Shown one piece after another: positions 1 to 34,046 of a stretch of 34,046 bases of DNA; position 1 is the stretch's first letter, and the number at the start of each line of letters is the position of its first letter. Origin of the DNA: a virus. Its lineage: Duplodnaviria; Caudoviricetes. Below the pieces are notes generated by a model, which saw nothing but the letters and a program-made list of their open reading frames with translations, searched no databases and was not told the origin of the DNA. The stretch spans positions 1-34,046 of the IMG/VR virus record IMGVR_UViG_3300043416_000072; one strand, given 5' to 3'. The position numbers were made by a program, and so were the translations under genes.

Positions 1-127
1 TGCCCTGGATGCGTCTAAAACGATTGCCACTGGTGACGTTTTCCGTGTTGCTATCGGCTCTCTTAGCGTTGCCTTTGCATAATGGCTGACCTGCTTCCAC
101 CGTGGACGATAGATAGTCTTGACCAGC
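1..127. repeat. Terminal direct repeat (copy 1), identical to 33920-34046; circular assembly overlap
   Basis: The first 127 nt (TGCCCTGGATGCG...CTTGACCAGC) recur exactly at the window end, and ORF 33615..34001 runs through the repeat into the start of ORF 82. Confidence 0.97.
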
Positions 128-969
128 TTAAAGCTAGTCTTGACGATCTGACGCTCACGCTGGATAGCGAGCTATACATCACATCGGTCACTCGATGGGA
201 TGCCTACGCAACAGTTAGCGCAACAGCAGAAGTAACGGCTAACGCTGTTCGTGTTCAAAGCGCGTCTGCCTCAGTAACCTCAACGGCAAGCGTAACGGCT
301 GACGGAACCCGTGTTCAAAGTGCCAGCGGTAGCTTTACTGCTGACGCTACAGTTTCTGCTGACGCAATCAAAGTTCAGCTTGCAAATGCGGCTGTAACCG
401 CTACCGCTGAAGTTTCTGCTACTGCTACCCGCGTGCAGTCTGGTGCTGCCGCTGTTAGCGCTGAAGCTAAGGTTACAGCCAATGGCACTAGAGTTCAATT
501 CGCTAATGCCGCCATTACTGGCACTGCAACCGTAGAGGCCTTGGGGGGCATTGTTGCTAACGGCGCTGCTTCTGTAGCGGCTGAAGCAACGGTATCGGCT
601 GACGCTATCCGTGTGCGTGATGCGGTGGGCGACATTGCTTGCGCTGCTACGTTTAGCGCTTTGGGCGGGGTTGTTGCTGATGGCATTGCTATCGTTGATT
701 GCACCGCCTCCTTTGGTGCTGCTGCTAACGCTACATACGCTGGAGACTCGTCTTTTACTGGAACTGCAACAGTAACTGCAAGCGGATCAAACGGGGATAG
801 CTGGATTGTGATTGTTGAGTCCGATAACACCTGGACAACAGATTCAACTGATGAAAACACATGGACAGAGATAAGCGTTTCTGACAATACATGGGAAGAC
901 GTTGCAGCATCAAGCAACACTTGGACGCAACCATCAAACGGTAACAACACATGGCAACTACAAAACTAA
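82..969 (+). CDS. Virion structural protein with about ten 20-aa Ala/Thr/Val repeats and C-terminal 10-aa NTW repeats (fibre-like)
   Basis: 295-aa ORF with TAATG coupling to the upstream gene, periodic A-x-V-T-A-x-A-x-V-x-A-x-x-x-R-V-Q units, and a position in the tail module. Confidence 0.7.
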   Translation: MADLLPPWTIDSLDQLKASLDDLTLTLDSELYITSVTRWDAYATVSATAEVTANAVRVQSASASVTSTASVTADGTRVQSASGSFTADATVSADAIKVQLANAAVTATAEVSATATRVQSGAAAVSAEAKVTANGTRVQFANAAITGTATVEALGGIVANGAASVAAEATVSADAIRVRDAVGDIACAATFSALGGVVADGIAIVDCTASFGAAANATYAGDSSFTGTATVTASGSNGDSWIVIVESDNTWTTDSTDENTWTEISVSDNTWEDVAASSNTWTQPSNGNNTWQLQN

Positions 970-2399
970 CATTTGGCGAATGGATGCCAGATCAGCCCGG
1001 AATCTCTGGTGCGTTGACTGATGCCAAGAACGTGGTTTCTCAGGCTATTGGCTATGGCCCTTTGCCAAGTGCTGCTATCTTTTCTGCTGCCGCTGCTGAA
1101 AGCCTCACAACGCTTGTTGCTGGCAAAACACCCGCCAACACTACTAAGCTGTTTGCTGCTGGCTCAACAAAGATTTATGACGTTTCTGGCGTTGGCGCTT
1201 TGACTGACGTTTCAAAGTCTGGTGGCTATACACCCAACGGAGCAAATGACCGTTTTCGGTTTACGCAGTTTGGTAACGTCATCATTGGCACAAACAACAA
1301 TGACCCGATTCAAGCCTACACGCTAGGAACGTCAACAGCCTTTGCTGACTTGTCTGGAACAGCGCCTGTTTGCAAGTTCATAACTGTGGTGCGTGATTTC
1401 GTGGTCACGGGCTTTACCACTGAAAGCTCTGTAAAGTACCCAAACCGGGTGCGGTGGTCTGGTCTTAACGCTGAAACATCATGGGGCTCAAGCCAAACAA
1501 CACAGGCTGACTTTCAAGACATTCCTGATGGCGGTCAAGTTGTTGGTGTTCGAGGTGGTGAATTTGGTTTGGTGTTCCTTGAAAAAGGCATTAGCCGGAT
1601 GACGTATGTTGGAACACCGTTTATTTTCCAGTTTGACAACATCTCTCGTGGCAAAGGCTGTATTGCTGCTGGCTCTATTGCTCAGGTTCAAGGTATTTGC
1701 TTCTTCTTGTCTGACGATGGTTTTTATATGTGTGACGGGCAACAGATTCAAGCAATTGGCTCTGAAAAGATTGACCGTTGGTTCTTCTCTAATGCTGACG
1801 AAAGTGCCTTTGAATCTATGAGTGCGGCGGTTGACCCTGTACGCAAGCTGATTATCTGGAACTTCAAAACAGCATTTGCACAGCGCCAGCTAATCATCTA
1901 CAACTTCAACACAAAGAAGTGGACTTACGGTGACGCTGGAACAGATTACATCTCTGATGCTTCTACCTCTGCCACAACCCTTGAAGGTCTTGATGCAATC
2001 TCATCTAGCATTGACGCTTTGACAGTAAGCCTTGACTCCATTTTGTATATGGGCGGCAAGTATTTCTTGGGCGGCACTTCTGGAGCGTATGTTGTGACGT
2101 ACAACGGAGCACCAGCAACAGGCCAAATCATTACGGGCGATTTGAACGCTGGTGGGCGCTCTGTGGTGACACTGGCTAGGCCTCAGATAGATAATGGCTC
2201 TGCTGAAGTTTCCGTGGCTTCTAGGGTGCTTTTGAATCAAGGTCTTTCGTTTAGCACTCCGGTAGCGGCTGATTCTGAAAACCGTGTGTCTTTGCGCTCT
2301 AATGGAAATTACCACCGTTTCAAGGTGACTCCAACTGGTAGCAATTGGACAACGGCCGTGTCATTAGATGTTGACTTGTCTGGGCAGGGTACACGATGA
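951..2399 (+). CDS. Tail tubular / DNA stabilisation (nozzle) protein, P22 gp10-like position, beta-propeller-like
   Basis: 482 aa and beta-rich, with RVRWSG and FFLSDDGFY motifs typical of podovirus nozzle proteins; lies between the adaptor and ejection genes. Confidence 0.7.
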   Translation: MATTKLTFGEWMPDQPGISGALTDAKNVVSQAIGYGPLPSAAIFSAAAAESLTTLVAGKTPANTTKLFAAGSTKIYDVSGVGALTDVSKSGGYTPNGANDRFRFTQFGNVIIGTNNNDPIQAYTLGTSTAFADLSGTAPVCKFITVVRDFVVTGFTTESSVKYPNRVRWSGLNAETSWGSSQTTQADFQDIPDGGQVVGVRGGEFGLVFLEKGISRMTYVGTPFIFQFDNISRGKGCIAAGSIAQVQGICFFLSDDGFYMCDGQQIQAIGSEKIDRWFFSNADESAFESMSAAVDPVRKLIIWNFKTAFAQRQLIIYNFNTKKWTYGDAGTDYISDASTSATTLEGLDAISSSIDALTVSLDSILYMGGKYFLGGTSGAYVVTYNGAPATGQIITGDLNAGGRSVVTLARPQIDNGSAEVSVASRVLLNQGLSFSTPVAADSENRVSLRSNGNYHRFKVTPTGSNWTTAVSLDVDLSGQGTR

Positions 2400-2710
2400 A
2401 CCAATTTCGCACACTTCCTGTCTTTGGTGGGGATGCACGATCTACTGCCGATGTCGTAAACGGCATCATGAACGGAAAAACTAACAACACTGGGACAATT
2501 TCTTTAACTCTGTCTGCAACAAGTACAACACTAAACGACAGACGAATCAGTGGTGATAGCGTGATTTTGTTCATGCCTTTGAATGAAAATGCTGCTGATG
2601 AATTGGCTCACGGGCATATGTATGTGTCCTCAAGAAGTCAAGCAACCGCAACAATTACGCATGGAAATCATACGCACGAAATGCAATTTGCGTATGTTGT
2701 CATTGGTTAA
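2396..2710 (+). CDS. Small virion/tail-associated protein
   Basis: 104-aa ORF, ATGA-coupled to the upstream gene, beta-rich. Confidence 0.6.
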   Translation: MNQFRTLPVFGGDARSTADVVNGIMNGKTNNTGTISLTLSATSTTLNDRRISGDSVILFMPLNENAADELAHGHMYVSSRSQATATITHGNHTHEMQFAYVVIG

Positions 2711-2716
2711 AATGTA

Positions 2717-2765
2717 TATAATGGATTCCGTGGATCAACCGCTATGGAATCCGAACTTTTAGGAG
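2717..2765 (+). promoter_or_regulatory. Putative -10 (TATAAT 2717-2722), structured leader (2723-2753) and SD AGGAG of the ejection-gene cluster
   Basis: Perfect TATAAT; inverted repeat GGATTCCGTGG/CTATGGAATCC; AGGAG at 2761-2765 before ATG 2772. Confidence 0.55.
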
Positions 2766-2771
2766 TAAGAC

Positions 2772-3668
2772 ATGGCGGTAACAACCACATCACAAATTGA
2801 CCCAACAATTCAACCGTTTCTCGGTTATGGATTGAGTGAGGCACAACGGCTTTATCAGGCTGGTGGCCCTCAATATTACAGCGGTCAAACCTTTGTAAGC
2901 CCTTCGCAAACAACTCAAACAGGCCTTCAAGCTCTTGAGCAACGCGCAATGCAGGGCAGCCCTTTGGTTGGGCAAGCACAGCAGCAAATTGGCAACACCA
3001 TTAGCGGCAACTACCTGAGTGGCAATCCATTCTTTCAGGGTGCTTTTGCTCCGGCTGCACAAGCGGCTACACAGCAATTTAATACCGCCATTGGTGACAT
3101 TAGCTCTGCTGCGTCTAAGGCTGGTCGCTATGGCTCTGGCGCAATGGGTTCTTTACAAGACCGCGCTTCTGGTCAACTTGCCCAATCTTTGAGCAACACA
3201 GCCGGACAACTGGCTTATCAGAACTACGCTGACGAACGTGGTCGCCAACAAGCGGCAACAATGGCAGCGCCTGGATTTGCTCAAGCTGATTACCAAGACA
3301 TCCAAAACCTGCTGGCCGCTGGTCAAGCCCGTGAAGGCTACACAGGTCAACAGCTTCAGTCGGACATTGCACGGTTTAACTTTGGTCAAAACGCTCCGCA
3401 ACAGAACCTTGCAACTTTCTTGTCTAGTGTGTACGGCAACCCAATGGCGACATTGAAAAGCACAACCCAAAGCGGTTCTGCTGACACATCAACTTTGCAG
3501 AACTTGTTGGGTACTGCTGCAACGCTTGGCGGGGTTTACAAGAATATCGGCGGTTCGACTGGCTTGTCTAGCATTGGTAACTGGCTTGGCAGCTTTGGCT
3601 CCCCTGCTGTTGTTGATCCTTATGCCGGTTTGTCTCAGTTGGATTTTGCAACCATTAGCGGGTACTAA
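2772..3668 (+). CDS. DNA ejection / internal virion protein (Gln/Ala/Gly-rich)
   Basis: 298 aa of low-complexity helical sequence with a GRYGSG motif and Gly-rich C-terminus; first of three ORFs between nozzle and tail fibre. Confidence 0.65.
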   Translation: MAVTTTSQIDPTIQPFLGYGLSEAQRLYQAGGPQYYSGQTFVSPSQTTQTGLQALEQRAMQGSPLVGQAQQQIGNTISGNYLSGNPFFQGAFAPAAQAATQQFNTAIGDISSAASKAGRYGSGAMGSLQDRASGQLAQSLSNTAGQLAYQNYADERGRQQAATMAAPGFAQADYQDIQNLLAAGQAREGYTGQQLQSDIARFNFGQNAPQQNLATFLSSVYGNPMATLKSTTQSGSADTSTLQNLLGTAATLGGVYKNIGGSTGLSSIGNWLGSFGSPAVVDPYAGLSQLDFATISGY

Positions 3669-3670
3669 TC

Positions 3671-4993
3671 ATGGCTGGATTACTTGACATTTTTGGTTCC
3701 GGTGGTGGTCAAACTCTTGGCCTGTTGGGTATGTCGCCACAAGACATCCAGCGTTCACGCGATGACGCACAAGCGCAAGCCCTATATGGTTTGGCTGCTC
3801 GATTGTTTCAAGGTGGCAACACTGGTCAATCTATTGCTGAAGGCTTGCAACAAGGCCAGAAGATGTATAAGTCTGCAATGGATAGCCAAATGCAAGACCA
3901 ATTGCAAGGCTTTCAACTGCAAGAGGCACTCCGCAAGCGTAAACAAGAGCAAGAGGCTTTGGCCCGTCAAGCAGTAATTGACCGTGCTGTTGCCGGTTCT
4001 TATCAGCCTGCAATGGCTGGTGCGCCTGCTCAAATGGTTGAAGAAGATGGCCGCTACATGGGTGAAACACCTGCTGTTGCTGGTCGCGCTGCTGGCCTTG
4101 ATTTGCAATCACTTGCTCCGTTATTGATGGCAAGCGGCCAAGGGCGCAAAACATTGTCAGAACTTATGACGGCGCAAAAGGGCTTGGCCGGAGATACGTT
4201 CACACTTGCTGAAGGCGCAAAACAATATGCCCGTGACCCGTTTACAGGCGTAGTGCGTGAGGTTGCTTCTGGCGCTTCTAAGCGTGAGCCAATTCAATTT
4301 CAAGATTTGGGTAATGTTGTTATCGGCATCCAAGATGGCAAGGAAGTCATGCGTATGCCGAAGGGACTTGCGCCAAAAGCGCCAGAAGCAGCCCCTTCTT
4401 TGCAAACTATTGAAACAGACAAAGGCTTGATGACTTTCAACCCGAAAACTGGACAACTTGCACCATTGAGTGCAAATGGAGCACCAGTTATGGGTAAAGA
4501 AACTGGAAAGCTGACTGAAACTCAAGGCAATGCTGTTGCGTTTGGCTCAAGAATGGTTCAAGCTGATTCAATTTTGAGGCCTCTTGAAAATCAAGGGCTG
4601 AAAGACACTGGAAAGATTCGTTCTGGTGTTAGTGGAACTCTTGGTGCTGTTCCATTCATTGGTGATGCTTTATCGCGTGGCTCTGACAACATTTTTAATA
4701 CTTTGCCGACCATTTTGGGTGGCTTGAGTGAGGATCAGCAATCTGTCATTCAAGCCCGTACCAACTTTATTACTGCTGTGTTGCGGAAAGAATCTGGAGC
4801 ATCTATTGCGCCAACAGAATACGCGACTGCCGAAAGAATTTATTTTCCTGCTCCGGGAGACTCTGAAAAGATCATCAAGCAAAAGCAACAAGCGCGTGAG
4901 GCTGTGATCCGAGGAATGTCGGTTCAAGCTGGGCCGGGAGCTAAATTTATTGGCAATAACGCAGCATCTGCGCCAACATCATCGGGGTGGTAA
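3671..4993 (+). CDS. DNA ejection / internal virion protein
   Basis: 440 aa, MAGLLD start, C-terminal AVLRKESGASI...YFPAPGDS motif seen in podovirus ejection proteins. Confidence 0.65.
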   Translation: MAGLLDIFGSGGGQTLGLLGMSPQDIQRSRDDAQAQALYGLAARLFQGGNTGQSIAEGLQQGQKMYKSAMDSQMQDQLQGFQLQEALRKRKQEQEALARQAVIDRAVAGSYQPAMAGAPAQMVEEDGRYMGETPAVAGRAAGLDLQSLAPLLMASGQGRKTLSELMTAQKGLAGDTFTLAEGAKQYARDPFTGVVREVASGASKREPIQFQDLGNVVIGIQDGKEVMRMPKGLAPKAPEAAPSLQTIETDKGLMTFNPKTGQLAPLSANGAPVMGKETGKLTETQGNAVAFGSRMVQADSILRPLENQGLKDTGKIRSGVSGTLGAVPFIGDALSRGSDNIFNTLPTILGGLSEDQQSVIQARTNFITAVLRKESGASIAPTEYATAERIYFPAPGDSEKIIKQKQQAREAVIRGMSVQAGPGAKFIGNNAASAPTSSGW

Positions 4994-6829
4994 ATGGCTG
5001 ATATTACTGTTCAATTTTCTGATGGTACATCGCATATTTACGAAAATGCGCCTGACTCTGCTACGCAAGCTGATGTAATATCACGCGCAGCCAAAGATTT
5101 TGCTGGCAAAGAAATCACAAATCTTGAGCGTTCTTTAAAGAAACGGAAGGCCGAAGTTTCTCAAATCCCTGTTGAGTTGGGTGCAAACACAAAGCCAACT
5201 CTTGAACAAGAGCAATCTCTTTCCGACATCATTCGAGGCATTGTTGAAACGCCTATGGCTTTGGCGGCAAACCTAGCTACAGGGCCAATAACTTATCTGT
5301 CTGGCGCTGGCGGGCCTGAGTTTCAGCAACAAGTGGCAAAGAACATTCAATATCAACCCCGAACACAAATGGCGCAAGATGTGCTGACAAGCATTGGCCG
5401 TGGTTTTGAAGAAGCAAAAATTCCTCCATTTATGCCCGGTGCGGTTTCAATGCAGCCCTTGATGTCTAATGCTTTATCTCAAGCAAGGGCTATCGGCGCA
5501 GCGCAAGTGGCAAAAGCTCCAGTCAAAATTAACGATGTAATTAGCGCAATCCGCACACAAGAGCCAAAACCAACAATGGTGGGTATGGGCGCGGCTGAAA
5601 CCAGTAAAGCATTGGAGCGTCAAACAAGGGCACAGTCTTTGCGTGTTCCTGTTGATTTGACAAAAGGCCAAGCTACTCGAGAACCTGGTACTCAGCGATT
5701 TGAAACAGAAACAGCTAAAACTTATCCAGAAACTTCTGGAAAGCCTTTGCTTGAGCGCCAGATCGACACAAATCAAAAGATTTTGAGCAATTTTGACGCT
5801 TATACAGCAGCAACTGGTGCAGAAATGTCTGGTTTGTTGCGTCCTGTTGGTCAAATTGTTGATGCCGCATTGGTAAAGCAAGCAAAAGAAGCCATGAGCA
5901 AAGTTGATGCTTCTTATAAAGCGGCTAGGGCTTCTGGCGATACAAAAGCACTTGTCCGTTATGAACCGCTAGTCAGCTACATTGAAGAACAAGGCCCAAC
6001 AGTCAAAGAAAAGTTGGCTCCAATTCTTGGCGCTGTTGAAGACCAATTGCGAAAAAACGATCCTGATGGTTTGGGAGTTATTTCAATTGACGCTCTTGAA
6101 GACATTTATCAATTCATCGGAAAAAACGCACAAGAAGGCACTCCAAACGCCGTTCAAGCTCGTTCTTTAAAGAATTTGATTAACCAGTCAACCGAGGGTG
6201 TTGGTGGCGACTTGTATAAAAAAGCTCGTCAAATGCGTGTCCAATACGCAAGACAATTTGAAAATGCTGCCGCTGTTGACAAATTGTTGAGAAAAAAACC
6301 TGGAACAACCGACCGCGCCGTTGCTTTTGAGGATGTATTCCAACACTCTATTTTGAATGGCAGTTTTGACGACACTCGCAATATCGCTGTATTGCTTAAA
6401 AAAGGTGGTGCTGAAGGTCAACAAGCATGGAAAGAATTGCAAGGCCAAACACTTGAGTACATCCGAGATCAAGCGACCAAAAACATTCAGCGCGATGCAA
6501 GCGGAAGGCCAATTCCATCTGCTGCCGCAATTAACAAAGCTGTCCGTGATTTGGATGCGGACGGAAAACTTGATTACGTTTTTGGCAAAAAAGGCGCTGA
6601 AGAAATCCGCAATTTGCGTGATGTGATTGTTGACGTTTACAGTCCTGTTCAAGGTACAGTTAACTATTCAAACACCACAAGCACTTTGCTTAACGCACTT
6701 CAAAACATCAACAAAACTCCACTTGCAAAAGTGCCGGGAGTTGGTGCGGCAACCAAATACATTGAAGAATCTGCACAACAAAAAGCACTTAGAAAAATGG
6801 TTGATGAATCTTTAAAGTATCAGCCTTAA
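4994..6829 (+). CDS. Large DNA ejection / internal virion protein
   Basis: 611-aa helical ORF directly abutting the previous stop; synteny with P22 gp7/gp20/gp16. Confidence 0.6.
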   Translation: MADITVQFSDGTSHIYENAPDSATQADVISRAAKDFAGKEITNLERSLKKRKAEVSQIPVELGANTKPTLEQEQSLSDIIRGIVETPMALAANLATGPITYLSGAGGPEFQQQVAKNIQYQPRTQMAQDVLTSIGRGFEEAKIPPFMPGAVSMQPLMSNALSQARAIGAAQVAKAPVKINDVISAIRTQEPKPTMVGMGAAETSKALERQTRAQSLRVPVDLTKGQATREPGTQRFETETAKTYPETSGKPLLERQIDTNQKILSNFDAYTAATGAEMSGLLRPVGQIVDAALVKQAKEAMSKVDASYKAARASGDTKALVRYEPLVSYIEEQGPTVKEKLAPILGAVEDQLRKNDPDGLGVISIDALEDIYQFIGKNAQEGTPNAVQARSLKNLINQSTEGVGGDLYKKARQMRVQYARQFENAAAVDKLLRKKPGTTDRAVAFEDVFQHSILNGSFDDTRNIAVLLKKGGAEGQQAWKELQGQTLEYIRDQATKNIQRDASGRPIPSAAAINKAVRDLDADGKLDYVFGKKGAEEIRNLRDVIVDVYSPVQGTVNYSNTTSTLLNALQNINKTPLAKVPGVGAATKYIEESAQQKALRKMVDESLKYQP

Positions 6830-6852
6830 CATTTGGATTAACGGAGTAAATC

Positions 6853-8469
6853 ATGGCAAAGACAAAGATCAGCGAATTTTCCCCAACACCAGCAAACAAT
6901 ACGGATATTGATAACATCAACATTGCTGAAGGTTGCGCTCCTAGCGGCATTAACGATGCTATCCGTGAATTGATGGCCCAACTCAAGGACTTCCAAGCGG
7001 GTACTGCTGGTGACTCGTTTAACGGGCCTATTGGTACATCTACGGCTGCTGCTGGTGCTTTTACTACGCTTTCGTCTACTGGTGCAACCACTCTTGGTGA
7101 TGCCGCTGGCGATGCAATTACTGTCAACGGCGCGACCACTTTTGCCAACGTCAACCCAACACTGACAGCAGGCACAGCCAACGGCGTGGCCTACCTCAAC
7201 GGCTCCAAAGTACTGACCACTGGGTCTGCGCTGACGTTTGATGGGAGCGAAGTTTTTAAGAACAGTGGCGGCACAATTCAATACAACGACATTCGAGGTT
7301 CTGCTGCTGCAGGTACGCGCCTATCTGCTGGCGGAACACTTGGCACTGACAGTTTTGACTTGTTTCAAAACTCATCAGCAGGCTACGTTTTTAATCGTGC
7401 CAATACCCCAATCATCTTCGGCGTCAACGGCTCCGAACAAATGCGCCTGACCAGCACAGGGCTGGGTATTGGGACGAGTTCGCCTGACCAGAAACTTGTT
7501 GTTCAAGGTAGCAACGTATCCATGAAAGTCGCGGATGGTACGTACAGCTCTTTTGTTGCCACGATCAGTTCTGCAAACGCTTATGGCAACGGCTCCACGG
7601 TTGGTCAGCTTTACTTACGCGGGCAAGCTGGCATTGGTTTTTCTGGCAACAGCGGTGGCGCTACTCAGATGGTCCTCGACTCCTCCGGCAACCTCGGCTT
7701 GGGGGTTACTCCGAGTGCTTGGTTGCCTAGTTACAAAGCGTTTCAGCTTACAGGAGGCTCAATTCAGGGCGGCACAACAGGTTTGCTGGAGTTGTACGCC
7801 AACAGTTTCAGAAACAGCGATGGAAATTTTATTTACATTGCAAGCCAAGGTGCTTCTCGCTACGCAGCCTCTGATGCACACCGCTGGTACACCGCCCCCT
7901 CCGGCACAGCAGGTAACGCTATTAGCTTTACTCAGGCGATGACGCTGGATGCGAGTGGGAATTTGTTGGTGGGGACTACGAGTGCCGGTTCGGATAGGGT
8001 TCGGTTTTCCTCTCCCGGCGCAAGCACTAATCAGTTGGGGCTTGTAAGCTCAGACAATGTTGGTGGCAATGGCTACATCCAGTTTAGAAACTCAGCACTT
8101 ACTTCAATCGGTTCAATTACACGTGTTGGGACAACAGCCGCTGTCGCTTACAACACCTCATCCGACTACCGCCTAAAGAACACCGTTGCCCCAATGACAG
8201 GCGCATTGGCAAAGGTGGCATTGCTCAAGCCTTGCACATACAAGTGGAACGCTGATGGCTCTGAAGGTGAAGGCTTCATTGCTCACGAGTTGGCTGAAGT
8301 TGTGCCTCAGTGCGTGACAGGTGAAAAAGACGCTGTGGATGCTGAAGGCAACCCCAAGTACCAAGGCATCGACACCAGCTTCTTGGTCGCCACTCTGACA
8401 GCGGCCATCCAAGAGCAGCAAGCCCTCATCAACGAACTCAAGGCACGCTTGGATGCCGCTAATCTGTAA
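6853..8469 (+). CDS. Tail fibre / receptor-binding protein with C-terminal intramolecular chaperone (Peptidase S74)
   Basis: SD GGAG; repeated M-x-L-[DT]-x-[ST]-G shaft motifs; SSDYRLK autocleavage motif, GFIAHEL, and a terminal coiled coil (AIQEQQALINELKARL). Confidence 0.9.
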   Translation: MAKTKISEFSPTPANNTDIDNINIAEGCAPSGINDAIRELMAQLKDFQAGTAGDSFNGPIGTSTAAAGAFTTLSSTGATTLGDAAGDAITVNGATTFANVNPTLTAGTANGVAYLNGSKVLTTGSALTFDGSEVFKNSGGTIQYNDIRGSAAAGTRLSAGGTLGTDSFDLFQNSSAGYVFNRANTPIIFGVNGSEQMRLTSTGLGIGTSSPDQKLVVQGSNVSMKVADGTYSSFVATISSANAYGNGSTVGQLYLRGQAGIGFSGNSGGATQMVLDSSGNLGLGVTPSAWLPSYKAFQLTGGSIQGGTTGLLELYANSFRNSDGNFIYIASQGASRYAASDAHRWYTAPSGTAGNAISFTQAMTLDASGNLLVGTTSAGSDRVRFSSPGASTNQLGLVSSDNVGGNGYIQFRNSALTSIGSITRVGTTAAVAYNTSSDYRLKNTVAPMTGALAKVALLKPCTYKWNADGSEGEGFIAHELAEVVPQCVTGEKDAVDAEGNPKYQGIDTSFLVATLTAAIQEQQALINELKARLDAANL

Positions 8470-8479
8470 AGGAAACATC

Positions 8480-8779
8480 ATGACTATCTTCAAAATCTCT
8501 ACCCTTGATCGTGACACTGCTGATGGCTATGTCACAGTGGCGCACTGGACGGCATCGCAAACCGATGGCGACTACACTGCATCAACATACTCCACCGTTA
8601 GCTTTCCAGAAGTTGAAGGCTCTATGATTCCTTATGCTGACCTCACCGAAGAAACAGTGATTGGCTGGGTTAAGGCTTCTCTGGGCGCTGAAGGAGTTAA
8701 AGCTGTTGACGATGCTTTGGCAGCCAACATCGCTGAGCAGAAAGCCCCTAAGAAGGCTGTTGGCACACCTTGGGCTTAA
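8480..8779 (+). CDS. Small tail-fibre-associated protein
   Basis: SD AAGGA then ATG 8480; IPYADLTEETVIGWVK and terminal G-x-PW motifs common in genes following S74 fibres. Confidence 0.7.
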   Translation: MTIFKISTLDRDTADGYVTVAHWTASQTDGDYTASTYSTVSFPEVEGSMIPYADLTEETVIGWVKASLGAEGVKAVDDALAANIAEQKAPKKAVGTPWA

Positions 8780-8790
8780 TGGGGTGAGGC

Positions 8791-8970
8791 ATGACAACCA
8801 TTGACAAAACCACTGCTCGTCTTGAAACGCATGAACAAGTTTGTGCTTTTCGATATGAGCAAATCAATGCTCGTCTAAAACGTCTTGAGGGCGTTATCGT
8901 GACTGCTTCTGGTGTCATGATTATGTCAATGGCTGGCGTTATATTCTCTGCCATGTGGCTGACAAAATGA
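8791..8970 (+). CDS. 59-aa coiled-coil plus single-TM protein (XhlA/holin-like); not in ORF track
   Basis: Translated by hand: MTTIDKTTARLETHEQVCAFRYEQINARLKRLEGVIVTASGVMIMSMAGVIFSAMWLTK; SD GAGG. Confidence 0.75.
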   Translation: MTTIDKTTARLETHEQVCAFRYEQINARLKRLEGVIVTASGVMIMSMAGVIFSAMWLTK

Positions 8971-9059
8971 AAGACTTTGCCGAGGCTTTGGTCGCGGCGG
9001 TCTTCATTGTTGGCATTTTCATTTGGACGGTGAAAATTCTTTTTGAGGTGCTTAGATGA
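8967..9059 (+). CDS. 30-aa hydrophobic peptide; not in ORF track
   Basis: MKDFAEALVAAVFIVGIFIWTVKILFEVLR; ATGA overlaps with both neighbours. Confidence 0.6.
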   Translation: MKDFAEALVAAVFIVGIFIWTVKILFEVLR

Positions 9060-9511
9060 TTGCAGAACTTGCGGCTGCTAATGCGGCTTTTGCAGTTATC
9101 AAAGCTGCTCTAGCAAATGGCAAAGAGTTGTCTGCTATTGGTGGTCGAGTCTTTGACTACTTTGACAACAAAGCAAAACTCCAAGAGAAAGCCACTAAAA
9201 AGGGTGGTGGTGCTGAACGCTCCGACATGGAGGAGTTCATGGCCTTGGAGCAACTCAAAGCGCAAGAAGAGCATCTCCGAGAGTCAATGGTCTACGCTGG
9301 TCGTGCTGGTATGTGGGATGACTGGGTAAAGTTCCAAGCTCAAGCTGCTAGACGTAGACGAGAAAACAAAGAGGCTGCTGCTCGGGCCATTGTTCTCCGC
9401 AAAAGAAGGGCAGAGCAGCTTGTCGAATACTTTGCCGTTGGCTTGGCAACAATAATTTTTGCTGGCCTGATGATTTACGGCATCGTGCTGTACATGAGGC
9501 ATCTGCGATGA
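9056..9511 (+). CDS. Helical protein with C-terminal TM segment (lysis region)
   Basis: 151 aa, SD GAGG, hydrophobic YFAVGLATIIFAGLMIYGIVLY tail. Confidence 0.7.
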   Translation: MIAELAAANAAFAVIKAALANGKELSAIGGRVFDYFDNKAKLQEKATKKGGGAERSDMEEFMALEQLKAQEEHLRESMVYAGRAGMWDDWVKFQAQAARRRRENKEAAARAIVLRKRRAEQLVEYFAVGLATIIFAGLMIYGIVLYMRHLR

Positions 9512-10125
9512 GTGACGAAAAGCTAAACGCAGACTCTACGCTCGACAAAATCCTTGGGTATGTTGACAGCCCATTCAAGTTGTTTGCAATCCTTGTGATG
9601 GGCGTTGTGGCCTTTGTAGGTTACTTCCTATGGCAGAACCAAGAGTTTATGCGAGATGCCTACAAAGAGTCAAAGAAGCTGCCAGAGATTAACACCAGTA
9701 GGGTGGATGAAACGTCAGCCATGCTGTTTAAAAAAACAGGTGCTGCAACGGTTGCTGTGTTCAAGGTCAACCCATTGTTTAACAGCCGAGTGCTGTACAA
9801 GGCATACACCAAGGATGGCCGCGACAAAAGCATTGAAGACATTGATGTCGGCCTGTTCTCACAGAACTCTGGCAACAACAACGATGTGATTTCCTTGATG
9901 ACCAACCAAATTCCTTGCAGTGAGTATCGCTACGCACAGTCAGAGGTTGGCCTTTGGTACATCGAAAAAGGCGTGGGTTTTACTTGTCGTGTCAGCGTAC
10001 CGCCAGACAGTCATCGCTTTGTGGGGCAGATCACAGTCGGCTGGCCTCAACAGCCTGAGAACCTTGAACAAGTGAAATTCATGCTGGAGATTGCCAGCGC
10101 CATGCTAACCAAAAGGGGAAACTAA
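9508..10125 (+). CDS. Putative T4 gpT-like holin (single TM plus periplasmic GAF-like domain)
   Basis: 205 aa with one N-terminal TM; motifs YKESK, AVFKVNP, GQITVGW and IASAML parallel the T4 T motifs as I recall them. Confidence 0.55.
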   Translation: MSDEKLNADSTLDKILGYVDSPFKLFAILVMGVVAFVGYFLWQNQEFMRDAYKESKKLPEINTSRVDETSAMLFKKTGAATVAVFKVNPLFNSRVLYKAYTKDGRDKSIEDIDVGLFSQNSGNNNDVISLMTNQIPCSEYRYAQSEVGLWYIEKGVGFTCRVSVPPDSHRFVGQITVGWPQQPENLEQVKFMLEIASAMLTKRGN

Positions 10126-10589
10126 TGAACCTGAGTGACCTGAATCCACTGGCTGCTATTGGCGGTAAGTTAATTGATCGTTTCTTGCCTGATCCAGCAG
10201 CAGCAGCGGCAGCAAAGCAAGAGCTAGATCAAATGAAGCAGAACGGCGAGTTGGCTCAAATGGCTAACGAAACCAAGCGGGTTGAGTTGGAAAATGAAAA
10301 CACCGACAGCGCTCGGGACATGAACGCCAAAATTCAGGAGTCTGCCGCAGCTTCATGGCTGGCAAAGAACACTGCTTATGCGCTAGACATTGGCATTGTT
10401 TCGGCCACCATCTTTTTGGCTTGGTTTGCTTTCATGAAAGGTGTACCAGATGCCAACAAGGAATTGGTGTACATGGCTCTTGGTTCACTGATAACCATGT
10501 CTGGAACCATCTTAAACTTTCACCGTGGAAGCTCTCAAGGCTCCAAAGACAAAGGTGGCGAAATCCAAAAACTAAAGGAAATGAAATGA
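10125..10589 (+). CDS. Holin-like membrane protein (GTA 3TM-holin-like)
   Basis: IGGKLIDRFLPDP N-terminus, DSAR motif, two TM segments, GSSQGSKDK tail; directly upstream of the endolysin. Confidence 0.7.
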   Translation: MNLSDLNPLAAIGGKLIDRFLPDPAAAAAAKQELDQMKQNGELAQMANETKRVELENENTDSARDMNAKIQESAAASWLAKNTAYALDIGIVSATIFLAWFAFMKGVPDANKELVYMALGSLITMSGTILNFHRGSSQGSKDKGGEIQKLKEMK

Positions 10590-11095
10590 GAGAGAACTTT
10601 GCTGAAGCGCTGCAAAAAGTCTTGCATCACGAAGGTGGTTTTGTGAATCATCCATCCGATCCGGGTGGCATGACAAACCTTGGCTGCACCAAAGCTGTCT
10701 GGGAAGAGCATTGCGGCCATCCAGTAGACGAGAAGGTCATGAGGGCATTGACACCGGCTGATGTGGCTCCGCTGTATAAGCGCAAGTATTGGGACAAGAT
10801 AAAAGGCGATGAACTGCCTGCTGGCGTTGACTATGTAGTGTTTGATTGCGCCATCAACAGTGGCCCCGGACGCGCTGCCAAGATGTTGCAAGCATGTGTA
10901 GGCGTTGAGCCTGATGGCGGGATTGGCCCTAAGACATTGGCGGCAGTGAGTGCCATTGTTCCAAAGGATTTGGTTCAAGACTACTCAAAGCGCCGTCTGT
11001 CGTTCTTGATGGACTTGCCTACTTGGGGTACGTTCGGCAAGGGTTGGGGCCGCAGGGTTGCGGAAGTTCAAGCAACTGGCTTGGACATGGCTTAA
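10586..11095 (+). CDS. Endolysin, glycoside hydrolase family 108 with C-terminal peptidoglycan-binding domain
   Basis: HEGGFVNHPSDPGGMTNLG, FDCAINSG, DGGIGPKTL and FGKGWGRR motifs; start re-assigned to ATG 10586 (ATGA overlap, SD AAGGA). Confidence 0.93.
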   Translation: MRENFAEALQKVLHHEGGFVNHPSDPGGMTNLGCTKAVWEEHCGHPVDEKVMRALTPADVAPLYKRKYWDKIKGDELPAGVDYVVFDCAINSGPGRAAKMLQACVGVEPDGGIGPKTLAAVSAIVPKDLVQDYSKRRLSFLMDLPTWGTFGKGWGRRVAEVQATGLDMA

Positions 11096-11364
11096 CGCTC
11101 AATACCCTGTAGACGATCTGCGACAAGTTGGGCATAGCCAGCAATGTCAATCCAACTGTCTGCATAGTCTGGATCGCCATTAACAATACGCGCAATCTTG
11201 TGGCAAATCATGTCTAACGCCTCTCGTTGGTCGTCTTCAACAACACCTTTGCGGTTGCTCAAAGCATCTGCAACAACATACTTTAGTCGTTGTGATATTT
11301 CGGCGTGGTTTTTAAACTTACCATAACGCTTGCCTCGCTCATTAAGGATTTCGTGAATCATCAC
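11092..11364 (-). CDS. DUF6378-like protein
   Basis: ERGKRYG...KIARIVNGD...DSWIDIAGYA motifs. Confidence 0.8.
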   Translation of the reverse strand: MMIHEILNERGKRYGKFKNHAEISQRLKYVVADALSNRKGVVEDDQREALDMICHKIARIVNGDPDYADSWIDIAGYAQLVADRLQGIER

Positions 11365-11666
11365 GACTCCTTTACAAACACGCCATTGGGCATCAATGTA
11401 CCTTTACGGTCTTTGATTTCGCTGTACGCCGACTCAATGCAACTCACAAGATTGATGTCCAACAAGGCGCAATAGTTGACCAGGCAAACCATCACATCAC
11501 CAACGCCATCAATGATGCCTGCGCGGTCTTTCTTGATGGTTGCGTCTGCCAGTTCACCAAACTCAGACATGGCTTTGAGAAGTTGTGTATCAGGGGTAGA
11601 GTTAGGAATAATCTTCCTAGCCTCTGACCACTGAATAATTTTCATTTCAACGTCTGCGTAACTCAT
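11361..11666 (-). CDS. mazG: MazG-like nucleotide pyrophosphohydrolase
   Basis: QLLKAMSEFGELADA...IIDGVGDVMV...AYSEIKDRKG all-alpha NTP-PPase motifs. Confidence 0.85.
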   Translation of the reverse strand: MSYADVEMKIIQWSEARKIIPNSTPDTQLLKAMSEFGELADATIKKDRAGIIDGVGDVMVCLVNYCALLDINLVSCIESAYSEIKDRKGTLMPNGVFVKES

Positions 11667-11827
11667 TAGTCAGTACCGCCAACTTGCATCACTTCAGGCT
11701 CTGCTTCTTGTTCTTTGAACTGCTGGACAAGTTTTTGGTGCAATGGGTATGCGCCTGATTCTGTTGGCAATTGTCCAATTACACGGACAATAAAAGCGGC
11801 TTCGTTTGGTTCAAGGTTAAATGTCAT
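11666..11827 (-). CDS. 53-aa hypothetical protein; not in ORF track
   Basis: MTFNLEPNEAAFIVRVIGQLPTESGAYPLHQKLVQQFKEQEAEPEVMQVGGTD; TAATG-coupled to the MazG-like gene. Confidence 0.7.
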   Translation of the reverse strand: MTFNLEPNEAAFIVRVIGQLPTESGAYPLHQKLVQQFKEQEAEPEVMQVGGTD

Positions 11828-11859
11828 TTGTTTCTTTCAGTTAAAGGTTTGTAAAGTAT

Positions 11860-12237
11860 TTAGCGAATTTCAATATCTGGAATGATGGTTGAAGGTTTAA
11901 ACACAACACGGTAGAAACTTGCGCTGACGTTTTTTGCTTCAAGCTGCTCAACGAAAAACGTAACGTTGTCTGATAGGCCAAGGAAATGCTTTTTGTAAAC
12001 ACCGGGGCCAGTCTTGCAAGTAACGGAGAGGTAGCCAGCTTTGTCGTTGTTGCCTAAGCTACAGTAGCCTTCAATAGACAGCATATAGTCGTTTGTGATG
12101 CCGTTATAAAAAATCACACGCCTTGCAACTTCAAAGTTGTCGGCGGCTTTGGATACGTTGCGTGAAGCAACATCCGCGTCTGATTGGCATCCAGCAAGTG
12201 CTGTAACTGCCAGCATTGTTGCGATTAGTTTTTTCAT
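11860..12237 (-). CDS. Phage lipoprotein (beta-rich)
   Basis: MKK plus hydrophobic stretch plus LAGC lipobox. Confidence 0.8.
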   Translation of the reverse strand: MKKLIATMLAVTALAGCQSDADVASRNVSKAADNFEVARRVIFYNGITNDYMLSIEGYCSLGNNDKAGYLSVTCKTGPGVYKKHFLGLSDNVTFFVEQLEAKNVSASFYRVVFKPSTIIPDIEIR

Positions 12238-12255
12238 GGTTTTTCTTTAAAAGGT

Positions 12256-12323
12256 GGGGCTTACTCGCTGCACTGTTGCGCTCCACCGGGAATCCCCAGA
12301 AGACAGCATCCGCTTTCAGCCCC
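12256..12323 (-). ncRNA. Candidate structured intergenic RNA with a loop-E/sarcin-ricin-like module
   Basis: Minus strand: GGGGCU/AGCCCC stem, GAA opposite AGUA, CUGU/ACAG stem, apical CUGGG-GAUU-CCCGG hairpin. Confidence 0.55.
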
Positions 12324-12328
12324 GTTAA

Positions 12329-12544
12329 TCAATATTCCATTGCTTGACGAATATCCCGAATTCGCATCTTCAACAATGGCGCAAGTTCTTCTTTACTTTG
12401 CTTCAACCTAACAAGCTCAGCCTCGTAATAACGAATCTTCTCGTCAATGTTGTCTTCCACTGTTGGGTTATGGTCAACACGTTGCACACCAAGTTGCGCT
12501 CCGTACATTGCTCGTTTTTGTTCTACTGCGTATGCTTCATTCAT
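12329..12544 (-). CDS. Hypothetical protein (coiled coil)
   Basis: Start re-assigned to MNEAYAV after SD GGAG. Confidence 0.65.
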   Translation of the reverse strand: MNEAYAVEQKRAMYGAQLGVQRVDHNPTVEDNIDEKIRYYEAELVRLKQSKEELAPLLKMRIRDIRQAMEY

Positions 12545-12557
12545 AATTTTCTCCACG

Positions 12558-12815
12558 TTAAAAAGGTACGTCATCACCCATATCATCAAACCCGCTTGAT
12601 TTGGGCTTTGGAGCCTGTTTAACGGGCGCTGCGTCCTTGGGCTTGACCGACAGACTCATAAACTTTTTACCCGTCTTCTCGCTCGTTTTAAGCCATCCTG
12701 ACACCCACAAGTCAACGCCATTGACGTTCAGACTTCCTTTGTAATCAGGGTGGTTGTCTTGCTGCTTGTCATCATTCTTAAAAATTGCGCCTCGATTTGA
12801 ATTGTCGTACTGCAT
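12558..12815 (-). CDS. Small ssDNA-binding-like protein with acidic DDVPF tail
   Basis: HPDYKG...LWVSGW core and SSB-type C-terminus FDDMGDDVPF; adjacent to ERF. Confidence 0.7.
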   Translation of the reverse strand: MQYDNSNRGAIFKNDDKQQDNHPDYKGSLNVNGVDLWVSGWLKTSEKTGKKFMSLSVKPKDAAPVKQAPKPKSSGFDDMGDDVPF

Positions 12816-12817
12816 GG

Positions 12818-13423
12818 TTATTCCTTTGCTTTCTTGATTTCACTTCTTACTTTGCTTGGAAGCATTGACCACAAAGCTACTTTTTGTTCTGCTTCTAGGT
12901 TCTCCGCTTCCATCCTTTCAAGACCTTGTTTTCCGTCCAAGGTCATGATTTCGTGTGCCAACTCTTGCAAGTATTTTTGCTCTTCTGGAGGCAAAGAATC
13001 AGCAATGCCTTGCGCTGGCGTGATAACTACTTTATTTTTTTCTTCAACTGGCTTAGACGAATCAATTGCGTCATGTTCAATGATCTCAAGTGCTGCAACC
13101 CACAAGTATCGGCGCAAGTATGTTTGCACAGCGCCAAGGTTTTGCACTGGATGACAGCCCTTCAGATTCGCTTCAGACATTGGGCTAGTGATTGTAATTG
13201 TCTCTGATGGCTCATCAATGTTAATGATGGTCATTGTTGCTGTTTCCGGCGAAAAGCTAATAACGCTCACAAGCCGAACACGGCTAAACACTTCAATTGC
13301 AGGAACAACAAAGTCAGCCAGTTCAAAGTATTTGTAGCCTGCAAACTTGTTATGGCCTGATTTCTTCAGTTCAACTTTGTGAAACTCGCTACGAGCCATG
13401 TTGAGTTTTTGATACACATTCAT
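12818..13423 (-). CDS. erf: ERF-family single-strand annealing protein
   Basis: KSGHNKFAGYKYFELAD and QNLGAVQTYLRRY motifs; start re-assigned to MNVYQKL with SD AAGGA. Confidence 0.88.
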   Translation of the reverse strand: MNVYQKLNMARSEFHKVELKKSGHNKFAGYKYFELADFVVPAIEVFSRVRLVSVISFSPETATMTIINIDEPSETITITSPMSEANLKGCHPVQNLGAVQTYLRRYLWVAALEIIEHDAIDSSKPVEEKNKVVITPAQGIADSLPPEEQKYLQELAHEIMTLDGKQGLERMEAENLEAEQKVALWSMLPSKVRSEIKKAKE

Positions 13424-13545
13424 TTTGATTCCTTGGTTTGTTGTGGTGGGTATGGAATGTTCAGAGCCTTGCAAAGTTCTTCCATCTTTAGCCAAGCTGT
13501 TGGTGACTCCATTCCAATAGCGTACAGATCGTTTTCAGTAATCAT
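13420..13545 (-). CDS. 41-aa hypothetical protein; not in ORF track
   Basis: MITENDLYAIGMESPTAWLKMEELCKALNIPYPPQQTKESK; ATGA overlaps on both sides. Confidence 0.6.
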   Translation of the reverse strand: MITENDLYAIGMESPTAWLKMEELCKALNIPYPPQQTKESK

Positions 13546-13694
13546 TTGCGCTCTACCTTTGTTGCAAGAAGCCACTTGTCGCCAAGAAAGCGGATTGACT
13601 TAACCCACTGGCGGCAGTTGTGGCGTTGTGTGCTTGCTGGCACACCGTTGACACAGAATAAGCTGCGTACTTGTTTGAGGGCTTGTGTGTTCAT
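13542..13694 (-). CDS. 50-aa basic hypothetical protein, first gene of the leftward operon; not in ORF track
   Basis: MNTQALKQVRSLFCVNGVPASTQRHNCRQWVKSIRFLGDKWLLATKVERK; strong SD AAGGAG. Confidence 0.7.
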   Translation of the reverse strand: MNTQALKQVRSLFCVNGVPASTQRHNCRQWVKSIRFLGDKWLLATKVERK

Positions 13695-13799
13695 GAACTC
13701 TCCTTGTGTTGTTGAGCCTCTATCTTATGGCTCCGCAACAAAAAAAACATTAGTACAAACCCGTATAGACACATCATTTTTTTGATGTAATCTTGCGGC
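13695..13799. promoter_or_regulatory. Divergent early promoter region with 15-bp box A (TAGTACAAACCCGTA, 13751-13765)
   Basis: Strand switch point. Leftward -10 TAAGAT at 13722-13727; rightward TAGACA at 13766 and TAATCT at 13788; the box recurs at 18547 and 22796. Confidence 0.7.
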
Positions 13800-13982
13800 A
13801 TGAACCAACACGACAAAGACGAGTACGCGGCCAGTGAAGCATTGCTAGACTATGCAACAACACTTGTTACGCAGTACACAAACCATCCAGGCGACATTGA
13901 TGCGGCCACCAAAGCCCTATTGATTGTCGCTCTTGAAAACGCTTTTAACAGGAGAATCTACATTGAGCAAATCATTCGCTAA
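13800..13982 (+). CDS. Hypothetical protein, first rightward gene (possibly leaderless)
   Basis: 60-aa ORF with no SD; ATG lies 7 nt after TAATCT. Confidence 0.6.
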   Translation: MNQHDKDEYAASEALLDYATTLVTQYTNHPGDIDAATKALLIVALENAFNRRIYIEQIIR

Positions 13983-14376
13983 GTTGTACTACTTGGAGCA
14001 ACTGGCCTTGAAACCAGACCACCACCGCCGGATCGCTAACCGCTTGACAGAGCGTTTTGATGTCAGTGCGGCTGAAGTCAAAGACGAGCTACTCAAGGAC
14101 GGTTACATCAAGCTGGATAAGGTTGTTGAAAAAGGCAACACTGGCAAGAACAACTACTACTACGTCTTGACTGGTAAAAAGTTCTTGTGTGATGACAAAC
14201 CTGTCACCCTCAACAGCTACTGGCCTTGCGGAACAAGGAAGTCAACAGGTAACGCCTTTGACCTTTCTACGGCCAAAGGATTGTTTACTAAGTCAGAGTT
14301 GGCGGCTGCGTCCTACAAGGGTTCGCCATTGAACTACAACACACAAGTGCAAGTGATTACATATTCAAGGGCGTAA
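13963..14376 (+). CDS. Hypothetical protein, winged-helix-like N-terminus
   Basis: TTG start after SD AGGAG; ELLKDGYIKL...YYYVLT wing-like pattern. Confidence 0.55.
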   Translation: MSKSFAKLYYLEQLALKPDHHRRIANRLTERFDVSAAEVKDELLKDGYIKLDKVVEKGNTGKNNYYYVLTGKKFLCDDKPVTLNSYWPCGTRKSTGNAFDLSTAKGLFTKSELAAASYKGSPLNYNTQVQVITYSRA

Positions 14377-14378
14377 AA

Positions 14379-14648
14379 ATGAGCAACACAAACACAGGCG
14401 GGCCAGCGTTTCCAGTGCCTGACATTGATGGAAGCGCCGTGTCTGAAGGCATGACCCTGCGTGACTACTTTGCAGCTAAGGCAAGTGAGGGCGACATTTT
14501 AGAACATAGCCAAAAAGGGTTTATAGAGGAATACGTATTTTACCTTAGGAATGGCCGCAAGGAATTGCGAAATCGTGAAGCGCGGTGGACGCGAGAGCAA
14601 TCCAAGTACAGATATGCTGATGCCATGCTGAAAGCGCGAGAAGCATGA
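14379..14648 (+). CDS. Phage hypothetical protein (GGPAFP...GMTLRDYFAAKA family)
   Basis: Conserved TGGPAFP, GMTLRDYFAAKA and ADAMLKAR motifs. Confidence 0.8.
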   Translation: MSNTNTGGPAFPVPDIDGSAVSEGMTLRDYFAAKASEGDILEHSQKGFIEEYVFYLRNGRKELRNREARWTREQSKYRYADAMLKAREA

Positions 14649-14836
14649 AATACATCACAGACGAACTAAGCCAATGCACTGGCAAGGACAAGCTGCCTAC
14701 AAGGGAGCTTGCCCAGGTGATTGTTGGTAGACGCAGGGATAATCCACTAGAGGCATACAACTGCCCTCACTGCCATTACTGGCACGTTGGTCACGCACAA
14801 CCAAAGAAGCAAGTTTTTTCACGTTCACCAAAGTAA
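14645..14836 (+). CDS. Small zinc-finger-like protein
   Basis: CTGK...AYNCPHCHYWHVGH motif; ATGA coupling. Confidence 0.7.
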   Translation: MKYITDELSQCTGKDKLPTRELAQVIVGRRRDNPLEAYNCPHCHYWHVGHAQPKKQVFSRSPK

Positions 14837-14846
14837 GGAGAGTCAA

Positions 14847-15071
14847 ATGTTAACAATCTGGCAAAAGAAACCCGTGGGCCAAATGGCTCGATTGAAGCAC
14901 CTGCTGGCCCTCAAAGAAGGCACTACAGCGGCTGAGATTGCACGGTACTTACCAACTACATCACCGCACAGCAAGATGGCTCGTTTGATTCGCCAAAGTA
15001 TGTGGACAATCGTTAAGAAAGACAACGGCAACGGAACCAAACAATATTTTGGAACTCCTCCAAAGAAGTGA
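14847..15071 (+). CDS. Small winged-HTH-like protein
   Basis: SD AAGGAG then ATG 14847; GTTAAEIARYL...HSKMARL pattern. Confidence 0.6.
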   Translation: MLTIWQKKPVGQMARLKHLLALKEGTTAAEIARYLPTTSPHSKMARLIRQSMWTIVKKDNGNGTKQYFGTPPKK

Positions 15072-15077
15072 TATAGT
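15069..15077 (+). promoter_or_regulatory. Extended -10 promoter TG-A-TATAGT
   Basis: TGnTATAGT places +1 near 15084, at the base of the leader hairpin. Confidence 0.55.
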
Positions 15078-15084
15078 TTAGTCA

Positions 15085-15186
15085 GACGGTTTAGGTGTGG
15101 CGTGTACGAGACGCTGATACATCTAAGCCGTCACAGGCTGACCCCTGAATTTTGGCGCTCGTACCGCTGGAGTTCAGGGGTTTTTT
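15085..15186 (+). ncRNA. Two-hairpin leader RNA with complementary (kissing) loops upstream of the replication initiator
   Basis: Hairpin 1 at 15085-15132 with loop GTACGAG; hairpin 2 at 15141-15181 with loop CTCGTAC; several G-U pairs fix the strand as +. Confidence 0.75.
15141..15186 (+). terminator. Intrinsic terminator/attenuator before the replication gene
   Basis: 17-bp stem ACCCCTGAATTTTGGCG/CGCTGGAGTTCAGGGGT with a T run at 15181-15186. Confidence 0.7.
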
Positions 15187-15199
15187 ATTGGAGATTTGA

Positions 15200-16027
15200 A
15201 TGGCTCGAATCAGGACAGTTAAGCCTGAGCTGTTTCGTCATGAAACACTTTATGAGGCTGAGATAAAAACTGGATTGCCTTTGCGTCTTGCATACATTGG
15301 CTTGTTTACGGCCTGCGACAGGGAGGGGCGTTTTAAGTGGAAGCCAAGAGCATTGAAGTTAGATGTTCTTCCATACGATCAAGTTGACTTTTCACGCGTG
15401 CTTGACGCGTTAGTCACGCATGGGTTTATCATCAAGTACGAGTTTCAAGGCGATAAATTTGGTTGTATTCCAACTTGGGCGCAGCATCAAGTTATAAATA
15501 ACCGTGAATCCACCTCTTTGCTGCCTTCTCTTGATGAATCAACAACTTGCACGTGTGACACACGCGTGGATGACGCGTTGACCACGCCACTTGTGCATAC
15601 TCAAGTGGAAGGGAAGGGAAGGGAAGGGAAAAGGAAAGGGAATAAGGAAAGCGCGATTGTGACGCGACCTGAGTTTGTTAATGAGCAAATTTGGAATGAT
15701 TGGCTTGTAATCAGGAAGAAGAAAGATGCGCCATTAACTCAAACCGCTTGGGAGCTATTTACAAACCAAGTCAATAAAGCTGGCTGGACTCTTGAGGATG
15801 CAATTAAAGAGTGCTGTTTGCGTACATGGGCCAGTTTTAAGGCCGATTGGGTAGCGCCCAAACAATCCTTTGCCCAGCAAGCTGCTGACGTTGCCCGAAC
15901 AACAGTCCCCGCCCAGAACACTGGCCCTGACCCTGTGCTTATCAAGATTGAGCAAGACCGCCAAAAAGCAGCGCCTATGCCTGACCACATTCGCCAACAA
16001 ATTAAATCTGTATTGAGAAAAGTATGA
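15200..16027 (+). CDS. Phage replication initiator (lambda O-like replisome organiser)
   Basis: MARIRTVKPELF start, CDREGRF, internal repeat region, C-terminal WNDWLVIRKKK...W..FKADW. Confidence 0.85.
   Translation: MARIRTVKPELFRHETLYEAEIKTGLPLRLAYIGLFTACDREGRFKWKPRALKLDVLPYDQVDFSRVLDALVTHGFIIKYEFQGDKFGCIPTWAQHQVINNRESTSLLPSLDESTTCTCDTRVDDALTTPLVHTQVEGKGREGKRKGNKESAIVTRPEFVNEQIWNDWLVIRKKKDAPLTQTAWELFTNQVNKAGWTLEDAIKECCLRTWASFKADWVAPKQSFAQQAADVARTTVPAQNTGPDPVLIKIEQDRQKAAPMPDHIRQQIKSVLRKV
15393..15650. repeat. Putative replication origin: 11-bp-periodic ACGCGT-type iterons plus a purine tract of GGGAA repeats
   Basis: Octamers at 15393, 15404, 15415 and 15550, 15561, 15572, 15583; (GGGAA)4 at 15611-15630. 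Confidence 0.7.
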
Positions 16028-16248
16028 ACGAAGCAATGAAACAAGCGTGGTTGCAAATCAGCGCCATGATGGAAAATCCTGATACAACCGAACTGGACAT
16101 TTTTCTACGTACTTGGCAACTTGCTATGAAAGCCGAACGGGAAGAATGTGCTTTACTGGTAGAGGAAAACGTGCAAGAGTGCAACGGGCCAATGGGATTT
16201 GTTTTGCAGTCAAATGCTGACGCTATCCGTGCAAGAGGTCAGCAATGA
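16024..16248 (+). CDS. Hypothetical protein (EREECA...AIRARG module)
   Basis: 74 aa, ATGA-coupled. Confidence 0.7.
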   Translation: MNEAMKQAWLQISAMMENPDTTELDIFLRTWQLAMKAEREECALLVEENVQECNGPMGFVLQSNADAIRARGQQ

Positions 16249-16532
16249 GACCAGTTATCCAACAAGCCGTGCGGAATATGCTTAAAAGCCATGAGGATGG
16301 CCTTACAAGGCAAGAGCTATCCGATGCCCTGGGGATTCACATAACTAACGTCAAACGGGCGATTAAGGCCATGCCTGACGCTTATGTTGACCGATGGGTT
16401 CGAGGCAAGCGCAATGCCTTTCAAAAAGTCTACTGCGTTGTCAAAGTTCCTGAAGACTGCCCACACCCAAAAGACCAGGTGTTCCGTGGCGGCTGTGGCA
16501 AACCAAAAACTGTTTGGGTGACATTGCAATGA
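16245..16532 (+). CDS. HTH DNA-binding protein
   Basis: DGLTRQELSDALGIHITNVKRAI helix-turn-helix. Confidence 0.7.
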   Translation: MRPVIQQAVRNMLKSHEDGLTRQELSDALGIHITNVKRAIKAMPDAYVDRWVRGKRNAFQKVYCVVKVPEDCPHPKDQVFRGGCGKPKTVWVTLQ

Positions 16533-16696
16533 GTAGGTCATACGCACTTAAAAAGCTGCTTGAGCATGGGCCATTAACCCGCCAAGAGATTGTTGAGATC
16601 ACTGACTGGAAAGCAAAGCAGGTTCACTTTACTTTGGCGTATTTGGCTCAAACCGGAGCAATTGTTAAACAAGAAAAGACTTGGAAATTAGGGTAA
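16529..16696 (+). CDS. Small winged-HTH protein
   Basis: LLEHGPLTRQEIVEITDW...LAYLAQTGAI; ATG 16529 overlaps the upstream stop. Confidence 0.65.
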   Translation: MSRSYALKKLLEHGPLTRQEIVEITDWKAKQVHFTLAYLAQTGAIVKQEKTWKLG

Positions 16697-16702
16697 CTAC
16701 GG

Positions 16703-16915
16703 ATGGCGTACAGCAGAAAAACCATATCCAATGAAGGTGACAGATACATGATTGAGCTTGGTGAAGCGCGAGTTCTCTACAGAACTTACGAATCAACAGG
16801 CCAAAAGGTTCTTACAAAAGTCCGCATGGAGTGGCTTGAAAAGAGATATGGAACTGGCGCTGTTGTGAGAATTCGGTCTTACATGGTCAAATTACAAAGT
16901 GGTGAACTTGAATGA
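16703..16915 (+). CDS. Hypothetical protein
   Basis: 70-aa ORF within the coupled operon. Confidence 0.6.
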   Translation: MAYSRKTISNEGDRYMIELGEARVLYRTYESTGQKVLTKVRMEWLEKRYGTGAVVRIRSYMVKLQSGELE

Positions 16916-17178
16916 GATATGCAGCCCGAGTTGACGCAAACCAAGCGCAAATTGTTTCAGCACTTAGAGCCGCTGGCGCTTATGTCTGGATTATCGGCTT
17001 GCCTGTTGACCTGCTTGTGGGATACAACGGGCATAGCTTTCTTGTGGAAATCAAGGATGGCCCAAAAAAGCGTTTAACGAAACTACAACAAGACTTTTTT
17101 GAAAATTGGTCTGGCGGTATGTTAGCAAGGATTGATGGCCCTGAAGCGGCTTTAAGAATGATTGGGGTAGCAAAGTGA
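16912..17178 (+). CDS. PD-(D/E)XK / VRR-NUC-like nuclease (resolvase-like)
   Basis: RVDANQAQIVSALR, PVDLLVGY, LVEIKDG and LTKLQQDF motifs. Confidence 0.8.
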   Translation: MRYAARVDANQAQIVSALRAAGAYVWIIGLPVDLLVGYNGHSFLVEIKDGPKKRLTKLQQDFFENWSGGMLARIDGPEAALRMIGVAK

Positions 17179-17588
17179 AAGTAACGCTGCACAGCGCACA
17201 ACAAGCGCACACTGTCCTGAAAGATGTTTGGCAAAAAGCCAAGCCTTACCTGTTGGCGGGTAACAAGCTGGTGCTGACGATTGAACAAGAAAAGCGAAGC
17301 CAAGAGCAAAACGCTTTGATTTGGTCTGTTCTGACTGATCTGTCAAAGCAAGTTGACTGGCATGGCGAGAAGCTGACCAAAGAAGAATTCAAGGATTTGC
17401 TTACTGCTGGCCTGAAAAAGCAGCGAGCTATCCCTGGCATTGATGGCGGCTTTGTGGTTCTTGGCTCGTCAACCAGCAAGATGACAAAGCAAGAGATGTC
17501 GGACTTGATAACGCTTGCACACGCATTTGGTGACGAGCGCGGTGTTAAATGGTCGCCTACAAGCATTGGAGAGCAGAATGAAAGTTGA
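17175..17588 (+). CDS. ninB: NinB/Orf-family recombination protein
   Basis: KRSQEQNALIWSVLTDLSKQVDW, PGIDGGFVVLGSSTSKM and EMSDLI motifs. Confidence 0.92.
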   Translation: MKVTLHSAQQAHTVLKDVWQKAKPYLLAGNKLVLTIEQEKRSQEQNALIWSVLTDLSKQVDWHGEKLTKEEFKDLLTAGLKKQRAIPGIDGGFVVLGSSTSKMTKQEMSDLITLAHAFGDERGVKWSPTSIGEQNES

Positions 17589-18285
17589 GATTGGCAACGC
17601 CACCTTATATCTTGGCGACTGCATGGACATTCTGCCTACACTGGATAAGGTGGATGCGGTGATTACTGACCCGCCTTATGGGATTGGTATTGACAGAGCA
17701 ATGGCGGCATCAAGTGGCACAAAAAGCGGCGGCATGATGGCTAAAAAAGGCGTTTGTGTTGCTTCTGGTTGGGATGATGCGCCAATGAGTTTAGAACTTG
17801 CTGAACTGATTATCTCCAAAGGTAATGATGTAATTTTTTGGGGGGGAAATTATTACGGATTGCCAGCCAGCCAATGCTGGTTAGTTTGGGATAAAAAAGT
17901 AAATGGTAATTTTGCAGATTGCGAATTGGCATGGACAAACATGAGTAAGCCAGTTCGTAAATTTGAATGGATGTGGAATGGCATGTTGCGACAAGGCAAA
18001 GAAGAAAGAAATGGACACCCAACACAAAAACCATTGGCTTTGATGGCTTGGTGCATTGAGCAATGTTTAAGCCCTGCTGAAACCATCTTAGACCCTTTTA
18101 TGGGTAGCGGCACAACAGGCGTTGCTGCTGTCCAGATTGGTCGCAAGTTCATAGGTATTGAGCGTGAGCCTAAATACTTTGAAATTGCTTGCAAGCGCAT
18201 AGAAGACGCACAACGAACATTTGATATGTTTGGATTTAATGGCACTTGTGCTGCTGACTTGCCAAAACAAGAGGTAATGTTTTGA
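17578..18285 (+). CDS. Orphan N6A/N4C DNA methyltransferase (beta class)
   Basis: DPPY, HPTQKP and LDPFMGSGTT motifs; start at ATG 17578 after GGAG. Confidence 0.92.
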   Translation: MKVEIGNATLYLGDCMDILPTLDKVDAVITDPPYGIGIDRAMAASSGTKSGGMMAKKGVCVASGWDDAPMSLELAELIISKGNDVIFWGGNYYGLPASQCWLVWDKKVNGNFADCELAWTNMSKPVRKFEWMWNGMLRQGKEERNGHPTQKPLALMAWCIEQCLSPAETILDPFMGSGTTGVAAVQIGRKFIGIEREPKYFEIACKRIEDAQRTFDMFGFNGTCAADLPKQEVMF

Positions 18286-18575
18286 CCAAGGATGAGAAGG
18301 CGCACAAGCAAGCCGTGGCCGCATTAGGTTGCGCCTTGTGCCATCACTTACACGGCGAACACGATCCAGCGCCCGTAGAGCTTCATCACCTAAGAGCAGG
18401 AGGGTGGGGAAAAGGTGGGTACATGACGTTGATACCACTGTGCGCCGAGCATCACCGTGGCAACACTGGCTTTCACGGGTTGGGAAGCAAAGGCTTTGTT
18501 AAGCACTACGGCATCACACAGCAAGAGCTTTTGGATTGGACGCTTCTACGGGTTTCCACTAATACACAAAGCTGA
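18282..18575 (+). CDS. Ref/DUF968-like Zn-binding HNH-type nuclease
   Basis: GCALC...ELHH...IPLCAEHH...GFH motifs. Confidence 0.8.
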   Translation: MTKDEKAHKQAVAALGCALCHHLHGEHDPAPVELHHLRAGGWGKGGYMTLIPLCAEHHRGNTGFHGLGSKGFVKHYGITQQELLDWTLLRVSTNTQS

Positions 18576-18611
18576 TTTGCGCTTGCACAATTGAGGCTCA
18601 TTAACCAAGGA
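18547..18611 (+). promoter_or_regulatory. Promoter with 15-bp box B (TACGGGTTTCCACTA, 18547-18561)
   Basis: Box B matches the reverse complement of box A at 13/15; -10-like CACAAT at 18586; shares GAGGCTCA with the box A leader. Confidence 0.6.
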
Positions 18612-18617
18612 ATCAAT

Positions 18618-18836
18618 ATGACCGAATTTGAGTACAACACAACATTGAACGGCGGCATTGTCACTGTTGTTTTAAACATTGAAGAAGTGTGTGACGAAGA
18701 CGGGATTGATTACTTCACATCTTTGCAAGCTGTGTACCACGATTGCACTGACGTAACAGGCATCCTCTCTAAGCAGCAGTTAAACGAGCTTGAGATGGAA
18801 GCTCAGTCTGTTTTGCATGAAACGAGCTTTAGTTGA
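18618..18836 (+). CDS. Acidic hypothetical protein
   Basis: SD AAGGA then ATG 18618. Confidence 0.65.
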   Translation: MTEFEYNTTLNGGIVTVVLNIEEVCDEDGIDYFTSLQAVYHDCTDVTGILSKQQLNELEMEAQSVLHETSFS

Positions 18837-18848
18837 TAGGGGTAAATC

Positions 18849-18989
18849 ATGAAAGCATTTATTGAATACATCAAGAAACTGTTTGAGCGTGTAGAGCCAG
18901 CAGTCACTGACGAGCATTGTCCAAGGTGTTGGGGTTTGGGTTATGACTCAAGCGGATACACCTGTTCATGTTTACGGGAGAAGAAATAA
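18849..18989 (+). CDS. 46-aa Cys-rich protein (CxxCxGxG...CxC); not in ORF track
   Basis: MKAFIEYIKKLFERVEPAVTDEHCPRCWGLGYDSSGYTCSCLREKK; SD AGGGG. Confidence 0.65.
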   Translation: MKAFIEYIKKLFERVEPAVTDEHCPRCWGLGYDSSGYTCSCLREKK

Positions 18990-19342
18990 TGTTTTACGGA
19001 CAATGCAACGATTGTGGACAACGATGGGAGTTTGGCACAGCCAGCACCTGCACTTGTAAGGAAGAAGAAATGACACCAAACACAATCCAATTTCACAGCG
19101 GAACGCCAGCAACAGAAGTTTTGCGCTTGTCTAAAGATGGCATATGGGCCAACCCTGACATTCCTGCTGATGACGCAGCCAAGCTGGTTTTGTCGGCTAT
19201 TGGCGACAACATTGAGATACTGGTGCAGAAGGCTGTGCTTGCCGAAAGAGAGGCGTGTGCAAAGGTGTGTGAGGACACTCCGTGGTCAAACTGGTTTACT
19301 GCTGACTGCGCCGCCGCCATCCGAGCAAGGGAGAACACATGA
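18989..19342 (+). CDS. Modular hypothetical protein (N-terminal CxxC...CxC; C-terminal EREACAKVC...AAAIRAR)
   Basis: TAATG coupling and SD GGAG. Confidence 0.65.
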   Translation: MFYGQCNDCGQRWEFGTASTCTCKEEEMTPNTIQFHSGTPATEVLRLSKDGIWANPDIPADDAAKLVLSAIGDNIEILVQKAVLAEREACAKVCEDTPWSNWFTADCAAAIRARENT

Positions 19343-19893
19343 AAGACGAAGCATATTTCACTTACGCTCATTTAAAGAAAAGTGATGGCAATATTTTTTA
19401 TATTGGAAAAGGTAAGCAAGGAAGGGCTTTTAGCAAGGCTAACCGAAATAATTATTGGCATAACACGGTTGCAAAACATGGATTGGAAATAAATATTCTT
19501 GCCGCATGGAAGTCAGAGCAAGAGGCGTTTGAGCATGAAAAATTTTTGATTTGGTGCTTCAAGGACATGGGGTTTGGTTTAGTAAATATGACTGATGGCG
19601 GTGAAGGATTGTCAAACCCTTCAGAAGAAACAAGATCAAAAATGTCTCAAAACAATGCTATGAAACGCCCGGAGATTGCCGCAAAAATATCTTCCGCAAG
19701 AAAAGGCAAGCCGTTATCGGATGAACATTGTTTAAAGTTATCAAAAGTTCAATCTGGAAGAAAACTGTCTGATGCAACAAAACAAAAAATGCGCGATAGA
19801 TTTTTAACTGGAATTTCAGAAGAAACAAAACAAAAAATGTCGGATTCTTCCAAAAAAGCATGGGCAAAACGCAAGGAGAAAAATAATGGATAA
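19339..19893 (+). CDS. GIY-YIG-like homing endonuclease with NUMOD3 repeats
   Basis: YFTYAH...IFYIGKG...RA, NMTDGGEG, repeated SEET[RK]xKMS; AT-rich relative to its flanks. Confidence 0.85.
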   Translation: MKDEAYFTYAHLKKSDGNIFYIGKGKQGRAFSKANRNNYWHNTVAKHGLEINILAAWKSEQEAFEHEKFLIWCFKDMGFGLVNMTDGGEGLSNPSEETRSKMSQNNAMKRPEIAAKISSARKGKPLSDEHCLKLSKVQSGRKLSDATKQKMRDRFLTGISEETKQKMSDSSKKAWAKRKEKNNG

Positions 19894-20779
19894 AGATACT
19901 GCTCTGAAATTGGCGCTGAAGGCGTTGGAAACTATGACGCGACCAGTAAAAACAAATGACGAAACAACTAAGTACAAAGCGGTGACAAAAGCCATCACCG
20001 CCATCAAGCAAGCCCGAGCTCTCGACAAGATGGCAGATAACGCCAGAGAGCTGGGGTTGGACTACGAGCCTGTGGCTGGATGCGCCTGTCGATGGAACGA
20101 GGAAGGCGACAGGACTGTTACCTGCGAGCGTCATCAGGGGTGGCTTGAGGTGATTGCAGAGTGGGCTGACCGCGCCCGTGAAGCCGAGGAAAAACTTAAA
20201 GCCGCAGCGCAGCAAGAGCCTGACGCCTACGGCTATGCAAAAGCCTACGGCTATGCAAAACGCCTTGCTGTCGCAATATGGGAGCAGCACTACAAGGCCA
20301 CCGCACCGCAGTGGAAGCCGTTTGACGACCTGATAGGCGTACTCACGCAGATTGACAACATGGCCGCAGGACTGACCACCCCACCCGCACAGCCATCGCC
20401 TGTGCAGGAGCCTTTGGAATACTGGAACGCAATTGAGGGTTGGGTAAAGATTGACGAGGTGCGTGAGCACTTTGATTCCGTTGGGTGCGGCACGATCTAT
20501 AAGAATGCTGGCGAAGGCCGTGTGCCTCTTACCGCAGCACAGCCAGCACCTGTGCAGGAGCCTATCAAGTGGACAAACAAGATGTCTATTGATGTTCCTG
20601 ATCAAGAGCTGTACACCACCCCACCCGCAGCACAGCGGCAATGGGTGTCACTGACGGATGAGGAAATACTCAAGCTGGCCTATCCAATTCGCTGGCAAGA
20701 GGTCGATGACTTTGAGGCTGACAAGGCAGTCAATTTTGCGCAAATGGTCGAAGCCAAACTCAAAGCGAAGAACACATGA
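19886..20779 (+). CDS. Mosaic hypothetical protein of short modules joined by PAQP/VQEP linkers
   Basis: 297 aa with internal nucleotide repeats; ends WVSLTDEEI...EAKLKAKNT. Confidence 0.75.
   Translation: MDKDTALKLALKALETMTRPVKTNDETTKYKAVTKAITAIKQARALDKMADNARELGLDYEPVAGCACRWNEEGDRTVTCERHQGWLEVIAEWADRAREAEEKLKAAAQQEPDAYGYAKAYGYAKRLAVAIWEQHYKATAPQWKPFDDLIGVLTQIDNMAAGLTTPPAQPSPVQEPLEYWNAIEGWVKIDEVREHFDSVGCGTIYKNAGEGRVPLTAAQPAPVQEPIKWTNKMSIDVPDQELYTTPPAAQRQWVSLTDEEILKLAYPIRWQEVDDFEADKAVNFAQMVEAKLKAKNT
20225..20260 (+). repeat. Perfect 18-bp tandem duplication (GCCTACGGCTATGCAAAA x2)
   Basis: Read directly; encodes AYGYAK twice, in frame. Confidence 0.95.
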
Positions 20780-21087
20780 AACCCGAAGACATCATCAAAG
20801 CAACTCGCAACAGTCTGAACATCTATTCATTCACGGCTGAGGCGCTTGAGAAATTGATTGCCGCAATCCAGTCAGAACATAAATGCCAGACCTGTGAAGC
20901 GTTAGCCAGAACGGTGATGATGGATCAGACAGCGCATGACACGCATACCCCACCACAGCGCACATGGGTAGGGCTGACGGATGGGGAGTTTATTGAAATC
21001 TACAACCGTGTTAATTGGGACATCAACAATTCGTGGGCGTATGAACAAGCCATCGAAGCCAAACTCAAGGAGAAGAACAATGGATAG
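20776..21087 (+). CDS. Modular hypothetical protein ending WVGLTD...IEAKLKEKN
   Basis: ATGA-coupled; shares its C-terminal module with the upstream ORF. Confidence 0.7.
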   Translation: MKPEDIIKATRNSLNIYSFTAEALEKLIAAIQSEHKCQTCEALARTVMMDQTAHDTHTPPQRTWVGLTDGEFIEIYNRVNWDINNSWAYEQAIEAKLKEKNNG

Positions 21088-21268
21088 CAAACCAATTTGC
21101 CCGCACTGCGGACACGTTGAGCAAGACGCTTGGGAGATCAACTTTGGCCCAGGCTTGGATGGTGACACAGTGGCATCTTGCAACAGTTGTGGCGAAGATT
21201 ATTTCTTGGAGCGCATTGTTTCGGTCTGCTACAAAAGCGCCAAACTCAAGGAGAAGAGCACGCCATGA
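21080..21268 (+). CDS. Zinc-ribbon protein
   Basis: SD AAGGAG; CPHCG...CNSCG. Confidence 0.7.
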   Translation: MDSKPICPHCGHVEQDAWEINFGPGLDGDTVASCNSCGEDYFLERIVSVCYKSAKLKEKSTP

Positions 21269-21435
21269 AAACCCAACACTGCGATCAGTGCAAACACGCC
21301 ACCATGAGAGCACTGCCTAAGCCAACTCTGATCTGCGCCATGCTGCACAAACCGCGCTTTTATGCGCCTGTGTACTGGCTCAAGGATTCTTGGGGCTGGA
21401 AGCGCAAGTGCGAAGATTTTTTGGAGAAGTCATGA
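21265..21435 (+). CDS. Small Cys-rich protein
   Basis: MKTQHCDQCKH...C...C; SD AAGGAG and ATGA coupling. Confidence 0.65.
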   Translation: MKTQHCDQCKHATMRALPKPTLICAMLHKPRFYAPVYWLKDSWGWKRKCEDFLEKS

Positions 21436-21767
21436 GCAACCCTTACCCAACGTACAAAACCAACCAAATTTTTACAGCAGCAACGAGCATGAACACCGAA
21501 GAAACTTACAACGCCGAAGAAGACACCGCAGAACTTGTGCGGGTTGGAAAAATGCCAAAGCCCCTGCGCCTCGCCGCTATGTTGGAAAAGACCATGCAGT
21601 GGCCCTTGCACGGCAAGTCTGCGGATTGCTTGAGTGAGATGTATGTGTTGTTTCAGCACTGCGAAAACGAGATGCGTTACGCAGGGTGGGATAAGCGTGA
21701 AGCCGACAATTACGTGAGAAACGATGTGTACGAGCAAGTAAAACAGCTTCTGGAGAAAAATACATGA
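21432..21767 (+). CDS. Hypothetical protein
   Basis: SD GGAG, ATG 21432, ATGA coupling at both ends. Confidence 0.65.
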   Translation: MSNPYPTYKTNQIFTAATSMNTEETYNAEEDTAELVRVGKMPKPLRLAAMLEKTMQWPLHGKSADCLSEMYVLFQHCENEMRYAGWDKREADNYVRNDVYEQVKQLLEKNT

Positions 21768-21997
21768 ATGTGGTGGTATATACAAAATCAGGTTGCCCCG
21801 CCTGTATCACGGCCAAGCGGCTGCTGGACAGCAAGGGGATTGGGTACACGGAGATGGACACTGACGATGTTGGAATCCAATATGCGTTTACTCAGCAGTA
21901 CCCCGAAGCCCGACAGATGCCACAGATTTTTATCCAAGGTCAGCGTGTCGGTGGCTTGGCTGGACTGCAAGCCGCACTGAAGGAGTTGGGATTGTGA
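21764..21997 (+). CDS. grx: Glutaredoxin
   Basis: VVYTKSGCPAC...RQMPQIFIQGQRVGG motifs. Confidence 0.92.
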   Translation: MNVVVYTKSGCPACITAKRLLDSKGIGYTEMDTDDVGIQYAFTQQYPEARQMPQIFIQGQRVGGLAGLQAALKELGL

Positions 21998-22188
21998 GGC
22001 CAGATAGTCCGTGCATAGCAGTCTGCACCACCCTTTACACGGAAACATGTGATGGGTGTGGACGCACTTACATGGAGGTTGCAGAGTGGAATTTCTTACC
22101 TGAAGAACAGCGTGAAATCATCTGGCAACGCATAGACAAAGAAGCAACAGCCTGGAGATACAACAAATACAAGGATAGAGTGAAATGA
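21994..22188 (+). CDS. DUF1289-like (predicted Fe-S) protein
   Basis: SPCIAVC...CDGCGRT..EVAEW motif. Confidence 0.8.
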   Translation: MRPDSPCIAVCTTLYTETCDGCGRTYMEVAEWNFLPEEQREIIWQRIDKEATAWRYNKYKDRVK

Positions 22189-22691
22189 AAAAGAAAAGCA
22201 AGTACAAACCAAGACCCGTGATGGTTGACGCTGTTAGTTGGGTGTTGGCTGGAATGAAGCCAGTATCAAGCGTTGGTGACGCTATTGTGGTTCTGAAGGC
22301 CAAGAACCATTCAGCACTGACGGAAGTTGTGCAAGGCCGTGGGAACAGAGATCAGATTGACGTGCTTATTCATGCTTTAAACGTCTGTGAGGCGTTTGCA
22401 AGGCACGGCAAGGGCAAAGACTGGATGCCAGAGATAACAGAGGCGCAAAACGCTTTGTATGACATGGCAAAGCGTGGTGTTGAGAATGAACGGTTTATTT
22501 TCCGTGGGCTAGAGATGCAAGCCGTTAACCTGGCAATGGATGTTCACGATGTCCAGCTAGAGCAAAGCACTGTGCAAGAACTGGAAAAGATGACCGCTTA
22601 TGTCACTAAGCAGATCATCTTAAAACGAGCAAGACCTATTGTTAGTACGATAGAACATCAAACCATGCAAGAGCAAATGCAGCTAGCGTAA
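22185..22691 (+). CDS. Hypothetical protein, last gene of the early/middle operon
   Basis: 168 aa, basic N-terminus, helical. Confidence 0.7.
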   Translation: MKKKSKYKPRPVMVDAVSWVLAGMKPVSSVGDAIVVLKAKNHSALTEVVQGRGNRDQIDVLIHALNVCEAFARHGKGKDWMPEITEAQNALYDMAKRGVENERFIFRGLEMQAVNLAMDVHDVQLEQSTVQELEKMTAYVTKQIILKRARPIVSTIEHQTMQEQMQLA

Positions 22692-22740
22692 GGCCAAGAC
22701 CGATTGCAAGGGTGATGTCAGCTATTGTTTCTTTGTTCAT
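22642..22740 (-). CDS. 32-aa single-TM peptide on the opposite strand; not in ORF track
   Basis: MNKETIADITLAIGLGLTLAAFALAWFDVLSY; SD AGGAG and its own box-C promoter. Confidence 0.65.
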   Translation of the reverse strand: MNKETIADITLAIGLGLTLAAFALAWFDVLSY

Positions 22741-22860
22741 GTGAGACTCCTGTTGTTGATGGCTCAATTATCAAGTTATCAACAGAAAAATCTATCAGTA
22801 TAAACACCTAGAGACATTTGGTAAAATCTATGCTATGTTGTAAAATCTATGCAACTGGAG
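22741..22860. promoter_or_regulatory. Divergent promoter region with 15-bp box C (CAGTATAAACACCTA, 22796-22810); probable start of the late operon
   Basis: Leftward GATAAT and rightward TGC-TATGTT each lie 23 nt from the box; direct repeat GTAAAATCTATGC at 22821 and 22840. Confidence 0.6.
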
Positions 22861-22866
22861 AACATC

Positions 22867-23229
22867 ATGGGCGGTTTGCTTGGCACAGAGCTTGAAATCT
22901 CAATAGAGATTGAAGAAGCTGAAGAATCTAAGTTTGACGAGGCTGAGAACGCCAAAACCGTCAAATATATGGAAGAAGCGCAAATGTTTGGGCCTAAAGA
23001 CCCAAGCAAGCCAAGCGGCGACTTCTGGCGCGACCTAGCAAACTACTGGCGTATTGCTCCAGATCAGGCCAAACGCAAGCTGTGTAGCAACTGTAGCTAT
23101 GGTGACGATAGCCCTGAGTGCAAAGAAATGTACGGTGACGAGGCCATCTACTGCAAGAAATTTGAATTTGTGTGCCAAGAGGGCAAGACTTGCAAGCGTT
23201 GGGAACACGGCGAATCTGAAGGAGATTAA
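22867..23229 (+). CDS. Acidic protein with C-terminal Cys cluster
   Basis: SD GGAG before ATG 22867; CSNC...C...CKKFEFVC....TCKRW. Confidence 0.7.
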   Translation: MGGLLGTELEISIEIEEAEESKFDEAENAKTVKYMEEAQMFGPKDPSKPSGDFWRDLANYWRIAPDQAKRKLCSNCSYGDDSPECKEMYGDEAIYCKKFEFVCQEGKTCKRWEHGESEGD

Positions 23230-23230
23230 A

Positions 23231-23365
23231 TTGGGAACTACAAATTCACAAATGCCAAACTCCAAGGAAGCCAAGAAGTTGGCCGAACAAGCCCGTAAGC
23301 AGGCCGAGTCTAAGGGCTGGCAATCAATGGCTATGAAATTCTCTAAACCGAAAGGCAAGAAATGA
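23231..23365 (+). CDS. Small basic protein
   Basis: TTG start after GGAG (alternative ATG 23252); Lys-rich. Confidence 0.55.
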   Translation: MGTTNSQMPNSKEAKKLAEQARKQAESKGWQSMAMKFSKPKGKK

Positions 23366-23517
23366 ACGGTCTCTATGCCAACATTGCAAAGAAGCGTGAG
23401 CGCATTGAAAAGCAGAAAGAAGCTGGCAAGACCCCCGAGCGCATGAGAAAGCCTGGAACTAAGGGTGCGCCTACTGCTGCTGCTTTCAAGGCTGCTGCTA
23501 AGACTGCAAAGAAATGA
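23362..23517 (+). CDS. 51-aa Lys/Ala-rich protein (GLYANI...GAPTAAAFK type); not in ORF track
   Basis: MNGLYANIAKKRERIEKQKEAGKTPERMRKPGTKGAPTAAAFKAAAKTAKK; ATGA coupling on both sides. Confidence 0.75.
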   Translation: MNGLYANIAKKRERIEKQKEAGKTPERMRKPGTKGAPTAAAFKAAAKTAKK

Positions 23518-23813
23518 CAGCCGCTTGGACTCGTAACGAGGGCAAAAGTGCCAAAGGCGGGCTGAATGAAAAGGGCCGCAAGTCCTATGAAGCAGCCAAC
23601 CCCGGTAGCAACCTGAAGCCTCCAGTTAAGGCTGGCGACAATCCCCGTAGAGCATCATTCTTGGCTCGTATGGGCAATATGCCGGGGCCAGAGCGCCAAC
23701 CAGACGGAAGCCCAACACGCTTGTTGCAAAGCCTTCAAGCATGGGGCGCAAGTTCAAAGACAGACGCCAAGGCAAAAGCCAAGGCCATCTCTGAGCGCAA
23801 CAAAAAGAAGTGA
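23514..23813 (+). CDS. Basic phage protein (DUF6321-like)
   Basis: GGLNEKGRKSY...RRASFLARM...SLQAW motifs. Confidence 0.75.
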   Translation: MTAAWTRNEGKSAKGGLNEKGRKSYEAANPGSNLKPPVKAGDNPRRASFLARMGNMPGPERQPDGSPTRLLQSLQAWGASSKTDAKAKAKAISERNKKK

Positions 23814-23875
23814 GATTAACAACCCGCTGACGTGAGTCTGCACTAACTTGACCAACCTACGGGAGTCAAACCAAG

Positions 23876-24214
23876 ATGAATAAATTAGAGAGCGACAATT
23901 CTGCGAACTTAACCAACCGAGGCCGAGGAAGACCACCGGGAAGCGTTAACAAGGCCACCAAGACGTTTAGAGAGACTGTCAGTAGGTTGCTAGAGGATAA
24001 CGCTGAAAACGTCTCTAAGTGGCTTACAGAGGTTGCCGAAGGAAGTGTCGAGAAAGAACTGAAGGCAGACCCCAAGGGCGCTTTGACACTTCTGGCCCAA
24101 ATGGCTGAATACGCTACGCCAAAGCTAAACCGCACTGAGGTAACAGGTGACGGTGGTGGGCCAGTAGAGATTTCAAGCATCCAAATCAAACTGGTCAAGC
24201 CGAATGAATCTTGA
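23876..24214 (+). CDS. terS: Terminase small subunit (putative)
   Basis: GRPPGSVNK N-terminal motif and PKL...EVTGDGGGPV C-terminus; directly upstream of TerL. Confidence 0.75.
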   Translation: MNKLESDNSANLTNRGRGRPPGSVNKATKTFRETVSRLLEDNAENVSKWLTEVAEGSVEKELKADPKGALTLLAQMAEYATPKLNRTEVTGDGGGPVEISSIQIKLVKPNES

Positions 24215-25454
24215 ACTGGATTTCCCTGAGAAGTTGGGATTCCTGTTTGAGCCGCACCGATACAAGATTCTTTATGGTGGCCGTGGTTCATCTAAGTCTT
24301 GGTCTGTTGCCCGTGCGTTGATAACAATTGCCGTACAGAAGAAGACTCGAATCCTTTGCGCCCGTGAGTTACAGAATTCAATCTCTGATTCTGTGATTGC
24401 CTTGCTTGGCGACCAGATTAAGGTGATGGGACTTGAATCCTTCTTTGACGTACAGCGTACCGCTATCTATGGCAAGAACGGGTCTGAGTTCAGCTTTGCG
24501 GGTTTAAAGCACAACGTCACCTCAATCAAGTCGTTTGAAGGCGTGGATGTTTGCTGGATTGAAGAAGGCCAAGCCGTATCAAAGGTTTCATGGGAAACGC
24601 TGATTCCAACGATCCGTAAGCCTGATTCTGAGATTTGGGTGACGTTTAACCCTGACCTTGATACTGACGAGACTTATAAGCGTTTCGTGGTCAACCCTCC
24701 ACCAAAGGCCAAAGTCGCTAAAGTAAACTGGTCTGATAACCCTTGGTTCCCTCAAGTCCTGAAGGATGAGATGGAAGACCTGAAGGTAAAGAACATTGAT
24801 TCTTACCTAAACGTCTGGGAGGGGCACACACGCCAAATGCTTGATGGCGCTGTGTACGCTAACGAACTAAGGAAAGCCCAAGAAGAAGGGCGAATTCGTG
24901 AGCTGACTATTGACAAGTCCATTCCTGTTCAGACATTTTTTGACCTTGGATGGGCTGACATGACCTCGATTTGGTTCGTTCAAGTCATTGCTGGCGGTGA
25001 GATCAGGGTGATTGACTTCTACCAGAACTGCCAGAAAACCATTGACCATTACGCCCAGGTGCTGCAAGACAAGGGATATATCTACAAGGATTGGTGGTTG
25101 CCGCATGATGCTGAACACAAGAACATGACGGGTAAGTCTGTGAAGGATATTCTTGAGGGCATGGGTAAACCAATCAGAATCACGCCAAAGCTATCGGTTG
25201 CTGATGGCATTAACGCTGCTAGAACATTGATGAACCGAGCGTTCTTTGACGAAACCAAGTGCGCTGATGGCTTGCAGAACTTGCGCCATTACCGTTATGA
25301 CGTTGATGCAAACACTAAGATGTTTAGCAATAAGCCATTGCACGATCAGCACTCACACGCTGCTGATGCTTGGCGATACGTTGCCGTTGGTCTTGACGAG
25401 AATGTCGGGACTTGGGGTAAGTCTATTAACAAAACTCCGAAATGGGTGGTCTAA
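24204..25454 (+). CDS. terL: Terminase large subunit, PBSX family
   Basis: Walker A YGGRGSSKS, Walker B WIEEG, TFNP, nuclease DLG and SHAADAWRY. Confidence 0.96.
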   Translation: MNLELDFPEKLGFLFEPHRYKILYGGRGSSKSWSVARALITIAVQKKTRILCARELQNSISDSVIALLGDQIKVMGLESFFDVQRTAIYGKNGSEFSFAGLKHNVTSIKSFEGVDVCWIEEGQAVSKVSWETLIPTIRKPDSEIWVTFNPDLDTDETYKRFVVNPPPKAKVAKVNWSDNPWFPQVLKDEMEDLKVKNIDSYLNVWEGHTRQMLDGAVYANELRKAQEEGRIRELTIDKSIPVQTFFDLGWADMTSIWFVQVIAGGEIRVIDFYQNCQKTIDHYAQVLQDKGYIYKDWWLPHDAEHKNMTGKSVKDILEGMGKPIRITPKLSVADGINAARTLMNRAFFDETKCADGLQNLRHYRYDVDANTKMFSNKPLHDQHSHAADAWRYVAVGLDENVGTWGKSINKTPKWVV

Positions 25455-25610
25455 ATGTTCATGATGCGACAAGGTGATATTACTAACGCCAAACGGGTGG
25501 ATGAGCTTGAAAAGCGCATAGAAATGCTTGAAAATGTGGTAAAGGCGTTACAATCACAAGAACGCCCAAAGGTCGGGCGACCACCAAAGGTCAAAGATGA
25601 GCCAAAATAG
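25455..25610 (+). CDS. 51-aa coiled-coil protein with AT-hook-like GRPPK tail; not in ORF track
   Basis: MFMMRQGDITNAKRVDELEKRIEMLENVVKALQSQERPKVGRPPKVKDEPK fills the TerL-portal gap. Confidence 0.65.
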   Translation: MFMMRQGDITNAKRVDELEKRIEMLENVVKALQSQERPKVGRPPKVKDEPK

Positions 25611-27744
25611 CTTAAAAGCCGCAGTCCAAGCAGCCGTGGACGATTCTATCGGCTTTATTGAAAGCGAAACAGTTGAAATGCGTAAGCAGGCTCTCCAAGC
25701 CTATTTGCGTCAGCCATATGGCAACGAATCAGAGGGGAAGTCCTCTATAGTTACTGGCGAAGTAGCTGAAGCCATTGATGGCGCTTTGCCTGCTTTGATT
25801 CGTATCTTTACCGGCTCTGATGAGATTGTTGTTGCTGACCCTGTTGGCCCAGGCGATGAAGCTGGTGCAAAGCAAGCAACGGACTACCTGAACTACATCT
25901 TCTTGAAAGATAACCCCGGCGTTATCATCATGCACGATTGGTTCTTTGATGCCTTGCTTCAAAAGAACGGTATTGTCAAAGCAGTTTGGGAAGACAAAGA
26001 AGACGTTACTAAAGAAACCTACGAAGGTCTCTCTGATGACGAACTAGCCATGATGCTTCAGGACGAAAGCATTGAGGTTGTAGAGCAAGACACTGTTACC
26101 AATCCTATCCTTGACCCGATGGGCAATCCTGTCTTTGACGAAACAGGCGCACCAGCTACGTATAGCATCCATGACGTAAAGATCAAGAAGGTTCTTAACT
26201 CTGGCAAGGTCAAGATTTCCAACATTCCGCCTGAAGAATTCCTGATTGCCAAATCTGGCCGCACGGTCAAGGATTCGCCATTCGTGGCACATCGCCGGAT
26301 GATTACCCGTAGCGCATTGATTGCAATGGGCTTTGCTGACGATGTTGTGAACAGCTTGCCAACAGGTGACGCGCTGGCTTACACGCCAGAACGAGTCGCT
26401 CGATTCGCTCCCGGTGAACAGCCATACGACACAGAGCCAAACGATTCTTCAATGCAAGAGATTGAAGTGTTTGAGTGCTATATCTACTACGATGCTGACG
26501 AAGACGGCATTGCTGAGTTGCATCAAGTTTTCTACGCTGGCAACGACATTCTGAGTGACGAAGAAACAGATTACGTTCCTTTCTACTCAGTCTGCCCTCT
26601 GCCAATTCCGCACAAGTTCTTTGGCAACTCGCTTGCTGACCGCACTGTTGACCTGCAACTGACAAAGACAACTGTTACCCGTCAGATGCTTGACAATATG
26701 TATCTGACCAACAATGCCCGAGTAACGGCTGTTGAAGGCCAGGTTAACCTTGATGACCTGCTGACCTCTACCGCTGGTGGCGTTATCCGCACCAAGTCTC
26801 AAGGTGCTGTGTCTCAGTTGGTCGTTCAAAACATGGCCTCACAGTCGTTCCCAATGCTGCAATACTTGGATTCTGTTCAAGCAAAGCGCACTGGCGTGAC
26901 AGAGTTGTCGCAAGGTCTTGATGCAAACATCCTGCAAAACGTGACTGCTGCTGCCGTTGCTGCAATGCAACAAGCTGGCTCTGGCAAGATTGAACTGATT
27001 GCCCGTATCTTTGCTGAATCAGGCGTGAAAGAGCTTTTCGAAGGCATCATGCACTTGGTTAGCAAGTACCAGCAGAAAGAGCGCATCATCCGTTTGCGTG
27101 GCGGGTATGTAACTGTTGACCCGCGTACATGGGCAAACAAGTTTGACATCTCTATTAACGTGGGCTTGGGTAACGGCAACCGCGATCAGCAAATGGCAAT
27201 GTTGCAGATGGTCATGGCAAAGCAAGAGCAAATGATTGCTCAGTACGGGCCAGCTAACCCGCTTGTGAGCCTTGGTCAGTATCGTGGCACTCTTGGCCGC
27301 ATGGTTGAAGCTGCTGGCTTTAAGGATTCTGCTGAGTTCTTCAAGCCAATCAGCCCAGAGCAAGACCAGCAACTGTCTAACCCACCACCGCAGCAAGAAC
27401 CACAAATGTCGCCTGAAGTGCAAGCGTACATGGCAAAGACTCAGGCTGAGATTCAAGCGCAACAAGCTAAGTTCCAAGCCGATATGCAAATGCAACAAGC
27501 AAAGATGCAAGCTGATATGCAATTTGAGCGTGAAAAGGCGGCTCTTGAGTTGCAACTTCAGCGTGAAAAAGCCGCTGCTGAGTTGGAAATCATGCGTGAG
27601 AAAGAAGCCTCAAAACTTCAGCTTGAGCGTGAGAAGATGAATATGCACTTTGTCATGAAGCAACAAGAGTTTGAAGCAGAAGCGCAATTGAAGGCTATGA
27701 AGGTCGGTGCTGGCATCACATCAAACGTGGAGATTCCCGGATGA
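25597..27744 (+). CDS. Portal protein (P22-like, with long Gln-rich C-terminal barrel)
   Basis: 715 aa following TerL; DALLQKNGIVK, PPEEFLI, PHKFFG, Q/E-rich coiled-coil tail. Confidence 0.92.
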   Translation: MSQNSLKAAVQAAVDDSIGFIESETVEMRKQALQAYLRQPYGNESEGKSSIVTGEVAEAIDGALPALIRIFTGSDEIVVADPVGPGDEAGAKQATDYLNYIFLKDNPGVIIMHDWFFDALLQKNGIVKAVWEDKEDVTKETYEGLSDDELAMMLQDESIEVVEQDTVTNPILDPMGNPVFDETGAPATYSIHDVKIKKVLNSGKVKISNIPPEEFLIAKSGRTVKDSPFVAHRRMITRSALIAMGFADDVVNSLPTGDALAYTPERVARFAPGEQPYDTEPNDSSMQEIEVFECYIYYDADEDGIAELHQVFYAGNDILSDEETDYVPFYSVCPLPIPHKFFGNSLADRTVDLQLTKTTVTRQMLDNMYLTNNARVTAVEGQVNLDDLLTSTAGGVIRTKSQGAVSQLVVQNMASQSFPMLQYLDSVQAKRTGVTELSQGLDANILQNVTAAAVAAMQQAGSGKIELIARIFAESGVKELFEGIMHLVSKYQQKERIIRLRGGYVTVDPRTWANKFDISINVGLGNGNRDQQMAMLQMVMAKQEQMIAQYGPANPLVSLGQYRGTLGRMVEAAGFKDSAEFFKPISPEQDQQLSNPPPQQEPQMSPEVQAYMAKTQAEIQAQQAKFQADMQMQQAKMQADMQFEREKAALELQLQREKAAAELEIMREKEASKLQLEREKMNMHFVMKQQEFEAEAQLKAMKVGAGITSNVEIPG

Positions 27745-28151
27745 TTGACGAAACAGAGCAACAAGAGGTGATGCGGATTGCCTCTGATTACTTCTTGCAA
27801 GAGTTAGGCTCTCAAGAAGCTGCTGATGACGCAATGGCCAAGCTGGCAAGCCTTGTGCAAGAGGAAAGCGCAAAGCTGGTTCACATTGGTAATGTCTTGT
27901 TTTTGATTCTGGTTCGCGGCAAGAATGTTGTTGAAGTTCACACGATTGGTAGTGAGTCAAGCCCCCGTGAGTTAGCAAAAGACTTTGTTGACTTGGTGAG
28001 CTATCTGAAGAACATCAAAGTCAAGGTTGCCTACACATACAGCGAAGACAACAAGTTTGACCGCTTGGCAAAGATGACAGGCTTGCCCGTCAAAAAGAAG
28101 CAAACCCAAGTTGATGGCGAGTCCGTCAATGTTTACATCATGGAGTTCTAA
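27741..28151 (+). CDS. Hypothetical protein, possible GNAT-like fold
   Basis: 136 aa with an alpha/beta pattern (LFLILVRGKNVVEVHTI); ATGA-coupled to portal. Confidence 0.5.
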   Translation: MIDETEQQEVMRIASDYFLQELGSQEAADDAMAKLASLVQEESAKLVHIGNVLFLILVRGKNVVEVHTIGSESSPRELAKDFVDLVSYLKNIKVKVAYTYSEDNKFDRLAKMTGLPVKKKQTQVDGESVNVYIMEF

Positions 28152-29339
28152 ATGCCAGCAGTTGCCGTTGTTGCCGCAGTCACTGGAGCTTCAGCCGCTA
28201 TTGGCGCGGGTGTTGCTACTGCTATTGGTTTGGGTACTGTTGGCGCTGTTGCCGCTACCGCAATTGGTACTGGCGTTATTGCTGGTGGCATTACTGCTAT
28301 TCAAGGTGGGGACGTAAGCGATGTTCTTGAGTCGGCTGTTGTTGGTGGCGTTACGTCATTTGTTGGCGGTACTGTTGCTGGCGCTGTTGGCAGCACCGTT
28401 GCCGAAGTAACCGGAAGCGAGATTGCTGGCGCTGCTTCAGGCGCTGCTGCTAGGACATTGGTAACTGGTGGCGACTCTGAGGATGCCCTGACAAGCGGCT
28501 TGCTTGGTGGCGTAGGTGCTGGCATTAAAGGCTTAGAACAAGACTTGCGCCAAGAAGAATTTGATACGGAAATGACTGAAAGCGGCCTTGCTGGTCAAAC
28601 AGAAACCAGACCAAGCGACTTTTTCTTGGAGCCTGCTGTTACGGAAGCGCCAACGATCAGTGAGATTATTGCTGGCTTGCAACCAGTTGAAGCGGACTAT
28701 TCTTTGGGTAGTACGGCTAACGCTGACGTTGTTGACGGCTTTGGCCTGACTCCTGATTTGTCAGCCACTATTGGTGATCCAAACTCGTTTATCAATCAGC
28801 CAGCGCCTGAGATCAATTACACGCTGCCAGAGTTTACGGACTTGCCGCCGGTTGATAACTCCGCCGAACTTGCCGCTTTGGGTGTTGCTAAAAGTGCTGT
28901 TCCAGCCGTTATCAACGCCATTGCCGCTAATAACTCAGTGCCAGAAGAAGACCCAATTACGGGTTTTGGCATCGTTCCTATTCCTGGTGACTGGCGCTCG
29001 CCAACATACAACCAAGAATTTACTCCCTCTGCGCCGATTGACTTTGGGTCTTTGGAGTTGCTCAAAGGAACGCAGTTTGAACGTCCGTCAATGGACATTT
29101 CTAGCCTCATGAATGTTTTGAACAGCCAAAGCCTTCAGCCCCAAGCCGCGCCTCAGTTTGGTATGAATGAAATTGTGGGCAGCATCAATGATGTACCAAT
29201 GTCCATTAACGACATCATCAACAACATTGGCAACTACCAGCAGCGACCATTTGACGCTAACCAAACCATTGGACAGCTAAACGGTTCACCCGCTTCTTTG
29301 AACAGCATCATTGCAGGGATACAAAGCCAGTATGGATAA
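28152..29339 (+). CDS. Gly/Ala-rich hydrophobic N-terminus plus acidic C-terminus; possible pilot/ejection protein
   Basis: 395 aa with many GxxxG motifs in the first 125 aa. Confidence 0.55.
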   Translation: MPAVAVVAAVTGASAAIGAGVATAIGLGTVGAVAATAIGTGVIAGGITAIQGGDVSDVLESAVVGGVTSFVGGTVAGAVGSTVAEVTGSEIAGAASGAAARTLVTGGDSEDALTSGLLGGVGAGIKGLEQDLRQEEFDTEMTESGLAGQTETRPSDFFLEPAVTEAPTISEIIAGLQPVEADYSLGSTANADVVDGFGLTPDLSATIGDPNSFINQPAPEINYTLPEFTDLPPVDNSAELAALGVAKSAVPAVINAIAANNSVPEEDPITGFGIVPIPGDWRSPTYNQEFTPSAPIDFGSLELLKGTQFERPSMDISSLMNVLNSQSLQPQAAPQFGMNEIVGSINDVPMSINDIINNIGNYQQRPFDANQTIGQLNGSPASLNSIIAGIQSQYG

Positions 29340-29571
29340 AAACCTTCAAGCACAGTGGGCCAACAACCTGCTGGCCGATGACTTTTTCATAAAAGTCATG
29401 GATGATTTGAAAAATCAGCAGATTAGTGTGATAATTAACACTAATCGAGATGAGGTAGAGGAGCGTGAAGCTGCTTATAGCCACATTAAGACACTTGACC
29501 TGTTTGTTGGACACCTGCAAGGCATTGCCGCAGAAACCAAGATTCAAGAAAAAAAGTGGAAGATTCTGTAA
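29332..29571 (+). CDS. Small head-associated hypothetical protein preceding the scaffold
   Basis: MDKNLQAQWANNLLADDFF...EEREAAY; typical portal-scaffold spacer gene. Confidence 0.7.
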   Translation: MDKNLQAQWANNLLADDFFIKVMDDLKNQQISVIINTNRDEVEEREAAYSHIKTLDLFVGHLQGIAAETKIQEKKWKIL

Positions 29572-29621
29572 CGAAAGTTACCCGCAGTCCAGACGGTTTC
29601 TGGTGAAAACTGAGATAGCAA

Positions 29622-30566
29622 ATGGAAAACACCAACCCGCAAGGGAGTGAAAGCCTGAACGTAAACCAAGCTGCCAATGCGTTTATGAGTTTGATGGGCG
29701 GTGACGAAGGAGCCTCTGAAGGCCAACCTGAAGAACCAACTGAAGAACTTGAAGCGGTTGAAGAAGCTGAGGATCAGTCCGAATATGAGGACGATCAAGA
29801 GCCAGTAGAGGAAGTAAAACCCCGATACAAGGCGAAAGTCGGTGGCGAGGAAGTCGAGGTTGAACTTGATGAACTTATCAACGGCTACCAGCGCAGCAAG
29901 GATTACACGCAAAAATCTCAAGCCCTAGCTGAACAGCGTAAAGCAATTGATGCTGAACGTGGTCACTTAGAGCAAGTGAAACAAGAGCGACAAGCATACG
30001 CCCAGAAACTGCAAGCACTCGATAGCTTCTTGAGCCAGCAGAACAAGGGTGAGGATTTAGAAGTTTTGAAAGAGACAGACCCTATCGGTTATGCCGTTAA
30101 GGTAGCGGAACAGAGTCAGCGTGAGAAGCAGTTAGCAGTAGTAAGAGCCGAACAGCAACGCATTGCCCAACAGCAACAAGCGGAGCAACAGCAAAACCTG
30201 CAAAACCATCTCAAGTCTGAATCTCAAAAGCTAGCGTCTGTTATCCCAGAACTGAACACGCCAAAAGGTGATGCAATCCGGAAAGAAATCCGTGAATATG
30301 CAAAGTCTGTTGGTTGGTCAGATCAAGAGCTCTCCTCAGTGTATGACCATCGCGCTGTGCTGACTTTGTATAAAGCAATGAAGTTTGAGCAACTTCAAAA
30401 AGGTAAGCCGGAGACTTTGAAGAAAGTCCAGCAAGCCCCAAAGATGCTCAAACCCGGAACTTCAACGCCAAACACTAAGTCGTCACAAGAAAAGCAAGTG
30501 ATGCAAAAGCTGCGTCAATCCGGCAAAGTCCGTGATGCTGCTGCTGCATTTGAACGATTCCTTTAA
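29622..30566 (+). CDS. Capsid scaffolding protein
   Basis: Acidic N-terminus, KVGGEEVEVELDELINGYQRSKDYTQKSQ motif, coiled coil; immediately upstream of the major capsid gene. Confidence 0.88.
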   Translation: MENTNPQGSESLNVNQAANAFMSLMGGDEGASEGQPEEPTEELEAVEEAEDQSEYEDDQEPVEEVKPRYKAKVGGEEVEVELDELINGYQRSKDYTQKSQALAEQRKAIDAERGHLEQVKQERQAYAQKLQALDSFLSQQNKGEDLEVLKETDPIGYAVKVAEQSQREKQLAVVRAEQQRIAQQQQAEQQQNLQNHLKSESQKLASVIPELNTPKGDAIRKEIREYAKSVGWSDQELSSVYDHRAVLTLYKAMKFEQLQKGKPETLKKVQQAPKMLKPGTSTPNTKSSQEKQVMQKLRQSGKVRDAAAAFERFL

Positions 30567-30584
30567 ATTTTTGGAGCTTTAATC

Positions 30585-31529
30585 ATGGCAACCTACCAAA
30601 CCTACACGGCCATTGGCCTGCGTGAAGACTTGACCGATGTTATCTATAACATCTCTCCCACCGACACTCCTTTCATGTCGTCTATCGGCAAGAACAAAGC
30701 GTCTGCAACTTACCATGAGTGGCAAACTGACTCGTTGGCTGCTGCTGCTTTGGGCGGCGCTGTTGAAGGTGCTGACGCATCGACAATCACCGCATCGCCA
30801 ACAACCCGTATCGGCAACCGTACACAGATTTTCACTAAGTCTGTTGCTGTGGCTGGCACTTTGGAAGCAGTTGACAAAGCTGGCCGTAAGTCTGAAAAGG
30901 CTTATCAGTTGGCTAAAGTTTCGGCTGAACTGAAGCGCAACATTGAACTGACCCTGTTGTCTAACCAAGTTTCGTCTGCTGGCAACTCCAGCACCGCACG
31001 CACCTTGGGTGGCTTGCAGGCTTGGTTGAACACCAACTATGACGGCGGCACTTCTGGCGTGGCTGGCTCTGGCGGTACTACTGCCCGTACTGATGGTACT
31101 GACCGTACTTTCACCGAAGCCATCCTGAAAACCGTGATTGCTGAAGTCTATACCGCTGGTGGTATGCCTAAAGTGCTGATGGTCAACCCTGCTCACAAGC
31201 AGTTGGTCTCCGCATTTGCTGGTATTGCTGCACAGCGTTACATGGCTCCTTCCAACGAGCCAACCACCATTGTCGGCGCTGCTGACGTTTACATGAGCGA
31301 TTTCGGCACGATCTCCATCGTTCCTAACCGCTTCATGAACAGCACCAACGATGGTGACGAAACAGCCTTCTTGGTTGATCCAGATATGGCCGCTGTGTCT
31401 TACCTGCGTCCTTTCGAGACCATTGAATTGGCCAAGACTGGTGACAGCGAGAAGACCCAACTGTTGGCTGAATTGACTTTAGAGGTGAAAAATCAGGGAG
31501 CACATGGTATTATTGCCGACCTGAGCTGA
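30585..31529 (+). CDS. Major capsid protein (DUF5309/SU10-like)
   Basis: REDLTDVIYNISPTDTPF, HEWQTDSL, NRTQIFTK, LAKTGDSEK; strong codon bias; followed by a terminator. Confidence 0.92.
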   Translation: MATYQTYTAIGLREDLTDVIYNISPTDTPFMSSIGKNKASATYHEWQTDSLAAAALGGAVEGADASTITASPTTRIGNRTQIFTKSVAVAGTLEAVDKAGRKSEKAYQLAKVSAELKRNIELTLLSNQVSSAGNSSTARTLGGLQAWLNTNYDGGTSGVAGSGGTTARTDGTDRTFTEAILKTVIAEVYTAGGMPKVLMVNPAHKQLVSAFAGIAAQRYMAPSNEPTTIVGAADVYMSDFGTISIVPNRFMNSTNDGDETAFLVDPDMAAVSYLRPFETIELAKTGDSEKTQLLAELTLEVKNQGAHGIIADLS

Positions 31530-31552
31530 CACTTAGTTAAAATCTAAGCTAT

Positions 31553-31585
31553 AATGCCCCTGCATTAACTTGTAGGGGCATTTTT
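31553..31585 (+). terminator. Intrinsic terminator after the major capsid gene
   Basis: Stem AATGCCCCTGCA/TGTAGGGGCATT, loop TTAACT, then a T run. Confidence 0.8.
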
Positions 31586-32176
31586 ATGTGTGTTGTTGAA
31601 AACTGCAATGAGAAAGTACATGGACACGGGATGTGTCGGCATCACTATAACTCTTGGAAAACGCATGGCGATCCGCTTGCATCAAAAGAGCATTACGGGC
31701 CATTGTTAGAAAGATTTTTTAGGTATGCGAAAAAAGGCGTATCTGAAGATGATTGCTGGGAATGGACTGCCGCAAAAAATCCTCAAGGCTATGGGAAAAT
31801 AAGTATCGGTGCGCCAAGCCACAAGGTTGAGGGAGCGCATAGGGTTTCATGGATACTTCATAACAACTTAGAAATCCCTGCTGGATTGTTTGTTCTTCAT
31901 TCTTGCGACAACCCAGAATGCACAAACCCAAAGCATTTACGAGTTGGCACAAAGGCTGACAACATGAAAGATATGTACTCCAGAGCAAGGCAAGGCAAGC
32001 GCAATTTGCCAATTGGCGAAAAGAACAAAAAAGCAGTCTTGACAGTTGAAAAGGTTTTGCAGATTCGCTCAAGCACAAAGACAAATGGTCAATTGGCTGA
32101 AGAAATGGGAATTTCCAAGACTTGTGTAAGACTTGCAAGAATTGGCGAAACATGGTCTCATGTTCCATTTCTTTGA
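31586..32176 (+). CDS. HNH homing endonuclease
   Basis: CWEW...GYG...AHRVSW...VLHSCDNPECTNPKHLRVGT..DNMKD. Confidence 0.92.
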   Translation: MCVVENCNEKVHGHGMCRHHYNSWKTHGDPLASKEHYGPLLERFFRYAKKGVSEDDCWEWTAAKNPQGYGKISIGAPSHKVEGAHRVSWILHNNLEIPAGLFVLHSCDNPECTNPKHLRVGTKADNMKDMYSRARQGKRNLPIGEKNKKAVLTVEKVLQIRSSTKTNGQLAEEMGISKTCVRLARIGETWSHVPFL

Positions 32177-32197
32177 TAACTATCGTAAAATACAACT

Positions 32198-32509
32198 ATG
32201 GAAAACCCTACGTTTCGTAAATCTGTTGCTCACGCTGATGGTGATGGTGGCTTGGTCATTCACACTGCCCAGGATGTTTCTGCCATCATTGAGCGCAATA
32301 AAAAAGAATTCAACAGCTATGACGAACGGGCCAAGTGGTCTGATGAGATTTATGGCAACAAAGTAGCGTCAATTCCTTTGACCGCTATTGATGAGCTAAA
32401 CCATAAAGGCATCATGCGTGGCTTCCATGTTCTTGATAACGCTCGATTTGCAATGTGGTTAAACGATGCAAATAACAGGGCGTGGCGAACACGTCCGGGA
32501 AAAATCTAA
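32198..32509 (+). CDS. Conserved post-capsid hypothetical protein
   Basis: QDVSAIIERNK...KVASIP...WLND..NRAWRT motifs. Confidence 0.75.
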   Translation: MENPTFRKSVAHADGDGGLVIHTAQDVSAIIERNKKEFNSYDERAKWSDEIYGNKVASIPLTAIDELNHKGIMRGFHVLDNARFAMWLNDANNRAWRTRPGKI

Positions 32510-32988
32510 TGGCACGTCCAGCAATTCCATTTGACGTTTTGTATGAGCGATATGCTGTGCCAATCCCTTTTTGCGGGTGCAGGATTTGGACTGGAAGTCT
32601 TACAAAGCATGGGTATGGAAAGCTAACAGAAGGCAAGAAAAAAACAATAAGTGCGCATAAAAAAACATATGAGCATTTTGTCGCCAAAGTTCCTGATGGC
32701 ATGGTTGTAATGCACGAATGTGATATGCCTTCTTGCGTCAATCCAAACCATCTTAGGGTTGGAAGCACATTAGATAATGTGCAAGACAAAGTTAAAAAGA
32801 ACAGGCAAGCCAAAGGTGTTTCTCACGGAAGGTCTAAACTTTCTAACGAGCAAGTGCGCAGGGCAAAATTTGGCGGAGAAAACTTGAAAAATCTTGCTGT
32901 TGAGTTTGGTTGCTCTAAAATTGCTTTGAACCAAATAAGAAGCGGTCGATATTGGAAGCACATCACACAAGATGCGGGAGTGATCTAA
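32509..32988 (+). CDS. HNH homing endonuclease (second)
   Basis: GCRIWTG...GYG...AHK...VMHECDMPSCVNPNHLRVGS..DNVQD; TAATG-coupled start 32509. Confidence 0.9.
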   Translation: MARPAIPFDVLYERYAVPIPFCGCRIWTGSLTKHGYGKLTEGKKKTISAHKKTYEHFVAKVPDGMVVMHECDMPSCVNPNHLRVGSTLDNVQDKVKKNRQAKGVSHGRSKLSNEQVRRAKFGGENLKNLAVEFGCSKIALNQIRSGRYWKHITQDAGVI

Positions 32989-33606
32989 ATGAGTTTTGAA
33001 ACCTACACTGAGCTACAGACAACCATTGCAAATTATCTTGCTCGGTCTGATCTGACCACACAGATTCCTGATTTCATTCGCTTGGCTGAGTTGCGTTTGC
33101 GCCGTGATCTGCGTATTCGTCAAATGCTGAAGTCTGTCACCACCGTTACTGTTGCTGGTGACGAGACTGTAGAACTTCCAAGTGATTTCCTTGAAGTGCG
33201 TGATCTTGTAATCGTTGGCACTCCTGTTCAACCATTGAGCTATTACAGCCCGTCAGCGTTTAACCGCAACACACGGTCATGGGAATCTGGAAAGCCGATT
33301 GACTACACGGTCTTGGCTAACGACTTTCAATTGTCTCCAGTCCCTGACGCTGTATATACAGTCAAGATGTTCTACTTTGCATCGCCTACGTTCTTGAGTA
33401 GCTCAAACGCAAGCAACGCTTTCTTGGCTAACACTCCTGATGCTTTGCTTTACGGCTCCTTGCTTGAGGCTGCTCCGTACTTGATGGACGATGCCCGAAT
33501 CAACACATGGGGAACTATGTTTGATCGTGCTATGGCTTCCATTACTCGCTCTGACGAGCAAGGCCAATACTCAGGCGTACCGCTTGTAATCAAAACAACT
33601 CTGTGA
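32989..33606 (+). CDS. Head-tail adaptor / tail tubular protein A-like
   Basis: YLARSDLT..IPDFIRLAE, LPSDFLE, PDALLYGSLLEAAPYL motifs. Confidence 0.8.
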   Translation: MSFETYTELQTTIANYLARSDLTTQIPDFIRLAELRLRRDLRIRQMLKSVTTVTVAGDETVELPSDFLEVRDLVIVGTPVQPLSYYSPSAFNRNTRSWESGKPIDYTVLANDFQLSPVPDAVYTVKMFYFASPTFLSSSNASNAFLANTPDALLYGSLLEAAPYLMDDARINTWGTMFDRAMASITRSDEQGQYSGVPLVIKTTL

Positions 33607-33614
33607 GGTGAATC

Positions 33615-34001
33615 ATGTCTGAAATGTCAAACTACTTGGAGAACGCGCTTATTAACGCGACTCTTCGCAATACGTCTTACACAAGCCCAACGACTGTGTA
33701 TCTTGCTTTGTACACCAGCGATCCAACTGACGCTGATACTGGTACTGAAGTTACTGGCGGCTCTTATGCTCGTCAGTCAATCACGTTTGGCGCACCTTCT
33801 AATGGTGTATCCACCAACAGCGCGGCTATTGAGTTTCCTCAAGCTGGCGCGTCTTGGGGCACTGTTAGCTACGTGGGCATCCGTGATGCGTCTACCGCTG
33901 GTAACTTGTTGTTTCACACTGCCCTGGATGCGTCTAAAACGATTGCCACTGGTGACGTTTTCCGTGTTGCTATCGGCTCTCTTAGCGTTGCCTTTGCATA
34001 A
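33615..34001 (+). CDS. Small virion structural / tail-fibre-type protein
   Basis: MSNYLENAL, VYLALYTSDP, EVTGGSYARQ, WGTV, GNLLF motifs; SD GAGG. Confidence 0.75.
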   Translation: MSEMSNYLENALINATLRNTSYTSPTTVYLALYTSDPTDADTGTEVTGGSYARQSITFGAPSNGVSTNSAAIEFPQAGASWGTVSYVGIRDASTAGNLLFHTALDASKTIATGDVFRVAIGSLSVAFA

Positions 34002-34046
34002 TGGCTGACCTGCTTCCACCGTGGACGATAGATAGTCTTGACCAGC
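33920..34046. repeat. Terminal direct repeat (copy 2), identical to 1-127
   Basis: Exact 127-nt match to the window start. Confidence 0.97.

What the first reader, a model, noticed from the sequence alone, without database searches (positions are those of the whole stretch)
15069..15199. Kissing-loop attenuator in front of the replication initiator (top candidate for an undescribed system)
Seen: extended -10 TGaTATAGT (15069-15077) puts +1 near 15084. Hairpin 1 (15085-15132) has a 14-bp stem GACGGTTTAGGTGT/ACATCTAAGCCGTC, a bulge, a 5-bp stem GGCGT/ACGCT and loop GUACGAG. After an 8-nt linker, hairpin 2 (15141-15181) has a 17-bp stem, loop CUCGUAC and a U tract, then SD GGAG and the initiator ATG at 15200. 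The two 7-nt loops are exact reverse complements. Pairing can extend: GGCG-U-GUACGAG-A-CGCUGA (15099-15117) with UUGGCG-CUCGUAC-CGCU (15152-15168), which would open the top of the terminator. Seven G-U pairs indicate selection on the + strand RNA rather than a DNA cruciform. Established: plasmid rep genes are controlled by loop-loop kissing (CopA/CopT, pT181 attenuation, IncI pseudoknot), and phi29 pRNA oligomerises through complementary loops. Inference: a self-contained switch in which the roughly 100-nt terminated RNA acts in cis or in trans as a copy-number or multiplicity sensor for phage replication.
Basis: partly seen in the sequence, partly recalled or inferred. Interest (0 to 1): 0.9.

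Follow-up and report, generated by a model that had tools for sequence, protein, structure and literature searches.

The report
Phage kissing-loop terminator leader RNA
In front of this phage's replication-starter gene lies a ~105-base stretch with two hairpins whose tips are exact complements, a pairing kept through matched letter changes in related phages; the tip-to-tip contact likely holds the transcription-stop hairpin open so the gene is read, and the stopped RNA itself would shut this off as it builds up.

Summary
Scans that left loop letters free found perfect loop complementarity in 45 of 50, 28 of 28 and 40 of 40 hairpin-bearing or pattern hits, with about 19 loop sequences (G-NNNN-AG / CU-NNNN-C). 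About 100 distinct members were collected. A promoter -10 box tracks the first base of hairpin 1. Members head replication-initiator, endonuclease and methylase genes in phages lacking integrase and CI-type repressor (0 of 18 near-complete genomes). The closest known mechanism is the guanidine-IV riboswitch: a kiss with the terminator loop, and a linker too short for kiss plus full terminator. This RNA lacks that class's unpaired conserved bases and gene context. Best reading (0.45): the cis kiss antiterminates and accumulated terminated RNA competes in trans, with loops acting as specificity alleles. Loops swap on 97-99% identical scaffolds. Nothing is tested at the bench. This scan noted similar leaders on other genomes before.

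The parts
15049..15077 (+). predicted sigma-70 promoter (-35 TTGGAA, extended -10 TG-A-TATAGT); the TGA is also the stop of the upstream ORF 14847-15071
   Evidence: -10 position tracks the start of P1 across members
15085..15132 (+). P1: 5'-terminal hairpin (lower stem 15085-98/15119-32, bulge 15116-18, top stem 15099-103/15111-15)
   Evidence: covariation in 12 of 14 and 5 of 5 pairs
15104..15110 (+). loop 1 (GUACGAG), kissing partner
15126..15139 (+). P2: alternative 4-bp hairpin, mutually exclusive with the base of P1; GNRA-capped in several relatives
   Evidence: 91% of cells paired but weak covariation on the MAFFT alignment
15141..15189 (+). P3: intrinsic terminator (17-bp stem, U tract 15182-89)
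15158..15164 (+). loop 2 (CUCGUAC), terminator loop, exact complement of loop 1
15190..15193 (+). Shine-Dalgarno GGAG
   Evidence: sequence
15200..16027 (+). replication initiator, 275 aa (phrog_16167 E 3.6e-42; O-like phrog_678)

Best explanation
This is a conserved phage leader with a 5' hairpin and an intrinsic terminator whose 7-nt loops are exact, covarying complements; the loops likely kiss while the RNA is being made, which would keep the terminator's base from closing and let polymerase read into the initiator gene, and the released terminated RNA would likely compete for loop 1 in trans and so restore termination as it accumulates. Shown: the architecture, the covarying kiss, the promoter position and the gene context. 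Inferred from the guanidine-IV precedent and a rough geometric model: the kiss and the full terminator exclude each other because the tether is short, and P2 and the long lower P1 both keep it short. Inferred, and the weakest step: the input is the element's own ~105-nt terminated RNA, whose loops are predicted to be free in long-P1 members. That would give a burst of initiator or nuclease just after DNA entry and then shut-off, in phages with no CI repressor, with loop sequences acting as specificity groups.
For: Complementarity with loop letters left free: 45 of 50 loci (the other 5 lack hairpins); 28 of 28 distinct members with all 7 positions free, 10 loop types (121 loci scanned, 31 distinct rows passed the energy filter, 3 were non-members); 40 of 40 hairpin-bearing metagenome hits out of 79. 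Kiss 100% Watson-Crick in 45 rows, 4 positions covarying (those rows were selected for complementarity). The -10 box ends 26-28 nt before loop 1 in 50 of 104 rows and 9-15 nt before it in 27 of 104, matching long and short P1. Raw linkers of 7-39 nt collapse to medians of 12 (long P1) and 15 (short P1) once the middle hairpin is folded, against a ~31-nt stack. Only 1 of 100 pattern hits with loop spacing under 44 nt is a real element, against 49 of 88 at 44-67 nt. A planar model allows 9-15 of 17 terminator pairs with the kiss in 11 of 12 bend settings for the window's two favoured folds. Precedent: guanidine-IV (10.1101/2020.10.21.349134, PMC11611296). For trans specificity: loops differ by four concerted changes on 99.3% and 97.1% identical scaffolds (L728/L750, L178/L697; p 4e-4 and 4e-3). 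Kiss positions 2, 3 and 5 change 20, 13 and 19 times on the tree, against 3-13 for the 5' base of top-stem pairs. All 5 independent two-copy genomes carry different loops. No integrase, resolvase or S24 repressor in 18 near-complete genomes.
Against: No expression or termination data: the RNA-run contigs were depth ~3 and may be DNA. The geometric model is crude. With a fully single-stranded tether (short-P1 members, or a frayed P1 without P2) the kiss fits all or nearly all 17 pairs (16-17), and one extreme bend setting does so even for long P1. The terminator is far more stable than a 7-bp kiss, so read-through must be kinetic. Different loops in 5 of 5 two-copy genomes is not significant (p 0.34). 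The tree rests on ~140 nt and on a set enriched for one loop by my searches. Terminated RNAs could pair with each other and neutralise themselves. Close relatives do without the element.
Confidence: 0.45

Rival explanations
1. Cis-only kissing-loop attenuator: the kiss sets a fixed leak, or one that follows polymerase speed, Mg2+ or temperature, and so doses initiator and nuclease genes with no RNA acting in trans.
For: All of the covariation, spacing and tether evidence is about the cis contact. The guanidine-IV precedent is cis.
Against: Does not explain concerted four-base loop swaps on near-identical scaffolds with no mismatched intermediate seen, unless recombination or restriction-site avoidance drives them.
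Confidence: 0.25
2. Ligand- or protein-stabilised kiss: a riboswitch for a host-state signal, or a Rop/Rom-like protein that clamps the kissing complex and antiterminates.
For: Same platform as guanidine-IV. Invariant G, A, G and C, U, C at the loop ends. Rom binding kissing complexes regardless of sequence is recalled, not read.
Against: All invariant bases are Watson-Crick paired and the closing pairs vary, so no obvious pocket. Downstream genes are not metabolic. No small protein is shared near the element: the largest clusters are initiator fragments (29 of 100 loci) and ERF (18 of 100).
Confidence: 0.13
3. The product that matters is the stable terminated sRNA, compact or oligomerised through its loops (pRNA-like), with a separate role; downstream genes live on ordinary leak.
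For: It has its own promoter and a strong terminator. Loops are predicted free in long-P1 members. The kiss fits the full terminator in short-P1 members at near-full stretch.
Against: Members sit just before an SD and ORF in nearly all cases with downstream sequence, and 42 of 60 first genes are DNA-acting. A co-oriented upstream ORF ends within 130 nt in 73 of 83, so the terminator gates an operon.
Confidence: 0.12
4. The kiss promotes termination or acts on DNA (cruciform, single-strand origin).
For: It lies next to a replication gene, and the direction of the effect was not measured.
Against: Seven G-U pairs and a weaker opposite strand, the promoter tracking P1 and the U tract point to RNA. 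The published precedent is antitermination.
Confidence: 0.05

Closest known systems
Guanidine-IV riboswitch (GGAM-1/mepA) and its Gd4v variant (PMC7736828, 10.1101/2020.10.21.349134, PMC11611296, PMC9788692)
   Same: A 5' hairpin whose loop pairs with the loop of an intrinsic terminator, a linker too short for both the kiss and the full terminator, and no overlapping antiterminator strand.
   Different: Here the whole 7-nt loops pair and the central four positions vary freely. There are no conserved unpaired bases. The context is phage replication and nuclease genes rather than sugE/mepA/GNAT. There is a promoter directly at P1 and an alternative P2.
Phage P4 CI RNA and Gifsy-1 IsrK (PMC4825925 passages; P1 C4 and N15 CA recalled)
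   Same: A leader-derived RNA acts in trans on transcripts from its own promoter to gate replication or antirepressor genes.
   Different: Those use processed or longer antisense pairing in temperate phages. IsrK activates. Here there is a single 7-bp kiss onto the terminator loop, in phages without integrase or CI, and no Rfam C4/IsrK match.
pT181 attenuator and IncI/IncB pseudoknot-versus-Inc RNA rep control (PMC3753616, PMC10724649 passages)
   Same: Loop-loop recognition controls initiator expression, and loop sequence sets incompatibility. In IncI an intramolecular pseudoknot competes with an antisense RNA for one loop (reference titles seen).
   Different: Those have a countertranscript from the opposite strand, so one mutation changes both partners. 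Here both partners lie on one strand and need paired mutations, and no reverse promoter was called at the element.

Membership tests
Guanidine-IV riboswitch | P1 loop pairs with the loop of an intrinsic terminator, with covariation | tested here: met
Guanidine-IV riboswitch | linker too short for the kiss plus the full terminator | tested here: inconclusive
   Predicted for long-P1 members, compatible at near-full stretch for short-P1 members; crude model.
Guanidine-IV riboswitch | [quoted passage not shown] | tested here: not met
   Only 3 invariant Watson-Crick pairs; closing pairs and 4 loop positions vary. Published construct sequences were not obtained for a direct alignment.
Guanidine-IV riboswitch | upstream of sugE/mepA/GNAT-type genes in bacterial genomes | tested here: not met
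   0 of 60 first genes (PHROGs library)
Guanidine-IV riboswitch | binds guanidine | not testable with these tools
   needs in-line probing
P4 CI / P1 C4 / IsrK | match to an Rfam model | tested here: not met
P4 CI / P1 C4 / IsrK | temperate context (integrase or repressor) | tested here: not met
P4 CI / P1 C4 / IsrK | leader-derived RNA acts in trans on its own transcript | not testable with these tools
   indirect support only
Plasmid antisense attenuators (pT181, CopA, Inc) | countertranscript from the opposite strand | tested here: inconclusive
   No minus-strand promoter-like site or terminator called near the element; the opposite strand folds worse; no stranded RNA data.
Plasmid antisense attenuators (pT181, CopA, Inc) | kiss extends into a longer duplex or an alternative antiterminator helix | tested here: not met
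   Flank pairing not conserved; no antiterminator helix in the truncation series.

The most novel reading that the evidence does not exclude
A one-strand, protein-free counter. The leader antiterminates by kissing its own terminator loop, its terminated product is the trans inhibitor, and about 19 rapidly swapped loop alleles form orthogonal groups. These groups let repressor-less phages time replication, sense co-infecting kin and regulate several operons independently.
Probability: 0.3. Interest if true: 0.88.

Novelty: new variant of a known kind. Interest (0 to 1): 0.72.

Why it matters
It would show how phages with a lambdoid replication module but no CI repressor limit initiator and nuclease expression. 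It would extend the guanidine-IV tether-strain mechanism to a ligand-free, possibly RNA-triggered switch. It also offers a natural set of ~100-nt attenuators with interchangeable 7-nt keys that can be tested directly in vitro.

Tried and rejected
Strand-exchange extension of the kiss: rejected. Tight link to this initiator family: rejected. Only 2 of 33 homologue loci carry the element within 3 kb, and 0 of 5 whole records of close homologues. Classical antiterminator helix: none in the truncation series. Dedicated neighbouring protein: none. GTDB pattern scan: too loose, 0 real members among 120 of ~7800 hits. Model R1 on 151 plus 151 bacterial genomes: none, but only 25 candidates per genome were scored, so this does not show absence. 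BLAST of annotated phages: one uncultured phage only. RNA runs: contigs only, depth ~3, uninformative. Two-copy loop difference: not significant. Group I intron around the L400 insertion: no Rfam hit. Literature searches found no description of this element. Unreadable supplements that could hold it: PMC5737381 and two zip and three larger files of PMC10690425; the readable tables had no motif hit. Rows dropped: 9 rows judged wrong-strand and 4. One of them, L371+, looks on inspection like a real member.

Full report
Observation. The window is a complete 34,046-bp phage record with direct terminal repeats. It has virion, ERF, NinB and O-like initiator genes. The element is exactly as described: MFE -57.3 kcal/mol, z -6.72, seven G-U pairs, and loops 15104-10 and 15158-64 that are exact complements. 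Rfam has no match at gathering score in the window, no meaningful hit at E up to 10, and none for the element in 20 loci of diverged members.

It is a family. The initiator search gave 33 loci. Only L001 (1.1 kb upstream, loops GGUCAAG/CUUGACC) and L029 carry the element. Pattern scans that did not impose complementarity then tested the kiss. With four loop positions free, 45 of 50 viral loci were fully complementary, with 13 loop types; the five others had no hairpins. With a linker-only pattern and all seven positions free, 28 of 28 distinct members were complementary, in 10 types, all of the form G-NNNN-AG / CU-NNNN-C (121 loci, most of them chance). In metagenome contigs, 40 of 40 hairpin-bearing hits out of 79 were complementary, while the hairpin-less hits matched 0-2 of 4 positions, with one exception that looks real. 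These sets overlap and contain near-identical phages. A detector over all loci gave 107 distinct rows with 18 seven-base loop types. A second copy found by the covariance model, which does not encode the kiss, has six-base loops that are again complementary. On a 45-row alignment, 32 of 38 pairs show double changes; the kiss is 100% paired with four covarying positions (rows selected for complementarity).

Anatomy. P1 starts at the predicted +1. The -10-like box ends 26-28 nt before loop 1 in 50 of 104 rows (long P1) and 9-15 nt before it in 27 of 104 (short P1); 12 rows have a TAnnTTTG box, recalled as the Bacteroidetes promoter, 9 nt before the loop. No antiterminator helix appears in a truncation series. 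A third hairpin, P2 (15126-39), competes with the base of P1 in long-P1 members and stands alone, often GNRA-capped, in short-P1 members. Its covariation on the alignment is weak. With P2 folded, linkers of 7-39 nt reduce to medians of 12 and 15 nt against a ~31-nt stack. Real elements are almost absent below a loop spacing of 44 nt: 1 of 100 hits, against 49 of 88 at 44-67 nt.

Context. Of 60 distinct first downstream ORFs (of 76 found), 17 are initiator or primosomal proteins, 19 are endonucleases, 6 are other DNA-acting proteins (methylase, helicase-methylase, primase, antirepressor, transposase, possible resolvase), 6 are of unknown family and 12 have no hit. Of 25 further downstream ORFs, 11 are initiators. 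A co-oriented ORF ends within 130 nt upstream in 73 of 83 members, so the terminator also gates upstream transcription. None of 18 near-complete genomes has a tyrosine integrase, a resolvase or an S24 repressor. Six of 50 records (five independent phages) hold two copies, always with different loops; this is not significant by itself (p 0.34). The closest initiator homologues, L002-L007, lack the element. After a similar promoter they carry an int-alpA-like RNA scoring below the gathering threshold, so the slot takes interchangeable RNA leaders.

Mechanism. Earlier scan notes pointed me to the guanidine-IV riboswitch, and I checked the papers. In 10.1101/2020.10.21.349134 (passages) the P1 loop pairs with the terminator loop, and the linker is too short for both the kiss and the full terminator. 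PMC11611296 (passages) shows the kiss declining as the terminator stem lengthens. PMC7736828 (parts 2-4) shows ON-switching of termination. PMC9788692 (parts 1-2) describes a variant. My own planar estimate agrees for this window: with long P1, or shortened P1 plus P2, the kiss allows 9-15 of 17 terminator pairs in 11 of 12 bend settings. A fully single-stranded tether allows 16-17 at near-full stretch. That fold costs about 16 kcal/mol here but is the default in short-P1 members, which counts against a uniform strain model. The terminator wins at equilibrium, so the effect must be kinetic. The input is the open question. All invariant bases are Watson-Crick paired and no partner protein is shared nearby. 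Loop pairs turn over fast: 20, 13 and 19 changes at positions 2, 3 and 5, against 3-13 for the 5' base of top-stem pairs and 17-28 for unpaired spacer sites (64 rows). L728 and L750 differ by four concerted loop changes and one other base, while sharing a lineage-specific sequence between the loops. That is the pattern expected of specificity alleles, as in plasmid incompatibility (PMC10724649, passages). It favours the element's own terminated RNA as a trans competitor, by analogy with P4 CI and IsrK (PMC4825925, passages). This step is inference; RNA-run contigs were uninformative.

Verdict. The element is real, widespread among the environmental phage contigs scanned, absent from Rfam and not found in ten literature searches. 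Supplements of PMC5737381 and the large files of PMC10690425 could not be read and may list it. It works like a guanidine-IV expression platform but fails that family's pocket and gene-context tests: a new variant of a known kind, interest 0.72. The scan's earlier notes describe similar leaders on other genomes; I did not test whether they are the same family.

Noticed in passing
L002-L005 about 2528-2636, L006 about 2544-2650, L007 about 162-254: The closest initiator homologues carry an int-alpA-like RNA (RF02996, 27-28.5 bits in three of them, below the 35.8 cut-off) in the same promoter-to-SD slot. Its second loop pairs with a downstream segment near the SD with compensatory changes.
   Followed up: partly
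L400:289-2302 (minus strand): The element plus an endonuclease gene split an RNA ligase gene exactly (phrog_968 positions 5-226 and 227-394) with no intron match, which looks like a mobile cassette.
   Followed up: partly
L794 about 990-1100 (G308): A second copy with six-base loops GUGGAG/CUCCAC, heading an operon with an antirepressor and a methylase.
   Followed up: partly
L795:6981-7047: A bona fide int-alpA RNA match lies between two copies of the kissing element in one genome.
   Followed up: no
L453: The only member with short loop spacing (37 nt; tether about 7-11 nt depending on the start site), a natural test case for the tether model.
   Followed up: partly
window 31586-32988 and 19339-19893: Two adjacent HNH genes after the major head gene and a further homing endonuclease, none preceded by the element.
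   Followed up: no
loop alleles: Several common loops contain 4-base palindromes (GTAC, TCGA, CTAG), so restriction-site avoidance is a possible driver of loop swaps.
   Followed up: no
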